From Limnochordia bacterium (GTDB lineage Bacteria > Bacillota > Limnochordia > DTU080), in assembly GCA_050951545.1 (NCBI GenBank), contig JBMNJG010000006.1, positions 148,576-212,575 on the forward strand: DNA of 64,000 bases, read 5' to 3'. The translations under genes were made by a program, and so were the position numbers. A model generated the notes under the pieces. It ran no database searches. It worked only from the letters and a program-made list of their open reading frames with translations, and was not told the origin of the DNA. Shown one piece after another: positions 1 to 64,000 of the stretch; within the stretch, counting starts at the first letter, position 1; each line of letters opens with the position of its first letter.

Positions 1-763
1 GGACCCAGTTCAGACCCCGCGTCTCCGATTTATCTAGCCACCCTACGAGGCGATCGCCTTTGAACGCGGCGGCCCCTGTGAACCGTGCAGAAGAGCCGAC
101 CTTTTCACGCAGCACCTCGCCCCGGATGTCAGCCTCCTGTGGTCGGGGCACGATCTCTACCCGTGAGGCCACAGCGTTGCTGCCAACTGTTTCCAAGAGT
201 TGCACAAACTCGTTAAGCCGGATGGTCACCACGGTTGAGAGCGTGATGGAAGCATTGTCAAGAACGCCTCGCCCGCCTTCAGAGGGCTGGCGCTCCAACT
301 CAAACTGTGTCTGTAGCATTTCCGAGGCCGCTGCTCCCTTGGCCACGGCCACTTGCACCGTGCGCCTGGCCTCCCCATCCCTTGACCACAGATCGAGAGC
401 CGACAGGATCCCCTCTCGAGCGAAATCCTCTCCGAACAGGAGCCAGCGGTTGTGAGCGAAAAACAGGCGCCTCGGTGATTGGCTATTACCGTTACGTATA
501 GCGTCAAACACAGTCTCTCCCGTGCTACTCAGGATCCATATGGGAGACTCCTGGGGCGTACCTTTTTCCCCACCGCCGATGGCAAAGGGTTTGGCGACTA
601 GCATGGTGAGCTGAATCTTACCTTCCTCTTGTGCCTTGTCAATGCCCACCGCCATTACAAAACCCAGAGTCTCGATCTCTCGCCCATTCCAACAACCCGA
701 GACCGACCAGGCGAGGGACAGCCACAGCAAAATGAGTGGTAGCCGCCTGCGCAAAAAGCCCAC
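1..763 (-). CDS. Ger(x)C family spore germination lipoprotein (runs off window start)
   Basis: Not in the ORF track. Read manually from GTG at 763: VGFLRRRLPLILLWLSLAWSVSGCWNGREIETLGFVMAVGIDK, i.e. the lipobox SGC plus the GerC N-terminal motif W..REI....V.A.GID. GGAGG SD upstream; third gene of a gerA-gerB-gerC arrangement. Confidence 0.9.
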   Translation of the reverse strand, partial: MGFLRRRLPLILLWLSLAWSVSGCWNGREIETLGFVMAVGIDKAQEEGKIQLTMLVAKPFAIGGGEKGTPQESPIWILSSTGETVFDAIRNGNSQSPRRLFFAHNRWLLFGEDFAREGILSALDLWSRDGEARRTVQVAVAKGAAASEMLQTQFELERQPSEGGRGVLDNASITLSTVVTIRLNEFVQLLETVGSNAVASRVEIVPRPQEADIRGEVLREKVGSSARFTGAAAFKGDRLVGWLDKSETRGLNWV

Positions 764-772
764 TATGGGATC

Positions 773-1909
773 CTACCTCCCATTCGCCTCAGCCCGATGG
801 CCCCTGAGGAGCCGGGCTAGGCTTAGTATCGTCATGTAGCTTACGAGAGCCACGATGATGCACACACCACTCCCCCTCGGGTCCACCATCATCTCAACAT
901 CGGTGATGTTCTTGAAGAGCGACAAACCTAAGCTGACTGTGAGTACACCGAGTGGGTAGACCAAGGGCTGATAGCGCTGTAGGCCAAAGACCTGCGCCAA
1001 TCCGGCGGCGCTGGCCCATATGAAGCAAGCGATCTTGATACCAGCGCTGACAGTCCAGACCCCCATAGGAATGACCTCAACTCTCTCGAGGAAGCCGCCT
1101 ACTGAGATCATCCGTCCAAGACTGAAGGCTGGGAGCGTAAGGGACGGCGCCAACACTCCGAAAACAGCCACCAAGACGGCAGCGAAGCCTACCCCCACGA
1201 GGCCAGCGGCGCCTACAGCATAGAGGCTGAAGCGTCTGGCATCAGAAGGACAAGTGAGGAAAGGCATGATCATCCCCACGACAATGGTCTCCAGGAAAAT
1301 GATCCATGAGGTGCCCGCCTCCCCAACCGCTGCCCCCAGGCCGCCTGGGAGCACAGGTCTCAGGTTTTCGACCTTCATAGCGTTGGCCGGAAGAACAAGC
1401 ACCAGGAGGGCAAAGAAGAGCACCATCCAAAACACGCTCTCTGCCATACGCCCTACCACCTCCAAGCCACCGTGGGCAGCGTTGGCCCCGAGGAAAACCA
1501 TGACAGCCATGACTATCACGATAGGAGTCTCAGGCATGATAGCCACAGCGTAAGCCTCACCTATGGCCCTAGCAGTCGTGGCCGCCTTGCCAAGAAAGAA
1601 GAGGATGAGTCCCAGACCGAGAAGCTTGCCCACGACCTTTCCGAAGAGGATCTCGCTGTATTCCACAATGGTTTTGCCGGGAAAGGACAGTCCAAGCCAC
1701 ACGATCCATAGAGCCACAGGTATCGTAGCCAGCACCGAGAGTAGCACGGCAATCCAGCCATCTTGCGGGATGGGGATACCTGTGATGGCCGGAAAGGTGA
1801 CGGTGATCGGGACCATGCGGGCCAGAAAGAGCATCGCCATCAGCTGATGACCCTGAATGAGGCCCTGCTCCACCTCATGAATAGGCGTTGGCTCGGCGCC
1901 CTTGCTCAT
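773..1909 (-). CDS. GerAB/GerB-type spore germination permease
   Basis: 378 aa, multi-TM, motifs QDGWIAVLL, MPETP, FLERVE; lies between the GerA and GerC genes. Confidence 0.9.
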   Translation of the reverse strand: MSKGAEPTPIHEVEQGLIQGHQLMAMLFLARMVPITVTFPAITGIPIPQDGWIAVLLSVLATIPVALWIVWLGLSFPGKTIVEYSEILFGKVVGKLLGLGLILFFLGKAATTARAIGEAYAVAIMPETPIVIVMAVMVFLGANAAHGGLEVVGRMAESVFWMVLFFALLVLVLPANAMKVENLRPVLPGGLGAAVGEAGTSWIIFLETIVVGMIMPFLTCPSDARRFSLYAVGAAGLVGVGFAAVLVAVFGVLAPSLTLPAFSLGRMISVGGFLERVEVIPMGVWTVSAGIKIACFIWASAAGLAQVFGLQRYQPLVYPLGVLTVSLGLSLFKNITDVEMMVDPRGSGVCIIVALVSYMTILSLARLLRGHRAEANGR

Positions 1910-3585
1910 CGCGGATCCTCCTGCCTTCTGGATGTAGGCGGTTCTGGCCGTAGATCTCTTCCCTGTCTACGGGTACCACTCTTCTGCCCCACTAGTCTGG
2001 GTCGCCTATCCATTCGCCACCAGGGCACACGGATGAGCGCATCTTTAAGATCAGTGACCATGACTGGCCCCAGTGGTTCGGCGTAGGGTACACCGAGCGA
2101 ACGAAGAGAGATCAGGTGAACTTGAAGAGCGAACAGGCCAGCAATCACCCCAAAGAGGCCCAGAGCACCAGCGAGCACAAGGAAGCCGAACCGTAGTAGT
2201 CGAGGTGCCGTACCAAAGCTGAAAACTGGCACGGAAAACGAGGCAATCCCCGTAGCAGCGACTACCACCACCATGATCGGTGAGACCAGGCCAGCCCGGA
2301 TGGCAGCATCGCCCAAGACCAAGGCTCCGATGATGCTGATTGCTGGCCCGACGATACGCGGCAAGCGCACTCCGGCTTCCCGCATCAGCTCAAAGAGCAC
2401 CTCTATCACGAGTGCCTCAATCACTGTCGGAAACGGGACACCTTCGCGCTGCGAGGCGATGTTAAGTATGAGTGAGGTCGGTAACATCTCCTGATGAAAA
2501 GTGACAATCGCTACGTATACGGGGGTTAGCACAAGCGATGCAACAAAAGCCGCGAAACGCAGAGCCCGTAGGGCGCTGGCAAGGAGAAAACCGCTGAAGT
2601 AATCCTCTGGAGTCCCCAGGAACATGGTTAGTGTAGCGGGAGCCACCAACTGAAAGGATGACCCATCCGTCATGACCACTATCCGGCCCTCAAGCAAAGC
2701 ACCACTAACGCGGTCCGGCCGCTCAGTCGGCATCCACGTTGGGAAAGGCGAGTAGGGAGCGTCACGGATGAACTCCTCGAGCTGACCACTGGCCTGGATA
2801 GCGTCGACGTTAATCCGCTGTAGCCTATCACGGACCTCCTGGACGACTCGCTCATCAGCCAATCCGGCCACGTACACCAAGGCTACCGCGGTCTGACTGA
2901 CGCGCCCCAATCGGTGTTCCTCGATCCGCAAGCGAGAACTGCCGATCCGCCTACGCACCAAGGCAGTGTTGGTACGCAGGCTCTCGACAAACCCTTCCTT
3001 GATTCCTCGAATGGTGGGCTCGTTGACAGGTTCCTCAACGGTCCTTTCTTTCCAGCCACTTGTGCCCAAGATCAGAGCGCTAGAAACACCCTGTATCATG
3101 AGAGCCGAGTCACCAGCACCAAGAGCTACCAAAACCCGTACCCAAGTGTGCGCTTCCTCCGATACGTCTGCGACTGCCAACAGACGCTCCTTCAGGTATT
3201 GATAGGCTTCCTGGCCGCTGCTCCACGACGCCTCAGTCTGAGTGATAGGTAGGAGCACCGACTTTGTCAGATACTGCTTATCGGTAAGGCCGTCAATCGA
3301 GACCAAGAGAGCATGCGTATCGCCATCTCTGCCAATCCGCAAGTGCCGGACTCGCAGATCCTCGCTGTGACCAAACTCCGCCTGGACGCGGGCTGCATTA
3401 ACATCTAACTGCGGTGAGAGGCGCTCGCCCTGCTTATCGCAGCTCTGCCTGTCTTCGTTCTGTTTGTCCTTTCTGTGCCTGGCCTCGTCCTGGCTGCGCT
3501 GCCTTGTCTCAGGCGCGCCCTGCGAGCCAGTGGCGCCCCTCTTGCGGCGCCGAAGTAGCTTCCGCAGCTTTCTCAACATCGACAC
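1906..3585 (-). CDS. GerA family spore germination protein
   Basis: Motifs EPTIRGIKEGFVESLRTN, SPFP..TERPDR, REGVPFP, ELMREAGVRLP, VLGDAAIRAGLVSP. Confidence 0.95.
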   Translation of the reverse strand: MSMLRKLRKLLRRRKRGATGSQGAPETRQRSQDEARHRKDKQNEDRQSCDKQGERLSPQLDVNAARVQAEFGHSEDLRVRHLRIGRDGDTHALLVSIDGLTDKQYLTKSVLLPITQTEASWSSGQEAYQYLKERLLAVADVSEEAHTWVRVLVALGAGDSALMIQGVSSALILGTSGWKERTVEEPVNEPTIRGIKEGFVESLRTNTALVRRRIGSSRLRIEEHRLGRVSQTAVALVYVAGLADERVVQEVRDRLQRINVDAIQASGQLEEFIRDAPYSPFPTWMPTERPDRVSGALLEGRIVVMTDGSSFQLVAPATLTMFLGTPEDYFSGFLLASALRALRFAAFVASLVLTPVYVAIVTFHQEMLPTSLILNIASQREGVPFPTVIEALVIEVLFELMREAGVRLPRIVGPAISIIGALVLGDAAIRAGLVSPIMVVVVAATGIASFSVPVFSFGTAPRLLRFGFLVLAGALGLFGVIAGLFALQVHLISLRSLGVPYAEPLGPVMVTDLKDALIRVPWWRMDRRPRLVGQKSGTRRQGRDLRPEPPTSRRQEDPR

Positions 3586-3678
3586 CTGACACCCCCGACC
3601 AATCGGGAAGCCGAAAGACTTCCTGCAGGAACAGATTTAGGCTCTCCAGCTCGGTGTCGAGTTATGCTGTACACGCGA

Positions 3679-3704
3679 CAATGACCGCCTCTCGGCGGTC
3701 ATTG
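3679..3704. terminator. Inverted-repeat hairpin between the solute-binding gene and gerA
   Basis: CAATGACCGCC-TCTC-GGCGGTCATTG, perfect 11-bp stem; no clear U-tract. Confidence 0.45.
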
Positions 3705-3728
3705 CGGTCATAAACTCTCTGCCACTGC

Positions 3729-5012
3729 CTACGGCTCAGCAGCTATCAAGCGCTCGGCCATGGGCCGAATCTGCTCGATGGCAGCACTCGCTGGCATAGC
3801 ACCGCTTCCTATTCGCGTCAGTGCAGGTCCTATGGTATTCACCATGATTTCATCCCATTGCAGTAGATGAGGCAGGGGCCTTCCGTGCTCAGATGCGTAC
3901 AAGAGCGTGATATCACGCAGACTGGCGGGCTGGGTCCCTATGGGCTGGAAGATATTCCAGAGCCTTCGCTCACGCGTCTGCGGTGGAAAACGCTTATTGC
4001 TGACATAGATCCCATGCCCGGGACTTTCCGGCCCTAGCAGAAACTGTAGAAAAGCCCATGCCTCCTCCAGCTTGTCCGTTGTCGAGCTGATGGACATCGC
4101 GTTTGCCTTCCAGATGCCCTTCTGACCGCCGGGACCGCCCGGGGGCAGGGTTACATCCCACTCAAACGGGCGCTCCAGTTTGGTGACCGAGGGAAAGCCT
4201 GCAGGGTACATCACGGTGAGCGAGCGCGTCTGCCGCTCAAAGTCACCGCCCACAACGCCATGAACCAGGTTCAGATCAGCTAGCCACTGCAACGCTTCTA
4301 TGGTGGCTGGCTCGGCAAGACGGAACTGCTTGCTAGTTTCGTCCATCACATCACCGCCCGCCCCCCAAACCCACGGCCACACGCTGCCCCACGACAGGTA
4401 ACCACCAGTACCCCAGCGAATCGTACGTTCCCCGTCGCTCTTAGTGAGCTTGCGCATGTACTCTAAGAAAGTATCGCGGCTCCAATGCTGGTCGGGCCTC
4501 GTCAGCCCCGCTTCGGCCACATGATCAGCGTTATATACATAGTATTGCGGTGCCGAGCAATAAGGCAAGCCGTAGGTCTTCCCCCGATACTGCACGTCTA
4601 GCAAAGCCACGGGGAAATACTCTCGCATGTCGATGCTACGAGTCTGAGCTATCAAATCGTCAAGAGGCCGAATCATGTTGTTGGTCACGAACTCTGCGGT
4701 ATAGTAGCCATCGACGACATAGACATCAGGGGCCAATCCCCCCGCCGTCAGGACCTTCATCTTGGGATGGTGCTCCCCGTAAGTGGATCCAATGTACTCA
4801 ATCTTGATATCAGGGTTCATCTTCTCAAAGGTGGCTATCAGTTCCTGATCTATGGGCGCAGGTCCCCAGGTCGCCCACTGCAACGTCACGGTCTTGGCTG
4901 AGCTACCGAGCACAACCACACACAACAGCGAAACCACGGCAACGTACTGCAAACGACGGCATAGCAAACTCAACAATTCCCCAGTCTCCCTTCGCTTTTC
5001 TTGGTCTGTCAA
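3729..5012 (-). CDS. Sugar ABC transporter substrate-binding protein
   Basis: Signal peptide; AGGLAPDV, YRGKTYGLPY, YVYNAD, EEAWAFLQFL motifs. Close paralog of 59761-61038. Confidence 0.9.
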   Translation of the reverse strand: MTDQEKRRETGELLSLLCRRLQYVAVVSLLCVVVLGSSAKTVTLQWATWGPAPIDQELIATFEKMNPDIKIEYIGSTYGEHHPKMKVLTAGGLAPDVYVVDGYYTAEFVTNNMIRPLDDLIAQTRSIDMREYFPVALLDVQYRGKTYGLPYCSAPQYYVYNADHVAEAGLTRPDQHWSRDTFLEYMRKLTKSDGERTIRWGTGGYLSWGSVWPWVWGAGGDVMDETSKQFRLAEPATIEALQWLADLNLVHGVVGGDFERQTRSLTVMYPAGFPSVTKLERPFEWDVTLPPGGPGGQKGIWKANAMSISSTTDKLEEAWAFLQFLLGPESPGHGIYVSNKRFPPQTRERRLWNIFQPIGTQPASLRDITLLYASEHGRPLPHLLQWDEIMVNTIGPALTRIGSGAMPASAAIEQIRPMAERLIAAEP

Positions 5013-5257
5013 CCCTTTCGTCGCATCGCCAGTTGCCTACAGTTGGGTACCAACTCCGTAACTTCGAGACGATTGCCATCCGGACACGTAACCCAATAAG
5101 ACCTCCGTCTCCGCCCGTACGAGGCTCACCGGTGATCTTCTGCCCTCCAAGAAGCGTGACCTATATGAAATTCCTCATCAAAACAAAGAAACCTTTGAAG
5201 GACAACAGATCAGGGGCCAGAGTCGAAAAGGGAGGCACTTGGGGATCCAGTTGCTCC

Positions 5258-8200
5258 ATCCCGATTCTAGGTGTGTGGGGGAGCCTATGCACTGAGCTGG
5301 AACAATGGTCCGGTGTCGGGTCAATCCCCGCGTGTGCGGGGGAGCCCGCAGACGCCAAGATTCGGCTCGGCAGTTATGGGGTCAATCCCCGCGTGTGCGG
5401 GGGAGCCCGAAATGGCAATGCAGCTGCAGAAGCAGGACGAGGTCAATCCCCGCGTGTGCGGGGGAGCCGAGTGAGACAAGAACAAAAGGAGGCGCCACAA
5501 CGGTCAATCCCCGCGTGTGCGGGGGAGCCCTCCAGGCACAGAGTATGGATCATCACACCCGCGGTCAATCCCCGCGTGTGCGGGGGAGCCGTAGGGTTCG
5601 GGGGCGTGGGGAGGTATGGGACGGGTCAATCCCCGCGTGTGCGGGGGAGCCACCGAGTTCAGGACTGAACAGGAAACAGACAGAGGTCAATCCCCGCGTG
5701 TGCGGGGGAGCCCGCTGGTGATCAGGATGGGTTTGCCGATCACGCGGTCAATCCCCGCGTGTGCGGGGGAGCCGCACCCACCAACAGAGTCGAAGCCGTC
5801 CCATAGGGTCAATCCCCGCGTGTGCGGGGGAGCCACGTCACCGGTATAGGCGTCTATTACTCGCATCGGTCAATCCCCGCGTGTGCGGGGGAGCCATCCA
5901 GCGAGACGCAAAGAAGTATGGCCCGAGGGGTCAATCCCCGCGTGTGCGGGGGAGCCTACTTTGAGCCAACCCCAGTCATTCTAGATATGGGTCAATCCCC
6001 GCGTGTGCGGGGGAGCCTTCTCCCAGACGATAGCGTGCTTGCTTCGCCAGGGTCAATCCCCGCGTGTGCGGGGGAGCCGAGATCGACAAGCAGTACGCCA
6101 TCCTGCAAGAGGGTCAATCCCCGCGTGTGCGGGGGAGCCTCGGCGACTACGACCCGGAAGTAGGAGCCTGGAGGTCAATCCCCGCGTGTGCGGGGGAGCC
6201 ACGGTCGAGCCGTCAATCGTCACGGCGAAATAGGGTCAATCCCCGCGTGTGCGGGGGAGCCACATGCCCTTTTGGTACCTTGCGGCCATGGTGCGGTCAA
6301 TCCCCGCGTGTGCGGGGGAGCCTTCGGGTTTATTCGAAACAACTCGGTGCGTAAGGGTCAATCCCCGCGTGTGCGGGGGAGCCGTATATCACCGAGCCTA
6401 CGGTTCGAGCATAAGCGGTCAATCCCCGCGTGTGCGGGGGAGCCTTGGGTATGGGCAGTTGTTTCGTGGCCTTCAAGGGTCAATCCCCGCGTGTGCGGGG
6501 GAGCCTTACGCTGGCGTTGGCCAACAGCAGAACAGAGAGGTCAATCCCCGCGTGTGCGGGGGAGCCAGGCCTGGAACCTCCCAAGGGTAATGCGGCTGAG
6601 GTCAATCCCCGCGTGTGCGGGGGAGCCGCTCGTACTTCCGCCCCTCACAGCGGAAACACCGGTCAATCCCCGCGTGTGCGGGGGAGCCGGCTGGTATAGC
6701 GACGGGTCATACCGATCCTGGGGTCAATCCCCGCGTGTGCGGGGGAGCCCCAAGCAGGGCATCACCATACACCCCAGCGTGAGGCCAATCCCCGCGTGTG
6801 CGGGGGAGCCGGTCCTCACACTAACGCCGACCAGCATAACGGAGGTCAATCCCCGCGTGTGCGGGGGAGCCGTAACGATCGACGGCTCGACCGTGCGTCT
6901 CACAGGTCAATCCCCGCGTGTGCGGGGGAGCCATCTAAGGGATTTGGGGTGCGCGCTCGCTCACGGGTCAATCCCCGCGTGTGCGGGGGAGCCGGCCTTT
7001 TAGCTGGTGTTTTGTTCCCGCATATGGGTCAATCCCCGCGTGTGCGGGGGGAGCCGCTAGCAGGCACGGCGCGTTCATTGTCCGGACGACGTAGGCGGTC
7101 AATCCCCGCGTGTGCGGGGGAGCCAGCCCCTTGGCGCGCAGATAGGCAAACAACTCCGGTCAATCCCCGCGTGTGCGGGGGAGCCGTGGAGTGATGGCAA
7201 GGCACGAGACAAGTAGCGGGTCAATCCCCGCGTGTGCGGGGGAGCCTGCCGCGAGTACGAGGCCGACGACTGTGAGGCAGGTCAATCCCCGCGTGTGCGG
7301 GGGAGCCCGGGAAGCGATACTCGGAAATAGCGGTCCCACCGGTCAATCCCCGCGTGTGCGGGGGAGCCCACACCCAGTACGTAGGCCCGCACAAAGTACA
7401 GGGTCAATCCCCGCGTGTGCGGGGGAGCCCACGCTTTACGATCGACACGGAGACAGACAGATGGTCAATCCCCGCGTGTGCGGGGGAGCCTATAGTCGGT
7501 GCCCTGGTCGGTAGCACCTGTGAGGTCAATCCCCGCGTGTGCGGGGGAGCCTGTGATGGAAGCTGATAGAGTGCAAGTGCCCAGGGTCAATCCCCGCGTG
7601 TGCGGGGGAGCCATGCTTCGTTCTGCGAGTGCTTCGCCTATCACAGGTCAATCCCCGCGTGTGCGGGGGAGCCCCCCAGATCACGCGCTCTGCAGGTACA
7701 GCAGCCGGTCAATCCCCGCGTGTGCGGGGGAGCCGCAGGACAAGCCTAGCCAAGGGGATCGGCATCGGGTCAATCCCCGCGTGTGCGGGGGAGCCATACT
7801 CCAAATGCCCCACCAGCGTGTCGAAGGCGGTCAATCCCCGCGTGTGCGGGGGAGCCCCATACCACGCGAGCCCCATCCAACCCAACGCGGGTCAATCCCC
7901 GCGTGTGCGGGGGAGCCTACAGAACGAAGAGATAGAGTGCTGGCGCAACGGGTCAATCCCCGCGTGTGCGGGGGAGCCCAACGCGGGTGAGCTCATCAGC
8001 CCGAGCTGTGAGGTCAATCCCCGCGTGTGCGGGGGAGCCGCTTCCATCCACGTTGTACCAGCACCTGTTTGAGGTCAATCCCCGCGTGTGCGGGGGAGCC
8101 AAAAAAATCTGTCTCTCATCGCACTGGAAATATGGTCAATCCCCGCGTGTGCGGGGGAGCCCCTTCTGACCAAGCGCAGAACCTTGTATGCGCAGGTCAA

Positions 8201-10534
8201 TCCCCGCGTGTGCGGGGGAGCCCGGCTACAACGTGACGTCGATGCCTACGCTTGGGGTCAATCCCCGCGTGTGCGGGGGAGCCTCCAGGTCACCGGCGGT
8301 GATGGCGAGGGGCCCAGGTCAATCCCCGCGTGTGCGGGGGAGCCTCCGCCATGCTCACCCCTCCAAATCGGGTATGAGGTCAATCCCCGCGTGTGCGGGG
8401 GAGCCACACGCATCATCTGGCTACGGCGGGTCTGCCGGGGTCAATCCCCGCGTGTGCGGGGGAGCCTTGTTTGAACTGAGCAGTTAGGTCTTTTATCTCG
8501 GTCAATCCCCGCGTGTGCGGGGGAGCCACATCTCCGGGACTGTTACGGGCGGTTGATATGGGTCAATCCCCGCGTGTGCGGGGGAGCCCCTACGGGAGGG
8601 GGCGGACGACGATGCTGAGCCGGTCAATCCCCGCGTGTGCGGGGGAGCCATGGTGAGCTTCACGGGCGAACTGTGGGCAGGAGGTCAATCCCCGCGTGTG
8701 CGGGGGAGCCCAGCGGGGACGGCAACGCGTTCAGCATACGAGGGGTCAATCCCCGCGTGTGCGGGGGAGCCATGCCCAGTCGTCAACCAGCAGTTTTGCG
8801 GTGAGGTCAATCCCCGCGTGTGCGGGGGAGCCACCGCGTGGTGCCCCGGCGCATCCCCCATGTAGGGTCAATCCCCGCGTGTGCGGGGGAGCCCTACCCG
8901 ATCCCGGAGCTGTGGGGCCTAGTGGGGGTCAATCCCCGCGTGTGCGGGGGAGCCGTTGATTTCCTGCGAGGCAACCTTGCCCATGGAGGTCAATCCCCGC
9001 GTGTGCGGGGGAGCCAGCTTCAATACGAGCCATGCTCTGGGTGCGGGCGGTCAATCCCCGCGTGTGCGGGGGAGCCGCACCGTGACGCTATCCGAGAGCT
9101 TGGGACGCGGGTCAATCCCCGCGTGTGCGGGGGAGCCTACGCCTGCCCGCGCTCGATGATCCTCCGTAGGGGTCAATCCCCGCGTGTGCGGGGGAGCCAT
9201 ATACTTTTCACGCCAGGTGACAACGAACACCGGTCAATCCCCGCGTGTGCGGGGGAGCCACAACCGATCACGGTTACCTCGCGCATCCTGTTGGTCAATC
9301 CCCGCGTGTGCGGGGGAGCCCCGCCCAAGAACTTGCGAAGCACCTACATCAGCGGTCAATCCCCGCGTGTGCGGGGGAGCCGGGAACGCAAACGGCGTCT
9401 TACGCTGAAACTCCGGTCAATCCCCGCGTGTGCGGGGGAGCCGCCCCCTTTTAGTCTCGCCATAGCCTCGCGCAGGGTCAATCCCCGCGTGTGCGGGGGA
9501 GCCAAGAATCCATGAGAAAAGAAGCGCGGGAGCGAAGGTCAATCCCCGCGTGTGCGGGGGAGCCAACTAGCGGCATACTACGAGGAAGCGGACCAGGGGT
9601 CAATCCCCGCGTGTGCGGGGGAGCCGGAGATCATCCCGTACGCATGGCCTGGGGGATAGGTCAATCCCCGCGTGTGCGGGGGAGCCAGTACGCCTCTTCG
9701 AGTTCCAGTTTCGGCATCGGGTCAATCCCCGCGTGTGCGGGGGAGCCGATCACCCCGATACACGGCACTATCCGTGATAGGGTCAATCCCCGCGTGTGCG
9801 GGGGAGCCTGGGGATAGGTCTGGATCATGTGGGCCGGCACAGGTCAATCCCCGCGTGTGCGGGGGAGCCGATTGTCGGAACGAAAGATGTCGTGCTGAGC
9901 AGGGTCAATCCCCGCGTGTGCGGGGGAGCCCAAAATTAGTAGTATTCGCTGTACACAAGGAAGGGTCAATCCCCGCGTGTGCGGGGGAGCCTTCCGGTCC
10001 AGGCCCGACAGCCGCCGTGCAGGAGGTCAATCCCCGCGTGTGCGGGGGAGCCACGATCCCGATCGCGGGGTACTCCGTCAGCATGGGTCAATCCCCGCGT
10101 GTGCGGGGGAGCCTTCCAGGCATCCTCACGATGCCACCTCCTTGCGGGTCAATCCCCGCGTGTGCGGGGGAGCCGCCGCAGCCGCGTTGTAGCTGCGCCC
10201 CAATAACGGTCAATCCCCGCGTGTGCGGGGGAGCCCAGAATCAGGAACAGCTGTCATGGCCACTGTCGGTCAATCCCCGCGTGTGCGGGGGAGCCTACCA
10301 CCAGAGGTATACGCAGCCATGGTGACGAAGGTCAATCCCCGCGTGTGCGGGGGAGCCGTCCTCGATTTACCATGCTCAGCGCCGATGCGGGTCAATCCCC
10401 GCGTGTGCGGGGGAGCCTATCGTGACGCCTGCTGCCAGAGTCGTGCAGGGTCAATCCCCGCGTGTGCGGGGGAGCCGTACACGCGCATAGTGAGGCACAG
10501 CCGTGGGGTCAATCCCCGCGTGTGCGGGGGAGCC
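5258..10534 (-). CRISPR. Type I-E-like CRISPR array, 87 repeats / 86 spacers
   Basis: 28-bp repeat GGTCAATCCCCGCGTGTGCGGGGGAGCC (+ strand), 61-bp period, intact copies from 5319 to 10507-10534, degenerate copy at 5258-5285. The reverse complement GGCTCCCCCGCACACGCGGGGATTGACC parallels the E. coli I-E repeat (hairpin followed by ATAAACC-like handle), so transcription is on the - strand. Variant repeats at 6783 (GGCC...) and 7027 (extra G). Confidence 0.99.
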
Positions 10535-10620
10535 TCTTTACACCAGACAGTATCTCATATATAATGATGCGTTTGTGTTAGGGTTTCATGCCATCACGTC
10601 AATCTTCTTCGACTGAACGA
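10535..10620 (-). promoter_or_regulatory. CRISPR leader
   Basis: AT-rich stretch (CATTATATATGAGATACTGTCTGGTGTAAAGA on - strand) abutting the first repeat, at the end opposite the degenerate repeat. Right boundary approximate. Confidence 0.75.
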
Positions 10621-10920
10621 GCCCATTTCCTTCCTCGGTGTGCCTATCGTGATCTGGTGGTAGGCTTGCCAACCCTTCAATCAGCTCTGCGGGACTGAAG
10701 AGCCTGCAACCTCGCTTCGCTGTCTGGATGACCTCTGACTGAAGCGAGGCGGAATGACACCATCCTCCCTGTCCCGCCTGTCACCTCCATCTCAGGGCAG
10801 CTCGAGCCCTGTCTGCTGCATCATCTCAATAGCCTCTTCATCTGGGTTCCTGTGCCACGCCAGGTAGCCAGAGCGACCACGCGCAAGACACTGGTAATCT
10901 GCTCACGTTCGCTCAGGGTG

Positions 10921-11257
10921 GTGGTAAGAGTGCAGCGATGCGATCTTAGCAGAGCCCTTTTTGCGGACCGGAACCGTTTTCAGGGGCTCATTTCTCCCCC
11001 TAGGAGCACACTCTGCCGCCTCGATAGCCCTTCTGGGGCTACCAGACAACACATAACCGAACCGTGTCGATGGTCCTTTCCCACTCAGCCGATGTCCGAG
11101 CGCAAGTCCGCCCAGGTTTCGTGAGGAACCCAGCGGCTGGTAAGCGTCTGGAGTTCGGTCTCCTCTATTACCTGCACGACATTGCCATTGAGTATAATGG
11201 GTCGGAACACTACCTCGTCGCAGAGCAGCATTCAGCTGAGCAGGTCCACAAGCAGCA
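10921..11257 (+). pseudogene. Degenerate, internally deleted copy of the repeat + HTH-nuclease module at 54171-56297
   Basis: 10921-11105 aligns by eye with 54900-55088; 11108-11257 aligns with 55899-56047 (RPGFVRNPAAGKRLEFGLLYYLHDIAIEYNGSEHY vs RPGFMRNPATGKRLEVDLFYYLHNTAMEFNGAQHY). Confidence 0.85.
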
Positions 11258-11275
11258 CAGGTCCACAGGCGGCAG

Positions 11276-11461
11276 ATGATCCCAGAGATTGCCAATGTAG
11301 GCCGAGTCTACCCCTTCCTCGAAGCCGTCAAACTGGCCCAACAGGTGTGGACTCCCCTGATGGGCCCCGCTCTCACGGGTACGATGCCTATCCAGGGCGT
11401 TTTCGCCCAGGCCGCTGGGATCCATGGCCGCATTCTTGCCGAGATTGCGGAACCCAGGTAG
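11276..11461 (+). pseudogene. Possible C-terminal fragment of a solute-binding protein gene
   Basis: ..QQVWTPLMGPALTGTMPIQGVFAQAA.. resembles the C-termini of the other SBPs here (IGPALTRIGSGAMPASAAIEQI); followed by a hairpin. Confidence 0.4.
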
Positions 11462-11479
11462 GCTCGGCGCCTCTCCCTT

Positions 11480-11510
11480 AGCTGGGGAGCGGTGACAACG
11501 TTCCCCAGCT
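11480..11510 (+). terminator. Hairpin, possible terminator
   Basis: AGCTGGGGA...TCCCCAGCT stem. Confidence 0.45.
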
Positions 11511-11573
11511 TCTCGTCCAGCCTGCGCGCCATGCTATAATGGGTGTAACCTATTACCAGAGGGCAGTGAAGAA

Positions 11574-11768
11574 ATGACACCCCAGGACGTGATCTGGCGG
11601 CTTCTAGAGCGTTTGTGCGAAACACAGCAGATGCTTGCTGACAGCGCTGAAGAACTGCATCCCGTACGTAACCAAGACCTGATCTCTACGCTCCATGAGT
11701 TGGAGCATCTAACGAACACACAGATCAATCTGATGAATCGGATGAGGCGTCGTTATCCGCCTCAGTAG
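11574..11768 (+). CDS. Small helical hypothetical protein
   Basis: 64 aa, GAGGG SD, protein-like amphipathic composition. Confidence 0.6.
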   Translation: MTPQDVIWRLLERLCETQQMLADSAEELHPVRNQDLISTLHELEHLTNTQINLMNRMRRRYPPQ

Positions 11769-12033
11769 AGGAAACCTTCTTTGCGCGTTTCAGGCGTCTC
11801 GCTTGGGTCTGAGAGCGGCGAGACGCTGCGACGAGCATCAACGAGACCGAGCCGACAATCATCACCCAGCCGACGACGCTCAGGATGGTCACGATGACCC
11901 GTGAGCTGGGTGTGATAGCGAGGGCTTCCCTGATAGCCGCGGCCCGTCGCGTGGCCACGACATCGGTGACCACAGCCGCCGTCACACACAAGATGCCAAT
12001 GGTAAGGATAAAGCGCTTGACGACCACGAGCAT
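11725..12033 (-). CDS. Small two-TM membrane protein
   Basis: Two hydrophobic segments, AAAGGGGG SD, downstream of spoVAE. Confidence 0.6.
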   Translation of the reverse strand: MLVVVKRFILTIGILCVTAAVVTDVVATRRAAAIREALAITPSSRVIVTILSVVGWVMIVGSVSLMLVAASRRSQTQARRLKRAKKVSSTEADNDASSDSSD

Positions 12034-12084
12034 AGGCCCCCTTTGCTCAACCTATTGCACGTGGGTGCCGCCTTTCCTGCCGCA

Positions 12085-12663
12085 TCAGACTCGTGAATGA
12101 TGAGCCAGTATCGCTTTCAAGGCCTTCGTAGTCAGAGGTGCTCCTTGGCAAGCATCGTCTGCATGACCCATCTTACCTGGGTCTCCGAGACCAATCACCA
12201 CCGGGACATGCACGTCGCGCAGCACACCAAGTGTATCGCCCTGCTGATAGCATGCCTTTTGGGGAATACCCTCTTTGTTGACTGGACCGCTCACCATATC
12301 CCCGTTGCGACTAACCGACTCCGTCACCTCGACGCCAAGATCGCGCTGCGCATCGGAGGCCACCGCCACTACGCCCAACACCTCTATTCCTGAGTGCTCC
12401 ACAAAGTGACGGAGTATGCGCTCCCCTCGCCCCTCACCCAGCTGCCCTTCATCGTCCACCATCACGACAACTGGATCGCTGGGAGCAGCCAGCACAAGTT
12501 TCACGACTTCCTCAGGCTCCAAATAGGCATCGTGGGGCCCATGACCTCCAGATAGGGAAACGCAGCGGCAGTCTACATTCCGTGCTGCTTGCTCTACGGC
12601 CGCTGCGGCCTGACGGTCCCCGTCGGTTACTACGATGACCCGTTTCCTGGGCATTGCCACCAC
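12085..12663 (-). CDS. spoVAE: Stage V sporulation protein AE (soluble SpoVAE family)
   Basis: VIVVTDGD, RCVSLSGG, PVVVMVDDEGQLGEGRGE, EVLGVVAVAS, IGLGDPGKM motifs. Confidence 0.85.
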   Translation of the reverse strand: MVAMPRKRVIVVTDGDRQAAAAVEQAARNVDCRCVSLSGGHGPHDAYLEPEEVVKLVLAAPSDPVVVMVDDEGQLGEGRGERILRHFVEHSGIEVLGVVAVASDAQRDLGVEVTESVSRNGDMVSGPVNKEGIPQKACYQQGDTLGVLRDVHVPVVIGLGDPGKMGHADDACQGAPLTTKALKAILAHHSRV

Positions 12664-12707
12664 CTCAGCTGATAGCCTGCCCAGAGAGATAGGCTCTCTA
12701 CTACAGC

Positions 12708-14429
12708 TTACTTCCTGTGACCGATCGAATACAGACCTGGCAGGCTGACGGGGAGGCGGCCAGAGCCTTCAGCCTGACCAGCAATCACTTCGGCGGCAGC
12801 TTGCATGCTCTCGCCGTTGGCGCTATAGCAGGCGACGAAGGTGCCTATGGCCGGAAAGCGCAGAAGGTCGTAAGGCTCGCGCACACTGAGCACAATCGGC
12901 TCACGACCTGCCGCCACCAACTCCTCCACAAGGGCTACTTGGTTGGCCCCAACAGTCGACCACGCCTGGTGCGTGATGAGTATGACGTTAGCGTACTCCC
13001 GGCTTCTGGCGACTATCTGAGCTCGGGCCACCTTATCCGGGTTGAGAGCGATGATCGCCTCATCCACTCCTGACACCTGAGGGCGCAAAGCCTCAGCCAA
13101 TCGCCTAGCTGGCGACTGCTGATTCGCCAGTGTGGGTCCCACTACGAGGAGACGCCCCCCATTGCCGGTAAGGGGTAGCCGAGCTTGAGCATCCCGGACC
13201 ACGGTGATGGCCGCCGCTGCCGCTTGCTTACTGACCAGCGCCGCCTCTTGTGTCTGTGCCCGTGTAAGGCTCTGGGGCTTGGTGGCACCAGCAATCTGCT
13301 CCTTGGCCGCCAAGATGCGGCGTACAGAAGCATTAACCCGCTCCTCAGGGATCACACCCTCGCGCACCGCGCTTACCAGAGCCTCGACCACACGTATGGG
13401 CTGCCGCCAATCGGAGGGCCAAGCGACGAGAACAACATCGGCACCAGCCTGAACTGACCGTACGGCGGCCTCTCCCAGCCCGAAATTCCTGGCGATGGCT
13501 CCCATCTCCATAGCATCGGTGATGATCAGACCGTCAAACCCCAGTTCCTGGCGGAGCAGGTCCGTAAGAACTCGCTTGGATAGTGTAGCAGGCACGCCGG
13601 GCTGAGGCTCAATCGCAGGAAAGGTCACATGGGCGGTCATGATGGCTGTCACACCCGCCCCGATGGCAGCCTTAAAGGGGACAAACTCCACCTGCTCCAA
13701 GCGAGTGCGAAGGTGCGCCACCCTAGGCAGAGCAATATGTGAATCGAGCGAGGTGTCGCCGTGACCCGGGAAATGCTTTGCGGTGGATAGCACTCCGCCT
13801 TCATGCAACCCAGTGATGTAGGCAACCCCCAGGCGAGACACGGCTTGCGGGTCCTCCCCGAAGGAGCGGATACCAATCACAGGATTGGCCGGGTTGCTAT
13901 TCACGTCCACCACAGGAGCAAAGTTCATGTTGATGCCCACTGAACGCAGCTCACGCCCCATAGCGGCTGCGACGCGTTGGGTCAGCTCCGGCGAGCCCGC
14001 AGCTCCCAAGGCCATGTTGCCGGGAAAGGCGTGCCGCCCTTGCAAGCGAACCACATAGCCACCTTCTTGATCTGCGGCGATCAACAGGGGCAACTCAGCC
14101 CCCGTGGTGGTGGCCAGTCTCTGTAGGCGCCCCGTGAGCTCTGCTGTCTGCTCCAGATCACGTATGTTCCGTGAGGCTAGCATCACCCCACCGATGAAAT
14201 GCTTTGCGATGAGCTCGTTGGCCTCAGCTGACAGATCGTAGCCGGGAAAACCCGCCATCACCATCTGCCCCACGCGCTCCTCCAAGCTCATCTGTGATAG
14301 ACGATCAACCAGGCCCTGCTCCACAGTGGGGATGCGTCGCACTCTGAACAACCCGATGCCCAAGGCCAGTAGAATGACAATCACTAGAGCCCCTCGAAGG
14401 GTAACCCGCGCCTTACTGGTCATGCCCAT
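12708..14429 (-). CDS. nagZ: Beta-N-acetylhexosaminidase, GH3, membrane-anchored
   Basis: AADQEGGYV, KHFPGHGDTSLDSH (NagZ signature), IITDAMEMGA; start moved to the ATG at 14429 behind a GAGGTG SD. Confidence 0.92.
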   Translation of the reverse strand: MGMTSKARVTLRGALVIVILLALGIGLFRVRRIPTVEQGLVDRLSQMSLEERVGQMVMAGFPGYDLSAEANELIAKHFIGGVMLASRNIRDLEQTAELTGRLQRLATTTGAELPLLIAADQEGGYVVRLQGRHAFPGNMALGAAGSPELTQRVAAAMGRELRSVGINMNFAPVVDVNSNPANPVIGIRSFGEDPQAVSRLGVAYITGLHEGGVLSTAKHFPGHGDTSLDSHIALPRVAHLRTRLEQVEFVPFKAAIGAGVTAIMTAHVTFPAIEPQPGVPATLSKRVLTDLLRQELGFDGLIITDAMEMGAIARNFGLGEAAVRSVQAGADVVLVAWPSDWRQPIRVVEALVSAVREGVIPEERVNASVRRILAAKEQIAGATKPQSLTRAQTQEAALVSKQAAAAAITVVRDAQARLPLTGNGGRLLVVGPTLANQQSPARRLAEALRPQVSGVDEAIIALNPDKVARAQIVARSREYANVILITHQAWSTVGANQVALVEELVAAGREPIVLSVREPYDLLRFPAIGTFVACYSANGESMQAAAEVIAGQAEGSGRLPVSLPGLYSIGHRK

Positions 14430-14544
14430 CTGCCGACCACACCTCGCCAAGCTTCCAGTGTAGACTCCCATGTGCATTTCATCCTTCGTGGAAGTGCCAC
14501 AGCGCCTAGACTTCCGCACTTGGTTGGCCGCCGTCAGGCGTACT

Positions 14545-16089
14545 TCAGAAATGCATAAGGCTATCGACGGGAGCATAGTCGTCAGTCAAAAGAGGCACAT
14601 CATCGGTGCGAACCGCCTCACTGACCCGACTGGACAGCACCTGTACCATATCTGAAGGGACCTTGAGACTAGTAGCCATACTCCGGGCACGTACCATTAG
14701 GTCTGCCCATTCTGGCGCCTCTTTCTCCATCATAGCGATCACAATGATATTGCGCACCGCTGTTTCACCACGCACGGGCGCATTCCAGCCTACGGGAAAA
14801 GCGTACACGTGTGGAAAGACCTCCTGGAAGGTCTTGAACATCGATCGGAATAAACGGCTCCGAGGACCACTTACTGCCCCGATGATATTGCTCACTACGA
14901 CACCGTTGGCGCTCATGTGCGCTTTCAGCTCTTCCAGGTACTCCTTGGTGGTTAAATGGAAGGGAATGGAGTCAGAAAAGTAGGCGTCGATGAACGCCAA
15001 GTCGTAGAGGCTCCTATTCTTGCGCAAGAAGGTGCGTCCGTCCTTGGCAAACAAACGGAGCTTCTCGTCGCCTTTCACACCGAAATAGCGCTCTGCTACC
15101 CGGATTACCTCCGGGTCGAGCTCAGCGACATCCATCGCCAGCTCTGGATAGTTCACCCGGAAGTTCTTGGGCACCGAACCCCCTCCGAGACCTACAAAAA
15201 GGGATGTGCGTGCGTCCGGGCGCAGTAGGGGGCCCAAATGAAAGAAGTCTGTGTACTCAAAGACCAGTTTATGCGGCTCGCGCAGATCCATGGCGCTTTG
15301 CCAGGAGGCATCGAACTTGAGGTAACGCGTGCCTCCTTCGTCGACCACCAAGATGCGGTGATAGAGACTGTCTTTTTGGTAAACCGTCTTCGTCGCATAG
15401 ATATCGGAACTAGTGGCCGAAACATGGCCCCATCCCACACACATAGCCAGCACTACGAGAAGTGAGAGAACCCGGCTAGCGACTTTTTTTTTACGTTCCC
15501 CACGCTCGCTCTCCTTACCGGCTGCCACAAAGACACCAACTGCCAGCAGCAGCAGAACTCCCCCCAGCAGGTGAACAATCAGACGAACGCCTAACCAGGT
15601 GATCAGAAAGAAAGAGGTGAGAAGCGTGCCCACGATGCTGCCCAAGGTAGAGACGGCGTACAGACGGCCTGCTGTATTTCCTACAGTATCCAACCCCTCC
15701 ACCTGCAGCTTGATAGCAAAGGGGCTGACCATACCTAAGAAAATACTGGGCACAAAAAACAGCAGTAGCGCCGACAGAAGTGGCCCCAGACGCGGGCCCA
15801 GATCGGCGTCGGCCAACAGGTTGTTAATCGGCTCCGCCCACCAAGGTAGAATGAGTACCATGAGACCCGGTATGACCAGAATGCCAGCTAGGACCTTAAG
15901 TGAGGGCCGCCTATCGGCATAGGAGCCTCCCAGAAAGTAACCTACCGACAGCGAAGCCAAAAAGACACTGATCAAACTGCCCCAGACAAAGATCGAACTA
16001 CCGAAATACGGGGCCAAGATACGGCTTCCCAACATCTCCAGAGCCATTAGCACTGCTCCGGACACAAAGACGACGCCTGGCATGGCCAC
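14545..16089 (-). CDS. Fused membrane domain / spermidine synthase-like methyltransferase
   Basis: N-terminal TM region (SGAVLMALEMLGSRILAPYFGSS), then VGLGGG, AELDPEV, DGR, IDAY and LLTDDYAPV. Confidence 0.9.
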   Translation of the reverse strand: MAMPGVVFVSGAVLMALEMLGSRILAPYFGSSIFVWGSLISVFLASLSVGYFLGGSYADRRPSLKVLAGILVIPGLMVLILPWWAEPINNLLADADLGPRLGPLLSALLLFFVPSIFLGMVSPFAIKLQVEGLDTVGNTAGRLYAVSTLGSIVGTLLTSFFLITWLGVRLIVHLLGGVLLLLAVGVFVAAGKESERGERKKKVASRVLSLLVVLAMCVGWGHVSATSSDIYATKTVYQKDSLYHRILVVDEGGTRYLKFDASWQSAMDLREPHKLVFEYTDFFHLGPLLRPDARTSLFVGLGGGSVPKNFRVNYPELAMDVAELDPEVIRVAERYFGVKGDEKLRLFAKDGRTFLRKNRSLYDLAFIDAYFSDSIPFHLTTKEYLEELKAHMSANGVVVSNIIGAVSGPRSRLFRSMFKTFQEVFPHVYAFPVGWNAPVRGETAVRNIIVIAMMEKEAPEWADLMVRARSMATSLKVPSDMVQVLSSRVSEAVRTDDVPLLTDDYAPVDSLMHF

Positions 16090-16126
16090 ACCACCTACAT
16101 GAATTTCATCTTAGTTTCGTCATCAG

Positions 16127-17419
16127 CTAGCGGTTCACCTTTGGAAGTAGCGGAAGCACAGACTGGTCCAATTTGGCCCGAGCCTGTTCCCACGAGTGCC
16201 GTCCATGAAGGAAATCGTAGACTGCGGTACGCAAAGGCTGGTTGGGCCCCATCAGGCGGGGCCAGTTCACATCGCGAGCCACTGGACGAGCATAGCGACA
16301 CGTCTCAACAACCTGGTTCCGGGCACTGCTTGGCCATTGCCGCAAGAAGGTACCATCAGTGAGTACGCTGGCCCGCACAGGTATCTGACCCGCTTCAGCC
16401 ACCAGGGCCTGACCCTTGACGCCCACCAGCCATTTCAGGTATTTATAGGCGCTATCCGGCCTACGCGAGGTGGCGGTGACCGCCAAACCCTGCCCTTCGA
16501 GGGAAGTGGCCCGCTTGCCTTTTGGGCTCTTGGGCCACTGCGCCAGCGCCCACTGTGCAGTGGCCCCATCCGCCTGGGTCACATACGTATCGGCAAACCA
16601 GGTGCCCGCCGCGAGCATCGCCACCCGGCCCTGAGCGAACGCTGCCGACGGATAGACTCCCTGCAGCGGATCTATACCCACGTGAGCCAACTCGTCCCAA
16701 AGCAGAGTGACGTTCTTGCGAGGTGGGTAAAAGTCTGCGTAGAACGTCAGTGCCTCACGCACCTGCGGCATGTGCCACGAAGGCTGCCCGCCAATGAAGA
16801 AGTCTGCATCATTGGCCCAGACCAGAGTCAAGAAGGTATGCGTAAACCACTCAAGCCAGCCATACCGATCACGGCGTCCGTCGCCATCCAGATCGACGGT
16901 CATCTTCTGCGCGTACTGAAGCCAGTTGCTCCAATCCCAGTCGCGTCCGGGCGCCGACAGGCCAGCAGCAGCCACAAGGCCAGGATGATACCAAAAGACA
17001 GCAACATCATTGCTCCAGGGCAGTGCGTACTGACGCCCGAAAGCCTGCCAGACCCAGAGTGAAGCTGGTAGAAAGTCAGCGAGATCGAACGACCGATCCG
17101 ACTTGAGCATCGGCCCGAGGTCAACAAGGAAATCCGTGAGCGCCTCCCAACCACTTGACGGGAGCATGATCGCGTCGGGGCCGTACCCACCCGCCATTCG
17201 AGACAGCAAACGGTCTCGCGTCCCTTGCCAACTCACCTGACTCGCTTCCACCTGCACGCCGCTCTTGGCGCCGAATTCCTGCACGAGCGGTCTGACCGCT
17301 TCCCAGAGATCGGCACTCATGCCATGCCAGAAAACCAGCTTCTCCGCGGCCAGAACCGCAGGTGTCACCACTGCAACTAGCGTAGCCACCAAAAGCCATG
17401 TTACAGGGCCTACTCTCAA
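16127..17419 (-). CDS. Sugar ABC transporter substrate-binding protein
   Basis: Signal peptide, GGYGPD, GRQYALPW, DLDGDGRRDRYG. TTG start at 17419 behind GGGGAG. Confidence 0.88.
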   Translation of the reverse strand: MRVGPVTWLLVATLVAVVTPAVLAAEKLVFWHGMSADLWEAVRPLVQEFGAKSGVQVEASQVSWQGTRDRLLSRMAGGYGPDAIMLPSSGWEALTDFLVDLGPMLKSDRSFDLADFLPASLWVWQAFGRQYALPWSNDVAVFWYHPGLVAAAGLSAPGRDWDWSNWLQYAQKMTVDLDGDGRRDRYGWLEWFTHTFLTLVWANDADFFIGGQPSWHMPQVREALTFYADFYPPRKNVTLLWDELAHVGIDPLQGVYPSAAFAQGRVAMLAAGTWFADTYVTQADGATAQWALAQWPKSPKGKRATSLEGQGLAVTATSRRPDSAYKYLKWLVGVKGQALVAEAGQIPVRASVLTDGTFLRQWPSSARNQVVETCRYARPVARDVNWPRLMGPNQPLRTAVYDFLHGRHSWEQARAKLDQSVLPLLPKVNR

Positions 17420-17427
17420 GCAAACTA

Positions 17428-17507
17428 CTCCCCAAAATGAAGTGGCGCTGTGCCAGCATGTCAGCAACCTTGGGTTCTCGTCAGCGATGGTGTCGGCGAC
17501 CTCCGAT
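17428..17507 (-). repeat. SD-terminated dispersed element, copy 1
   Basis: GGTTGCTGACATGCTGGCACAGCGCCACTTCATTTTGGGGAG on the - strand; most diverged copy. Confidence 0.65.
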
Positions 17508-17518
17508 TGCTATGCGAG

Positions 17519-19630
17519 CTAGTAGAGCTTGTGTACCTTCACAGATCCGTAATAGTGAGCTAAGATGGCCGCCACATCATACCCCTGCTCTGCCATGCCT
17601 GCCGCACCTAGCTGATCGAGTCCGACACCATGGCCGAAACCGCCGCCGTAAAAGACAAACTCGCGCACCCGTCCGTCAGCGTCTAGATGCGACTCCACCT
17701 TGAACAGGTTGCTCTTCAGCCCGCCTAGCGTGGAGCGGATGCCGTCGCCCTTAACAACGTGCGTGCCCCGAGACCCGACGACCTCGACCTCCAGCACCTG
17801 TCCTCCCACGGCGCGCCTGCCTGGCCGAATGGCCAGCACGGTGCCGATGGCCTGACGGGCATTGACTCGCGCCTCGATCTCAGCGGCAGGCACTGGCAAC
17901 ACCCAACGAAAACTGCTGCGGGTGGTGTATGAGCTATCGCTGGCGAAAACCCGCGGTGCTTTCTTGATCCAGGCCTCTAGAGCCAGAGGTCCGAGAGGAA
18001 ACTCAGGCGGCGAAGGGTCTAGGGTATCCACGATGGGCTGCAAGTAGCTGATCTTGCCACCCCAGACCTCCTCGGAGGAGGCCGTATGACCACCAGCAGT
18101 GGCGTTGTAGAAGACTTGGGCAGGGCGGTCACCATCGCGCAAGACAAGACCCAACGTCTCTAACACCGCCGCAGTGGTATTGGCGTGCTCGACACCGACG
18201 CCCCGATACTCCGAGGATGCCACCGAACCCTGAACGTCAAAACCACGTTGCCAGTAGCGCCCCAAAGAACGGTAGGTATAAGTGCGAGCGGCGATCGCCT
18301 GTGCTTTCAGAGCCTCCAGGGGCATGCTCGTGAACATCTCGGATGGGACCACGGACAGCAGATATGACTCCATATCCACGATGTTGACGAGCGTGATCCC
18401 GCCCTCGCGCACCAGAGCCTCCATGCTGCCCCGATACTGACGATGCTCCTTGCGGGCGTAGAAGTACCCCTTGCCCATCTCCATGTCATAGACAGCTATC
18501 GTGGAGGTGGGTTTTTCTGGCACGAGTTGCCACGGCGCCTTTCCGCTGACCTCGGTCCGCCCATCTTCACTGCGCAAACTCAGTACATCGCCTTTTCTGG
18601 TCAGCAACCAGATGCCTCCCGGCTGCAGACGAGCGACCACGCGTCCCCAACGCAGTAGCTCCACTGGTCCACTCCAGGCCAGCCGAATGGTCTCAGCCTC
18701 TTCAGCAAGCCCCACTCGTATCTGAGGAGCATCGGGGCTAAACACAGGCGTGACCTGCCGCAACTGCAAGGAGGCACGATCCTTGGCCTCGAGCTCTTCC
18801 GTCTGCCTAAGAAATGCCTCATTGCTGGCAACAAAGCGAGCCATATCTTCGGCCACTTGCTTGTCATAAGTGCGTACTAAGGAAGTCTTTTGATAGGCGC
18901 TCCAGGCTTTGCGCAGGTCGCCTTGCGCCTCGTAAGCCCGAGCCAGGTACGGATGAAGACGAGTCAGGCCGCCATCTCGTCTCAGCGCTGTCTCGAACGC
19001 ATCGACAGCCTCAGCAGTGCGCCCCAGCCGATCATACACTATGCCAAGCTCGTAGTAGGCGATGGCATAACCTGGATCGAGGGAAATCGCTTGCAGCAGG
19101 TGCGTAAGCGCCCTGTCAGGCGCGTACTCGCCTAACGCTGCTCCCAGAGCAACGAGCGTCTGCGGCTGCATAGGAGCCATCGCTAACGACTGCTCAAAGG
19201 CTGCTGCGGCAGCTGGATAGCGAGCCAGCGCATAGAGAGCCCAACCCAGATCGTACCAGAGCTCGCCATCGCTCCCTGCCAGTTCCACTGCCTCCAAGTA
19301 GGTATCGACGACTAGCGACCACTGCCCCAGATCCTTGTAAACCACCGCCAGGTTGCGCAGGGCAAGCAGGCGCAATGAGGAGTCCGCTTCAGCCGCCAGC
19401 CCTGTCAGGAGCTTGGCTAGGGCCTCGAGCTCGCCGTTTTTGTACAACCCGACCACACTGTGCCATCCGCTGTCTTGTACTGGCCAGCCGTTCTGAAACG
19501 CCGCTGAGTCCAGAGGCTGTGTTTGGGGCGTGGCCGCGCTACCCCGTGGCTGCCAGATGATGAGCAATGAGATGAACAAGACCATAGCCAGAGGCTTGCC
19601 GCAGCGAAAGCGCAGTGGCAGAGAGATCAT
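17519..19630 (-). CDS. TPR-repeat + SpoIID/LytB domain protein
   Basis: Signal peptide and TPRs, then YRGSMEA, YLLSVVPSEM, EALKAQAIAARTY, GGGFGHGVGLDQLGAAGMA. Confidence 0.92.
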   Translation of the reverse strand: MISLPLRFRCGKPLAMVLFISLLIIWQPRGSAATPQTQPLDSAAFQNGWPVQDSGWHSVVGLYKNGELEALAKLLTGLAAEADSSLRLLALRNLAVVYKDLGQWSLVVDTYLEAVELAGSDGELWYDLGWALYALARYPAAAAAFEQSLAMAPMQPQTLVALGAALGEYAPDRALTHLLQAISLDPGYAIAYYELGIVYDRLGRTAEAVDAFETALRRDGGLTRLHPYLARAYEAQGDLRKAWSAYQKTSLVRTYDKQVAEDMARFVASNEAFLRQTEELEAKDRASLQLRQVTPVFSPDAPQIRVGLAEEAETIRLAWSGPVELLRWGRVVARLQPGGIWLLTRKGDVLSLRSEDGRTEVSGKAPWQLVPEKPTSTIAVYDMEMGKGYFYARKEHRQYRGSMEALVREGGITLVNIVDMESYLLSVVPSEMFTSMPLEALKAQAIAARTYTYRSLGRYWQRGFDVQGSVASSEYRGVGVEHANTTAAVLETLGLVLRDGDRPAQVFYNATAGGHTASSEEVWGGKISYLQPIVDTLDPSPPEFPLGPLALEAWIKKAPRVFASDSSYTTRSSFRWVLPVPAAEIEARVNARQAIGTVLAIRPGRRAVGGQVLEVEVVGSRGTHVVKGDGIRSTLGGLKSNLFKVESHLDADGRVREFVFYGGGFGHGVGLDQLGAAGMAEQGYDVAAILAHYYGSVKVHKLY

Positions 19631-19640
19631 GCAAAGACTG

Positions 19641-19690
19641 CCTCCCCAGAAAATGATGCAGTGCTGTGCGGGCATGTCGACGGCCAACCA
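19641..19690 (-). repeat. SD-terminated dispersed element, copy 2
   Basis: GGCCGTCGACATGCCCGCACAGCACTGCATCATTTTCTGGGGAGG on the - strand. Confidence 0.75.
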
Positions 19691-19726
19691 CGCGTACCCC
19701 TTTGATCTTCACCCCCAACGGTGCTG

Positions 19727-20848
19727 CTACTTTGCAGCCAGCGCTTCACGGTTGAGCCCGCTGAGCTCAGCAACCACAAAACGCCCGTCTTGACGTACCA
19801 GCTCGCCGTCGAAGTAGATCGATCCACCACCGTACTCAGGCCGCTGAATGCTGATCAAGTCCCAATGGATAGCGGAGCGGTTGCCATTGTCGGCCAAGGC
19901 GTAGGCGTTTCCCGGAGTGAAATGGAAACTACCATGTATCTTCTCATCGAAAAGAGTGTCTTTCATTGGTTCAGCAATGAAAGGATTAAGCCCCAAGGAG
20001 AACTCCCCGACATATCGGGCTCCGGCATCTGTGTCAAGGACCTTGTTCAGCCTTGCTGAGTCATTGGCCTCGGCAGCCACAATCCGGCCCTTCTCAAAGC
20101 GAAGACGGATGCTGCTAAACGTAAAACCCTGGTAAACCGAGGGCACATTGTAGGTAATGGTACCTTCCACAGAATCACGTACGGGTGCCGTATAGACCTC
20201 CCCGTCCGGGATGTTGCGTTTGCCAGCGCACTTCACAGCGGCCATCCCTTTGATGGAGAAGCGCAGATCGATTCCGGGGCCCGTTATATGTACCTCGTCG
20301 GTCTGCATCAAGCGGGCGACCAAGGCATCCATAGCATCCCACATGCGACGATAGTCGAGGGTGCATACATCGAAGTAGAAGTCCTCAAACTTGCTCAGGC
20401 TCATGTTGGCCGACTGCGCCATGGAGTGGTTGGGGTAGCGCAACACGCACCAGCGCGTCTGAGGCACCCGGACCTGCACGTGCACAGGTTCCATCCACAA
20501 ACGCTGGTACAACTCCATTTTCTCAGGGGATATGTCGGAAAGCTCAGCCCGATTGCGCCCGGCGCGAATACCGATGTAGGCGTCCATAGCCTCCATGCGC
20601 TGCCGCTCCCACACAGCGATGTCCGCAAGCGCCGATTCGCTGATGCCCTGCAACATCTCCCTGAGAATCTCGTGGTCTTTGATGGTAACGTAAACAAGGC
20701 CCCCGACAGCATACGCCTGCTGGATAAGGGCCTGTACCAATGCGGTCTCCAGACCAGTGACCTCGATAAGCAGCCTCTCGCCCGGCTGAAGGGCGACCGA
20801 GTATTCGATGAGTAGTTTTGCTAGTTTGTCAAGACGCGGATCGCGCAC
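19727..20848 (-). CDS. M29 family aminopeptidase
   Basis: MRDPRLDKLAKLLIEYS, NIPDGEVYTAP, VGEFSLG, LFDEKI.GSFHFTPG, SAIHWD. Confidence 0.92.
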   Translation of the reverse strand: MRDPRLDKLAKLLIEYSVALQPGERLLIEVTGLETALVQALIQQAYAVGGLVYVTIKDHEILREMLQGISESALADIAVWERQRMEAMDAYIGIRAGRNRAELSDISPEKMELYQRLWMEPVHVQVRVPQTRWCVLRYPNHSMAQSANMSLSKFEDFYFDVCTLDYRRMWDAMDALVARLMQTDEVHITGPGIDLRFSIKGMAAVKCAGKRNIPDGEVYTAPVRDSVEGTITYNVPSVYQGFTFSSIRLRFEKGRIVAAEANDSARLNKVLDTDAGARYVGEFSLGLNPFIAEPMKDTLFDEKIHGSFHFTPGNAYALADNGNRSAIHWDLISIQRPEYGGGSIYFDGELVRQDGRFVVAELSGLNREALAAK

Positions 20849-20932
20849 ACTGTCTGCCCCCAGGAAGGACGGCCGCCACAGGCGACCGTCGCTATCGTTT
20901 TCCGCCTAGAGCGTGGCCGCTGCCGACCAGCA

Positions 20933-21193
20933 TCACCTGATGCCGATGCGTGATTTTGCTTTCTCAAGTTCGGCCTTATCTTCCGGCTCTATCTTGGAGA
21001 GCACGGCATTGTAGAGCGTCTCCGCACCCGCCTCGACATTCTCGAACGCACCGTCTTTGACACCAGCATCTACCGAATTCCTGAACGCATACTCCACGCT
21101 CTGCTTGAATTGGTAATGCGCCTGCATGAACATATCCTCGTATTTCTTTATACCTCCGCCACCTCGACCAAACAGTCTAGACAAAAACCCCAT
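20933..21193 (-). CDS. Small hypothetical protein (MGFLSRLFG N-terminus)
   Basis: 86 aa from the ATG at 21193, strong GGGGAGG SD, amphipathic N-terminal helix. Confidence 0.75.
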   Translation of the reverse strand: MGFLSRLFGRGGGGIKKYEDMFMQAHYQFKQSVEYAFRNSVDAGVKDGAFENVEAGAETLYNAVLSKIEPEDKAELEKAKSRIGIR

Positions 21194-21201
21194 CTTCTCA
21201 T

Positions 21202-21260
21202 CCCCTCCCCAGATAATCGTGTTACGCTGTGCGGGCATGTCGGCGACCTTCGATCTTCAT
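21202..21260 (-). repeat. SD-terminated dispersed element, copy 3
   Basis: GGTCGCCGACATGCCCGCACAGCGTAACACGATTATCTGGGGAGG on the - strand. Confidence 0.8.
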
Positions 21261-21485
21261 CGCGAGGTTCGCCTGCTCTCACCCGCTGTGGCGAGCTTCC
21301 CGATGTGCCTTGCGGCGTCGGCGACTAGCCACACCTGTACCTCCAAGCCCGGTAAGCTGTTCCTCTCCAATCCTCGCGAGACCCTTGCCACACGCCATCA
21401 CAGCGCGTCTGACGGCCCTCACAAAGCGCGTTAGTGTCTTGTATTCTATGACTACGAGGCGCTTCCCTCCCCAATGACACCGAAG

Positions 21486-22958
21486 CTAATCTGCCACGAC
21501 ACGAATTGTCTGCAGACTTGTGTCCTCAGGGCCCTGTACTGGCAACCCAGCGTCGATATGCTGCGCAATGTAATCAAGATTCTTTTGAGTGATCCACTCA
21601 CCTGGCAGCAGAATGGGAATGCCGGGAGGATAGACCATCACGAACTCAGCGGCGATGCGCCCAGCCGAATCCGCGAGAGACACGGCTTCGGAGCTGCGGT
21701 AAAATGCCTCACGGGGAGTAAGAGCAAGGGCTGGCAGATCGGGAAGACGTACATGAACCCGACGCGGCCGGCGCACCGCTACACTCTGAGCAACCTGCCG
21801 GAGAGCCTCAACGAGCGCCGCCACCGTCCGCTCACTGTCAGCAAACGTGACGATGGCGAGGATGTTGTATAGATCCGACATCTCAATCTCTATGTGGTGC
21901 CTGTCGCGCAACAACCGCTCCACTTCCAAGCCAGAAAGGCCCAGCCCCTTGACAGAGATGCAGAGCTTTGTTGGATCGCACCCATGGGAAGATGATAGCC
22001 CGCCCATATCTTCGGCCCCCAAGCACCAAAGCCCGGGAATGGCGTTGATCTCGCAGCGCGCCCATTCGGCTAGCGCAATAACCCTCCCGAGCATCTCGTG
22101 ACCGCGAGTGGCCAGCTGTTTGCGTGCCGCGTCCAGCGAAGCAAGCAGGATATAGGACGTGGAGGTAGTCGTGAGCATGCTCAGCACAGCCTGTATGCGC
22201 TGCGGGCTCACCAAGCCCTCTCGGACGTTCAGCACCGAACTCTGGGTCAGCGAACCTCCGAGCTTATGTACGCTCGTAGCGGCTACATCAGCTCCGGCAG
22301 CCATGGCGGAAAGTGGCAGATCTGGATGAAAGTACAGGTGGACGCCATGAGCCTCATCTACCAGTACCGGAATACCTCGTTCGTGCGCCACCTGCACGAT
22401 GCCCTGCAGGTCTGAGACGACGCCGAAATAGGTCGGATTGATGACCAGCAGTGCCCGGGCATCCGGATGCTCGCCGAGTGCGCGGCGCACTGTCGCCAAC
22501 GACACCCCGTGGGCTACGCCCAACTTCGTGTCGATCTCAGGCGTCATGAACACGGGAACCGCGCCGGAGAGTACAATACCCGTCAGCACAGATCTGTGCA
22601 CATTACGCGGTATCAGGATTTTTTCACCGGGTCCGACGCAGGCCACTATCATAGCCATGATGGCCCCACTTGTACCTTGCACCGTGAAAAAGGTGTGATC
22701 TGCACCGAAGGCCCGAGCCGCCAGCGTCTGTGCCTCTTTGATCATCCCTCGTGGCCGATGGAGATCGTCGACTGGCGGAACATTGATGAGATCGATAGCC
22801 AAAGCGTTAAGGCCTATGTAGTCCCGAAACTCGGGAGCCATGCCAGCTCCCTGCTTGTGTCCGGGTATGTGGAACTGAATGGGATGACCAGCGGCGTATG
22901 CTAAGAGCCCGGAAAACAACGGCATGGCCTCCTGACCACTGCCGTGTTGCTCCTCCAT
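21486..22958 (-). CDS. speA: Arginine decarboxylase (Orn/Lys/Arg decarboxylase family, PLP)
   Basis: PIQFHIPGHKQGAGM, ADHTFFTVQGTSGAI, VDEAHG, SVHKLGGSLTQSS; closely follows B. subtilis SpeA as recalled. Confidence 0.88.
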   Translation of the reverse strand: MEEQHGSGQEAMPLFSGLLAYAAGHPIQFHIPGHKQGAGMAPEFRDYIGLNALAIDLINVPPVDDLHRPRGMIKEAQTLAARAFGADHTFFTVQGTSGAIMAMIVACVGPGEKILIPRNVHRSVLTGIVLSGAVPVFMTPEIDTKLGVAHGVSLATVRRALGEHPDARALLVINPTYFGVVSDLQGIVQVAHERGIPVLVDEAHGVHLYFHPDLPLSAMAAGADVAATSVHKLGGSLTQSSVLNVREGLVSPQRIQAVLSMLTTTSTSYILLASLDAARKQLATRGHEMLGRVIALAEWARCEINAIPGLWCLGAEDMGGLSSSHGCDPTKLCISVKGLGLSGLEVERLLRDRHHIEIEMSDLYNILAIVTFADSERTVAALVEALRQVAQSVAVRRPRRVHVRLPDLPALALTPREAFYRSSEAVSLADSAGRIAAEFVMVYPPGIPILLPGEWITQKNLDYIAQHIDAGLPVQGPEDTSLQTIRVVAD

Positions 22959-22980
22959 GTGTACTGCCTCCGATAGTAGG

Positions 22981-23343
22981 TTACCTGCTAGAGGACCCTG
23001 ACAAACCACCTGGGCCATATAGGCGCTCTCTGCGAGCCAGGTTTTCGTTCTCCTCGCGCGCGATGGCGCGTTTCTCCTCAACAGCTTGGCGCAGTTTGTC
23101 GTCAAAGGTGATGCCCCTGAGCTTCTCCCAAGTGCTTACCCGCTTGACCTCTGTGGACAGACGAGAACCCGGCTTGTACCAACTGCACTTCGGGTCGTCA
23201 ATCGCCTCCACCCTAGCGGTCGTGGCAAAAAGCAACACGCGGATACCCCATTTTTGACCAGGGGCAATCTCGGTGTAAACAGCCATTCTGTCATGGGGTC
23301 TTTCCCACTTGCCTTCATTGAGCCACTTGATCAAACCAGGCAC
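22981..23343 (-). CDS. Hypothetical protein
   Basis: About 120 aa, GTG start overlapping the regulator's 3' end, fills the operon gap. Confidence 0.7.
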   Translation of the reverse strand: MPGLIKWLNEGKWERPHDRMAVYTEIAPGQKWGIRVLLFATTARVEAIDDPKCSWYKPGSRLSTEVKRVSTWEKLRGITFDDKLRQAVEEKRAIAREENENLARRERLYGPGGLSGSSSR

Positions 23344-24005
23344 CCCTGATGCATTATAGCATGCCTCCATGCATAGACGGCGATCTGTGTCCGGTCACGA
23401 GCGCCAAGTTTGTGGCAGACGCTACTCACGTGGTTCTTAACAGTCCCCTCAGTAATAAACAGCGCTTCCCCGATCTCGCGATTGGATAGTCCTTCCGCCA
23501 CGAGCCTCAACACGTCCGTCTCCCGTGCCGTAAGCGAGCTGATGATAGGTGTCTCACGCTTCGTAGGCCGAGGGCCATGCTCCAATAGCTGTCGCAGATG
23601 ATCCACTACACGCCTAGCCACCTGAGGGGAGAGAGAGACCCCGCCCGCCATGCCCACGCGAACAGCCCGAATAAGCTCCTCCGAAGGCGAGTCCTTAAGC
23701 AGATAACCGTCTACTCCGGCACCCAGCGCGCCCAGTATGCATTGGTCACTGTTATGGCTACTCAGAGCGATTACCGTGATGCCCGGAAACTCGCTCTTCA
23801 TGGTGGTGCAGGCATCCACATGCGATGCACACGGCTCAGGCATATCCATCACCACGACCTGCGGAGCGAGTGCGCCGCATCGCCGGAGTGCTTCCTCCGC
23901 TGTTCTGGCCATGCCCACCACTTGAAAATCCTCCTCTAGCTCGAGGATAGTTCGCAACCCCTCCAACATCAACCCTTGGCCATCTACCACCAAGATCCCA
24001 ACCAA
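23331..24005 (-). CDS. NarL/LuxR family response regulator
   Basis: REC domain (VVMDM, GYLLKD) plus LTARETDVLRLVAEGLSNREIG HTH; start uncertain. Confidence 0.88.
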   Translation of the reverse strand: MVGILVVDGQGLMLEGLRTILELEEDFQVVGMARTAEEALRRCGALAPQVVVMDMPEPCASHVDACTTMKSEFPGITVIALSSHNSDQCILGALGAGVDGYLLKDSPSEELIRAVRVGMAGGVSLSPQVARRVVDHLRQLLEHGPRPTKRETPIISSLTARETDVLRLVAEGLSNREIGEALFITEGTVKNHVSSVCHKLGARDRTQIAVYAWRHAIMHQGCLV

Positions 24006-24120
24006 CAGCGCCGCCCCTTCCCCTGAGTCTTCTAGGATATTTGACGCAGGTCCAAGGTTTCCTCTAACCAAAGTCATACATCCAGTCCCAGAATGCGACC
24101 AAGGGCCTAGGCGGACGCGG

Positions 24121-24150
24121 AAAAGGGCCTCGGAAGCTCCGAAGCCCTTG
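24121..24150 (-). terminator. Rho-independent terminator after the acyl-CoA ligase gene
   Basis: CAAGGGCTTCGGAGCTTCCGAGGCCCTTTT on the - strand. Confidence 0.7.
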
Positions 24151-24171
24151 CGAAATCCGCACCAGTAAGTG

Positions 24172-26310
24172 CTAGCTACGTACTGCTGGTACCTCCTGCG
24201 CCACCTCTGAGCTCTCGCAAAGTGTGATCTTTACATCCACGGCGGAGAGCCCCTCTTCGTAAACAAACAGCGGGTTGATATCGAATTCCTCGATCTCAGG
24301 GAAGTCGCTCACCAAGGCCGCGACCTTCGCAATTGTCGCCTCGACGGCAGCGATATCTGCTGGCGGCTCGCCTCGGTAACCCTTCAGGAGCGTGTAAGCC
24401 TTGGTCTCGCGTACCATCTCGGCTACGTCCTCCTCGGTGAGGTTGTGAGCCAGACGGAAAGCTACGTCCTTAATCAGGTTGACGTAGATGCCACCCATAC
24501 CAAACATGACCATAGGCCCAAAGGAAGCATCGCGAGCCATGCCGATGATCACCTCGCGGCCCACTGGCATCATGCGCTGGACCTCTACACCCAGGATGGT
24601 AGCCCCTTCGACAGCAGAGCACTTGGCCATCATCGTCGTAAACTCCGCAGCTACCTCATCTGCCGACTTGAGCCCCAGCTTGACGCCACCTACATCACTC
24701 TTGTGCAGGATATCAGGAGACGCGATCTTCAGAGCGATGGGGAAGCCCAGCTCTTCTGCCACGGCGGCTGCGGCCCCGGCTGACGTAACCAAGCGCCCCG
24801 GAGCAGCGTCTATGCCATAGGCGGCCACCACTTGCGCAGCCTCGCAACCCAACAGGGCACTGCGGCCTTCGGCCCGCACCTTAGCGATGATCTCTTTTAC
24901 CTGCTCTTTGTTGGCCGCATCGCGGCTGATTGGTGTGCCCAAGCCCTTCTTGCGCATCTCAGCATATCGGGCCATGCCAGAGACCGCCAGCGCAGCCCGT
25001 TCAGGAGCATCGTAGGGAGGAACACCAGCCTCACGACTGGCCTCGAAAGCATCCTTCACGATGTCGCCACCCATCCAGCAAGTGAGGACTGGCTTTTCAC
25101 CGAACTTGCGGACTGCTTCGGCCACCGCGTTAGCTGTAGGCATGGGCTCAGTCATGGACTGGGGAGAGACAACCACGATTACACTGTCTACATTTGGATC
25201 GCGCAGCACGGGCTCCAAGGCCACCTGGTAACGATCTGCACCTGCATCGCCGACAACGTCGATGGGGTTGTTGAAGGCCGCAACGGACGGTAGTTTTCCT
25301 CGTAGTTCGCTCAAGGTGCTCTCAGCTAGCTTGGACATCTCTAGATTGCCTGCGCTTTCTATGGCATCGGTGCATAGGATGCCTGGTCCGCCAGCATTGG
25401 TGACCACCGCCACCCGATTGCCTTCTGGAATCGGTTGCAGCGAGAAAGCCGTAGCCAAATCTGTGAACTCCTGAGCGCCGCCCACCCGAATACCGCCCGA
25501 CTGTTTGATAGCGATATCATAGGCCCGGTCGTTACCAGCCAGCGCACCCGTGTGTGAGGATGCGGCCTTCTGCGCAGCTTCGCCCACGCCCGACTTGAGG
25601 ACCAAGACCGGCTTGGTTCGGGAAACCTCACGCAGGGTATCCATGAAAGCGGGACCGTCGGCAACACTCTCCATGTAGCAGATAATCACTTTGGTGTTGG
25701 GGTCTTCGCCCATGGCGGCCAGGAAATCTGCCTCGGTCAGGCCCGCACGATTGCCCATGCTCACAAACAGGCTGAAACCAACATTCGCTCCCGCACTCCA
25801 GTCGAGAACAGCGGCTCCCAAAGCCCCACTCTGCGAGATGAAGCCGATGCCGCCTGTGGCTGGGTGCGTGGAGCCAAAAGAGGCGTTCATCTTGTCATGC
25901 GTGCTGATGACCCCAAGGCAGTTGGGGCCCGTCAGCGTCATGGAGTACTTCTCACAGACGGCCTGCAGCTCTTCCTCCAGCGCTGCGCCCTCTGCTCCGA
26001 CCTCTTTGAAGCCCGCAGTGATGACTACCAGGTGCTTGGCACCCGCCTGGCCACACTCCTCGGCGGCTGAGATCACGAACTTGGTGGGGATGCAGATAAC
26101 TGCGAGATCAACGGGACCGACCTCACCGATAGTCTTGTAACACTTGACGCCAAGAATCTCTTCTTCTCTGAGGTTGATCGGGTAGATTGCCCCCGGATAC
26201 CCCACGTTGAGCAGGTTCCTCAGTACTGCATTTCCCACCTTTTGAGGGTGGGCCGAAGCGCCAACAACCGCCACTGACGCTGGATTCATAAGCGAGCTAA
26301 GTTTGGCCAA
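24172..26310 (-). CDS. ADP-forming acetate/acyl-CoA ligase, fused alpha-beta
   Basis: SVAVVGAS, GPNCLG, ISQSGAL, ASSHTGALAG (catalytic His), HKSDVGGV, DINPL. TTG start at 26310 behind AGAGGAG. Confidence 0.92.
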   Translation of the reverse strand: MAKLSSLMNPASVAVVGASAHPQKVGNAVLRNLLNVGYPGAIYPINLREEEILGVKCYKTIGEVGPVDLAVICIPTKFVISAAEECGQAGAKHLVVITAGFKEVGAEGAALEEELQAVCEKYSMTLTGPNCLGVISTHDKMNASFGSTHPATGGIGFISQSGALGAAVLDWSAGANVGFSLFVSMGNRAGLTEADFLAAMGEDPNTKVIICYMESVADGPAFMDTLREVSRTKPVLVLKSGVGEAAQKAASSHTGALAGNDRAYDIAIKQSGGIRVGGAQEFTDLATAFSLQPIPEGNRVAVVTNAGGPGILCTDAIESAGNLEMSKLAESTLSELRGKLPSVAAFNNPIDVVGDAGADRYQVALEPVLRDPNVDSVIVVVSPQSMTEPMPTANAVAEAVRKFGEKPVLTCWMGGDIVKDAFEASREAGVPPYDAPERAALAVSGMARYAEMRKKGLGTPISRDAANKEQVKEIIAKVRAEGRSALLGCEAAQVVAAYGIDAAPGRLVTSAGAAAAVAEELGFPIALKIASPDILHKSDVGGVKLGLKSADEVAAEFTTMMAKCSAVEGATILGVEVQRMMPVGREVIIGMARDASFGPMVMFGMGGIYVNLIKDVAFRLAHNLTEEDVAEMVRETKAYTLLKGYRGEPPADIAAVEATIAKVAALVSDFPEIEEFDINPLFVYEEGLSAVDVKITLCESSEVAQEVPAVRS

Positions 26311-26557
26311 CTGCAGATCTCCTCTCTTAATCCTTCTACCCTGATCTTCCAACACTTCACCACGGGCAACCCCACCTACAGGGCCGGGTACCCAGGTGCT
26401 TACTTCCCCATTTCTAGATGACACGGCGCGTAAAACCCCAAGGTCAGCCTGTTAAGTACTGCCCTGCTACATGCGACTCGGGGCGGCCAACCCCATAAAT
26501 ACGTGCTAGAACTGGTATTTCCTGCGATGACCGGCTATTGTTCACAAAACGTTCACC

Positions 26558-27208
26558 TCAGCCAACGAGGTTCTCGCGCACCGCATGAGCCGCCGCTTCT
26601 GCCCGGTTGCTGACCTTCAGCTTCGCCAAGAGACTGCTCACATAGTTGCGGACGGTCTTCTGGCTGAGGCCCAACGCCTTGGCGATCTCCTTGTTCGTCT
26701 GCCCTTGCGCAATCAAACTCAAGATATCCCTCTCTCGCTGGGTCAGGACGATGTCATCGAGGTCATTGCTCCTCGCAGCCCCACCCCTGAGGCGCCGTAA
26801 CACAGTATCTGTCAGGCCCGGATCCAACCACGAACCCCCTTCGGCCACCAGACGTATGCCTTGAACGAGTTCCCGGCAACCGACCCCCTTGAGCACATAG
26901 CCACTGGCCCCGGCCAATAGCGAGGAGATCAGCGCCTCCTCATCGCTGTAGGAGGTGAACACAACCACCCGTGTCCGCGGGTATCTGCTTCGCATAGCTT
27001 GACACACTCGGACGCCGCTCATGTCTGGCAGGCGCAAGTCCAGCAGCACGACATCGGGTAGCCGCGCTGCGACAGACTCCAAGGCTTCTGCACCAGTAGC
27101 GGCGGCACCTACCACCTCTAAGCCCGGTGTATTCTCCAAGACCGAGCGCAACCCTACCCGCACCACCTCATGGTCGTCCACGATCAGTAGGCGAATGGCT
27201 TTCATCAC
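26558..27208 (-). CDS. NarL/LuxR family response regulator
   Basis: IVDDHEVVRVGL, LLDLRLPD, LTQRERDIL..IAQGQTNKEIA. Confidence 0.93.
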   Translation of the reverse strand: MMKAIRLLIVDDHEVVRVGLRSVLENTPGLEVVGAAATGAEALESVAARLPDVVLLDLRLPDMSGVRVCQAMRSRYPRTRVVVFTSYSDEEALISSLLAGASGYVLKGVGCRELVQGIRLVAEGGSWLDPGLTDTVLRRLRGGAARSNDLDDIVLTQRERDILSLIAQGQTNKEIAKALGLSQKTVRNYVSSLLAKLKVSNRAEAAAHAVRENLVG

Positions 27209-27936
27209 GTCCCCCCCTCCGAAGGCACCTTTAGCCGCACCACAGTACCCGCCCCGGGTGTGCTTTCAATGTGTAGCGTGGCCTGCAGTAAGCGTGCTCG
27301 CTCGCGCATGTTGCGCATTCCGTGATGCCCCTGGCCGACTCTTGTCGGGTCGAAGCCCTGCCCATCGTCACACACAACTAGTTCGAGGCCCGTGCCCTCC
27401 CTTCGCAGCGCTACGCCGATATGTGTGGCACTGCTATGTCGGATGGCATTGGAGAGGGCTTCGCGTGCTAGTTGCAGCAGATGGTCTGCCTGCGCAGCAC
27501 TCAGCGCCACCTGACCCATAGCCTCGGTCTCAAACCCCAGAGGGACACTCGTGGCCCCTTGCATCTCATCGACAAGCGTGCCCAAGAGGTCAGGCAGCGA
27601 CTGAGTCACATCCTTTTCCAGATTCATCACATAAATGCGGATGTCAGCCATCACCCGCCTGATCATCTCCAATAGGTGCCGGACCTCGTCTCGCTCTGCC
27701 TCAGACAGCCCTTCGGCAGGTCCGATGCGACTCTCCAACCTCAAAGCAATGGCATATAGCCACTGCACGGGGCCATCGTGCAGCTCACGAGCGATGCGCC
27801 TGCGTTCGTCAGCGATTCCCGTCGCAGCCACTTGCTGCCTATATCTAACCTCCTGACAGGCTCGTCGAGCTCGTATCAAGGCCAACACCGCCACACTGAC
27901 GGCAAGTGTAAGCAAGCCATACGACAAACGGCTCAT
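27205..27936 (-). CDS. Sensor histidine kinase (HisKA_3), single TM
   Basis: ERRRIARELHDG, REALSNAIRHS, DDGQGF, GMRNMRERA; start reassigned to MSRLSYGLL. Confidence 0.88.
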   Translation of the reverse strand: MSRLSYGLLTLAVSVAVLALIRARRACQEVRYRQQVAATGIADERRRIARELHDGPVQWLYAIALRLESRIGPAEGLSEAERDEVRHLLEMIRRVMADIRIYVMNLEKDVTQSLPDLLGTLVDEMQGATSVPLGFETEAMGQVALSAAQADHLLQLAREALSNAIRHSSATHIGVALRREGTGLELVVCDDGQGFDPTRVGQGHHGMRNMRERARLLQATLHIESTPGAGTVVRLKVPSEGGT

Positions 27937-28018
27937 TGTCTGACTCGCCTGTCCAATAGGGGCCAGCAATTCAAGGCATCTCCTAGCTTTCGCGACCGCA
28001 CAAAGACTGTTCAAACGG

Positions 28019-29191
28019 TTAGTAATAGACAAACTCCCGTACGTCGTAGCGGGTACACGCCGGACCACCCTGATCCACGGGGCGTAGCCCACTGCGTATG
28101 GTACGCTCCTGTTGCCGCATAGCTTCGTCATCAAGCGCCTGCACACCCGCCGACTGGGCCCAAAGGGCATACTCGCTATCTGGTTCCACCACGAGTTCCG
28201 ACAAGTAGACAACATCCTCGGCATCCAGCGGCAGGCGAGACAGCAGTTCAGCGGTTTCCGCTGCGTGCACCCTCTCCAGACGATCGCCCCCGGCCCCAAG
28301 CAAGAAGATCAGGCCCACCCCAACTCCACCCTCCTTCAGAGACCTCACCGCCTGCTCCACCCGATCCGGACTGCTGGGCTTGCGCAGTGTTCGAAGCACC
28401 ACAGGGCTTCCGGATTCAGCGCCTACATAGACGCGCCGCAATCCCAACCGCCGCAACGCCGCAAACTCCTCAGGCGAATGGAACTTGGTGCCAAAGAGAT
28501 CCATGAAGGTGAACACCCCTTCGATACCCCCTGGCCCCCAAGGCAACTGGGCCTGCATCAGCTCCAGAGCAGAGCTGATTTTGCCAAAGGGAAGACCTAA
28601 GGCATTGGCATCCCCCATAAAAGCAAACCGCCGGCGATTTATGGCCTCGCCAACCAGCCTCAACACAGCTTCGATGTGCTGGGCAAACTCCTCTAATGTC
28701 TTCTCGCGATAGGGACGGCCGCGATAGAATGTGCAGAATCGACAATGGTTGTAGCGACAACCTACTGTGAGCTGTAGCAGTAGTGCTCCGTACTGGTCAG
28801 GTGGCAGAATACCAACTGGCTCATATACAGAAGCAAAGCGATGTGCCCGCGAGTGCATGAGCCGAACTCCGCACGCTTCGATCTGCGCCAAAACAGCATC
28901 CCACGGGGGCCCTGGTGGCTTTGCGAGCATCCTGAGCAACACCGCCGCCCTATCATAGCCCTCTGCCGCTCTTTCCAGCCCCTCAGCGACGCTTAGATGT
29001 CTTTGCCTACGCTGCTGCACCCCGAACCACTGCAAGGGCTTCCGAAGGCAGGCACCACTGAGACCCCAGCGGCTCAGCTGATTATCCCAGAGGGCACGGA
29101 CAAGACACCCCGATCGGTCAAATGAGAAGGAAGACTCCACCCCGACTTCTACCGTGAACAGGTCAGGAGTGACACGAACCTGCGGCAACAC
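28019..29191 (-). CDS. Radical SAM protein
   Basis: QLTVGCRYNHCRFCTFY (CxxxxCxxC variant), VYVGAESGS. Confidence 0.88.
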   Translation of the reverse strand: MLPQVRVTPDLFTVEVGVESSFSFDRSGCLVRALWDNQLSRWGLSGACLRKPLQWFGVQQRRQRHLSVAEGLERAAEGYDRAAVLLRMLAKPPGPPWDAVLAQIEACGVRLMHSRAHRFASVYEPVGILPPDQYGALLLQLTVGCRYNHCRFCTFYRGRPYREKTLEEFAQHIEAVLRLVGEAINRRRFAFMGDANALGLPFGKISSALELMQAQLPWGPGGIEGVFTFMDLFGTKFHSPEEFAALRRLGLRRVYVGAESGSPVVLRTLRKPSSPDRVEQAVRSLKEGGVGVGLIFLLGAGGDRLERVHAAETAELLSRLPLDAEDVVYLSELVVEPDSEYALWAQSAGVQALDDEAMRQQERTIRSGLRPVDQGGPACTRYDVREFVYY

Positions 29192-29283
29192 GCCTCGACT
29201 ACACCTGCCTCAGCTTTCATTGTCTCCCAGGCCCCGACTCACGTCCACTGATTTATGACACGAATCTCTGGACATATGTCATC

Positions 29284-30237
29284 TCAGAGACCAACTGAAC
29301 GGGCCACCTCTTTGAGCTTGTCCGCCGAGCGCCGAAAGGCAGCCTCCTCATCGACGGAAAAGGGAAGCTCGAGAACGCGGTCAATCCCGGACCGATTAAT
29401 GATACAAGGCACGCCTAGGCAGATGTCGCTGATGCCGTGATAGTCATCAAGCAGCGTACTGACTGAAAGCACACTGTGCTGATCCTGCAGCACCGCCTCG
29501 ACAATGCGCTGCAAGCCCATCGCGATAGCGTAGTAGGTGGAACCTTTCTTCTCGATGATCGTGTAGGCCGCGTCGCGCACGCCCTTGAAGATCCCCTCCA
29601 CGGTCTCATCGGAGTATTCGCGCTCCGATGCCCAGCAAAACTCAGCAAACGGTATGGGGCCTATAGTCGCCAGACTCCAGACTGCCAACTCGCTATCACC
29701 GTGCTCACCGACAATGTAGGCGTGCACCGAGCGGGGGTCGACATCCGCATACATCCCCAGAAGGTAGCGAAAGCGAGCAGTGTCGAGAATGGTTCCAGAC
29801 CCGATAACCCGAGACGCTGGCAGACCTGAGAACTTCAGCGTAGCGTATGTAAGAATATCGACAGGATTCGTCGCGATGAGAATGATCCCCTTGGGGTGAT
29901 GCTCCATGATCCTTCCAACGATGTCACGAAAGATGGCCATGTTTTTCCGCACAAGATCAAGCCGCGTTTCTCCCGGCTTCTGAGAGGCACCGGCGGCAAT
30001 GACAATGACGTCCGCACTCGCAGTATCGGCATAGTCTCCCGCCCAAATGCGCATGGGTTGGGCAAAGGCCAGACCGTGATTGAGATCCATGGCATCGCCC
30101 TCAGCCTTGGCTTTGTTGACATCAATAAGCACGAGGTCTGAGACGACGCCGGACAACACAGCAGTATAGGCAAAGGTCGAACCCACAAAGCCTGTCCCAA
30201 CAACTGCCACGCGAGCGCCCGGACACCTTGGCTCCAT
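29284..30237 (-). CDS. ldh: L-lactate dehydrogenase
   Basis: VGTGFVG, AGASQKPGETRLDL, ATNPVD, GSGTILDTARFR, VGEHGDS. Confidence 0.95.
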   Translation of the reverse strand: MEPRCPGARVAVVGTGFVGSTFAYTAVLSGVVSDLVLIDVNKAKAEGDAMDLNHGLAFAQPMRIWAGDYADTASADVIVIAAGASQKPGETRLDLVRKNMAIFRDIVGRIMEHHPKGIILIATNPVDILTYATLKFSGLPASRVIGSGTILDTARFRYLLGMYADVDPRSVHAYIVGEHGDSELAVWSLATIGPIPFAEFCWASEREYSDETVEGIFKGVRDAAYTIIEKKGSTYYAIAMGLQRIVEAVLQDQHSVLSVSTLLDDYHGISDICLGVPCIINRSGIDRVLELPFSVDEEAAFRRSADKLKEVARSVGL

Positions 30238-30318
30238 ATGCATACCTCTTCCCATCCCGTATTCGCGTTCCCCGCGCACGTCTGGAGATAGCTTTCCCAT
30301 CTCCCCAGTAATCACCTT

Positions 30319-32034
30319 CTACAAGGGCAAGTACGCCAGGAGGCGACCTACCACTCCTCCCACGACGACAGCTACCGCTACTGCTCCGACAAGGATTGCT
30401 GCTCCAACCCGCAGCCCCATTTCCTTGAGCAGCACGAGCACAGACGCAATGCAGGGGGTAAAAAGGGTGATGGTTAGCACGGCCACGAGCGTCTGATGAG
30501 GTGTCATAGCTAACGCATACAGGCCAGCCGCTCCAAAATCACGGCGCACAAGCCCCATCACGAAGGCTCGCGCTGCCTGGGGAGGCAGACGCAACCAAGC
30601 CACAGTGAGCGGATAGAACACCCGCTCAATCCAGCGCAGAAACCCACTCTCCTGCATGAGGGAGATCCCCAAGGCACCGCATGCGAAGATCGATGTGGCC
30701 TCTGTAAGGAAGGTCATCACTCTGATCATACTCTTCTTGCATACATTGCCCACCCGCGGCCAACGCAGGGGTGGCAGATCCAAGAGCAGGTCTGTAGAAC
30801 ACCCTGGAAGCAATCCGTTCAGTGCCAGTCCCAAGAGGCCGTACAACAGCAGCAACGTCAGCAGGTACAAGAGCACGTAGCGTGGCCCCAGAGGCACGAT
30901 GAGAGCCGTGATCACAGCTAGCTGGGCCGAACACGGGACGACGATGCTCAGAAGGGCCGCGGCAATAATCCTCTCCCGCCGCGAACCGAGCACCCGTGTC
31001 GTGAAAAGCGCCATCGTAACACACCCAAACCCGAGTATCATGGGAATAACCGCCCGGCCGTTCAGGCCGATCCGATTGAGAAAGCGGTCCGTCAGTACCG
31101 CCACTCGGGGCAAGTAGCCCGAGTCCTCGAGAATCGCTAAGGCTAAGTAGAAACCACTTACCATAGGCAGCAGCAGGCCCAAGGCATAGGTGACAGTCAT
31201 GGTCAAGATGCCGAACTCACCGACCAAGATCCTGTACGGAAAAGACGCTGGTGACAGCACCTGAGCCACGAGAGCCTTGACCATGGGTTCGTAGATGCCT
31301 CGCATCAGTGTCTTTTCGGTAAAGGTGACGATAGTCTGAGCGGCAAGCACCCCGACCAGTTGATAAACGGCCCACAAAACACCCACCAGCATGATGCCAC
31401 CGACCAGCGGGTGGGTCGTCCATTCCTCCCATGATCTACCCGAAACCGGGGATTGTGATCTCACCACATCGCCTACCAGCAAGTCTGCCTGCCGTCGCCG
31501 AGCCGGGCCGAGATGCTCACGCCGTCTGTGACGCCTGGCCTCTGATATGGCTGGCAACAACCCATCCACGCCCTCGCCAGTTATCGCCACCATCGGGACG
31601 ACTGGCACCCCCAAAGCCCTGGCCAACGCCACCACATCCACCTTCAGACCCAAACGCTTCGCCTCATCCATCATGTTGAGGGCGACGACGACAGCCAAGC
31701 CAGCCTCAGTAAGCTGTAGCGTTAGGAAAAGGTCGCGCTTCAGCGTGGTGGCGTTCACGACATTGATGACCACATCACCCTGGAGGATGATGCGACGAGC
31801 GATCACCTCCTCGTCGCTGTAGCTTTCCAGACCATACACACCAGGCGTATCGACCAGCTCATAGCCCATCCAGGTGCCGCGACTCACATCGACCGTAGTA
31901 CCAGGGAAGTTCGACACATGCACGTACAAGCCCGTAAGCCTGTTGAAAAGCACTGACTTGCCGCAGTTGGGATTGCCAGCCAGCACGATGCGCCGCGGTA
32001 CGTGTGTCGCATTTCCAGGTCCAAAGGCATGCAT
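30319..32034 (-). CDS. feoB: Ferrous iron transporter B
   Basis: GNPNCGKS, NFPGTTVD, DTPG, NMMD, LEDSGYLPR, LGFGC, PCSAQL. Confidence 0.93.
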   Translation of the reverse strand: MHAFGPGNATHVPRRIVLAGNPNCGKSVLFNRLTGLYVHVSNFPGTTVDVSRGTWMGYELVDTPGVYGLESYSDEEVIARRIILQGDVVINVVNATTLKRDLFLTLQLTEAGLAVVVALNMMDEAKRLGLKVDVVALARALGVPVVPMVAITGEGVDGLLPAISEARRHRRREHLGPARRRQADLLVGDVVRSQSPVSGRSWEEWTTHPLVGGIMLVGVLWAVYQLVGVLAAQTIVTFTEKTLMRGIYEPMVKALVAQVLSPASFPYRILVGEFGILTMTVTYALGLLLPMVSGFYLALAILEDSGYLPRVAVLTDRFLNRIGLNGRAVIPMILGFGCVTMALFTTRVLGSRRERIIAAALLSIVVPCSAQLAVITALIVPLGPRYVLLYLLTLLLLYGLLGLALNGLLPGCSTDLLLDLPPLRWPRVGNVCKKSMIRVMTFLTEATSIFACGALGISLMQESGFLRWIERVFYPLTVAWLRLPPQAARAFVMGLVRRDFGAAGLYALAMTPHQTLVAVLTITLFTPCIASVLVLLKEMGLRVGAAILVGAVAVAVVVGGVVGRLLAYLPL

Positions 32035-32038
32035 ACTA

Positions 32039-32296
32039 TCAACCTCCCGCTGAAGCGTAGGAGACGTCTCTCACGAGGACTTGCTCGGCAATCCTTCGGC
32101 CCACTGCCATCCTGGCTCTTCCACAGCGCACAACCACCGGGCCGCGGTACAAGTTGCGGACGCAATCGACGATGGTACCCTCCACCAAACCCATGCGCAG
32201 AAGGTGCTCAGCACACCGCTGGTCTTGAACAGCCACGATCCGGTATCGACCACCGGGCCGCGTCTGGGCCAAGAGTCTTTCCTGAGCCCGTATCAC
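32039..32296 (-). CDS. feoA: FeoA family protein
   Basis: LLRMGLVEGT..., GPVVV, MAVGRRIAEQV; immediately upstream of feoB. Confidence 0.88.
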   Translation of the reverse strand: MIRAQERLLAQTRPGGRYRIVAVQDQRCAEHLLRMGLVEGTIVDCVRNLYRGPVVVRCGRARMAVGRRIAEQVLVRDVSYASAGG

Positions 32297-32303
32297 CCCA
32301 GCG

Positions 32304-32356
32304 CCCTCCTAGTAAACGTGTTACGCTGTGCGGACATATCGACGGACAACGACGCG
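32304..32356 (-). repeat. SD-terminated dispersed element, copy 4
   Basis: GTCCGTCGATATGTCCGCACAGCGTAACACGTTTACTAGGAGGG on the - strand. Confidence 0.75.
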
Positions 32357-32533
32357 CGTATTCCTCTGTCAGAGCTGGTAAAGGCTTATGGTCACAAGAA
32401 AGCGGGAAATTCTCGCACGCTGAAGAATAGGTAGCAACATACAGCTCCACACATTCGGCCTTGCCCGATAGACACTCGTACGTATGCAGTCATATGGAGG
32501 AGATCACAGTGGCAGAACCATTGCGGCATTCTA

Positions 32534-33532
32534 TTGGACAAGTGCAGGGGTAGCCGTTCACGGAGCAGGGCCCAGGCCTTCGTGAGCATTGGCATACTCC
32601 TGATTCTCGCTGCGGGGATCTTTGCCGTAGAGGCCCAGGCTGAGGGTAAGCAAGTGCAGGGCAATGTGGTACGCGTCGGCTCGGACTACGTGGTTGACGC
32701 AAGCACCTCATTCAGTGGAAACATCATCGTCTTTGGCGGCAACATCTCGATACAGGGCGCTCTGGAAGGGCGAGCTATCGCTGTGGGAGGCACGGTTCGT
32801 GTCGAAGGAAATGTCGCTGGTGACATAGTGGCTATTGGCGGTCGCACAGTTCTCTTGCGGGGGGCCGCGATTACTGGCAGTGTAAATGCGGTGGGTGGGG
32901 GCGTAGAGCGGGCGGAGAACGTGGAACTATGCGGCGAAGTGAACAGTATCAGCTTGGCTCAAGGCCTGCGTGTACCCCAGTTTCGTCTATTCCCCTTTCA
33001 GCCCCGATCAGTGCCCGTCTACACTCTTTACCTGCTAGGACTCTATCTTACTGTTCTAGCGGTGGGCTACCTGTTCCCTGAACACGCCCGCACTGCGGGT
33101 AGCGTACTGGCCGCCCTCCCTTGGCGTAGTCTGTGGGTTGGAGCGGTGGCCCTACTGCTGATCGTACCACTGACAGTTCTGATGGTGCTCTCGGTGATAG
33201 GCCGCCCCCTCATTCTTGTGTTGTGGCTGGGTTTTCTAGTAGCGAAACTGCTTGGCTACGTCGCTATGGTACGCGTCACGGGAGCTCTACTGGTGGAGCG
33301 TCTGGGGTATCACACTTGTACTGCGATCCACGTAGCCTCCGGAGTCGTAGTTCTCGGGCTGTTGCGCGCCATTCCATTTGTTGGTGTCATCTCTGGAATC
33401 GTTGTCTTTCTCGGTGGCCTGGGTGCCGCGCTGATCAGCCGTCTCGGAATGGGTGGAAGCTGGTTTTCGCTTCCTCCAAAGTGTCGGGCACGCAAGAGTT
33501 CTAAGGGCAGTTCGGCAGCGAGGGATGCCTAA
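32534..33532 (+). CDS. Membrane protein with bactofilin-like beta-helix repeats
   Basis: Signal peptide, repeated G-N/D-x-V-A-x-G-G units, C-terminal multi-TM domain. Confidence 0.8.
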   Translation: MDKCRGSRSRSRAQAFVSIGILLILAAGIFAVEAQAEGKQVQGNVVRVGSDYVVDASTSFSGNIIVFGGNISIQGALEGRAIAVGGTVRVEGNVAGDIVAIGGRTVLLRGAAITGSVNAVGGGVERAENVELCGEVNSISLAQGLRVPQFRLFPFQPRSVPVYTLYLLGLYLTVLAVGYLFPEHARTAGSVLAALPWRSLWVGAVALLLIVPLTVLMVLSVIGRPLILVLWLGFLVAKLLGYVAMVRVTGALLVERLGYHTCTAIHVASGVVVLGLLRAIPFVGVISGIVVFLGGLGAALISRLGMGGSWFSLPPKCRARKSSKGSSAARDA

Positions 33533-33600
33533 CGGCCAGCTATGTGTGGTACAATGGTGCTGTAGAGAATATTTCGCTCTATTCGACGAGGAGGCGATCT

Positions 33601-34170
33601 ATGATGAACGCGACCTCCGGTGTTCATGCCCAGGCTGCGTCCGGAAGACCCTGCTCCCAGGCGCGCAAAGCGCCATCGTTCGCCCAAGCCCTCGTCTGTT
33701 GCCAGCGTTGCCTAAAAGGAACGCCCGAAGACTACCACGCCTGCGTATGCATCGGCAAACTGGCCTACCTGCATAAGGAGTACCACTGCGCCACACAGCA
33801 CTATCTGCGTGCCGCGGCCCTCAGTCTTTTCCGTCACCTCGACCAACCCGGCTTACGTCGGCTACGCAAAAGGACTAGCATCGCCCCCCATCGCGCACGA
33901 CAGGACGCCGCATCTATCCTCAAGGAGTACGAGCCAACGCTGTTGTATCATCTCGGGCACGCACGTCACGCCACGACGACACACAACGCAGAGGAGTACG
34001 ATACCCATCTGATGCACTACACCAAAGGCATTCGCGGTCTGACGCCACTAGCCTACGACCCCTCACCGAACCTACTTGCACACTTCCACGAGGAGGGGCT
34101 CACCGCATTGCATCAGGGCGGTGACTTCATACTCACTGTGGTAGAGCAGTACAGCCGATTCTGCGAGTAA
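33601..34170 (+). CDS. Hypothetical protein with a TPR-like segment
   Basis: GAGGAGG SD before the ATG at 33601; IGKLAYLHKEYHCATQHYLRA looks like a TPR. Confidence 0.55.
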   Translation: MMNATSGVHAQAASGRPCSQARKAPSFAQALVCCQRCLKGTPEDYHACVCIGKLAYLHKEYHCATQHYLRAAALSLFRHLDQPGLRRLRKRTSIAPHRARQDAASILKEYEPTLLYHLGHARHATTTHNAEEYDTHLMHYTKGIRGLTPLAYDPSPNLLAHFHEEGLTALHQGGDFILTVVEQYSRFCE

Positions 34171-34275
34171 GCTGCGCTTTCTTCCATTGTTTCACACACA
34201 AGATCTAGAAAGGATGCTATACTCAAAGGGATGTTGGGCAGTTCTCAGAAGAGATGTGGGCAAGGAGGAGATTCT

Positions 34276-35358
34276 GTGAAGCATTCCCGTCGCCTTGTGA
34301 TGAGAGTTCTACCCTTTGCTATCGTAGCCACATTGGTTGCCAGTGGTACGCTCGCCGCTGCACCTACACTATCAGTCTCGCAGGCAGTGGAGTTAGGTTT
34401 GAGTCAGAACATTTCCCTGAAAATAGCGGAGCTGAACAACTTTACCGCTCAGATAGCCTACGAGAAGGTAGTCGCCAGCAATCCTACCCCTGTAACTCGT
34501 CGCTCTGCGGAGATCAACTGGGAAAAGGCTCAAGACGCCTTCCGAGCTGCGAAGATCGATGTCGTCATCTCTACTTTAGGGTCTTACGTCGCACTTCAGA
34601 ATACTGCTTTCGACCTTCAGATCAAGGAGAAGCAAGCTGACGTCGCCCTGCGCAACTGGGAAAAGACCCAGATTCTGGTACAGAAGGGAACGGCAGGTGT
34701 CCTTGACGAACTGCAAGCACAGCTAAACTATACCTCTGCTGCCAATAACCTTGCTAAAGCCCAAGACAGCTTCGCTGAGAGCACGACGGCTTTTGCCAAT
34801 ATGTTGGGCGTAGACGAGCTGCCCCAACTCTCTGAGGCGAATCTGCTACTGATTCCTGAGATAGAGATAACCGCCGACGAGGCACTGCAGACAGCTCTGG
34901 CCCACAGCCTAACGATCAAAGACAAAGAAGTGGCCCTGGAACTCGCCCAGATCCAGCGGACACAAGATGAGCTGCTAGGCCTGGCCCGGGCAGATGACAG
35001 CCTCTCAAAGAACAGCCTGAAACTGGCGGAACTAAACCTGGCCAAAGCACGTGCTGACTTCACGGAAGACGTCATCTCCTCCTACAATGCTCTCGTTCAG
35101 CTCAAGAAGAGCCTGGCAATGGCCCAAAGCTCGCTGGAGATGGAGACGCGTAAGTTTGACATTGTGCGCAAGCAGTATGATGCAGGCCTGAAGACCCCCA
35201 GCGAGGTCGAGAACAGCGAGATCGCACTTCTCTCGTCTCAGAGGGATCTTCGCAACGCCCATCGTTCCTACGTTCTGGCATGGCTGTCTTTCCAGAAGAC
35301 GCTTGGCAACGACATCGACCTGAGTGGGGTTGTGAAACCCGATGCGAGCGACAACTAA
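34276..35358 (+). CDS. TolC family outer-membrane efflux protein
   Basis: LSVSQAVELGLSQN, YVAL, YDAGLKTPSEV coiled-coil OEP pattern; GTG start behind GGAGGAG. Confidence 0.8.
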   Translation: MKHSRRLVMRVLPFAIVATLVASGTLAAAPTLSVSQAVELGLSQNISLKIAELNNFTAQIAYEKVVASNPTPVTRRSAEINWEKAQDAFRAAKIDVVISTLGSYVALQNTAFDLQIKEKQADVALRNWEKTQILVQKGTAGVLDELQAQLNYTSAANNLAKAQDSFAESTTAFANMLGVDELPQLSEANLLLIPEIEITADEALQTALAHSLTIKDKEVALELAQIQRTQDELLGLARADDSLSKNSLKLAELNLAKARADFTEDVISSYNALVQLKKSLAMAQSSLEMETRKFDIVRKQYDAGLKTPSEVENSEIALLSSQRDLRNAHRSYVLAWLSFQKTLGNDIDLSGVVKPDASDN

Positions 35359-36775
35359 AACCAAGATAGTCCCTGTTGTCCTGCTCAGTCTGGCCATAAT
35401 GGTACTTCCTTCCATTGAGGCTGAGCAAGCCACACTTACCTGGGAGCAGGCCATCTCTCGATCGCTGATCTATCATCCGAGTGTAACCTCAGCGATCAAA
35501 GCTGAAGAGGCGGCTCAGAGGGCGCTTGAGAGGGCCTCCGCTGCCTATGCTCCGCAGCTCACCCTATCGTCGAAGCCTGCCAGCACGGGGAATCGGCAGG
35601 ACAGTGCTGGGAAATATCAGCGGTACACTGAGGGTGAGGCCCGACTGACCGCGGGCTTGGCGACATCGGTTGGGGCCTCTGGGTCGGCTGCCTTAGGCCA
35701 CACCTGGTCTCAGAGGCAACACCAGGGCCGCTCCTTCCTCTCCTTGGCAGCTACCGCCAGTCTAGATCCGAGGGGGCGTCTGTACAGCAGCACACGTATG
35801 GCCTTGGAAAAGGCGCGCATCACAGCTCAGAAGGCCGCCTGGGATCGTCAGGAACAAGCACAGGCGACGGCACTGAGCGTCCTTTCGACGTTCTGGCGCC
35901 TGGAACTTGATGCCCAAAGACTAGCCATAACTCGTGAGAGCCGGGAGAGGCAGGCAGATATCTACGCCCGAGTACTCGAACGCAAGAGACTGGGTCTCGC
36001 CACCGATACCGATGTGCTGGAGGCTGAGATCGAATGGTGCCAAGCGGAAGTGGCTGAGCAGAAAGCAGAGGCGGAATACCGCACCCGCCTGCTGGCCTTT
36101 GCCCGGGATCTTGAGCTGCCGTCGGAGATCGCGCTCGCTCCCTCGGGGGGCTTTCCTGAGCATGAACTCGTAGACAACCTTGACAGGTCGGCCCTGGAAC
36201 AGGCAGCGCGTGAGCAGAGCCTAGCGGTACGCAAACGCAGTCTTGACGTAGGTTACAGCACGCTCGAACTTCAGCAGGCCAAAGCGGCGCGTTGGCCAGA
36301 CATCGCTGTATCGGGAAATTACAGCATACCTGACCTATCCAAGACTGATACGACTGTCCGACCCTGGGGAGTCTTCATCAACGTGGAGCTGCCCATTCTT
36401 GACGGTGGACGCCGTCGTCTGAGCGTCGCGGACAGAGAAGCGGAACTGCAGAGTGCACAAGCAGCCATGATGCGTGACCAAGAGGGCACACTCAGTACGC
36501 TGCAGCAGAAGGTGACCAACTGGGAGATCGCCCGCCGTAACGTACAGATCGCCCGTTTGAAACTGACGCACGCCCAGCTCGAGGAGACGCTGAAGATACG
36601 GCAACACACCAGCGGCCTAGTGAGCGACTCGGCTTTGCGCGCAGCACATACAGAGACTCTTCTCGCCGCTGTGGCTCTGCAAGATGCCGTCCACGCACAA
36701 GCTCTTTCGCAACTAGAGATCAGTGCCATGGCCGGAGAGACACTCACCGTCGGAGGCAGACAGCTACTTCCGTGA
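35342..36775 (+). CDS. TolC family outer-membrane efflux protein
   Basis: LTWEQAI..SL.YHP, AAYAPQLTL, LGLATDTDVLEAE, ARWPDIAVSG, VELPILDGG. Confidence 0.82.
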   Translation: MRATTKTKIVPVVLLSLAIMVLPSIEAEQATLTWEQAISRSLIYHPSVTSAIKAEEAAQRALERASAAYAPQLTLSSKPASTGNRQDSAGKYQRYTEGEARLTAGLATSVGASGSAALGHTWSQRQHQGRSFLSLAATASLDPRGRLYSSTRMALEKARITAQKAAWDRQEQAQATALSVLSTFWRLELDAQRLAITRESRERQADIYARVLERKRLGLATDTDVLEAEIEWCQAEVAEQKAEAEYRTRLLAFARDLELPSEIALAPSGGFPEHELVDNLDRSALEQAAREQSLAVRKRSLDVGYSTLELQQAKAARWPDIAVSGNYSIPDLSKTDTTVRPWGVFINVELPILDGGRRRLSVADREAELQSAQAAMMRDQEGTLSTLQQKVTNWEIARRNVQIARLKLTHAQLEETLKIRQHTSGLVSDSALRAAHTETLLAAVALQDAVHAQALSQLEISAMAGETLTVGGRQLLP

Positions 36776-36879
36776 GCTCTCGGCGGACAAGCCCTAAGCA
36801 ACCACGAGGCGGCCGCTGCTGGCCGCCTCGATTGCAGGTGGCACTGATCCGAAACTCGATCTGAAAAAGGAGTACCGCC

Positions 36880-37896
36880 TTGGAACGCACTTCCTGGGAA
36901 TCCCGCCTGAGCCATCGCCAAGTCAAGACACGATTGCAGGCCGTGCAAGAGATCGCCGGCAGCAAGGACCCTGCGCGCATGCCTCTACTGCTACGCGCCC
37001 TACAGGATCGGTCGAATTTCGTGGTAGCCGCTGCCGCCAGAGGCCTTAGTACATCGCCAAGCCAGCAAGCCATAGAGCCCTTGATGCAGCGCTTCCGATG
37101 GCTAGACGAAAAGGGCAAGACCCGGGATGCCACCTGCGCTGCCCGCATCGCGATCATTCCTGCTCTCGTCGCTTGCGAGGCCGCCGAAGCTGGCGATCTC
37201 TACCTACGAGCCATCAGAACCGTCCAAATCGAGCCCTCCGGCATGGGTGTGGAGGATGTCGCCATTCCTCTGCGAATTGAGGCGGCGACGGCGTTGGCGA
37301 CTTTTCGCATTCCTGGCACGCTCCTTGCGCTGGCCATCCTGCTAGTCGATGCCTCCCCTGTAGCACGTGCAGCAGCAGCCACCGCACTGGAGTACCTCGG
37401 CGATCCCGGTGCGGTGGCTGTGTTGGGCATGCGCTTAGCCAGGCCCGGGGCCGAAGAGCCCGAAGTCCTGGTCGCTTGCATGGATGCCCTCGTCAACCTC
37501 GATGCTGACGCGGCCCTCCAGCTAGTCTCACCATTTTTGGAGAGCACCGATCCGTACCTAGTCGCTGGGGCAGCAACGGCCTTGGCGAGACTGGGGCAGT
37601 CGTATCACGAGAAAGTGCTGGTTCTGTTAGAAGAGGCCTGTGACCGGACTGCCGCACAAGCCCGAGAGGCTGTCATTCTGGCCATCGCCTCCATGCGGTC
37701 CGATGCTACGGCGGTAAGCCTTAGTCGACTGGCCAACCACCACGAAGCGGCCGTGCGCTTGGCCACTGTGATGGCTTTGGAACAGCGGGCCGACGCAGAG
37801 TCAGAACGCTTGCTTCGAGAGCTTGCAGCACGGACCACCGATCGCCAGGTATCCCGTGCTGCCAAAGAGGTACTGCAACGGCTCGCACAGTCCTAG
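36880..37896 (+). CDS. HEAT-repeat protein
   Basis: Repeated L.D....VR.AAA.AL helical units. Confidence 0.8.
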   Translation: MERTSWESRLSHRQVKTRLQAVQEIAGSKDPARMPLLLRALQDRSNFVVAAAARGLSTSPSQQAIEPLMQRFRWLDEKGKTRDATCAARIAIIPALVACEAAEAGDLYLRAIRTVQIEPSGMGVEDVAIPLRIEAATALATFRIPGTLLALAILLVDASPVARAAAATALEYLGDPGAVAVLGMRLARPGAEEPEVLVACMDALVNLDADAALQLVSPFLESTDPYLVAGAATALARLGQSYHEKVLVLLEEACDRTAAQAREAVILAIASMRSDATAVSLSRLANHHEAAVRLATVMALEQRADAESERLLRELAARTTDRQVSRAAKEVLQRLAQS

Positions 37897-37903
37897 ACCA
37901 ATC

Positions 37904-38704
37904 TCATCTACTCGCCAGCCATGTGGCACAAAGTTCTGGCCAGGCCCGCACCTGCGGATGTTCGGCGGCCAAGCCCAGACCGTGTCGGCCATCGGGGAAG
38001 ATGTGCATCTCCCAAGGAACGCCGTGACGACTGAGTGCTGCGGCAAACATGAGACTGTTTTCCACGGGCACTCCTGCGTCGTTCGCCGTATGCCACAAGA
38101 AGGTGGACGGCGTGGCCTCCGTCACCTGCTGCTCATTCGACAGATGCCTACGCATCTCCTCAGAAGGCTCCGGCCCCAACAGATTACGCATAGAGCCCAA
38201 GTGAGCATACTGATCGCCAAAGGTGATCACCGGGTAGCATAGAATCAGAAAATCGGGTCGGCAGCTATGCCGCATAACTGGATCGGACGCAGAAAGGGAG
38301 CCTGCATCGAAATGCGTTCCAGCGGTTGCCGCCAGGTGTCCGCCTGCCGAAAAACCCAAGATCCCCACTCGCTGGGGATCGATCCCCCACTCTTTGGCCT
38401 TGTAGCGCACAAGGCGCAATGCCCTTTGGGCATCCATCAGCGGATAAGGATGACGATAGGGGGCTACACGGTAACGCAGCACCACTGCACACAGACCTAT
38501 GGCGTTAAGCCAACGAGCGACGGGCTCTCCTTCATGGGCAGCCCTGTGGGCGTACCCACCCCCCGGGCACACCACCACGGCAGCCCGGGCCTGCTCACCG
38601 CCCAACAGGTACGGTGTAAGCGAAGGCTGGTCTTCTTCTCCACTGCCCAAAGCTCCCGGTACCTGCTCGTTCCATAGTGGAACATCCGACCTCATGGTCA
38701 TCAT
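37904..38704 (-). CDS. Alpha/beta hydrolase (esterase)
   Basis: CPGGGY, GFSAGGH, HTANDAGV, DGRHG. Confidence 0.9.
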   Translation of the reverse strand: MMTMRSDVPLWNEQVPGALGSGEEDQPSLTPYLLGGEQARAAVVVCPGGGYAHRAAHEGEPVARWLNAIGLCAVVLRYRVAPYRHPYPLMDAQRALRLVRYKAKEWGIDPQRVGILGFSAGGHLAATAGTHFDAGSLSASDPVMRHSCRPDFLILCYPVITFGDQYAHLGSMRNLLGPEPSEEMRRHLSNEQQVTEATPSTFLWHTANDAGVPVENSLMFAAALSRHGVPWEMHIFPDGRHGLGLAAEHPQVRAWPELCATWLASR

Positions 38705-38709
38705 TTGCA

Positions 38710-38810
38710 CTCCCCTAGAAAGTCGTGTCATGCTGTGCGGGCATGTCGGCGGCCTCCGATTCTTGCCAAGCGATGGTGTCGATCTTCACGTCTGGTTGGC
38801 CGCCGCGTCG
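38710..38810 (-). repeat. SD-terminated dispersed element, copy 5 (longest, with inverted arms)
   Basis: GGCCGCCGACATGCCCGCACAGCATGACACGACTTTCTAGGGGAG on the - strand; CGGCGGCC...GGCCGCCG inverted arms on the + strand. Confidence 0.8.
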
Positions 38811-38818
38811 CAAAAACG

Positions 38819-40207
38819 CTAGAAGACAAGCCGCTCGTGCAACCACCCGGCCACCTCGGCGACGGGAAGACGCACCTGCTCCATGGAATCACGCTCACGA
38901 ATCGTGACAGCACCATCATCCGGGGACTCAAAATCATAGGTGATGCAGTAGGGTGTGCCAATTTCGTCCTGGCGCCGATACCGCTTGCCAATGCTGGCCG
39001 TCTCATCGTAGTCGATCATGAAATGCTTCCGTAGCGTCGCATAGACCTCGCTCGCCTGCTCGCTTAGCTTGCGCGACAGCGGTAGCACAGCGGCCTTGTA
39101 GGGAGCCAGCGCCGGATGCAGACGCAGGACGACCCGGGTATCGCCACCAGCCAGCTTCTCTTCACAATAGGCGTCGGTCAGGAAAGCGAGGAAGAGACGC
39201 TCTACGCCCACCGAAGGCTCGACGCAGAAGGGGACGTACCTCTCTTTTGTGAAGGGATCGAGATACGTAAAGTCCTCGCCAGATGCCTCAGCATGACTCC
39301 GCAGGTCATAGTCCGTGCGATCGGCGATGCCCCATAGCTCACCCCAGCCAAAGGGGAAGCGGTACTCAATGTCGCTGGTGGCCTTGCTATAATGCGACAG
39401 CTCCTCTGGAGCATGGTCGCGCAAGCGCAACCGCTCCTCGCCAAGCCCTAAGCTGTGCAACCAATCGTAGCAGAAGTTGCGCCAGTAACTGAACCACTCC
39501 AAGTCCTCTCCGGGTTTGCAGAAGAACTCGAGTTCCATCTGCTCAAACTCGCGGGTTCGGAAGACAAAGTTGCCAGGTGTGATCTCATTGCGAAACGCCT
39601 TGCCGATCTGGGCAATGCCCAGAGGTAACTTGGTGCGGGTGGTCCGCAGCACATTACGGAAGTTGACAAAGATGCCTTGGGCCGTCTCCGGTCGCAGGTA
39701 CACTACCGCTTGGGAATCCTCAGTGACCCCCTGGAAGGTCTTAAACATCATGTTGAAGCGGCGGACGTCCGTGAAGTCACGGGCCCCGCACTGCGGGCAG
39801 CCGATCTCTTGACCACGGATGAATTCCATCAACCGCTCGTTAGACCACCCGTCGGCATTGATCTCCTGACCTTGAGCGGCTACCCAGTCATCGACAAGTT
39901 TGTCCGCTCGAAAACGCGACTTGCAGACGCGGCAGTCGGTCAGAGGATCTGTGAAGCTGGAGAGATGCCCAGAGACGTCCCACACCTGGGGGTTCATCAG
40001 TATTGCAGCATCCATTCCGACGTTGTGGGGTGATTCCTGCACGAACTTCTGCCACCAAGCTTGCTTGATGTTGTTTTTCATCTCCACGCCCAACGGCCCG
40101 TAATCCCAGGCATTAGCCAGACCTCCATAGATCTGTGAGCCGGGAAAGACAAAGCCGCGTGTCTTGCAGAGGGCCACAATCTTCTCCATCGTCGTTGTTT
40201 CTTCCAT
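38819..40207 (-). CDS. glyQS: Glycine--tRNA ligase, alpha2 type
   Basis: [67 protein letters not shown]. Confidence 0.96.
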
Positions 40208-40269
40208 ACCGTTAAGCTCCCCTCATCGGAACAGAGGCTGCCTGGCGCCTCACCGCACATGATAGGTTG

Positions 40270-40302
40270 AAAACCAGGAACCCGACATGGCCGGGCTCCT
40301 GG
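40270..40302 (-). terminator. Terminator hairpin between the oxidoreductase gene and glyQS
   Basis: CCAGGAGCCCGGC-CAT-GTCGGGTTCCTGG-TTTT on the - strand. Confidence 0.65.
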
Positions 40303-40374
40303 CTCCAAGTTCGATATCCGTGTGTAGCCTGCTTCCCGCCTGGGCCACGTATGCGCACCGCCTGCCTGGGTGCC

Positions 40375-41427
40375 CTAATCGAGACGGATCTCTTTTCCTG
40401 CAGCTGCAGAATCGTAGATGCCCTCAAGCATCCGCGTCACGGTCAGTCCGTGTTCACCTGGGGTAAGCACAGGCTTTCCTTCGCGGATAGCATCTGTGAA
40501 GTGCTGTAGCTGAGCCTGGAAGATGGATACCTTGGATCCCTGTCGGGTAGTGTCAACCAGTTCGTTTTCTACTTCAGAGTAGAACCGCAGATTGCCATCC
40601 AACGGACACAGAGCTCCTGCTTTCTCGCCGATGACGTTGATGCGCGTCTCCGGTGGCATGTTGAGTGCCCAGCTCACTTCCAGATTTATGACCGCACCGT
40701 TATCAAAACGGATCATGCCTGTCGCCAGATCCTCTACGTTGTAGGTTCCAGACCAGTCGGGGATGCCCCAGCTGCCCAAACCACGACGTTCGGGACCAAA
40801 GGCTGTATACGTGTGTCCGCTTACTGAAATGGGCTTGGGGTTGCCAATGAGGAACCAGGCCACGTCGAGTGCGTGAACACCGATGTCGATAAGAGGACCG
40901 CCGCCCGACTCTTCTTTCCGTGTGAACCAGCTGCCCCAACCTGGGATTCCCTTGCGGCGGATCATCATGGCCTTCGCATAGTAGATCTTGCCCAGCTCAT
41001 CGCGGTCAACCATGCCGCGCAGGGTCTGCACTTCGCTGCGCATGCGGTTGACCAAGCCTACCGCCAAAATCTTGCCCGAGGCCTTGGCGGCCGCCACCAT
41101 CTTCTCCCCCGCAGCGACGTTGATCGCCATGGGCTTTTCGCAAAGAACATGCTTACCTGCCTGCAAAGCATTGACCGTGATCACATGGTGTACATTGTTG
41201 GGCACGCCAACGATCACCGCATCAAGGTCAGCCTCTTCGAGCATGCGCCGATGATCCGTATAGACCTCCGGAATATTGAACTCGGCAGCGCGGCGACGAG
41301 CTCTCTCCTCGATGATGTCGCACACGGCGACAATCTTGGCCCCCGCACCCTCTCTTGCTGCACTGAGGTGCGATCCTGAAATGCTACCTGCCCCTACCAT
41401 ACCTATTCGAACGAGATCATCCGCCAA
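40375..41427 (-). CDS. Gfo/Idh/MocA family oxidoreductase
   Basis: VGAGSIS, GKHVLCEKPMA, GGGPLIDIGVH. Confidence 0.93.
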   Translation of the reverse strand: MADDLVRIGMVGAGSISGSHLSAAREGAGAKIVAVCDIIEERARRRAAEFNIPEVYTDHRRMLEEADLDAVIVGVPNNVHHVITVNALQAGKHVLCEKPMAINVAAGEKMVAAAKASGKILAVGLVNRMRSEVQTLRGMVDRDELGKIYYAKAMMIRRKGIPGWGSWFTRKEESGGGPLIDIGVHALDVAWFLIGNPKPISVSGHTYTAFGPERRGLGSWGIPDWSGTYNVEDLATGMIRFDNGAVINLEVSWALNMPPETRINVIGEKAGALCPLDGNLRFYSEVENELVDTTRQGSKVSIFQAQLQHFTDAIREGKPVLTPGEHGLTVTRMLEGIYDSAAAGKEIRLD

Positions 41428-41734
41428 GCAAAGTCTCCTCCTTCAGGAATGTTGTACGTTGCATCATCGCCATGAGCGCCTCTTATTCCCATAGCTCGCC
41501 CATGCGCTGATTTCCTTGAGAGTGCGATCCCGTTATGCTTCGCCGTGCCGTCTATATTGCCTGCAAAATCATGCGAGAATGGCCCCTTGACGATGCGCCC
41601 CCTGTCTGACACATGAGACTACGCCGTCACAGCTCACTCTTCCTTGTTTTGGGTACACTGTCTGGAGCCGGCAGGTTTTCCAGCGGATCCTAGCCAATAG
41701 ATCTGACAGACAGCATCCTGAGGTTCCGATACAG

Positions 41735-43462
41735 ATGGTGATGAAACTGACCAATAAGCAGCAAGCTCTACCGCTTGACCCAACAAGGGCTCCACAGGGA
41801 GCACCCCTACAGACGACCGAGACCCCTGTTACACAGAGGCCTTTATCGCCCGCGGCCTCAGATAGGCGCGTGGCAGATGAACGCAGCACTGGTTCATTCG
41901 TCCGTACCCTGCGCAAGCGGGTCCCCGAGGCCTCCTATCTGGTGGCGGAAAACACCGACCGTTACCGCCCCATCATGCGCCTTTTTTATGACGAGCACAT
42001 GTCTCATCACTACACCCTCCAGACCAGCGATGTGTTGGAGCATGTGAGGCTCAATGTGATGAAGGAGTACACGGAATCTCAGTGCGAACAAGACCTGCGT
42101 CAGTTGTGTGACTGGGGCAACGTGGCTGCCGAGCAGGATCGATCGAGGGCTCATACCGTAGAGGAGTTTTTGCGACGCAAGCTGCTGTATAACATCACGC
42201 CCTACGGCATTGCCTTCGAGCGCCTGCTGGTTGAGCTAGAGGATGAACGAGGTACGCAGGGTTCCCTGGACATCGGCTTGCTCGAGGCTCTGCTGGAGAG
42301 TATAGAGATCCTAGAGCCGCTGGTTGATCAGTTGCTGGCAGTGCACGGTTCTGCGCACCCACTCGATGAGGCTCTGGTCCGCAAAGTACAGAGGGCCTGG
42401 AGCCAGGCCTATGACATGTTTGACCGTGTAGGCAAGCAGGCGAGTGACTACCTGAGTGCATTGGATCGCTCGCGCCAAGATGAGACCGGTGACTTGGAGG
42501 CCTTCCTGGCCTACAAGGAAGTTCTGATTCAGTACCTAAACGCATTCGCTACCAGCTTGTACGATTACGGTGACCGCGTGAGAGCATTGCTCAAGCCATG
42601 GCCCCAACAAGGCAAGCCTGCACGTCTTCTGGCAGCGCTTGTGGAGTATGACCTACGTTTTACGCCCCCACCGGATGGGCGAGTGCCAGATGCCCAGGAG
42701 TTGCGGGCTCGGCATGAGCGAACCTGGTGGAATCTTTACCATTGGTTCCAGCCCAAAGGTGGTCTCGACACCATGCGCCGGCGGACTACCGGAGCCATTG
42801 AGCGAGTGGTCCGCCAATCGCAACGGCTTATGGATCGTCGCTCGGGTATCAGCCGCAAGCGCGATTTTGAGCAACTGGCGATTCTTTTTGCCTCCTGCAA
42901 AAGCTTGGCTGACAGTCATAAGCTAGCGGGTCTTGCCCTGGGGTGCGCCACCCCTCGACACATCATGGGTAGCGCAGAGGTCTTTCTAGCCCCGGAGCGG
43001 GGCTCAGCCTGGGAGATGACGTCTCAGGACGTCTTCTTACGGCCTATCCGGCGAGGCGAACGTCGTCTCGGCCGCTCTGCACCCGTTGTGCTGTTTGACA
43101 CCCGACAAGAGCATGTGTTGCGTGAAGAAATGGAACGCCGTCAGGCCGAGAGTGCTCTCTGGGACACCTTATTCGTGGAAGGACGACTTGATCTGGGTGC
43201 GGCTTATATCCCTGACCCAGCCCTGCGCGCGAGAGTGTTAGCACTACTGGCTGCATGCCTGGCTTCTCCCCTCGGAGAAACCCTAGCTCCCGATGGATCA
43301 CGCATAAGCCTACAGGTGCCGCCATCTGCGGCTCCAGGCCTCCTATCAAGCAGCGACGGTTCCCTCCATCTTCCCCGGTTTGTGCTTCTGCGCGAAAAGG
43401 ACGTGCGCCAGGGGTTCGCTGGTCAATTCGCAGCAATTCAGGCAGTAGGAGCCAGCGAATGA
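41735..43462 (+). CDS. jetA: Wadjet type II JetA (TIGR02677/DUF2397-like kleisin)
   Basis: YLVAENTDRYRPIMRLF, LRQLCDWGNV..EQD.....TVEEF....LYNIT, FLAYKEVLIQYL; first gene of an overlapping four-gene operon. Confidence 0.85.
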   Translation: MVMKLTNKQQALPLDPTRAPQGAPLQTTETPVTQRPLSPAASDRRVADERSTGSFVRTLRKRVPEASYLVAENTDRYRPIMRLFYDEHMSHHYTLQTSDVLEHVRLNVMKEYTESQCEQDLRQLCDWGNVAAEQDRSRAHTVEEFLRRKLLYNITPYGIAFERLLVELEDERGTQGSLDIGLLEALLESIEILEPLVDQLLAVHGSAHPLDEALVRKVQRAWSQAYDMFDRVGKQASDYLSALDRSRQDETGDLEAFLAYKEVLIQYLNAFATSLYDYGDRVRALLKPWPQQGKPARLLAALVEYDLRFTPPPDGRVPDAQELRARHERTWWNLYHWFQPKGGLDTMRRRTTGAIERVVRQSQRLMDRRSGISRKRDFEQLAILFASCKSLADSHKLAGLALGCATPRHIMGSAEVFLAPERGSAWEMTSQDVFLRPIRRGERRLGRSAPVVLFDTRQEHVLREEMERRQAESALWDTLFVEGRLDLGAAYIPDPALRARVLALLAACLASPLGETLAPDGSRISLQVPPSAAPGLLSSSDGSLHLPRFVLLREKDVRQGFAGQFAAIQAVGASE

Positions 43463-44727
43463 GAAACGTCCGTACCTCCGACCAGCAGCGCCCGTTCATC
43501 GACCTGCTCGACCGAGTCTCCGTGTCCGCCGGCGATGACATGCTGGCGTACCGGCGCATCCGCCTGAATCTCAGCAAAATCCGTGACTGGTTTGCCGATC
43601 GAACCGGATGGGCTGTGATGTGCAACCGCGAGTTGGCACGGCTAGTGAAAACCCCGTCTCTGCTCAGTGTGGGTCATGGCTTCACCTGGACGCAGCAGCC
43701 GCTCGACTACGAACTCTTTGCATGGGTGCTTTGGTTCTCCGAGAGCTCCGGTGCTGACCAGTTCTTACTCAGCCAGCTTGTAGAAGAAATCGAAGTGAGA
43801 GCCAACGAGCTTTGTGGCTCAGGACACGTGGATTGGGATATCCATGCCCATAGGTTGAGCTTGAACCGAGCGTTGAAAGGACTAGAGCAATACGGCATTC
43901 TGCGTCGCCTCGACGGGGACACAGAAGGATGGCTACGAGATCGCCAGTCCGATTCGCTCTATGAGTTTACGCCATTGACACGTCATATTCACGTGGATCT
44001 GCTGCCAGAGTACCAACAGACGCCGTTCCCGCAAACCGAAGAGGGCCGAGCTTCTGCTTCTCTAGCCATGGCTGAGATAGCCGCTGTGACTGGGCAACTC
44101 AGCGATATGGCCCCTATCATTAACGCCCGTACCACTGGAGCTGTACAGCAGCACAGCCCACTGCTCGGGTGCGGACCTGCAGGACAGCGCCTTTACCGTA
44201 CGCTTCTGCTCTCACCAGCGCTCTATGCCTGTGCTGACCCGGAGGCCTTCTCTATCCTGCAAGGACGCGATCGGCGTCGAAGTATCGCCGAAGACCTACA
44301 GGCCACGCTGGGATGGGACCTCGAGGTGACCGCCTCCTACGCATGCCTCCTGCGACCGTCCGCATCGGAGGCCAGCGGGCAAACACTTTTTCCTTTCCAA
44401 GGGGGCCTGGCCCATGTCATTCTTCTCTTATGCGGCCGCCTGCATGAACAGGTAGCCAGTGGCACCCTAATCCCCGACCCCTATGACCGTCTGCGCATCA
44501 CTCCAGGCCAGCTCAGCGCCTTCTTAGCAGAGTTGCGTGGGGAATACGGTCAGCAGTGGGGGCGTACGTTACGGGAGCTAGGCATCCAAGCACTGACCAG
44601 ACAGGTGATGGAAACCATGGCCACATGGGACCTCATGGCGGGTCCGGACTGCGACGGTCAGCTTTACGTGCTGCCGCTGGCCGCCCGCTTTCGCGGCACC
44701 TATAGCGTAGAAGGAGAGCAAGCGTGA
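43459..44727 (+). CDS. jetB: Wadjet type II JetB (TIGR02678/DUF2398-like)
   Basis: ATGA overlap with jetA; RDWFADRTGW..ARLVKTP, QRLYRTLLLSPALY, LPLAARFRGTY. Confidence 0.82.
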   Translation: MRNVRTSDQQRPFIDLLDRVSVSAGDDMLAYRRIRLNLSKIRDWFADRTGWAVMCNRELARLVKTPSLLSVGHGFTWTQQPLDYELFAWVLWFSESSGADQFLLSQLVEEIEVRANELCGSGHVDWDIHAHRLSLNRALKGLEQYGILRRLDGDTEGWLRDRQSDSLYEFTPLTRHIHVDLLPEYQQTPFPQTEEGRASASLAMAEIAAVTGQLSDMAPIINARTTGAVQQHSPLLGCGPAGQRLYRTLLLSPALYACADPEAFSILQGRDRRRSIAEDLQATLGWDLEVTASYACLLRPSASEASGQTLFPFQGGLAHVILLLCGRLHEQVASGTLIPDPYDRLRITPGQLSAFLAELRGEYGQQWGRTLRELGIQALTRQVMETMATWDLMAGPDCDGQLYVLPLAARFRGTYSVEGEQA

Positions 44728-47700
44728 TGCAATCCATCTTCCCAAGCTGGGATAAAGCCCCAAATGGACTACTGGAAATTAAGGAGCAACTAGCTGCCTC
44801 CGGTCCTGGCGGTTGGCGCCCCAACCGCCTTATCCTGCAGAACTACTGGCGCTTCGGTTATGAGGAGTTCCATTTTGTGCAAGGGCGATTGGTTCTGCGA
44901 GGTGCCAACGGTTCGGGCAAGTCCACGGTTCTAGTCAGCGCCATTACACTCGTACTGGACATGGAAAAACGGCGTGAACGCCTCGATACCTTTGGCGGGC
45001 AGGGACGAGGGGCAGCCTACTACCTGGTCGGCGAACCAGACGCCTCCCCCGAATCGGAATTCTACCATTTCGAGCGTACTGGCTACGTGGCTCTCGAATT
45101 CACCAACCCGGGTGGCGAGTACCGTACCATTGGCGTCGGCTTATATACCACCCGCAATCGACCCGATCTAGCCGTCGACGCATGGGGATTCATCATCGCC
45201 GATGGTCGGCGGGTGGGCAGTGATCTGCATCTTTACGATAACGCCAAGCTCCCTCTGTCTGCCCGCGCCCTGCGCGACACCCTAGGGTCGGGTGGGCTCG
45301 TGTTGGAGCGCAGTGCGGAATACCAGGCGCAAGTGAATGCGCACCTATTCGGCTTCGCTGCACCAGCAGAGTATGAGTTCCTGCTTAGTCTGCTGTTGCA
45401 GCTGCGAAGCCCCAAACTCAACAAAGACACGCGCCCCTCAGATATCCGAGCCATGTTGACGGATTCCCTACCTCCGCTTCCTGCTGACCTGCTCAGCCAG
45501 GCTGTTCAGATCATCGAAGATATTGACCATTGCCTAGAGCACCTGGAGGAAACCCAAGCTCAGTATGACTCTATAGTCGCCGTCGACGACTCGCAGGCGA
45601 CCTATTTGAACCAACTCGCACAGCGAGAAGCGGTGGAGTACCTAGCAGCCGAGCTGCAATTACACGAAGCACGACAAGCAGAACAGGAATCCGAAGCTCA
45701 GCTGAACCAAGCCCAAGAGCGCTTGCATGAGATACAGGATGCGCTTACGCGCAACAGCACGGCCGAACGCCAGGCACTCGGACGGCTTGACGTGCTTGAG
45801 AACCACGAAGCCTTCCGTGAGCAGAAAACCCTGGAGACTCTGACCAGCGACCTTGAGCAAGCCAGTCAAGCTGTGGGTAGCGCGGAACGGAGTTTGCAGC
45901 AATCAGAGGCGGCCCTGAAGCGAGCGCAGGAGCGCCAACAGGAACAGCTCCGCCGTTGGCAGCATTTGCGCCAGACCCTCGGGCAGCAGAGCACGGAGCT
46001 CAGGGGCGCGGCTACTGAGGCGAGTTGGCCTCTGGCGGATGAGCAGGCCCAACGCCTGGTATCGGCATGTACAGACCTGGCACCTGAGCGCCCTCCTTCG
46101 GAAACACCCTTTGCCGCTCTCGTCTCTGTCGCTGCCACCAAAGCCGCTGCCCAGGAACGAGAGCGAGCGCTAAGACGCGTACGCGAAGCTCTGGCTTCCG
46201 AGGAAGCTGCTCAACAGAAGCATCGAGAGACGATAGCCGCCGTCGAGCGTGAACGCCAGGCCTTGGATGAGGCCGGGCAGCAGTTAGTCCAAGCCGAGGA
46301 GGCCTTCGCTACTCGACGCCACGCCGCAACAGAAGCAGTGCAGGCGTGGAGCAGCCAATGTGCAGCTGATCTGTCGGGAAGATCAGCTCTCGATGAGACA
46401 CTGAGTGCTCTGGCTGGTTTCGAGCCCGAAGACAAAGCGACCGCGCTACACAGCATTCGATTGCCTCTCTTGCACAGCATCGATGCGCGCCGCCAGTGGC
46501 TTGGAGACCAAGCGGCCCGTACGCGAGTGCTAAGGCAACGCCAGCAGGAAGATCGGCAAGAGCTGGCCCGGCAGCTCACGGAGTGGGAAGGCGAGAAGGA
46601 CCCGGTGCCACTTCGCCGCCCCTCGCAAGAAGAGGCCCGGCATCTTCTTGCTGCTCACGGCATCGCGGCCTACCCTCTGTACGCGGCGTGTGAGTTTCTG
46701 CCCACGCTTTCGCCCGAGGTTGCTGCCACAGTGGAGCAGACGCTAGACGAAGCAGGCCTTCTTGATGCGCTGGTGACACCTCTCGCCGCGGCGGATCAGG
46801 TTGCCGAGCTGTTGGAGTCCGCTGGTCTGGGGGATCGCTGGCTCAACCCACAGCAGATGGTAGCTGATGGGGCAACCACTTTCTCCTCCACATTACTGTC
46901 GCTGATCCAACCCGTATCTGAGCATCCAGTGTCCGAGGTTGTTCGCACTGCTTTGACGGCCATTGCGTGGTTTGATTCCGCCGCAGCCTTGGAGGCTAGC
47001 GAAGCCCCATATGCTGTCGCTCCTGGCGCTTGGCGCATGGGTGTTCTTCATGGTCGTGCAGAGCGTCGTCGCGAAACCTCTGTTCTGTACATCGGCGAGG
47101 CCAACAGACGCCGCCATCGTGAGGAGATCATGGCCCGCCTCAAGGAGCAGATCAGCGACCTCGACGCCCGTATCTGGGACCTCACAGAAGAGCTTGATAC
47201 CCTGCAAAAGCAGCTCGACAAGCTCCACCTTGATCGTGCAGCCCTGGAGAACCTGCCCCAATGGAATGATCTATGGGCAGCAGCCCTCGGTGTGAGAACT
47301 GCCGCCGAGCAAATCCAGCGGTGGACAAAGAGCCTACAGCAGGCCGAGCTCGAAGCAAATCGGTGCTATGAAGCACTCGTGGTCGCGCGCTCGGCAGTAC
47401 AACAGGCTCTGCGCGACGCGCCCGAAGCCAGAGGGCGCAATCAAGAGGGTCTCGTAGCCCTGATCAATGCCAGCCAGCGTTACGTGGACATGCTGTACCA
47501 CTTCCTCCAGAAGAGCGACGAAGTGTCTCGTCTGCGCGACGATCTGGACCAAGCTGTTGCTGACATCGAGAGCGCCCAGAGCCGAAGGCACAGCGATGAT
47601 GTCGCCCTCAGCGCGGCACGTCACCACGCTGACGAGCTAACCGCGCGTCAAGCAGCGGTCGTTGAGCACCTGCAGCGGTTGGGCGTCGACATGATGCGTC

Positions 47701-48998
47701 TGCACCAGGAGATCAGTGAACTCAAGGGTACCCTTTCTCGCCTGCGCCTAGAGAATGACAATCTGCGCAACCAGCAAGGGAAAGCTGAAGCGGATATCAA
47801 TGCTGCCACTGGCCTGCTGAAGAGAGCACGTCTACATTTGGGCGAACAAGTGATTGCCGAAGCTGAGCAGAGGCAAAGACTGCTCGTTAGTCTGCAAGCC
47901 TACCCCACGCTTGCCAAACACCAGGCCCTGTATGAGGCTCCCGATACTGGTCCGCGAGCAGCAGCCCAAGAGCTGTTGCGGGCGCGGCGCACAGATGAAG
48001 CCCGCCTGCGAGATGCCATTGACAAAAGCATCCGCGACGCACTGCAGCAACTCACAACGGCTGTTAGCGATCATCGCTCCATACTCGCGGAATACGGGCC
48101 AGAGCTTCTTGATGGCGTCGCCCGCTTCCGAGACATGGGCACCGAATTGCCCCCGTACCGACTGCGGCGTAAGCTCGAGAGCGATCTGGCTATACAGCGC
48201 CAGCTCTTGCACGAGAAGGAAACCGAACTCTACGAGAACATCATCTTGCGCGAAATCGCCCGGCACATACGCGAGCGCATCGCCTTAGCTCAGACCTGGT
48301 GTGATGAAGTGAATGACCTTCTAACACAGCAGCAGCTCTCAAACGGTGAAAAGCTCTCCATCCAGTGGCGCACCTGCCCTCCCGATCGTCTATCTGGGCA
48401 CGATCCTGGCCGCACCGTCGCTCTCTTGCGCCGCGATGTGGAGACGCTTACCGATGACGAGGTGTCCGAGCTCGTGGAGCATTTCCGTCAGCGTGTAGGT
48501 GAAGTGCGCTCACGCTATCGTGATGACACCTTGGGCGATCGGACATTCGCTGCTGCGCTCGAGGAGGTGCTCGACTACCGCAGCTGGTTCGAGTTCCGCA
48601 TTCTGAGCAAGCTGCCCAACGAAGAGCGTAAGGAGCTCACCGACATGCGCTTCGCAGCTCGAAGTGGTGGTGAGAAGTCCCTGGCCATGTTCATCCCCAT
48701 TCTCGCCGCGGTACATGCCCGCTACAAAGCAGCGGCACCGCAAGCCCCCAGGCTGATCGGCCTTGACGAAGCATTCGCCGGGGTAGACGAGCACAACATC
48801 AGTGCGATGTTCCGCTTTCTAGTGGAGCTTGGCTTCTCCTGGATCATGACTAGTGAAAAGCTGTGGGGCGTTGGAGACGCTCTGCCAGGTTGCTCGACGT
48901 ATGAACTCGTCAAAGGCGCTGGGGGCATTGTGACGCCAGTCTGGTTTGTCTGGGATGGCAGGCAACTCAATGATGCCCTCACCTTGATGGCCACATGA
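44724..48998 (+). CDS. jetC: Wadjet type II JetC, SMC-like ATPase (TIGR02680-like)
   Basis: WRPNRL..NYW, Walker A GANGSGKST, long coiled coils, LDYRSWFEF, signature SGGEKS, Walker B LIGLDEAFAGVD. Confidence 0.9.
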   Translation: MMQSIFPSWDKAPNGLLEIKEQLAASGPGGWRPNRLILQNYWRFGYEEFHFVQGRLVLRGANGSGKSTVLVSAITLVLDMEKRRERLDTFGGQGRGAAYYLVGEPDASPESEFYHFERTGYVALEFTNPGGEYRTIGVGLYTTRNRPDLAVDAWGFIIADGRRVGSDLHLYDNAKLPLSARALRDTLGSGGLVLERSAEYQAQVNAHLFGFAAPAEYEFLLSLLLQLRSPKLNKDTRPSDIRAMLTDSLPPLPADLLSQAVQIIEDIDHCLEHLEETQAQYDSIVAVDDSQATYLNQLAQREAVEYLAAELQLHEARQAEQESEAQLNQAQERLHEIQDALTRNSTAERQALGRLDVLENHEAFREQKTLETLTSDLEQASQAVGSAERSLQQSEAALKRAQERQQEQLRRWQHLRQTLGQQSTELRGAATEASWPLADEQAQRLVSACTDLAPERPPSETPFAALVSVAATKAAAQERERALRRVREALASEEAAQQKHRETIAAVERERQALDEAGQQLVQAEEAFATRRHAATEAVQAWSSQCAADLSGRSALDETLSALAGFEPEDKATALHSIRLPLLHSIDARRQWLGDQAARTRVLRQRQQEDRQELARQLTEWEGEKDPVPLRRPSQEEARHLLAAHGIAAYPLYAACEFLPTLSPEVAATVEQTLDEAGLLDALVTPLAAADQVAELLESAGLGDRWLNPQQMVADGATTFSSTLLSLIQPVSEHPVSEVVRTALTAIAWFDSAAALEASEAPYAVAPGAWRMGVLHGRAERRRETSVLYIGEANRRRHREEIMARLKEQISDLDARIWDLTEELDTLQKQLDKLHLDRAALENLPQWNDLWAAALGVRTAAEQIQRWTKSLQQAELEANRCYEALVVARSAVQQALRDAPEARGRNQEGLVALINASQRYVDMLYHFLQKSDEVSRLRDDLDQAVADIESAQSRRHSDDVALSAARHHADELTARQAAVVEHLQRLGVDMMRLHQEISELKGTLSRLRLENDNLRNQQGKAEADINAATGLLKRARLHLGEQVIAEAEQRQRLLVSLQAYPTLAKHQALYEAPDTGPRAAAQELLRARRTDEARLRDAIDKSIRDALQQLTTAVSDHRSILAEYGPELLDGVARFRDMGTELPPYRLRRKLESDLAIQRQLLHEKETELYENIILREIARHIRERIALAQTWCDEVNDLLTQQQLSNGEKLSIQWRTCPPDRLSGHDPGRTVALLRRDVETLTDDEVSELVEHFRQRVGEVRSRYRDDTLGDRTFAAALEEVLDYRSWFEFRILSKLPNEERKELTDMRFAARSGGEKSLAMFIPILAAVHARYKAAAPQAPRLIGLDEAFAGVDEHNISAMFRFLVELGFSWIMTSEKLWGVGDALPGCSTYELVKGAGGIVTPVWFVWDGRQLNDALTLMAT

Positions 48999-49067
48999 TA
49001 CCAGGGTGAGTTCACGAGGACTTCGGTGCGAGGGGTGTGATGAGCAACGTCGGATGTACGTGCTGCC

Positions 49068-50414
49068 TTGACATACTTCAGGAGCAGACCTTGGGAGAGA
49101 ATACTCCAGGCTGCATTGGATCGCTACGTCAGTCTCAGCCGCATTGGGGGTACGGCCATGGTACCAGATCCTACCCCGGCGGAGATTGCTGCTGTACAGG
49201 GCTTCTTTGGCAAGCAACCCCGCTTAGACAAGCAGCAACGTCTTTGCTTGCCCTTGGCGGAGTTTGATGCCCAGCTACGACGGACACGCTTCGCCTGCGA
49301 CCTCTTGGAGCTGTTGGATGCCTACTTTGGCTTGCCTGCCACCCGCCACGAGGAAGCTACTCAGCAAGAGGAGTCCTGGGAAGCGTTTCTAGCAGAGGTT
49401 GAGGCATGGGTCGAGGCTCGTAAAGGGAGTGCCACCAGCGACTGGGCCAGGCGCTGGTGGACAAGCGTTCTGGAGGAAGAGTCGAACGCACACGAGAATA
49501 CACCACGAGTAGGCTCCCGCGGTCTTCTGCGCCAACACCATGCGGCTTGCGCAGACGACGCCTCCGGCTTACTGGACGAAGTCAAGAAAGTGACCGCGGC
49601 CCTCGAGCGCCTGCCGCTTAAGCAAACGCGCCTGATCCGTCTACCTGTCTTCGCTACAGAGATCTGTGGTGACCCGCATGCCTTTGACGTAGCCCAGCTG
49701 GCAGGCCGACTGCTAGAGCGCGCTATCGCCGCGCTGCATCCCGACCCAGGGGACCTGTTAGACGGCGTCTTTTCGGCTACACTCCGTCGCGATCTTCTAC
49801 TGGCTTGGGCCGGACTGCAGAGGGATGACCTTTCCTCAACCGTCCTTGTGGCCAACCTCTACGGCAATCCCACGCTCAAGAGCTTGAGTCGGGTGAATGC
49901 CGCAGTGGCTCTGCCACTACGGGAGGTGGAGCGTTTGGGCAGGATTGTCTCACGAACCAGACACGCTTATGTCGTCGAGAACCCCTCTGTTTTTGGCACC
50001 TTGCTTGAGGAGGTCGAGCGCCAACTGCCCACACGCCGACGACCAGCACTGGTATGCCCCAGTGGCCAACCCAGCATGGCGGCCATTCTACTACTGGATA
50101 AGCTATCAACCACCGCACATCTTCACTACAGCGGTGATTTCGACGGTGCTGGCATAGGCATTACGTCCAACCTCATGCGACGCTACGGGGCGCGCCTCAC
50201 CCCTTGGCGAATGTCGGCAACAGACTACCGAAACGCCACGACGAGACATGCACCCTGCCCATCTTTGGACGCACGTGATATCACGCAGCTCGAGCAAAGC
50301 GAGCGCGCCCTACCAGAGCTTACGGAGGCCCTGCTGCAAAGGGGCGTCAAGGGCTACCAAGAAGCACTCTTGCCGCTCCTTTGCGCAGACATTACCGCTG
50401 GCACTCCGCGCTAA
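49068..50414 (+). CDS. jetD: Wadjet type II JetD, Toprim nuclease (TIGR02679; DUF3323+DUF2399-like)
   Basis: GDPHAFD, DDLSSTVL, VVENPSVF, LVCPSGQP, HYSGDFDGAGIGI, YQE. Confidence 0.88.
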   Translation: MTYFRSRPWERILQAALDRYVSLSRIGGTAMVPDPTPAEIAAVQGFFGKQPRLDKQQRLCLPLAEFDAQLRRTRFACDLLELLDAYFGLPATRHEEATQQEESWEAFLAEVEAWVEARKGSATSDWARRWWTSVLEEESNAHENTPRVGSRGLLRQHHAACADDASGLLDEVKKVTAALERLPLKQTRLIRLPVFATEICGDPHAFDVAQLAGRLLERAIAALHPDPGDLLDGVFSATLRRDLLLAWAGLQRDDLSSTVLVANLYGNPTLKSLSRVNAAVALPLREVERLGRIVSRTRHAYVVENPSVFGTLLEEVERQLPTRRRPALVCPSGQPSMAAILLLDKLSTTAHLHYSGDFDGAGIGITSNLMRRYGARLTPWRMSATDYRNATTRHAPCPSLDARDITQLEQSERALPELTEALLQRGVKGYQEALLPLLCADITAGTPR

Positions 50415-50415
50415 C

Positions 50416-53340
50416 CTAATGCACCTGAAGCCTACTCTCACCCTCTGGAATGGCTACAGATAGGGTGTGCGTCACCCTGTCGTAGACGATCTCATCGCCC
50501 GGCAGCCGACGTCCGTTGAGGGTGACGGCTTCGCAGCTGGGTACCCAGAGCTGTACGTGTCCGGGTTCAGCGCTCCAGATGGTCGCCGTGGAACCTTCGA
50601 CCCCAACCTCGACACTGATGGTGAGCGGCTCCGTCGCCTCCAGTAGCAGTTGGCCATGCGGTCCAAGCAACTGCGTCCCATTGGCCAGGTGAAAACCTCT
50701 GAGGTCCACATTGCCCTCCCCGTAGCGAAGCACGGCGTGGTCACCCATGGCTGCTAGACGCCCATCGCCAGTGCGCTGCACACCACCTTGACGTTTCGGA
50801 TTGAGCAAGACTATCTCGGTCTGGGCGCCCAGCTTTACTTCAATGGCGATCAGACCTGCTTCTGCTGGAATGGAGCGTACCTCCAGAGCCATTTCATCCT
50901 CACCCATAGTAGGACGAAGCACTGTGACAAAGGTTGTCTCGGACACACGTGTTGGGGTACCTACCTTCACAAAAGGCCCGAACCCCTCGGCACCCTGCAC
51001 ATGCGTATATGTGAGACGGACATCAGCCGGGTGTATCACCCGGGCATCAAGTGCACTGCTTCCCTTGACAATGCGAAAAGAGGGCTCATTGGTCGTCTCG
51101 TCGATCTGGCGACGGGCACCGCCGACCCACATCATGGCCTCCGTACTCGTATGAAAGAGCAACTCCGGCTCGATGGGCTTGAGCGCGTCGATACGATCGA
51201 CTACCACATAGTAGTCTGGACGACTGTAGAGAATCTTGCGCTCCCAACCAGCCACTCCATGGGCGAGATAACCAAATCCAGCCTCGCCTGTGGTGAAGTC
51301 AAAAGCCGGGGAATGGAAGAACTCCTGTAGCTGGCCCGCACCCAGGCTCACCTGGCCCTGGCCATCCACCAACAGACAGTTATGGCCGATAGTGTGCTTG
51401 GTCACGAGATTCTTGGGCCCTGGAGAGTAATCAGGGTATCCGGGGTCAGTGATCAGCCATGCACCGCCCACATTGAGCACGAAGTTGTTCTGATCCCACT
51501 GATTGTGACCCAGCCTGGACTGACTTGATTGGAACGCCAGGAGATGATCCCTGGAGCTCCAGCCAGAACGCAAAGCCACCCAACCGATGTCCCAGAATGC
51601 CTTGGAGGGGGGCAACCCGAGCTGATCCGGGCTGGTGATGCGTCGTTGGCGACCGCCGTAGAGCAGGTGACCCCAGGCACCACCCGACGGAGTAGCTTCT
51701 CTGAGATACCAACCAGCCAGTCCATCGTCTCTGTAGGTAGCCAATAGAGACATTGTCGTGAAGAACATCGACGCCACATCGGAATCACTGAAGTTGACCA
51801 GTCCGCGCCCTTGCGGAGCCAGGAAGTAGGAGATTAGCTGCGGTAGAACGGTCTGTACATAGGGATGCGCGAAAAAGTCATCGTTGCCCGTAACTCGCAG
51901 CAACGCTTCGCCAAAGCGAGAGACGTAATCCATGGCATAACTCGTATAGGTCATGCCCTCCGTCTGACCACTCGTCAGACGCTGATCCAGATACCAGAAG
52001 AAGTTCTCATAGGCCCGGGCGATGTAGCTTTCAGCCTGTGCCATCTCACCCAGGACCACCAGAGCACCTGCCCCCAAGGCACTAGTGCGCAGCATGTGCA
52101 GATTGTGATCCGCTTTCTGATTGGTATCCGCATACAGAGGGCGCAAGCCTTTCTCAATAAGAGCGGTGCGTAGGGTCTCACGTTCCTGATCGGTGAGCAT
52201 TTCATAGACCATATCGTAAACTGTGGCCACGCCGATAGTGATGTGCGCTGTGTCGAGGCACGAGTTGCCACCACAGGGGTAGGTCTTGTCAGTCCACTCG
52301 GCCCACGTAGCCAGGGTAAGTGCGTAGTCTCGAGCCCGCTCGCCATACGTCTGATCCCCGGTGAGCGCATAGGCCAGAGCCAGAGTCTCGAGTCGAGTCT
52401 GCAGGCCACGACTCATCATCGTCCAATAGGGATAGCGTCCCGCAGTGAAACCAGGTGGGTCTGCGAGCGGCTCAGGCTGTGATAGTGGCAGTGGAAAACT
52501 CACCCGGTGGCCTCCGTAATAGGAGACGCTGAAGGACGTCTCGTGCACATAGGTACGGGCTTGGGCCAGCAGCTCGTATGAGAGCGCCCGCAAAGCGGCA
52601 TCGGTGCCCTCGCCGCTCTTGAAACGACTGCGCAAATCCGCCAGCTCCTGAGGCGTGAAGAACAGCCGAGGATGGTCGGCAACCAGAGCAGAAAACTCAC
52701 TGGGAGGCACCGAGCTCGCTTCCCCAAACTGCTTTGACCACATCTCACCCATGCGAGTGCCCTCCAGCAAAGCCGTGCTATCCACGCTGATTTCCCTCAA
52801 TTCCACCTGATCGTAGTAGGTCACCCCCACATTGGCACCGTGAGAGTAAAGCAACAAAGTTAGCGACACGGCATCCGCAGGCGCCGTCTCCTGACCACTG
52901 ATGGGGGCCCATTGTCCCAGCTGCTTGCTGTCAGCAATGGCCACCCTAATGCGCGTGCCGCTCTTGTTCCAGAACTCAATATAGAGCTGAGCTTGGCCTT
53001 CCTCCCTGAAGGCCTGCACTGAGGCCACATAGACTGCTCCAGGCTTCACCGGGATGAAGCCACTGCGCAAACCGATGCCCCCTTTGGGGTCTCGATCTTC
53101 GATACGGATGCTGTAGACGCCGTCCACAGCGCGCTCTCGAGAAAGTGAGATCTCCTTTCCGCCAAAGCGCACTCCCCCAAAGGTAGAAGGCCAACCCGGG
53201 GCCATACCCCCAACCAACGGCTCCTCAAAGCTCGCATTGGGAACCAACACCCCAGCCAGAACCGTTGGCGACAGCAGTAGCGCAACACTCACCCCCACGC
53301 AGAACAGGAGCACTCGGAATCTTTTCCTCGCTTCATTCAC
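50416..53340 (-). CDS. Secreted heparinase II/III-like polysaccharide lyase with an N-terminal carbohydrate-binding-like domain
   Basis: Signal peptide, NASFE CBM-like start, HPRLFFT, EGMTYTSY, NFSDS, GWVALRSGW, HNQWDQNNF, TIGHNCLLVDG. Confidence 0.82.
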   Translation of the reverse strand: MNEARKRFRVLLFCVGVSVALLLSPTVLAGVLVPNASFEEPLVGGMAPGWPSTFGGVRFGGKEISLSRERAVDGVYSIRIEDRDPKGGIGLRSGFIPVKPGAVYVASVQAFREEGQAQLYIEFWNKSGTRIRVAIADSKQLGQWAPISGQETAPADAVSLTLLLYSHGANVGVTYYDQVELREISVDSTALLEGTRMGEMWSKQFGEASSVPPSEFSALVADHPRLFFTPQELADLRSRFKSGEGTDAALRALSYELLAQARTYVHETSFSVSYYGGHRVSFPLPLSQPEPLADPPGFTAGRYPYWTMMSRGLQTRLETLALAYALTGDQTYGERARDYALTLATWAEWTDKTYPCGGNSCLDTAHITIGVATVYDMVYEMLTDQERETLRTALIEKGLRPLYADTNQKADHNLHMLRTSALGAGALVVLGEMAQAESYIARAYENFFWYLDQRLTSGQTEGMTYTSYAMDYVSRFGEALLRVTGNDDFFAHPYVQTVLPQLISYFLAPQGRGLVNFSDSDVASMFFTTMSLLATYRDDGLAGWYLREATPSGGAWGHLLYGGRQRRITSPDQLGLPPSKAFWDIGWVALRSGWSSRDHLLAFQSSQSRLGHNQWDQNNFVLNVGGAWLITDPGYPDYSPGPKNLVTKHTIGHNCLLVDGQGQVSLGAGQLQEFFHSPAFDFTTGEAGFGYLAHGVAGWERKILYSRPDYYVVVDRIDALKPIEPELLFHTSTEAMMWVGGARRQIDETTNEPSFRIVKGSSALDARVIHPADVRLTYTHVQGAEGFGPFVKVGTPTRVSETTFVTVLRPTMGEDEMALEVRSIPAEAGLIAIEVKLGAQTEIVLLNPKRQGGVQRTGDGRLAAMGDHAVLRYGEGNVDLRGFHLANGTQLLGPHGQLLLEATEPLTISVEVGVEGSTATIWSAEPGHVQLWVPSCEAVTLNGRRLPGDEIVYDRVTHTLSVAIPEGESRLQVH

Positions 53341-53491
53341 CGCTCACCACACCTCCTTGGAGCATCTAGACCGCACCATTGCACCTGCCGTTTTCGTCAC
53401 ATGGATGTCGCTTCCTCCCCACGGACCGCGAGACAGGAAGTGCGGCGCCAAGTGTGGAAGGCACCAGCAGCCGTCCACCAGCCGACGAGTC

Positions 53492-53528
53492 GAGAACCTG
53501 GCGAAGGCAACACCCCCGCCAGGTTCTC
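53492..53528. terminator. Intergenic hairpin
   Basis: GAGAACCTGGCG...CGCCAGGTTCTC, 12-bp stem. Confidence 0.45.
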
Positions 53529-53549
53529 TGCAGAAGCCATTGCTTGCTG

Positions 53550-54170
53550 TCACTTCGTCATTCCTTCAGCCAAGACAGCAGCGACTATGGGCCTCAGCTT
53601 ATCGATGCCAGCCTTGGCACTTTCGAAGCCGTAGGCCGCCGCGTCAAGGCCGTTGTCGATTTCCTCCCAGACGCGATCCGTAAGTGGATGAAATGGCGCT
53701 GCCCTGGCGTGCGGCACCGTATCAAGGATTACCGAGGACCACTTGCCGAATGCCTGCCAAGCGTATAGAGACGGCTTAGACGCTATGCTCCTGCGCCCAG
53801 GTACGCCCGAAAACGTCGTATAGTGGCTCAGCTGTACGTCATCGCGGTGTAGGAATTTCATAAACTGCCAGGACAAGTCGGGGCGTTTGGAGGTGCTGGG
53901 TATGAACCAGCCGCCCACGAAAGCTTCGGTCGCTCGTCCCGCGGGTCCGAGGGGCGGCATCAGAACCCCCCACCGTACATTAGTATCCCTCATGTGACCA
54001 CTGGTAGCGTACCAGGCCCCCGCCCAGTGAGCAGCCACCTTACCTGCAGGAAGACGGCCATGGTTGGTCACATCACCTACTTCGGCGGAGCTGCGTGGGA
54101 AAACGTGTGCTACGTTACGTAGATCGAAACTCCACTGTAGACCCGACACTACCTGCTCCTTGTCTACCCT
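53550..54170 (-). pseudogene. 5'-truncated sugar solute-binding protein gene
   Basis: Only the C-terminal half is present (GLQWSFDL, AGKVAA, WGVLMPPLGPAG, SWQFMKFL); no signal peptide; upstream sequence is the 405-bp repeat. Confidence 0.8.
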
Positions 54171-55088
54171 AAGGGCACACTTTCTCGCCCTGGCGGCCCT
54201 TCTGGAGCTTCCGGACGGTACATAACCCGACGGTGGTGATACCTTTTTCCCACTCAGTCGATGGGGTCAGCTCCCCAGTGCGCGATCACGGCGGGCTCAC
54301 TCGGATCCCTCTGCGGACCGACCCTTCGGTGTTGCCCCGGTCGGTGTGTTTCGAAAAGGGTGGACAGATGCAATGGACGCGCTCGCGAAACAAGCCCTGC
54401 AGTCAGACACCAGCCGGATTGGTATGTGAGGCCGGGCTAAGGATGTGGCCGCGATGGCAAGAGAGCCGCCCCATTTACCCCCGGAGCCAGTGTGCGTGGC
54501 AAAAGTGCAGCGATGCGGCCTTCGCGAAGCCCTTTCTGCTCATTTTGACCGCCCGAAGGGCTCATTTCCCCCCAAAAGAGCACGCTTTCCCGTCCTGGTT
54601 CCGCTTCTGGAGCTTCCGGACGGTACATAACCCGACGGTGGTGATACCTTTTTCCCACTCAGTCGATGGGGTCAGCTCCCCAGTGCGCGATCACGGCGGG
54701 CTCGCTCGGGTCCCTCTGCGGACCCACCCTTCGGTGTTGCCCCGGTCGGTGCATTCGAACAGAATGGACGGACACCATGCACACGCTCGCGAGACTGGCT
54801 CGGTAGTCGGACAGATGCACCCAATTTGGACATTGTCGGGGCCAGGATCCGACGGCGATGGCAGAAGGGTCGCCCCATTAGCCCCCGGGGCCAATGTACG
54901 TGGTAAAAGTGCAGCGATGCGGCCTTCGCGAAGCCCTTTTTGCTCATTTTGACCGCCCGAAGGGCTCATTTCCCCCCAAAAGAGCACGCTTTTCCGTCCT
55001 GATTCCGCTTCTGGAGCTGCTGGGCAGTACATAACCCGACGCCATTGATCGCCTTTTGCCACTCAAACGATGATCCGAGGGCGAAATG
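54171..55088. repeat. ~405-bp tandem repeat, about 2.25 units
   Basis: Anchor CTTCTGGAGC at 54199, 54604 and 55008 (periods 405 and 404); near-identical blocks separated by a more diverged ~140-bp segment. Confidence 0.95.
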
Positions 55089-55203
55089 CAATCGACTCCC
55101 GGTGGCCACCGGGTCTTAGCTGGCAATGCGCGCGCAGTCAGCGAAGAACTATTGTCTGTGGAAGGATTCTGGAGCCGCACATAGAATTCAGCATTGAATC
55201 AAT

Positions 55204-55217
55204 CGAACACATGATCG
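55204..55217 (+). promoter_or_regulatory. Putative LexA (SOS) box
   Basis: CGAACACATGATCG, one mismatch to the Firmicute consensus CGAACRNRYGTTCG; lies between a TAGAAT -10-like hexamer (55182) and the SD. Confidence 0.4.
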
Positions 55218-55235
55218 TTGTGTGAGGTGAGGCCC

Positions 55236-56297
55236 TTGTACTCTCTCTATGTAGATGAGGTGAACGTGCCGCTCTCACTGCTACTGACTCGCGAGCTAAA
55301 AGCCAGCGAGAAGATCGTTTGGATGGCCTTAACGATGGATGATCAGCTGGAGGAGAGTTTCCTTTTCTCGCCCAGCCGCCTGGGGCGGCGCACGGGTATG
55401 TCCCGGCCTACCGTTCGCAGGGCGACAGCCAAGTTAACCACCGAGGGCTGGTTTGCTCCACCAGCTAGGCGGGTGCCTAGCCAGACCCCAGCACAGAAGC
55501 CATCCCCGGACAGGGTCTCCGTGCCTGTCGAGTTAGTCATGGCTACTGAAATCCATGCACAGGCCAAGTTGGTTTATGCCCTACTGCTGTCCAAACCTAC
55601 GGACCCACCTCGCAAAAGGCAGTTCACATACGCTGAGTTAGCCGGCCGAATGAGTCTGAGCCCCCAAACCATCAAACACGCGGCTCGTCAGTTGGCCAAG
55701 CATGGTTGGCTGGAGATGGAGCAGGCGCACAAGCGGGCACCGATTCGCTTCACTCTCCACAACCCGGTTGATAAGCGAAATGTAAAAGAAATACTAGACG
55801 TGCAGGATGAGCTCCACCGCGCTACGCACCTCGGAGAGGCTCTCATGCAGGCTATCTTCTTGGCGCTTGTCGATTGCCTTGACTTCGACGACGGAATGCG
55901 CCCAGGTTTCATGAGGAACCCAGCAACTGGCAAGCGTCTGGAGGTCGATCTCTTCTATTACTTGCACAATACGGCCATGGAGTTCAATGGGGCGCAACAC
56001 TACCGCGTCACTGAGCGGAATTCGGCTGAGCAGGTCCATAAGCAGCAATGCCGTGACCAGACCAAACAGCAGATCTGCGCTAAGAAGAAGATCAAGCTGA
56101 TCGTGATTCAGGCTCACGAGCTGTCCTGCAAGATCATCGAGCGCAAGATTCACAGGCGGCTGCCATTCCGGCGCGGTCAGGACTTCAACCGGAAGCTCAT
56201 CAACTATCTCGAGTGTAGATGCGGTGAGTACCAGCAAAGAATAGATGAACGTGGCTGGGGAACCGCCAGCGAATCAGAGGAAACGCAAGAGGAGTAA
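55236..56297 (+). CDS. Tandem winged-HTH protein with a C-terminal Vsr/DUF559-like PD-(D/E)XK endonuclease domain
   Basis: Two internal repeats (VP..L.....L....K.V...L / L....G.S..T...A...L...GW), then RPGFMRNPATGKRLEVDLF......MEFNGAQHY...RD..K..IC....IKLIVI. TTG start behind GAGGTGAGG. Confidence 0.78.
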   Translation: MYSLYVDEVNVPLSLLLTRELKASEKIVWMALTMDDQLEESFLFSPSRLGRRTGMSRPTVRRATAKLTTEGWFAPPARRVPSQTPAQKPSPDRVSVPVELVMATEIHAQAKLVYALLLSKPTDPPRKRQFTYAELAGRMSLSPQTIKHAARQLAKHGWLEMEQAHKRAPIRFTLHNPVDKRNVKEILDVQDELHRATHLGEALMQAIFLALVDCLDFDDGMRPGFMRNPATGKRLEVDLFYYLHNTAMEFNGAQHYRVTERNSAEQVHKQQCRDQTKQQICAKKKIKLIVIQAHELSCKIIERKIHRRLPFRRGQDFNRKLINYLECRCGEYQQRIDERGWGTASESEETQEE

Positions 56298-56302
56298 TCA
56301 CC

Positions 56303-56551
56303 TTGGGTCACCTTTATCCGAGGCTGGAGGCCGCTGACTACCCCATTGGCAGCGGATGCGTAGAAAGCGCCTGTAAGCAGGTTGTTGTTAGGCGCCACAA
56401 GCAATCTGGAATGCGTTGGAGCCAACTTAGGGCACAGCAGATGCCAAACGTTGCAGCATACTCCCACGGTGAACAGTGGGACGATTTCTGGGAGAGGCGG
56501 GAGGCAGCATGATTAGGAACGGGTGTTCGCCGCGATTTCGCGTGTGCACCC
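56303..56551 (+). mobile_element. ISKra4/ISLre2-like transposase 3' remnant with a possible right end
   Basis: YPIGSGCVESACKQVVVRRHKQSGMRWS is a typical C-terminal motif; ends WDDFWERREAA*, followed by ...GTGTGCACCC. Confidence 0.75.
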
Positions 56552-56623
56552 GTCGGTAATGAGCAACTCGACCGGACAACAGGTAATGTGGTAAACTATT
56601 AGAACAACGGATGACAGGGGGAT

Positions 56624-57907
56624 ATGGCTATGAAAAAGCGTGCTTATGTACTATGGCTAGGCGTGTGGCTGCTTTCCCTTCTTGCTGTACCTGCAACAGG
56701 CGCAACACCCATTGTCATGTGGTTCTCATCGCAGCCTGTTCCGGTCACCGAATGGGCGGAGACCTTCCAGGACACGTTCAATGAACGCAATCCCGACATC
56801 CGGCTCTCTGTAGAAATGCATCCCAGGGTCAGTGCCCTCCGTGAGAAGCTGATTGTAGCGGTGGCAGGCGGCGTAGCGCCTGACATCTTCTACGAGAGCA
56901 GCAACGTGATGAGCCAATGGATCCTCTCAGAACTGGCCTTGCCCATCGACCGCTACCTGAACGCCATGCCTGACCGATCCGACCTCATTCCTGATGCGGT
57001 CAGGGCCTTGCGCTACGGTGGAAAGACATGGGCTCTACCATTCAGCGTCTGGCCCATAGGCGATCTGTATAACATAGACATGTTTGAGGGTAGCGGCCTG
57101 GCGAGACCTGCGTCTTGGAAGGAACTCGAAATGTCTGCCCGCAGGCTCCTTCAGGTTGGTGAGGGCGGTCAGATCACTTTGTTTGGCTACCGGAAACCCC
57201 ACAACGAGCTGGCGAACTTCCTTGATTTGCAGCTGGCGATGGAGCAGTTGGGGAGTACCGCTATTGCTACGGAAGGCACCAAATCCAACCTTCGCACGGA
57301 TGTGGCCCGTCAAGCACTTACCTACATGCGAGATATCGTCCAAGCGGGAATGCCTAACTCTGCTGGAGGAAGTGACCTGGCTTCTATTCTGGGCGGTAAG
57401 GTCGCTGTCCAACACATGTATCCTGGTTATGAGTTGATCGACCTGGCCGACCAAATCTCTGCGGCGGGTCTGAACCTGGAGTTCCATCGGTACGTCGGTC
57501 CAGAAACGAAGAAGGACCTCGTTCATCACAACGCTGGCACATTCTTCATAGTCTCCTCCACAAGAAACCCCGATGAAGCCTGGCGAGTGCTGCAAGCGTT
57601 CCTTGAGCGCAGGACATTGAAAGGCTACCTTATGGCGCATGGATCGTGTTTGTCCGTCCGCTTATCTCAGCGTACCGATCCTGACCTCTTGGCTCGTCCG
57701 TATTGCTCGAGCCTCATAGCTGCGCTCGTTTCGCCCATCACTACCTACGGCCCCAACAACCCCTACTACCCCCATTTCCGTCAGCCAGCAGGTGCTTTCC
57801 TGCGTCAGGCGGTCAACGGAGAGCTAGCCATCGAGACCGCCTTAGAACAGGCTGCTGATGTGATGGACGTGATCGTAGCCGATAAAATCGGGTCTGCCGG
57901 AAAATAA
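56624..57907 (+). CDS. Sugar ABC transporter substrate-binding protein
   Basis: Signal peptide, VAGGVAPDIF, YGGKTWALP, YNIDMF, EAWRVLQAF. Confidence 0.88.
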   Translation: MAMKKRAYVLWLGVWLLSLLAVPATGATPIVMWFSSQPVPVTEWAETFQDTFNERNPDIRLSVEMHPRVSALREKLIVAVAGGVAPDIFYESSNVMSQWILSELALPIDRYLNAMPDRSDLIPDAVRALRYGGKTWALPFSVWPIGDLYNIDMFEGSGLARPASWKELEMSARRLLQVGEGGQITLFGYRKPHNELANFLDLQLAMEQLGSTAIATEGTKSNLRTDVARQALTYMRDIVQAGMPNSAGGSDLASILGGKVAVQHMYPGYELIDLADQISAAGLNLEFHRYVGPETKKDLVHHNAGTFFIVSSTRNPDEAWRVLQAFLERRTLKGYLMAHGSCLSVRLSQRTDPDLLARPYCSSLIAALVSPITTYGPNNPYYPHFRQPAGAFLRQAVNGELAIETALEQAADVMDVIVADKIGSAGK

Positions 57908-57935
57908 GGCCATAGAGAATCAACAGTATGACACC

Positions 57936-57970
57936 ATGGGCGCCCCGTAACCATGTGCCGGGCGCCCATG
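57936..57970. terminator. Hairpin between convergent genes
   Basis: CATGGGCGCCC...GGGCGCCCATG. Confidence 0.5.
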
Positions 57971-58019
57971 CTTGTGTGTTTCGGGCCGCCCACGCGGATC
58001 GGGCGCCTCGTAGTCAGGA

Positions 58020-58319
58020 CTACGTACCTCCGACAGGGGTGCTCATGGCAAGAAGAAGGGCCAGTTTCTGCCGCAACCTGTCCTCCTTGCAGGCTGCAGC
58101 GTTGATCACTTCGGCAACGGCCTTGTTGATAGCCGCTAGCTCCTCCGCACTTACGGGGCCAAGCACATCAGCGTCTGCCACAGCCTGAACCTTCTCCGCT
58201 TCGGCATTAATCAGCGCAGCCAAGGCCAGTTCCTCAAGGGCTACCGTTTCTATGAGCAGCAGCCGAAGTTCATCCAACGTAGGGGCGGTGGGAAGCTCCG
58301 GAAACTCTGGAAGACCCAT
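58020..58319 (-). CDS. Small spore coat/exosporium-type protein
   Basis: ETVALEELALAALINAEAEKVQ, a motif common in spore-former small proteins; AAAGGAGGTG SD. Confidence 0.75.
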   Translation of the reverse strand: MGLPEFPELPTAPTLDELRLLLIETVALEELALAALINAEAEKVQAVADADVLGPVSAEELAAINKAVAEVINAAACKEDRLRQKLALLLAMSTPVGGT

Positions 58320-58473
58320 GCGATACACCTCCTTTCGATCGCACCCTATGCGATCTGCTGCGGAAGTGCCATGAGAGGCCAAGCTGATTCCCCTGCCTCG
58401 GGAGGATGAGCAATCGAATGATGGGGGACAGGCACAGAGTTATCCGTAAGGTCGCCGCGTAACCCCATCTTGA

Positions 58474-58503
58474 GCACAATGCGCAACAGAGACTCATATT
58501 CTA
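58474..58503 (+). promoter_or_regulatory. Putative sigma-K promoter
   Basis: GCACA-N16-CATATTCTA matches the SigK consensus, upstream of the Cys-rich gene. Confidence 0.55.
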
Positions 58504-58526
58504 GACGCAGATGAGAGGAAAGGTAG

Positions 58527-58991
58527 GTGGACACGATGCAGCAGTCTCGCCCAGCCCACCCCACCGCTAAGCACCCCGTATGCAATATGAGATGCATATG
58601 CCAGTGTTGCTGCTGTCAGTGCTCTCATCCGTCCAGGTACATGAAGTGCCCCCCTGAACGCACGTGCGATCGTGTATCGGACCCCCGGAGCGGGCATCAC
58701 CCTCATCCTGGTTCTCACGAATGCTCCCCTCCACACGACTACTTCGAGGAGCTTCTGCGGTCCATCGCGTATGAAGAGGCCGCGCTAGCGCGCCTGGTAA
58801 ACCAGGAAGCGCTGAAAACACAGCGCGTGGCTGAACGAATTGCCGGTCCCTTCACACCGGACGAAGTGATCTCCTTCCAACGATCACTCGCTGATATCCT
58901 ATACAACATCAAGAAAAAGGAGGAACTACTGATCAAGAAGCTACGGCTTGTGCTTGCCGCCCAGCGCTCCGACCAGGCCACAGACGATTAG
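58527..58991 (+). CDS. Cys/His-rich spore coat-type protein
   Basis: CICQCCCCQC N-terminus plus RSIAYEEAALARLVNQEALK (same motif as 58020-58319). Confidence 0.7.
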   Translation: MDTMQQSRPAHPTAKHPVCNMRCICQCCCCQCSHPSRYMKCPPERTCDRVSDPRSGHHPHPGSHECSPPHDYFEELLRSIAYEEAALARLVNQEALKTQRVAERIAGPFTPDEVISFQRSLADILYNIKKKEELLIKKLRLVLAAQRSDQATDD

Positions 58992-59013
58992 CTTCACTCG
59001 AGGGAGGTCAACC

Positions 59014-59421
59014 ATGAGCAAGGAAATGCCCGAAGTACTGGTAGAGACCATGATGGAGCTACTGAGTTCACACCGCCACCTCGCGGAGCTTCTCGAGGAA
59101 ACCATCCGACGTCAAGACGACCTGATCTACGAGCTCCGCGCAGCGGTGGACAAGAATCGCCCAGGCTTGCCATCGGAACGATCCCAACCATCACAGCAGC
59201 AGTCTGACCTGATGGATACGGGGTCCAGGCCGACCTCCTCGCACAGAATGCCCGAACACTGTCAGATCTGCCGTCACTCTACACTACACCATGATGCAAT
59301 CACTGCCTACGAGAACGAAATGGCGCTGCCGGGCTACATGGAAGCTGAGTGGAGTGGCTACCCTCTCTGGGACGGGTACGGCTCCTACGGGGTACGCCCT
59401 ATGTACCGGCGCACGGTGTAG
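59014..59421 (+). CDS. Hypothetical protein
   Basis: GGGAGGT SD before the ATG at 59014; coiled-coil N-terminus. Confidence 0.6.
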   Translation: MSKEMPEVLVETMMELLSSHRHLAELLEETIRRQDDLIYELRAAVDKNRPGLPSERSQPSQQQSDLMDTGSRPTSSHRMPEHCQICRHSTLHHDAITAYENEMALPGYMEAEWSGYPLWDGYGSYGVRPMYRRTV

Positions 59422-59760
59422 AACCTCTTCGTCCCTAACCGCAGGCTTAGCTTAGCAATTCAAATTCTATGTAGGTTAATGATGACATCTGGCGAAATGG
59501 TTGGTACCTCACCGGATTATGCAGCATGGTAGGCCCATATTCTCAAGTCCGGTGTCCCACTCGTGGGTCATCACACTATGCGCGCCATCCGGTAAGGTGT
59601 GCTCATGCAGTTGTTTCGCAAACCGTATCTAAGAAGGTGATTGACTGCACAATCCGTGACAGCCGTTGGTTTCACTCGATGGACAAGTAGGTTGGAAGCG
59701 CAAAGGACAGTTTCGCAAGATCGTTATTCTGGAAGTTTCGATGATCCTAAATAGTAGAAG

Positions 59761-61038
59761 GTGGGTTCAACAATGAGAGCTAGGTCGTCGGCGCGTCGAA
59801 GCGCTTTTCAGCAGTGGTCAGGGGTCGTCCTACTGCTATTGCTGATCTCATCAGCGCATGTGTTCGCAGAAGACATCACACTACGTTGGGCTACCTGGGG
59901 CCCACAGCCTATCGACAGAGAGCTCCTCGCGGTATGGGAGCAAGAACACCCAGATATTCACATTGACTATATTCCCACGGCAGGCACCCCAAAGCATCAC
60001 GAGAAACTGAAGGTCCTCTCTGCCTCGGGACTGGCACCCGATGTGATGGCCGTAGATGGCATGTATCTGGTGGAGTTTATCACTTCGGGGCTCCTCCAGC
60101 CCATTGACCATCTGTTGGCTGCCGAGAAAACGTTCCGCATGAGTGATTACTTCCCCGCCTCCCTGCCCGATGTGCGCTACAAGGGGAAGACCTATGGGCT
60201 GCCCTACATATCGGCCCCGCAGTACATGGTATATAACGTCACACACATGAACGAGGCCGGTCTGCCAAAGCCCGATGTACACTGGGACTGGGCGGCCTTC
60301 GAGAGCTACGTACGCAAGCTGACCCGCTCGGTCGACGATCGCGTCACACGTCGTGGAAGCACGAACTTTAGCGGGGCCTATTCCTACTGGCCTTGGCTCT
60401 GGTCTGCAGGGAGCGATGTGATGGATGAGAGCCACAAGCGATTCCGCCTCACCGAGCCGGCGGCTGTGGAGGTTCTTGATTGGTTGGCGGAACTCCAGAG
60501 CGCCGGATGCCTCGGCTCAGGCGATATCGCCAGGCAATCGGCTTCCATTACCGCCATGTATCCCGGTGGTTTCCCCACGGTGACTGGCAAGACCTGGGCC
60601 TTTGAGTGGGACGTCACCCTCCCCCCAGCAGGTCCGAAAGGTCAGTACTCCATCTGGAAAGGCAATACGATGGGCCTCAGCCCCGCCACTGAGCATGTGG
60701 AGGAAGCGTGGACCCTGGCCAAGTTCCTCTTGGCCCCCAACGCAAGCGGGTACAACGTATATCTCAAGAACAAGCGCTTCCCACCTCAGACGCGAGACCG
60801 TGCCTCGTGGAACCTGTTCCACCAGGCCGGACAGGATCCGCAGAGCCTGCGCGACGTCACTTTACTCCTCGCCTCTGATCACGGCCGACCGCTACCCCAG
60901 CTACTGCAGTGGCCGGCGATCATGACCGATACCATCCATCCGGCTTTGAAAAGCATCTTCGCTGGCGAAGTGTCTGCCAGAGTAGCTATGGAGCAGATCC
61001 GACCCATCGTGGAGAAGCTCTTAGAAGTTGAGCCGTAA
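59761..61038 (+). CDS. Sugar ABC transporter substrate-binding protein
   Basis: Signal peptide, SGLAPDV, YKGKTYGLPY; paralog of 3729-5012. Confidence 0.9.
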   Translation: MGSTMRARSSARRSAFQQWSGVVLLLLLISSAHVFAEDITLRWATWGPQPIDRELLAVWEQEHPDIHIDYIPTAGTPKHHEKLKVLSASGLAPDVMAVDGMYLVEFITSGLLQPIDHLLAAEKTFRMSDYFPASLPDVRYKGKTYGLPYISAPQYMVYNVTHMNEAGLPKPDVHWDWAAFESYVRKLTRSVDDRVTRRGSTNFSGAYSYWPWLWSAGSDVMDESHKRFRLTEPAAVEVLDWLAELQSAGCLGSGDIARQSASITAMYPGGFPTVTGKTWAFEWDVTLPPAGPKGQYSIWKGNTMGLSPATEHVEEAWTLAKFLLAPNASGYNVYLKNKRFPPQTRDRASWNLFHQAGQDPQSLRDVTLLLASDHGRPLPQLLQWPAIMTDTIHPALKSIFAGEVSARVAMEQIRPIVEKLLEVEP

Positions 61039-61104
61039 TACTGAACAGATTGTGACCACCCGGGCCCTACACGGTCCGGGTGGTCCACTAGGGGTGTGTC
61101 TTTC

Positions 61105-64000
61105 ATGATTGCTCTTTCCCGTAGCAAACGCGAGCGCACATTCTGCGACCGCCATGTGGCAAAATGCATCCTTCTGGGCGTGTTTGCCGTCGTAGCGATG
61201 ACCATCTCTCCGGCAGAAAGTGCGTCCCTCCTCTTGTTTGACGATTTCTCCCAGGATGAGATTGGAGCCGTTCCGTCGCAATGGACAGTGGAGAGTCAGC
61301 CCGGGTGCATTGAGGTGGTTGCCGCCGATGGACTGGCTCCAGGACGGGCGGTGCACATCGTGGCTCACCCTGAACAGCGTGAGACCCGCATGAGCGCCCC
61401 TCTGAACGATACCGAGGCCACCACAATCGCCGTGGAACACCAGATACGCTGGGTAAGTGGCAGAGGGGTAAACCTCTACGTAGCCAAAGCGGGGCACAAC
61501 CTAAACTGGCACGTCACCGAGGCAGGCCAGTTGGCCTATCGTGCTTCTAGAGGAGATTCCACGTATAGCGTTTCCATCGGAGTGCTCAAAGAGGGCTGGA
61601 ATCGCGTTCGCCTGGTGGCGAACCGGGCAAGCAATGAGGTTTTCATCTACTTGAATGACATGGACAATCCCGTCGCTGGGCCCCTCACCCTGAGGAAGCC
61701 TCTCGATTCGTGGAAGGGAGCCCAGCTGATCGTTCAGCATACCTACAACCAAGACCCGGGTGACGTCTATTACGCCGATTTCAGAGTATGGGTTGTCGAT
61801 GAGCCTATGGAGGATGTGCCACCAGTGCGAGCCGCCACCTGGAGAGGCGATCTAGCGAAGCGTCCGACTCCTCCTACACCTGCCTGGCAGCCTGCTTCCG
61901 TGACGCGAGAGCAGCTTCAGTTGAGCTTGACGGAGCGCAAGGGGCTCAACCGCCATGGTCAGCCCGTCTCGTCGGGCGTCCCCCTGCCGCAGGGACAGCT
62001 CTGGAACCCGGCATCTGTACGCTTATTGGGCCCCGCTGGACAGGAGAAGCCCTTGCAGACAGGCGTTCTTTCCCGCTGGCCCGATGGTAGTATCCGTTGG
62101 CTGCTCCTTGACTTTCAGGCTGATCTGGCTTCGGGCGAAACCAACGAATACCTTCTGGAGTATGGCTCGGAGATCACACGCTCATCTGGTTCAGGTGTAT
62201 CTGCGAAAGAAGACGACGAAACCATTTCCATAGACACTGGTCCTCTTGAGGTGAGCTTTGGTAAAGACGGTCGGCTGATCCGCAGCGTTCGTGTCGATGG
62301 CGAGTCTTGGGAAGGTGTAGTGTCACCAGAGATCGTCCTGCAAGGCGTCGGTGGCCTAACCATCAGCACAAACGATACTCCCTACACTTTGGAAATAGAA
62401 GAGGCTGGCTCCGAACGAGCAGTCGTACGGGTACAGGGCGAGATTCACCGTGTGCAAGGCGAGGAGACTCTTAACTTCGCCTATGACATGCGGTTCCATT
62501 TCTACCGGGACTCAGGTATCATCCGCATCGACCCTACCATCACCAACCTGCTAGGCTGGGAACCTCATATCGGTCTGTCGCACACCGACCTCACCAGCGT
62601 GTCACTGCGCCTTCCGAGATGGCTAGGGCGCGAGAACGCCATCTTGCGCGTGGGCACAGACAACGGGCCGATTTCTGGTCAGGGGTCGTGCTTCCGCCTG
62701 TTACAGTCCGATCCCAACAGGTTCGAGGTTGTCGCCGACGGCCAGCAACTCGCGACAGGCCACAGAGCAGCCGGATGGGTAGATCTCCACAGCGGCAACA
62801 GACGTCTCGGCGTAGGCGTACGTCATTTCTGGGAACAGTCTCCAAAGGGCATCGTCGTTGATGACAAGGGAGATCTGCTCGTAGACCTGTGGACAGAGCC
62901 AACCCGTCCCCTGGTCATGGGTGGCGGTGAGGCCAAGCGACACGAACTCTACATATCTCTGGGTGATACGGACATCGAAGCCTTGCCAGGTATGCTGGAT
63001 CCTCTACGCGCGGTTGCCCCGGCAGAATGGTATTCGGCAAGTGGTGGTTTCGGCCGTCCGTTCCTTCTGGTCGAGGAGGATGAGCTTCCGCTGTATGATG
63101 CCCATGTGGGCATGTACGAGGCCTTTGTGCAGAAAGGCCATGAACAGCTTATGGAAAACCAGGCCCACTTCGGTGAGTACGGATGGCGCAACTTCGGTGA
63201 CTGGTCTACCACCTGGGACATCGACGGCTGGGGAAACTGTGAGTACGATCTGGCCTACGTCTACTTCCAGCAGTTCGCGCGCACTGGTGATCTCGCCTTC
63301 TTCGATCTGGCGGAGACTGCTGCGAGGCACTGGATGGACGTCGATCTGATCTGGGCCGCCAACAACCTCTACTGGCTCGGCGGAGGTCTGCAGCACTCCG
63401 AGGCCCACCGACACTACGCGGCCGCGGATCACACGTGGAGCCAAGGGTTGCTCGAGTATTATCATCTTACGGGTGATCGACGGAGCCTCGAGGCTGCCCT
63501 GGCGGTAGGTGACTTCTTCGCTCACCTCGCCTTGGAGCGCCCGAACCAAAGGCGCCCCCGGGTGGTGCAACTCCCCAGCAAGGACTTACCCACCCGCAAT
63601 CCAGGTTGGGCGCTGATTGCTCTGGTTGCCCTCTACGAGAGCACATCAGATCCGTACTACCTAGAAGCAGCCTCAGCAGTTGTAGATATCCTCGCTGAGG
63701 AGCAGCAATCCGACGGCCAATGGGCCTACAGGATCCCGGCCAATGAGATTGAGAGTCGGCCCGTAGCAACCAAGCCGTTCATGACGGCGATCATCCTCCG
63801 TGGCTTGGGTGACTACCACAGGGTCACGCGGGACGCAGGAGCGGCAGAGATGCTGGTGCGCGGCCTGACCTTCCTGGTTGAGGAACTGTGGTCCCCACAC
63901 GCTTTGGGCTACCCCTACATCGACGATCCCCAATATTCTGCCGAAGCCGGTAACACCAGCCTGCTGCTGCTTGATGCCTTCGCGTACGCTTACGAGCTTA
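61105..64000 (+). CDS. Large secreted PcRGLX/YetA-like (exo-rhamnogalacturonan lyase-like) protein, runs off window end
   Basis: Absent from the ORF track, presumably because it has no stop in the window. Read manually in segments: ATG at 61105, signal peptide, then in-frame PVSSGVPLPQG, LSRWPDGSIRW (~61960-62100) and YGWRNFGDW..WGNCEYD..FARTGD..ARHWMDVD (~63180-63350). Confidence 0.78.
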   Translation, partial: MIALSRSKRERTFCDRHVAKCILLGVFAVVAMTISPAESASLLLFDDFSQDEIGAVPSQWTVESQPGCIEVVAADGLAPGRAVHIVAHPEQRETRMSAPLNDTEATTIAVEHQIRWVSGRGVNLYVAKAGHNLNWHVTEAGQLAYRASRGDSTYSVSIGVLKEGWNRVRLVANRASNEVFIYLNDMDNPVAGPLTLRKPLDSWKGAQLIVQHTYNQDPGDVYYADFRVWVVDEPMEDVPPVRAATWRGDLAKRPTPPTPAWQPASVTREQLQLSLTERKGLNRHGQPVSSGVPLPQGQLWNPASVRLLGPAGQEKPLQTGVLSRWPDGSIRWLLLDFQADLASGETNEYLLEYGSEITRSSGSGVSAKEDDETISIDTGPLEVSFGKDGRLIRSVRVDGESWEGVVSPEIVLQGVGGLTISTNDTPYTLEIEEAGSERAVVRVQGEIHRVQGEETLNFAYDMRFHFYRDSGIIRIDPTITNLLGWEPHIGLSHTDLTSVSLRLPRWLGRENAILRVGTDNGPISGQGSCFRLLQSDPNRFEVVADGQQLATGHRAAGWVDLHSGNRRLGVGVRHFWEQSPKGIVVDDKGDLLVDLWTEPTRPLVMGGGEAKRHELYISLGDTDIEALPGMLDPLRAVAPAEWYSASGGFGRPFLLVEEDELPLYDAHVGMYEAFVQKGHEQLMENQAHFGEYGWRNFGDWSTTWDIDGWGNCEYDLAYVYFQQFARTGDLAFFDLAETAARHWMDVDLIWAANNLYWLGGGLQHSEAHRHYAAADHTWSQGLLEYYHLTGDRRSLEAALAVGDFFAHLALERPNQRRPRVVQLPSKDLPTRNPGWALIALVALYESTSDPYYLEAASAVVDILAEEQQSDGQWAYRIPANEIESRPVATKPFMTAIILRGLGDYHRVTRDAGAAEMLVRGLTFLVEELWSPHALGYPYIDDPQYSAEAGNTSLLLLDAFAYAYEL

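Follow-up and report, generated by a model that had tools for sequence, protein, structure and literature searches.

A promoter-targeted mobile element, probably an ISKra4-group derivative without its transposase, carries long tandem repeats and a winged-helix nuclease gene in a Limnochordia bacterium

Here we describe a multi-copy mobile element in which long non-coding tandem repeats are joined to a gene for a double winged-helix nuclease. The analysis started from a stretch of 64,000 nucleotides from a Limnochordia bacterium (the window), in which positions 54155-56551 are a 5'-truncated copy of a 1.9-4.1-kb transposable element multiplied in this genome. The best overall explanation, which we regard as probable, is a transposase-less derivative of the ISKra4 group that carries the repeats and the winged-helix nuclease gene. 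The place of the transposase gene is taken by one to five tandem 404-bp non-coding units and the nuclease gene, which is intact in 13 of 15 copies. This cargo appears to be undescribed: no account of such a gene-repeat element was found in the literature on ISKra4 passengers, EDxHD/Vsr nucleases and DUF2726/DUF559 mobile elements. A transposase-less element with about 15 near-identical copies and a nuclease gene under selection raises the questions of who moves the element and what the nuclease contributes. The features of the window copy, its surroundings and a related fragment are:

10914..11258, plus strand: decayed, internally deleted related fragment (a unit end and a piece of the nuclease domain), right after a CRISPR array
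53550..54149, minus strand: truncated solute-binding-protein gene, C-terminal 199 aa only, abutting the element's broken left border; matches Pfam SBP_bac_8 at profile positions 178-274 of 279
54155..55072, plus strand: tandem non-coding array that starts with the 44-nt tail of a unit, continues with two units of 404 nt (54199-54602 and 54603-55006) and closes with a 65-nt unit head
55073..55235, plus strand: unique spacer with a ribosome-binding word ahead of the gene; two mosaic haplotype blocks in the alignment of copies
55236..56297, plus strand: gene for a 353-aa protein with one winged-helix domain at about residues 8-75, a second at about 93-175 and a Vsr/EDxHD-like nuclease domain at about 196-311
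56303..56512, plus strand: C-terminal relic of a DDE transposase of the ISKra4 family, matching NF033572 at profile positions 368-410 of 422 (E 4.9e-16)
56525..56551, plus strand: right terminal inverted repeat of type A, with the end ...GTGTGCACCC; aligned without gaps, it agrees with the left repeat at 18 of 30 positions
56568..56597, plus strand: promoter-like -35 (TCGACC) and -10 (TAAACT), separated by a spacer of 18 and scoring 8 of 12, for the solute-binding-protein gene that starts downstream at 56624

The initial annotation of this DNA had reported tandem units of about 405 bp upstream of a 353-aa gene, and both are present. TRF places the array at 54199-55041 (period 404, 2.1 copies, 86% matches, score 1262), and a wider repeat search of the window extends it to 54155-55072, about 2.3 units of 404 bp, with unit pairs at 91% and 86%. 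Repetition within the genome sets in at about 54155 and stops at about 56551. The reading frame covers 55218/55236-56297 on the plus strand. The TTG at 55236 is preceded by a Shine-Dalgarno-like word, GAGGTGAGG, and starting there gives a protein of 353 aa, equal in length to database cluster P0001. The true left end of the window copy is gone, including the inverted repeat, about 60 nt and 50 nt of the first unit; intact copies start with GGGGCCACGCAAAAAACTGCGG... and continue at unit position 311. The left and right flanks of this copy are not syntenic with each other in the same-genus genomes G001 and G002. On the right side a deletion has put the transposase relic almost directly against the stop codon of the nuclease gene, where other copies have an extra 200-370 nt.

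A tblastn search of the 3.6-Mb genome returned 34 matches to the protein. Thirteen are full-length at 97-100% amino acid identity and two are split, and these 15 near-identical genes (family 1) each have one to five units directly upstream. The proposal that the module is mobile and multi-copy, with repeats and gene travelling together, was thus borne out at 15 of 15 family-1 genes. The remaining matches belong to three diverged subfamilies; the four subfamilies are 47-55% identical, have related ends and have each multiplied in this genome. Arrays of their own repeats accompany subfamily 2 (about 270 nt) and subfamily 3b (about 93 nt). An N-terminal extension in subfamily 3a (a 546-aa open frame) was considered as a fusion and looks like read-through. 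Matches to the 404-nt unit number 99 and are spread over 26 arrays or fragments; units at the 15 gene-bearing loci are 70-99.5% alike. The element occurs in sequence data from at least 13 studies. Short-read contigs break at it, and in one DNA run the depth was about 20 in the flanks, about 299 in the gene and 300-2500 in the repeats.

The ends and the insertion habits of the element point to its chassis. Intact copies have asymmetric imperfect terminal inverted repeats, GGGGCCACGCAAAAAACTGCGG... on the left and ...CGCGATTTCACGTGTGCACCC on the right, which begin GGGG..., finish ...CACCC with a terminal C and agree at 18-19 of 30 positions. The genome contains 10 occurrences of the left-end word and 16 of right-end words. 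A 9-bp target duplication is perfect in five of the eight full copies, agrees at 8 of 9 positions in one and is lacking in two. Filled and empty loci were compared, as had been proposed: in both G001 and G002 the sequences that flank a 3,027-bp copy (C11) are separated by about 245 bp, and these genomes therefore provide the empty site. A promoter score of at least 9 of 12 for a -35/-10 pair was obtained in 4 of 13 right flanks versus 0.9% of 3,000 positions drawn at random. In 6 of the 13 a -35-like hexamer is located 15-16 nt past the element end, in one orientation, and copies immediately precede promoters of tRNA, tRNA-synthetase and transporter genes. At the window copy, the promoter-like -35 of the downstream solute-binding-protein gene lies 16 nt past the end.

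As far as the account of Guerillot et al. 2014 (PMC3942029) describes them, p-MULT elements have 18-39-bp repeats with a terminal C and create 8-9-bp duplications. According to the same description, the ISKra4 group (p-MULT 4) inserts in a fixed orientation 13-17 bp upstream of sigma-A promoters at more than 20% of sites (PMC3942029), a rule with which the 16-nt distance at the window copy agrees. The element is like the group so described in its asymmetric C-ending repeats, 9-bp duplications and -35-oriented insertion, in having a transposase C-terminus next to the right end and, as in some members, in carrying extra genes (PMC3942029). It differs in that about 45 transposase codons are left, with the 404-bp array and the winged-helix nuclease gene instead; the passenger genes of the group could be compared by their published description only (PMC3942029). 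Repeats, 8-9-bp duplications and promoter-oriented insertion were all found, and what is missing from the p-MULT 4 features is an encoded DDE transposase. The initial annotation had stated that no DDE transposase occurs in the module. This needs correction, since the relic at 56303-56512 is the C-terminus of an ISKra4-family transposase; it comprises 43 aa, adjoins the right end and recurs in 10 copies, in which only the last 45 or so codons are kept. Because of the ends, the 9-bp duplications, the oriented insertion before -35 boxes and the relic, the chassis is very likely an ISKra4-group (prokaryotic Mutator-like DDE) element minus its transposase. An assignment to a known IS, which had been named at the outset as a result that would speak against an undescribed element, consequently applies to the chassis; the protein itself maps to no IS or Rep family.

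A full ISKra4-type gene in an unrelated MAG is 63% identical to the relic, and there the element end reads ...GGGATGCACCC, with TTGACT 17 nt further. No full-length gene with the tail of the relic was found in the element's own genome (93.9% complete), where a single ISKra4-like gene is intact; it is part of another IS, 1,695 bp long, whose ends are unlike those of the element. Searches for a cognate transposase in five relatives, in genome contigs with the relic peptide and in metagenome contigs with two end words returned none either. Since no matching full-length transposase was found, the copies look non-autonomous. On the favoured explanation a cognate DDE transposase absent from the assembly would have moved them in trans, and movement would follow the circular-intermediate pathway described for the Mutator-like superfamily. 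Among the observations against this explanation are relatives in which the protein family has 13 and 11 copies and ISKra4 has zero matches; at eight loci of one of them, housekeeping genes are the only neighbours. The loci from other genomes also showed no ends of the family-1 type.

These observations could also be read to mean that the winged-helix nuclease is itself a mobility enzyme of a new kind, with the repeats and ends as its sites and the ISKra4 relic there by accident. The nuclease is the only intact gene of the element, its four subfamilies have each expanded with related ends, no cognate DDE gene was found and the family is multi-copy, alone among housekeeping genes, in relatives without an ISKra4 match. 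The gene is under purifying selection, with a pN/pS of 0.17 among 12 copies (pS 0.049, pN 0.0084), which is unexpected for a mere passenger in 15 copies and suggests that the protein matters for propagation. Nucleases of the Vsr/PD-(D/E)XK kind cut DNA by hydrolysis but are not known to catalyse strand transfer. The copies in the relatives show no recent movement, because they are old (65-83% nucleotide identity). Moreover, the duplications, terminal C, oriented insertion and relic together form the signature given for the ISKra4 group in the published description (PMC3942029), and we consider a mobility function of the nuclease distinctly unlikely.

The two winged-helix-like repeats named in the initial annotation are recovered by Pfam as two wHTH regions (HTH_36 4.5e-9) at residues 51-79 and 111-168 of the 359-aa form. 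The C-terminal motif that it quoted is present and corresponds to conserved columns of the family (D238, E249, G252, Q254, H255, R273, D274 and K277); D238, E249, H255 and D274 are each conserved at 90% or more. In the window protein the C-terminus has no Pfam match at E <= 1, and DUF2726 is matched by 11 of 83 relatives (best 4.2e-5). The AlphaFold model has a pLDDT of 92.5, with a disordered linker and tail, and gave no Foldseek match at E <= 0.001. The three best matches of the modelled C-terminal domain (residues 196-311) are I-Bth0305I (3r3p; Z 8.0, 93 of 98 residues), Vsr (1cw0; Z 7.9) and NGO0050 (3hrl; Z 7.6), and Z values of 7.6-8.0 are borderline, in the tool's own range of 'possibly a common arrangement'. 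PHROG homing-endonuclease families match residues 232-307 (E 1.4e-11 and 1.4e-9). The proposed Vsr/DUF559 likeness therefore agrees with the relatives' profiles, the fold matches and the PHROG matches, all of which are Vsr/DUF559/DUF2726-like. The spacing of D238/E249/H255/D274 resembles that of D196/N208/H213/D222 in I-Bth0305I (PMC3239194), residues that were mapped by spacing alone. The predicted domain is like those of I-Bth0305I/EDxHD and of the Vsr-DUF559-DUF2726 clade in catalytic fold and phage homing-endonuclease profiles, and its conserved acidic and His residues may correspond, as their spacing is similar. Unlike I-Bth0305I, which has NUMOD motifs, the protein has two winged helices for DNA binding. 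Profile and family searches gave no name for the protein, as had been anticipated, and its family comprises 147 clusters at E <= 1e-30. Among phage records only the nuclease domain is matched, in four Staphylococcus phage records. PADLOC matches are weak and at the HTH level only, and a known defence family was rejected.

A resemblance of the N-terminus to replication initiators had also been proposed, and it holds for the model, in which the N-terminal half aligns with the iteron-binding Pi initiator (2nra; Z 8.3 over 166 residues, rmsd 4.1) and, at TM 0.43, with RepE (1rep). PHROG replication-initiation families match the same half (E 3e-7). The gene and array might accordingly be a replication module, that is, an initiator with an iteron-like origin that amplifies the excised transposon circle, in the way a plasmid-type replicase serves TnGBS elements. 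Directly repeated DNA adjoins the gene as such a module would have it, and in the account cited above Mutator-like elements move via circles, which TnGBS replicates (PMC3942029). The likeness to Pi, RepE and the TnGBS module thus extends to tandem winged helices, direct repeats beside the gene and a Mutator-like host moving via circles. It stops there: Rep_3 is matched neither by the protein nor by its relatives, a relative occurs in 0 of 72,556 plasmid records, and the units, whose 404 nt are some 20 times the length of 17-22-nt iterons, revealed no short repeat in common. In addition, theta initiation does not involve a nuclease domain such as the conserved one here, and the element would have to form the circle without its own transposase. 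We think this improbable.

The sequence variation among copies allows a third reading. The ORF could be a young homing-endonuclease gene that gene conversion has spread across IS-derived repeats which were older and already diverged, the arrays being part of the invaded element. Identity steps at the ORF borders, from 86% in the spacer to 98.6% in the ORF and about 75% past the stop (by substitutions only, 86.2% at 55073-55200 versus 98.6% among 13 copies), and silent sites are about threefold less diverged than the adjoining unique spacer with its two mosaic blocks. The catalytic domain has homing-endonuclease-type fold and profile matches, and the subfamily 2 gene is inverted relative to the ends. 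However, no precise ORF-less ('empty') allele was found in this genome, in which the gene-less copies are irregular internal deletions. Identity dips within the ORF too, at the disordered linker and tail, as fits selection plus conversion among conserved cores, and the link between gene and array is seen again in other genomes. The gene also differs from intron and intein homing endonucleases in standing free between the array and the IS end, with no Rfam intron. Such a sweep is accordingly given little credence.

We infer from the sequence that the repeats work at the level of DNA and not through a protein or RNA product. In each of the six frames no more than 1 of 52 units is free of stop codons, and no promoters or terminators exceeding shuffles were found in the array. 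The initial annotation had offered a transcribed partner RNA as one role for the repeats. For this a partner or guide RNA would be encoded by an array that lies upstream on the strand of the gene, and one short RNA-library contig does lie alone on the repeats, at 54292-54388. TnpB provides a precedent for nuclease-plus-RNA cargo in other IS families. Against it, the repeats have no Rfam match, show no better folding than shuffled sequences (z +0.81 and +0.48 for the two strands) and give with RNAalifold only 3-4 covarying pairs among about 70 predicted for 52 units; the protein has wHTH domains for binding DNA and lacks any known part for binding RNA. The partner-RNA idea is therefore very improbable. 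Contigs from three RNA-library runs cover the gene body (55356-56309), and may include DNA carry-over. Because of a likeness seen by eye, the units were also considered as multiplied element ends, an idea dropped because local alignment to the left end, the spacer and the 3' region gave z <= 2.1 versus shuffles. No short motif common to the arrays of 12 subfamilies or genomes was found.

Elsewhere the association of gene and repeats is enriched and not general. Direct repeats of at least 100 nt lie within 1.5 kb at 12 of 38 loci in other genomes, versus 14 of 300 random windows of this genome; at the other 26 no repeat was found within that distance. In several genomes a large nameless protein family thus recurs beside long tandem repeats that are unrelated in sequence. 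The recurrence counts against a more ordinary account, in which the gene is a passenger useful to the host, such as a regulator or defence nuclease, and the repeats are a functionless satellite grown by slippage. Extra genes of unknown function are on record in four ISKra4 elements in the published description (PMC3942029), and the variation from one to five units, with one adjoining pair 99.5% alike, looks as if it came from unequal exchange. But the defence matches are weak, as noted, and fifteen selected copies are hard to ascribe to host benefit. We would place little weight on this account.

Under the favoured explanation the protein would be a sequence-specific DNA endonuclease with candidate binding sites within the adjacent repeat array, and nuclease and sites may form a selfish maintenance or homing-type module that rides in the transposon and acts on DNA, not through RNA. 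This mechanism for the cargo is tentative, and its chances are below even. It is unlikely that array and nuclease form a new self-propagating module, which would bind and cut its own repeat family, spread the ORF by repair-driven conversion and keep or even drive the transposase-less chassis to 15-30 copies per genome without a DDE enzyme.

MITEs and mobile insertion cassettes represent non-autonomous IS derivatives with cargo. The element shares with them IS-family ends and duplications, the lack of a transposase, multiple copies and internally deleted mini-derivatives; it differs in a cargo ORF that is under purifying selection in every copy, in long arrays of varying unit number and in the failure to find a helper. 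TnpB and IscB are the nuclease cargo of IS200/IS605 and IS607. As with these, a non-transposase nuclease rides in an IS and may serve the persistence of the element, but it would be protein-guided rather than RNA-guided, with an unrelated fold and a different transposition chemistry. If the nuclease acts on its own repeats, the element would be a protein-guided analogue of the IS605/IS607 nuclease cargo. If the module propagates without a DDE enzyme, it would be a protein-guided counterpart of TnpB/IscB or a new class of mobility nuclease. If the nuclease does not act on the repeats, the element is still a clean case of promoter-targeted ISKra4-type derivatives reshaping a genome.

None of 85 CRISPR spacers matches the element. 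A joint from 55644 to 56514 in two RNA runs was considered as RNA processing and is identical to a genomic deletion copy (G000:C14). Finally, the second repeat-nuclease locus that the initial annotation saw near 10921-11257 is a real match, although reduced to a decayed fragment. Positions 10914-11094 are 72-74% identical to the end of the 404-nt unit, and 11070-11258 match residues 215-277 of the nuclease protein at 57% amino acid and 84% nucleotide identity.

The window carries one copy (54155-56551) of an element that combines a non-coding tandem array, a gene for a winged-helix (wHTH) nuclease, a transposase relic and a right end. Its parts are:

54155-55072, array of ~404-nt units (TRF and repeat search)
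55236-56297, wHTH-nuclease gene (353-aa frame, TTG start)
56303-56512, transposase relic (NF033572, E 4.9e-16)

The long repeats that the initial annotation placed upstream of the 353-aa gene are confirmed. TRF reports them at 54199-55041 (period 404, 2.1 copies, 86% matches) and a repeat search of the window widens these limits to 54155-55072. The frame opens ~160 nt downstream of the array, with a TTG at 55236 after an GAGGTGAGG word, and ends at 56297. The two wHTH-like repeats noticed earlier are recovered by Pfam as two winged-helix regions (HTH_36, 4.5e-9), with no Pfam match in the C-terminal third. The claim that the module lacks a DDE transposase does not hold, as the C-terminal remnant of an ISKra4-family enzyme (NF033572 positions 368-410/422) directly follows the gene. 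This copy has no left end: repetition begins at 54155, within a unit, and a truncated solute-binding-protein gene abuts the broken edge. The left flank has no synteny in relatives. The second occurrence reported at 10921-11257 exists, but as a wreck: a unit end (72-74% identity) joined to 63 residues of the nuclease domain.

The protein gives 34 tblastn matches in its own genome (G000; 3.64 Mb, 16 contigs, with the window at C6:148576-212575). Family 1, to which the window copy belongs, comprises 13 full-length copies (97-100% identity), 2 split copies and 3 fragments. Four family 2 copies share 54-55% identity with the window protein, families 3a and 3b (2 and 6 copies) share 47-49%, and one further split copy shares 46-56%. 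One family 3a copy, at locus L020 on contig 9, adjoins a fragment (354-968) of a transposase-like gene with an N-terminal HTH; by eye only, the fragment resembles IS21 IstA. The 404-nt unit gives 99 matches, forming 26 arrays or fragments. An array lies directly upstream of the gene in 15 of 15 family-1 genes, so that repeat and gene do travel together genome-wide, and the arrays share one build: unit positions 311-404, one to five whole units, then positions 1-65. In one DNA run, which may be the source sample, contig data give depths of ~20 in the flanks, ~299 in the gene and 300-2500 in the repeats. Landfill, bioreactor and digester samples from at least 13 studies have DNA runs that contain words of the element. 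Unrelated long tandem or direct repeats, met in the control sample, occur elsewhere in the genome, e.g. 311-nt units at 98.7% (contig 6, 82375-82995).

Eight copies retain both ends and range from 1,881 to 4,071 bp. The left end of intact copies is GGGGCCACGCAAAAAACTGCGGTAATCTCC (10 genomic matches). Right ends are of two related kinds: type A (...GTTCGCCGCGATTTCACGTGTGCACCC), which is preceded by the transposase relic, and type B (...GTTGACCGCCATTTCTCGTGTGCAC(T)CCC), ~170 nt after the stop. Compared as inverted repeats over their first 30 positions, the left and right ends agree at 18 and 19 of them. Nine-bp direct duplications are perfect in five of the eight full copies, match at 8/9 positions in one and are absent from two. 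Insertion is also seen by comparison of filled and empty loci: two same-genus genomes lack the 3,027-bp contig-11 copy in the syntenic intergenic region, and their matching flanks lie ~245 bp apart vs 3,304 bp here. Composite right sides occur at C7:456447-458150 and C16:834-2332, in the order type-B end, ~15 nt, left-end-like word, transposase relic, type-A end; the 9-bp duplication of the contig-7 composite fits the outer end, and it therefore moved as one unit.

The insertions are directed to promoters. A -35-like hexamer lies 15-16 nt beyond the right end in 6 of 13 copies, and a -35/-10 pair scores at least 9 of 12 in 4 of 13 right flanks vs 0.9% of 3,000 random positions. Targets include tRNA-gene promoters, a T-box-like leader and, for the window copy, the promoter of a solute-binding-protein gene at 56624. 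According to Guerillot et al. 2014 (PMC3942029), prokaryotic Mutator-like elements have 18-39-bp repeats with a terminal C, create 8-9-bp duplications and transpose through circles. TnGBS, ISLre2 and the ISKra4 group insert 13-17 bp upstream of sigma-A promoters, and dissymmetry between the two repeats determines their orientation. The ends, duplications and promoter-side insertion found here match that description exactly. An unrelated MAG encodes an ISKra4-type transposase of full length that shares 63% identity with the relic; the end of its element is ...GGGATGCACCC, with TTGACT 17 nt later. Because right flanks, published features and this end agree, we place the chassis (ends and insertion features) in the ISKra4 group, though it lacks the gene that defines that group. 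A transposase-less ISKra4-type element has inserted repeatedly at promoters.

No cognate full-length transposase was found in the own genome (family profile), in five relatives, in the genome collection (relic peptide as query) or in the metagenome collection (two end words as queries); absence is not proven because the genome is 93.9% complete. Besides the ten relics, the profile detects nothing but a different 1,695-bp IS, in three copies and one fragment. This IS (G000:C2:219040-220734, C16 and C9; loci L051-L053) has a 541-aa ISKra4/ISLre2-like ORF (81 bits vs a family cut-off of 205), 9-bp duplications and inverted repeats unlike the ends of the element. A TTGAC-like box lies 13-16 nt beyond its right end, and it is therefore a second promoter-targeting element in the genome. 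The element itself would depend for movement in trans on a DDE enzyme, lost or unseen. There are mini-derivatives whose internal deletions are irregular, as expected of trans-mobilised elements. The alternative that the wHTH-nuclease protein is itself the mobility enzyme is favoured by the null searches and opposed by the ISKra4-type ends, and is improbable.

The protein is conserved and selected, and has a nuclease fold and Rep-like DNA-binding domains beside lineage-specific long repeats. A word-indexed search of 5.8 billion protein sequences returned just 8 clusters, and a HMMER scan of representatives gave 1,555 proteins at E <= 1e-3 (147 at <= 1e-30), mostly ~330 aa and 30-40% identical. 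The closest language-model clusters are unnamed Bacillota proteins. Among 83 family members HTH_36 touches 70 and DUF2726 touches 11, and their alignment conserves D238, Y241, E249, G252, Q254, H255, Q270, R273, D274 and K277. Foldseek found no match at E <= 0.001 for the AlphaFold model (pLDDT 92.5, pTM 0.86). An all-against-representatives structure aligner matched residues 196-311 to I-Bth0305I (3r3p, Z 8.0), Vsr (1cw0, Z 7.9) and NGO0050 (3hrl, Z 7.6), structures that Steczkiewicz et al. 2012 (PMC3424549) assign to one Vsr/DUF559/DUF2726 clade. Residues 232-307 match PHROG homing or intron-encoded nuclease families (1.4e-11, 1.4e-9, 6e-6), and the suggested Vsr/DUF559-like C-terminus is upheld. 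The spacing of D238/E249/H255/D274 appears to resemble that of the EDxHD residues of I-Bth0305I (PMC3239194). The likeness of the N-terminus to replication-initiator HTHs also stands: residues 3-177 match the Pi initiator (2nra, Z 8.3, 166 residues), and PHROG replication-initiator families match this half. Plasmid records hold no relative, and in four phage records the nuclease domain is the sole shared part. The initiator-like domains speak for, and the empty plasmid search against, a gene and array that serve as the replication module of a circular form, a reading as doubtful as the mobility enzyme.

We rank first a nuclease with cognate sites in its array, which would act as a selfish maintenance or homing module through a DNA-level partnership of protein and array. 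Among 12 gap-free copies, ORF DNA identity is 98.2% (pS 0.049, pN 0.0084, ratio 0.17). In an alignment of 13 copies identity rises at ~55206 and falls at ~56246, with 98.6% in the ORF, 86.2% in the upstream unique spacer (substitutions only) and ~75% after the stop. In these copies spacer 55073-55200 is made up of two haplotype blocks, which differ strongly and assort independently, beside a nearly uniform ORF; this points to recombination or conversion between copies. For the identity step, either conversion homogenises only the conserved ORF, or the ORF is more recent than the sequence around it. The latter would suit a young homing gene swept through old elements, a reading ranked below the mobility enzyme and the replication module. 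Level with it, and equally unlikely, is a passenger gene beside a junk satellite.

Families 2 and 3b have arrays of ~270 nt and ~93 nt with their own sequences, unrelated to the 404-nt unit, which separate the 3' end of the gene from the end of the element; past its array, family 2 has an end of the GGG(A/G)CCACGCAAAA... type. The co-occurrence is complete for the 15 family-1 genes, but in other genomes direct repeats of at least 100 nt lie within 1.5 kb of the gene at 12 of 38 loci (flanking it in three), vs 14 of 300 random windows of the own genome, an imperfect control because genomes differ. Of 40 relatives sampled, 13 carry the protein family, as do 15 of another 300 genomes from the phylum; it was not found in either same-genus genome. 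The chassis is already known. For the cargo (array and gene) and its recurrent linkage no description was found in the literature as far as searched, with passenger genes of published ISKra4 elements outside the comparison.

The 52 whole units have a mean pairwise identity of 84% (range 70-99.5%), and the best partner is usually ~90% identical and often within the same array. Conservation extends over the whole unit and is stronger in two blocks, 61-120 and 261-360. The units have no coding capacity, no Rfam match, folding no better than shuffles and little covariation; repeats that yield a partner RNA are ranked last. A contig junction in two RNA libraries (55644/56514) leaves out 869 nt of the gene. 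RNA processing was rejected as its origin, since the junction corresponds to a genomic copy that has an internal deletion and a different flank (G000:C14:231-359).

The window also contains a CRISPR array at 5319-10534, with 86 repeats of GGTCAATCCCCGCGTGTGCGGGGGAGCC type (61-nt period) and 85 spacers of 30-42 nt. None of the 85 spacers matches the element, and one matches another site in the genome (G000:C11:71947-71970) at 23/24 positions.
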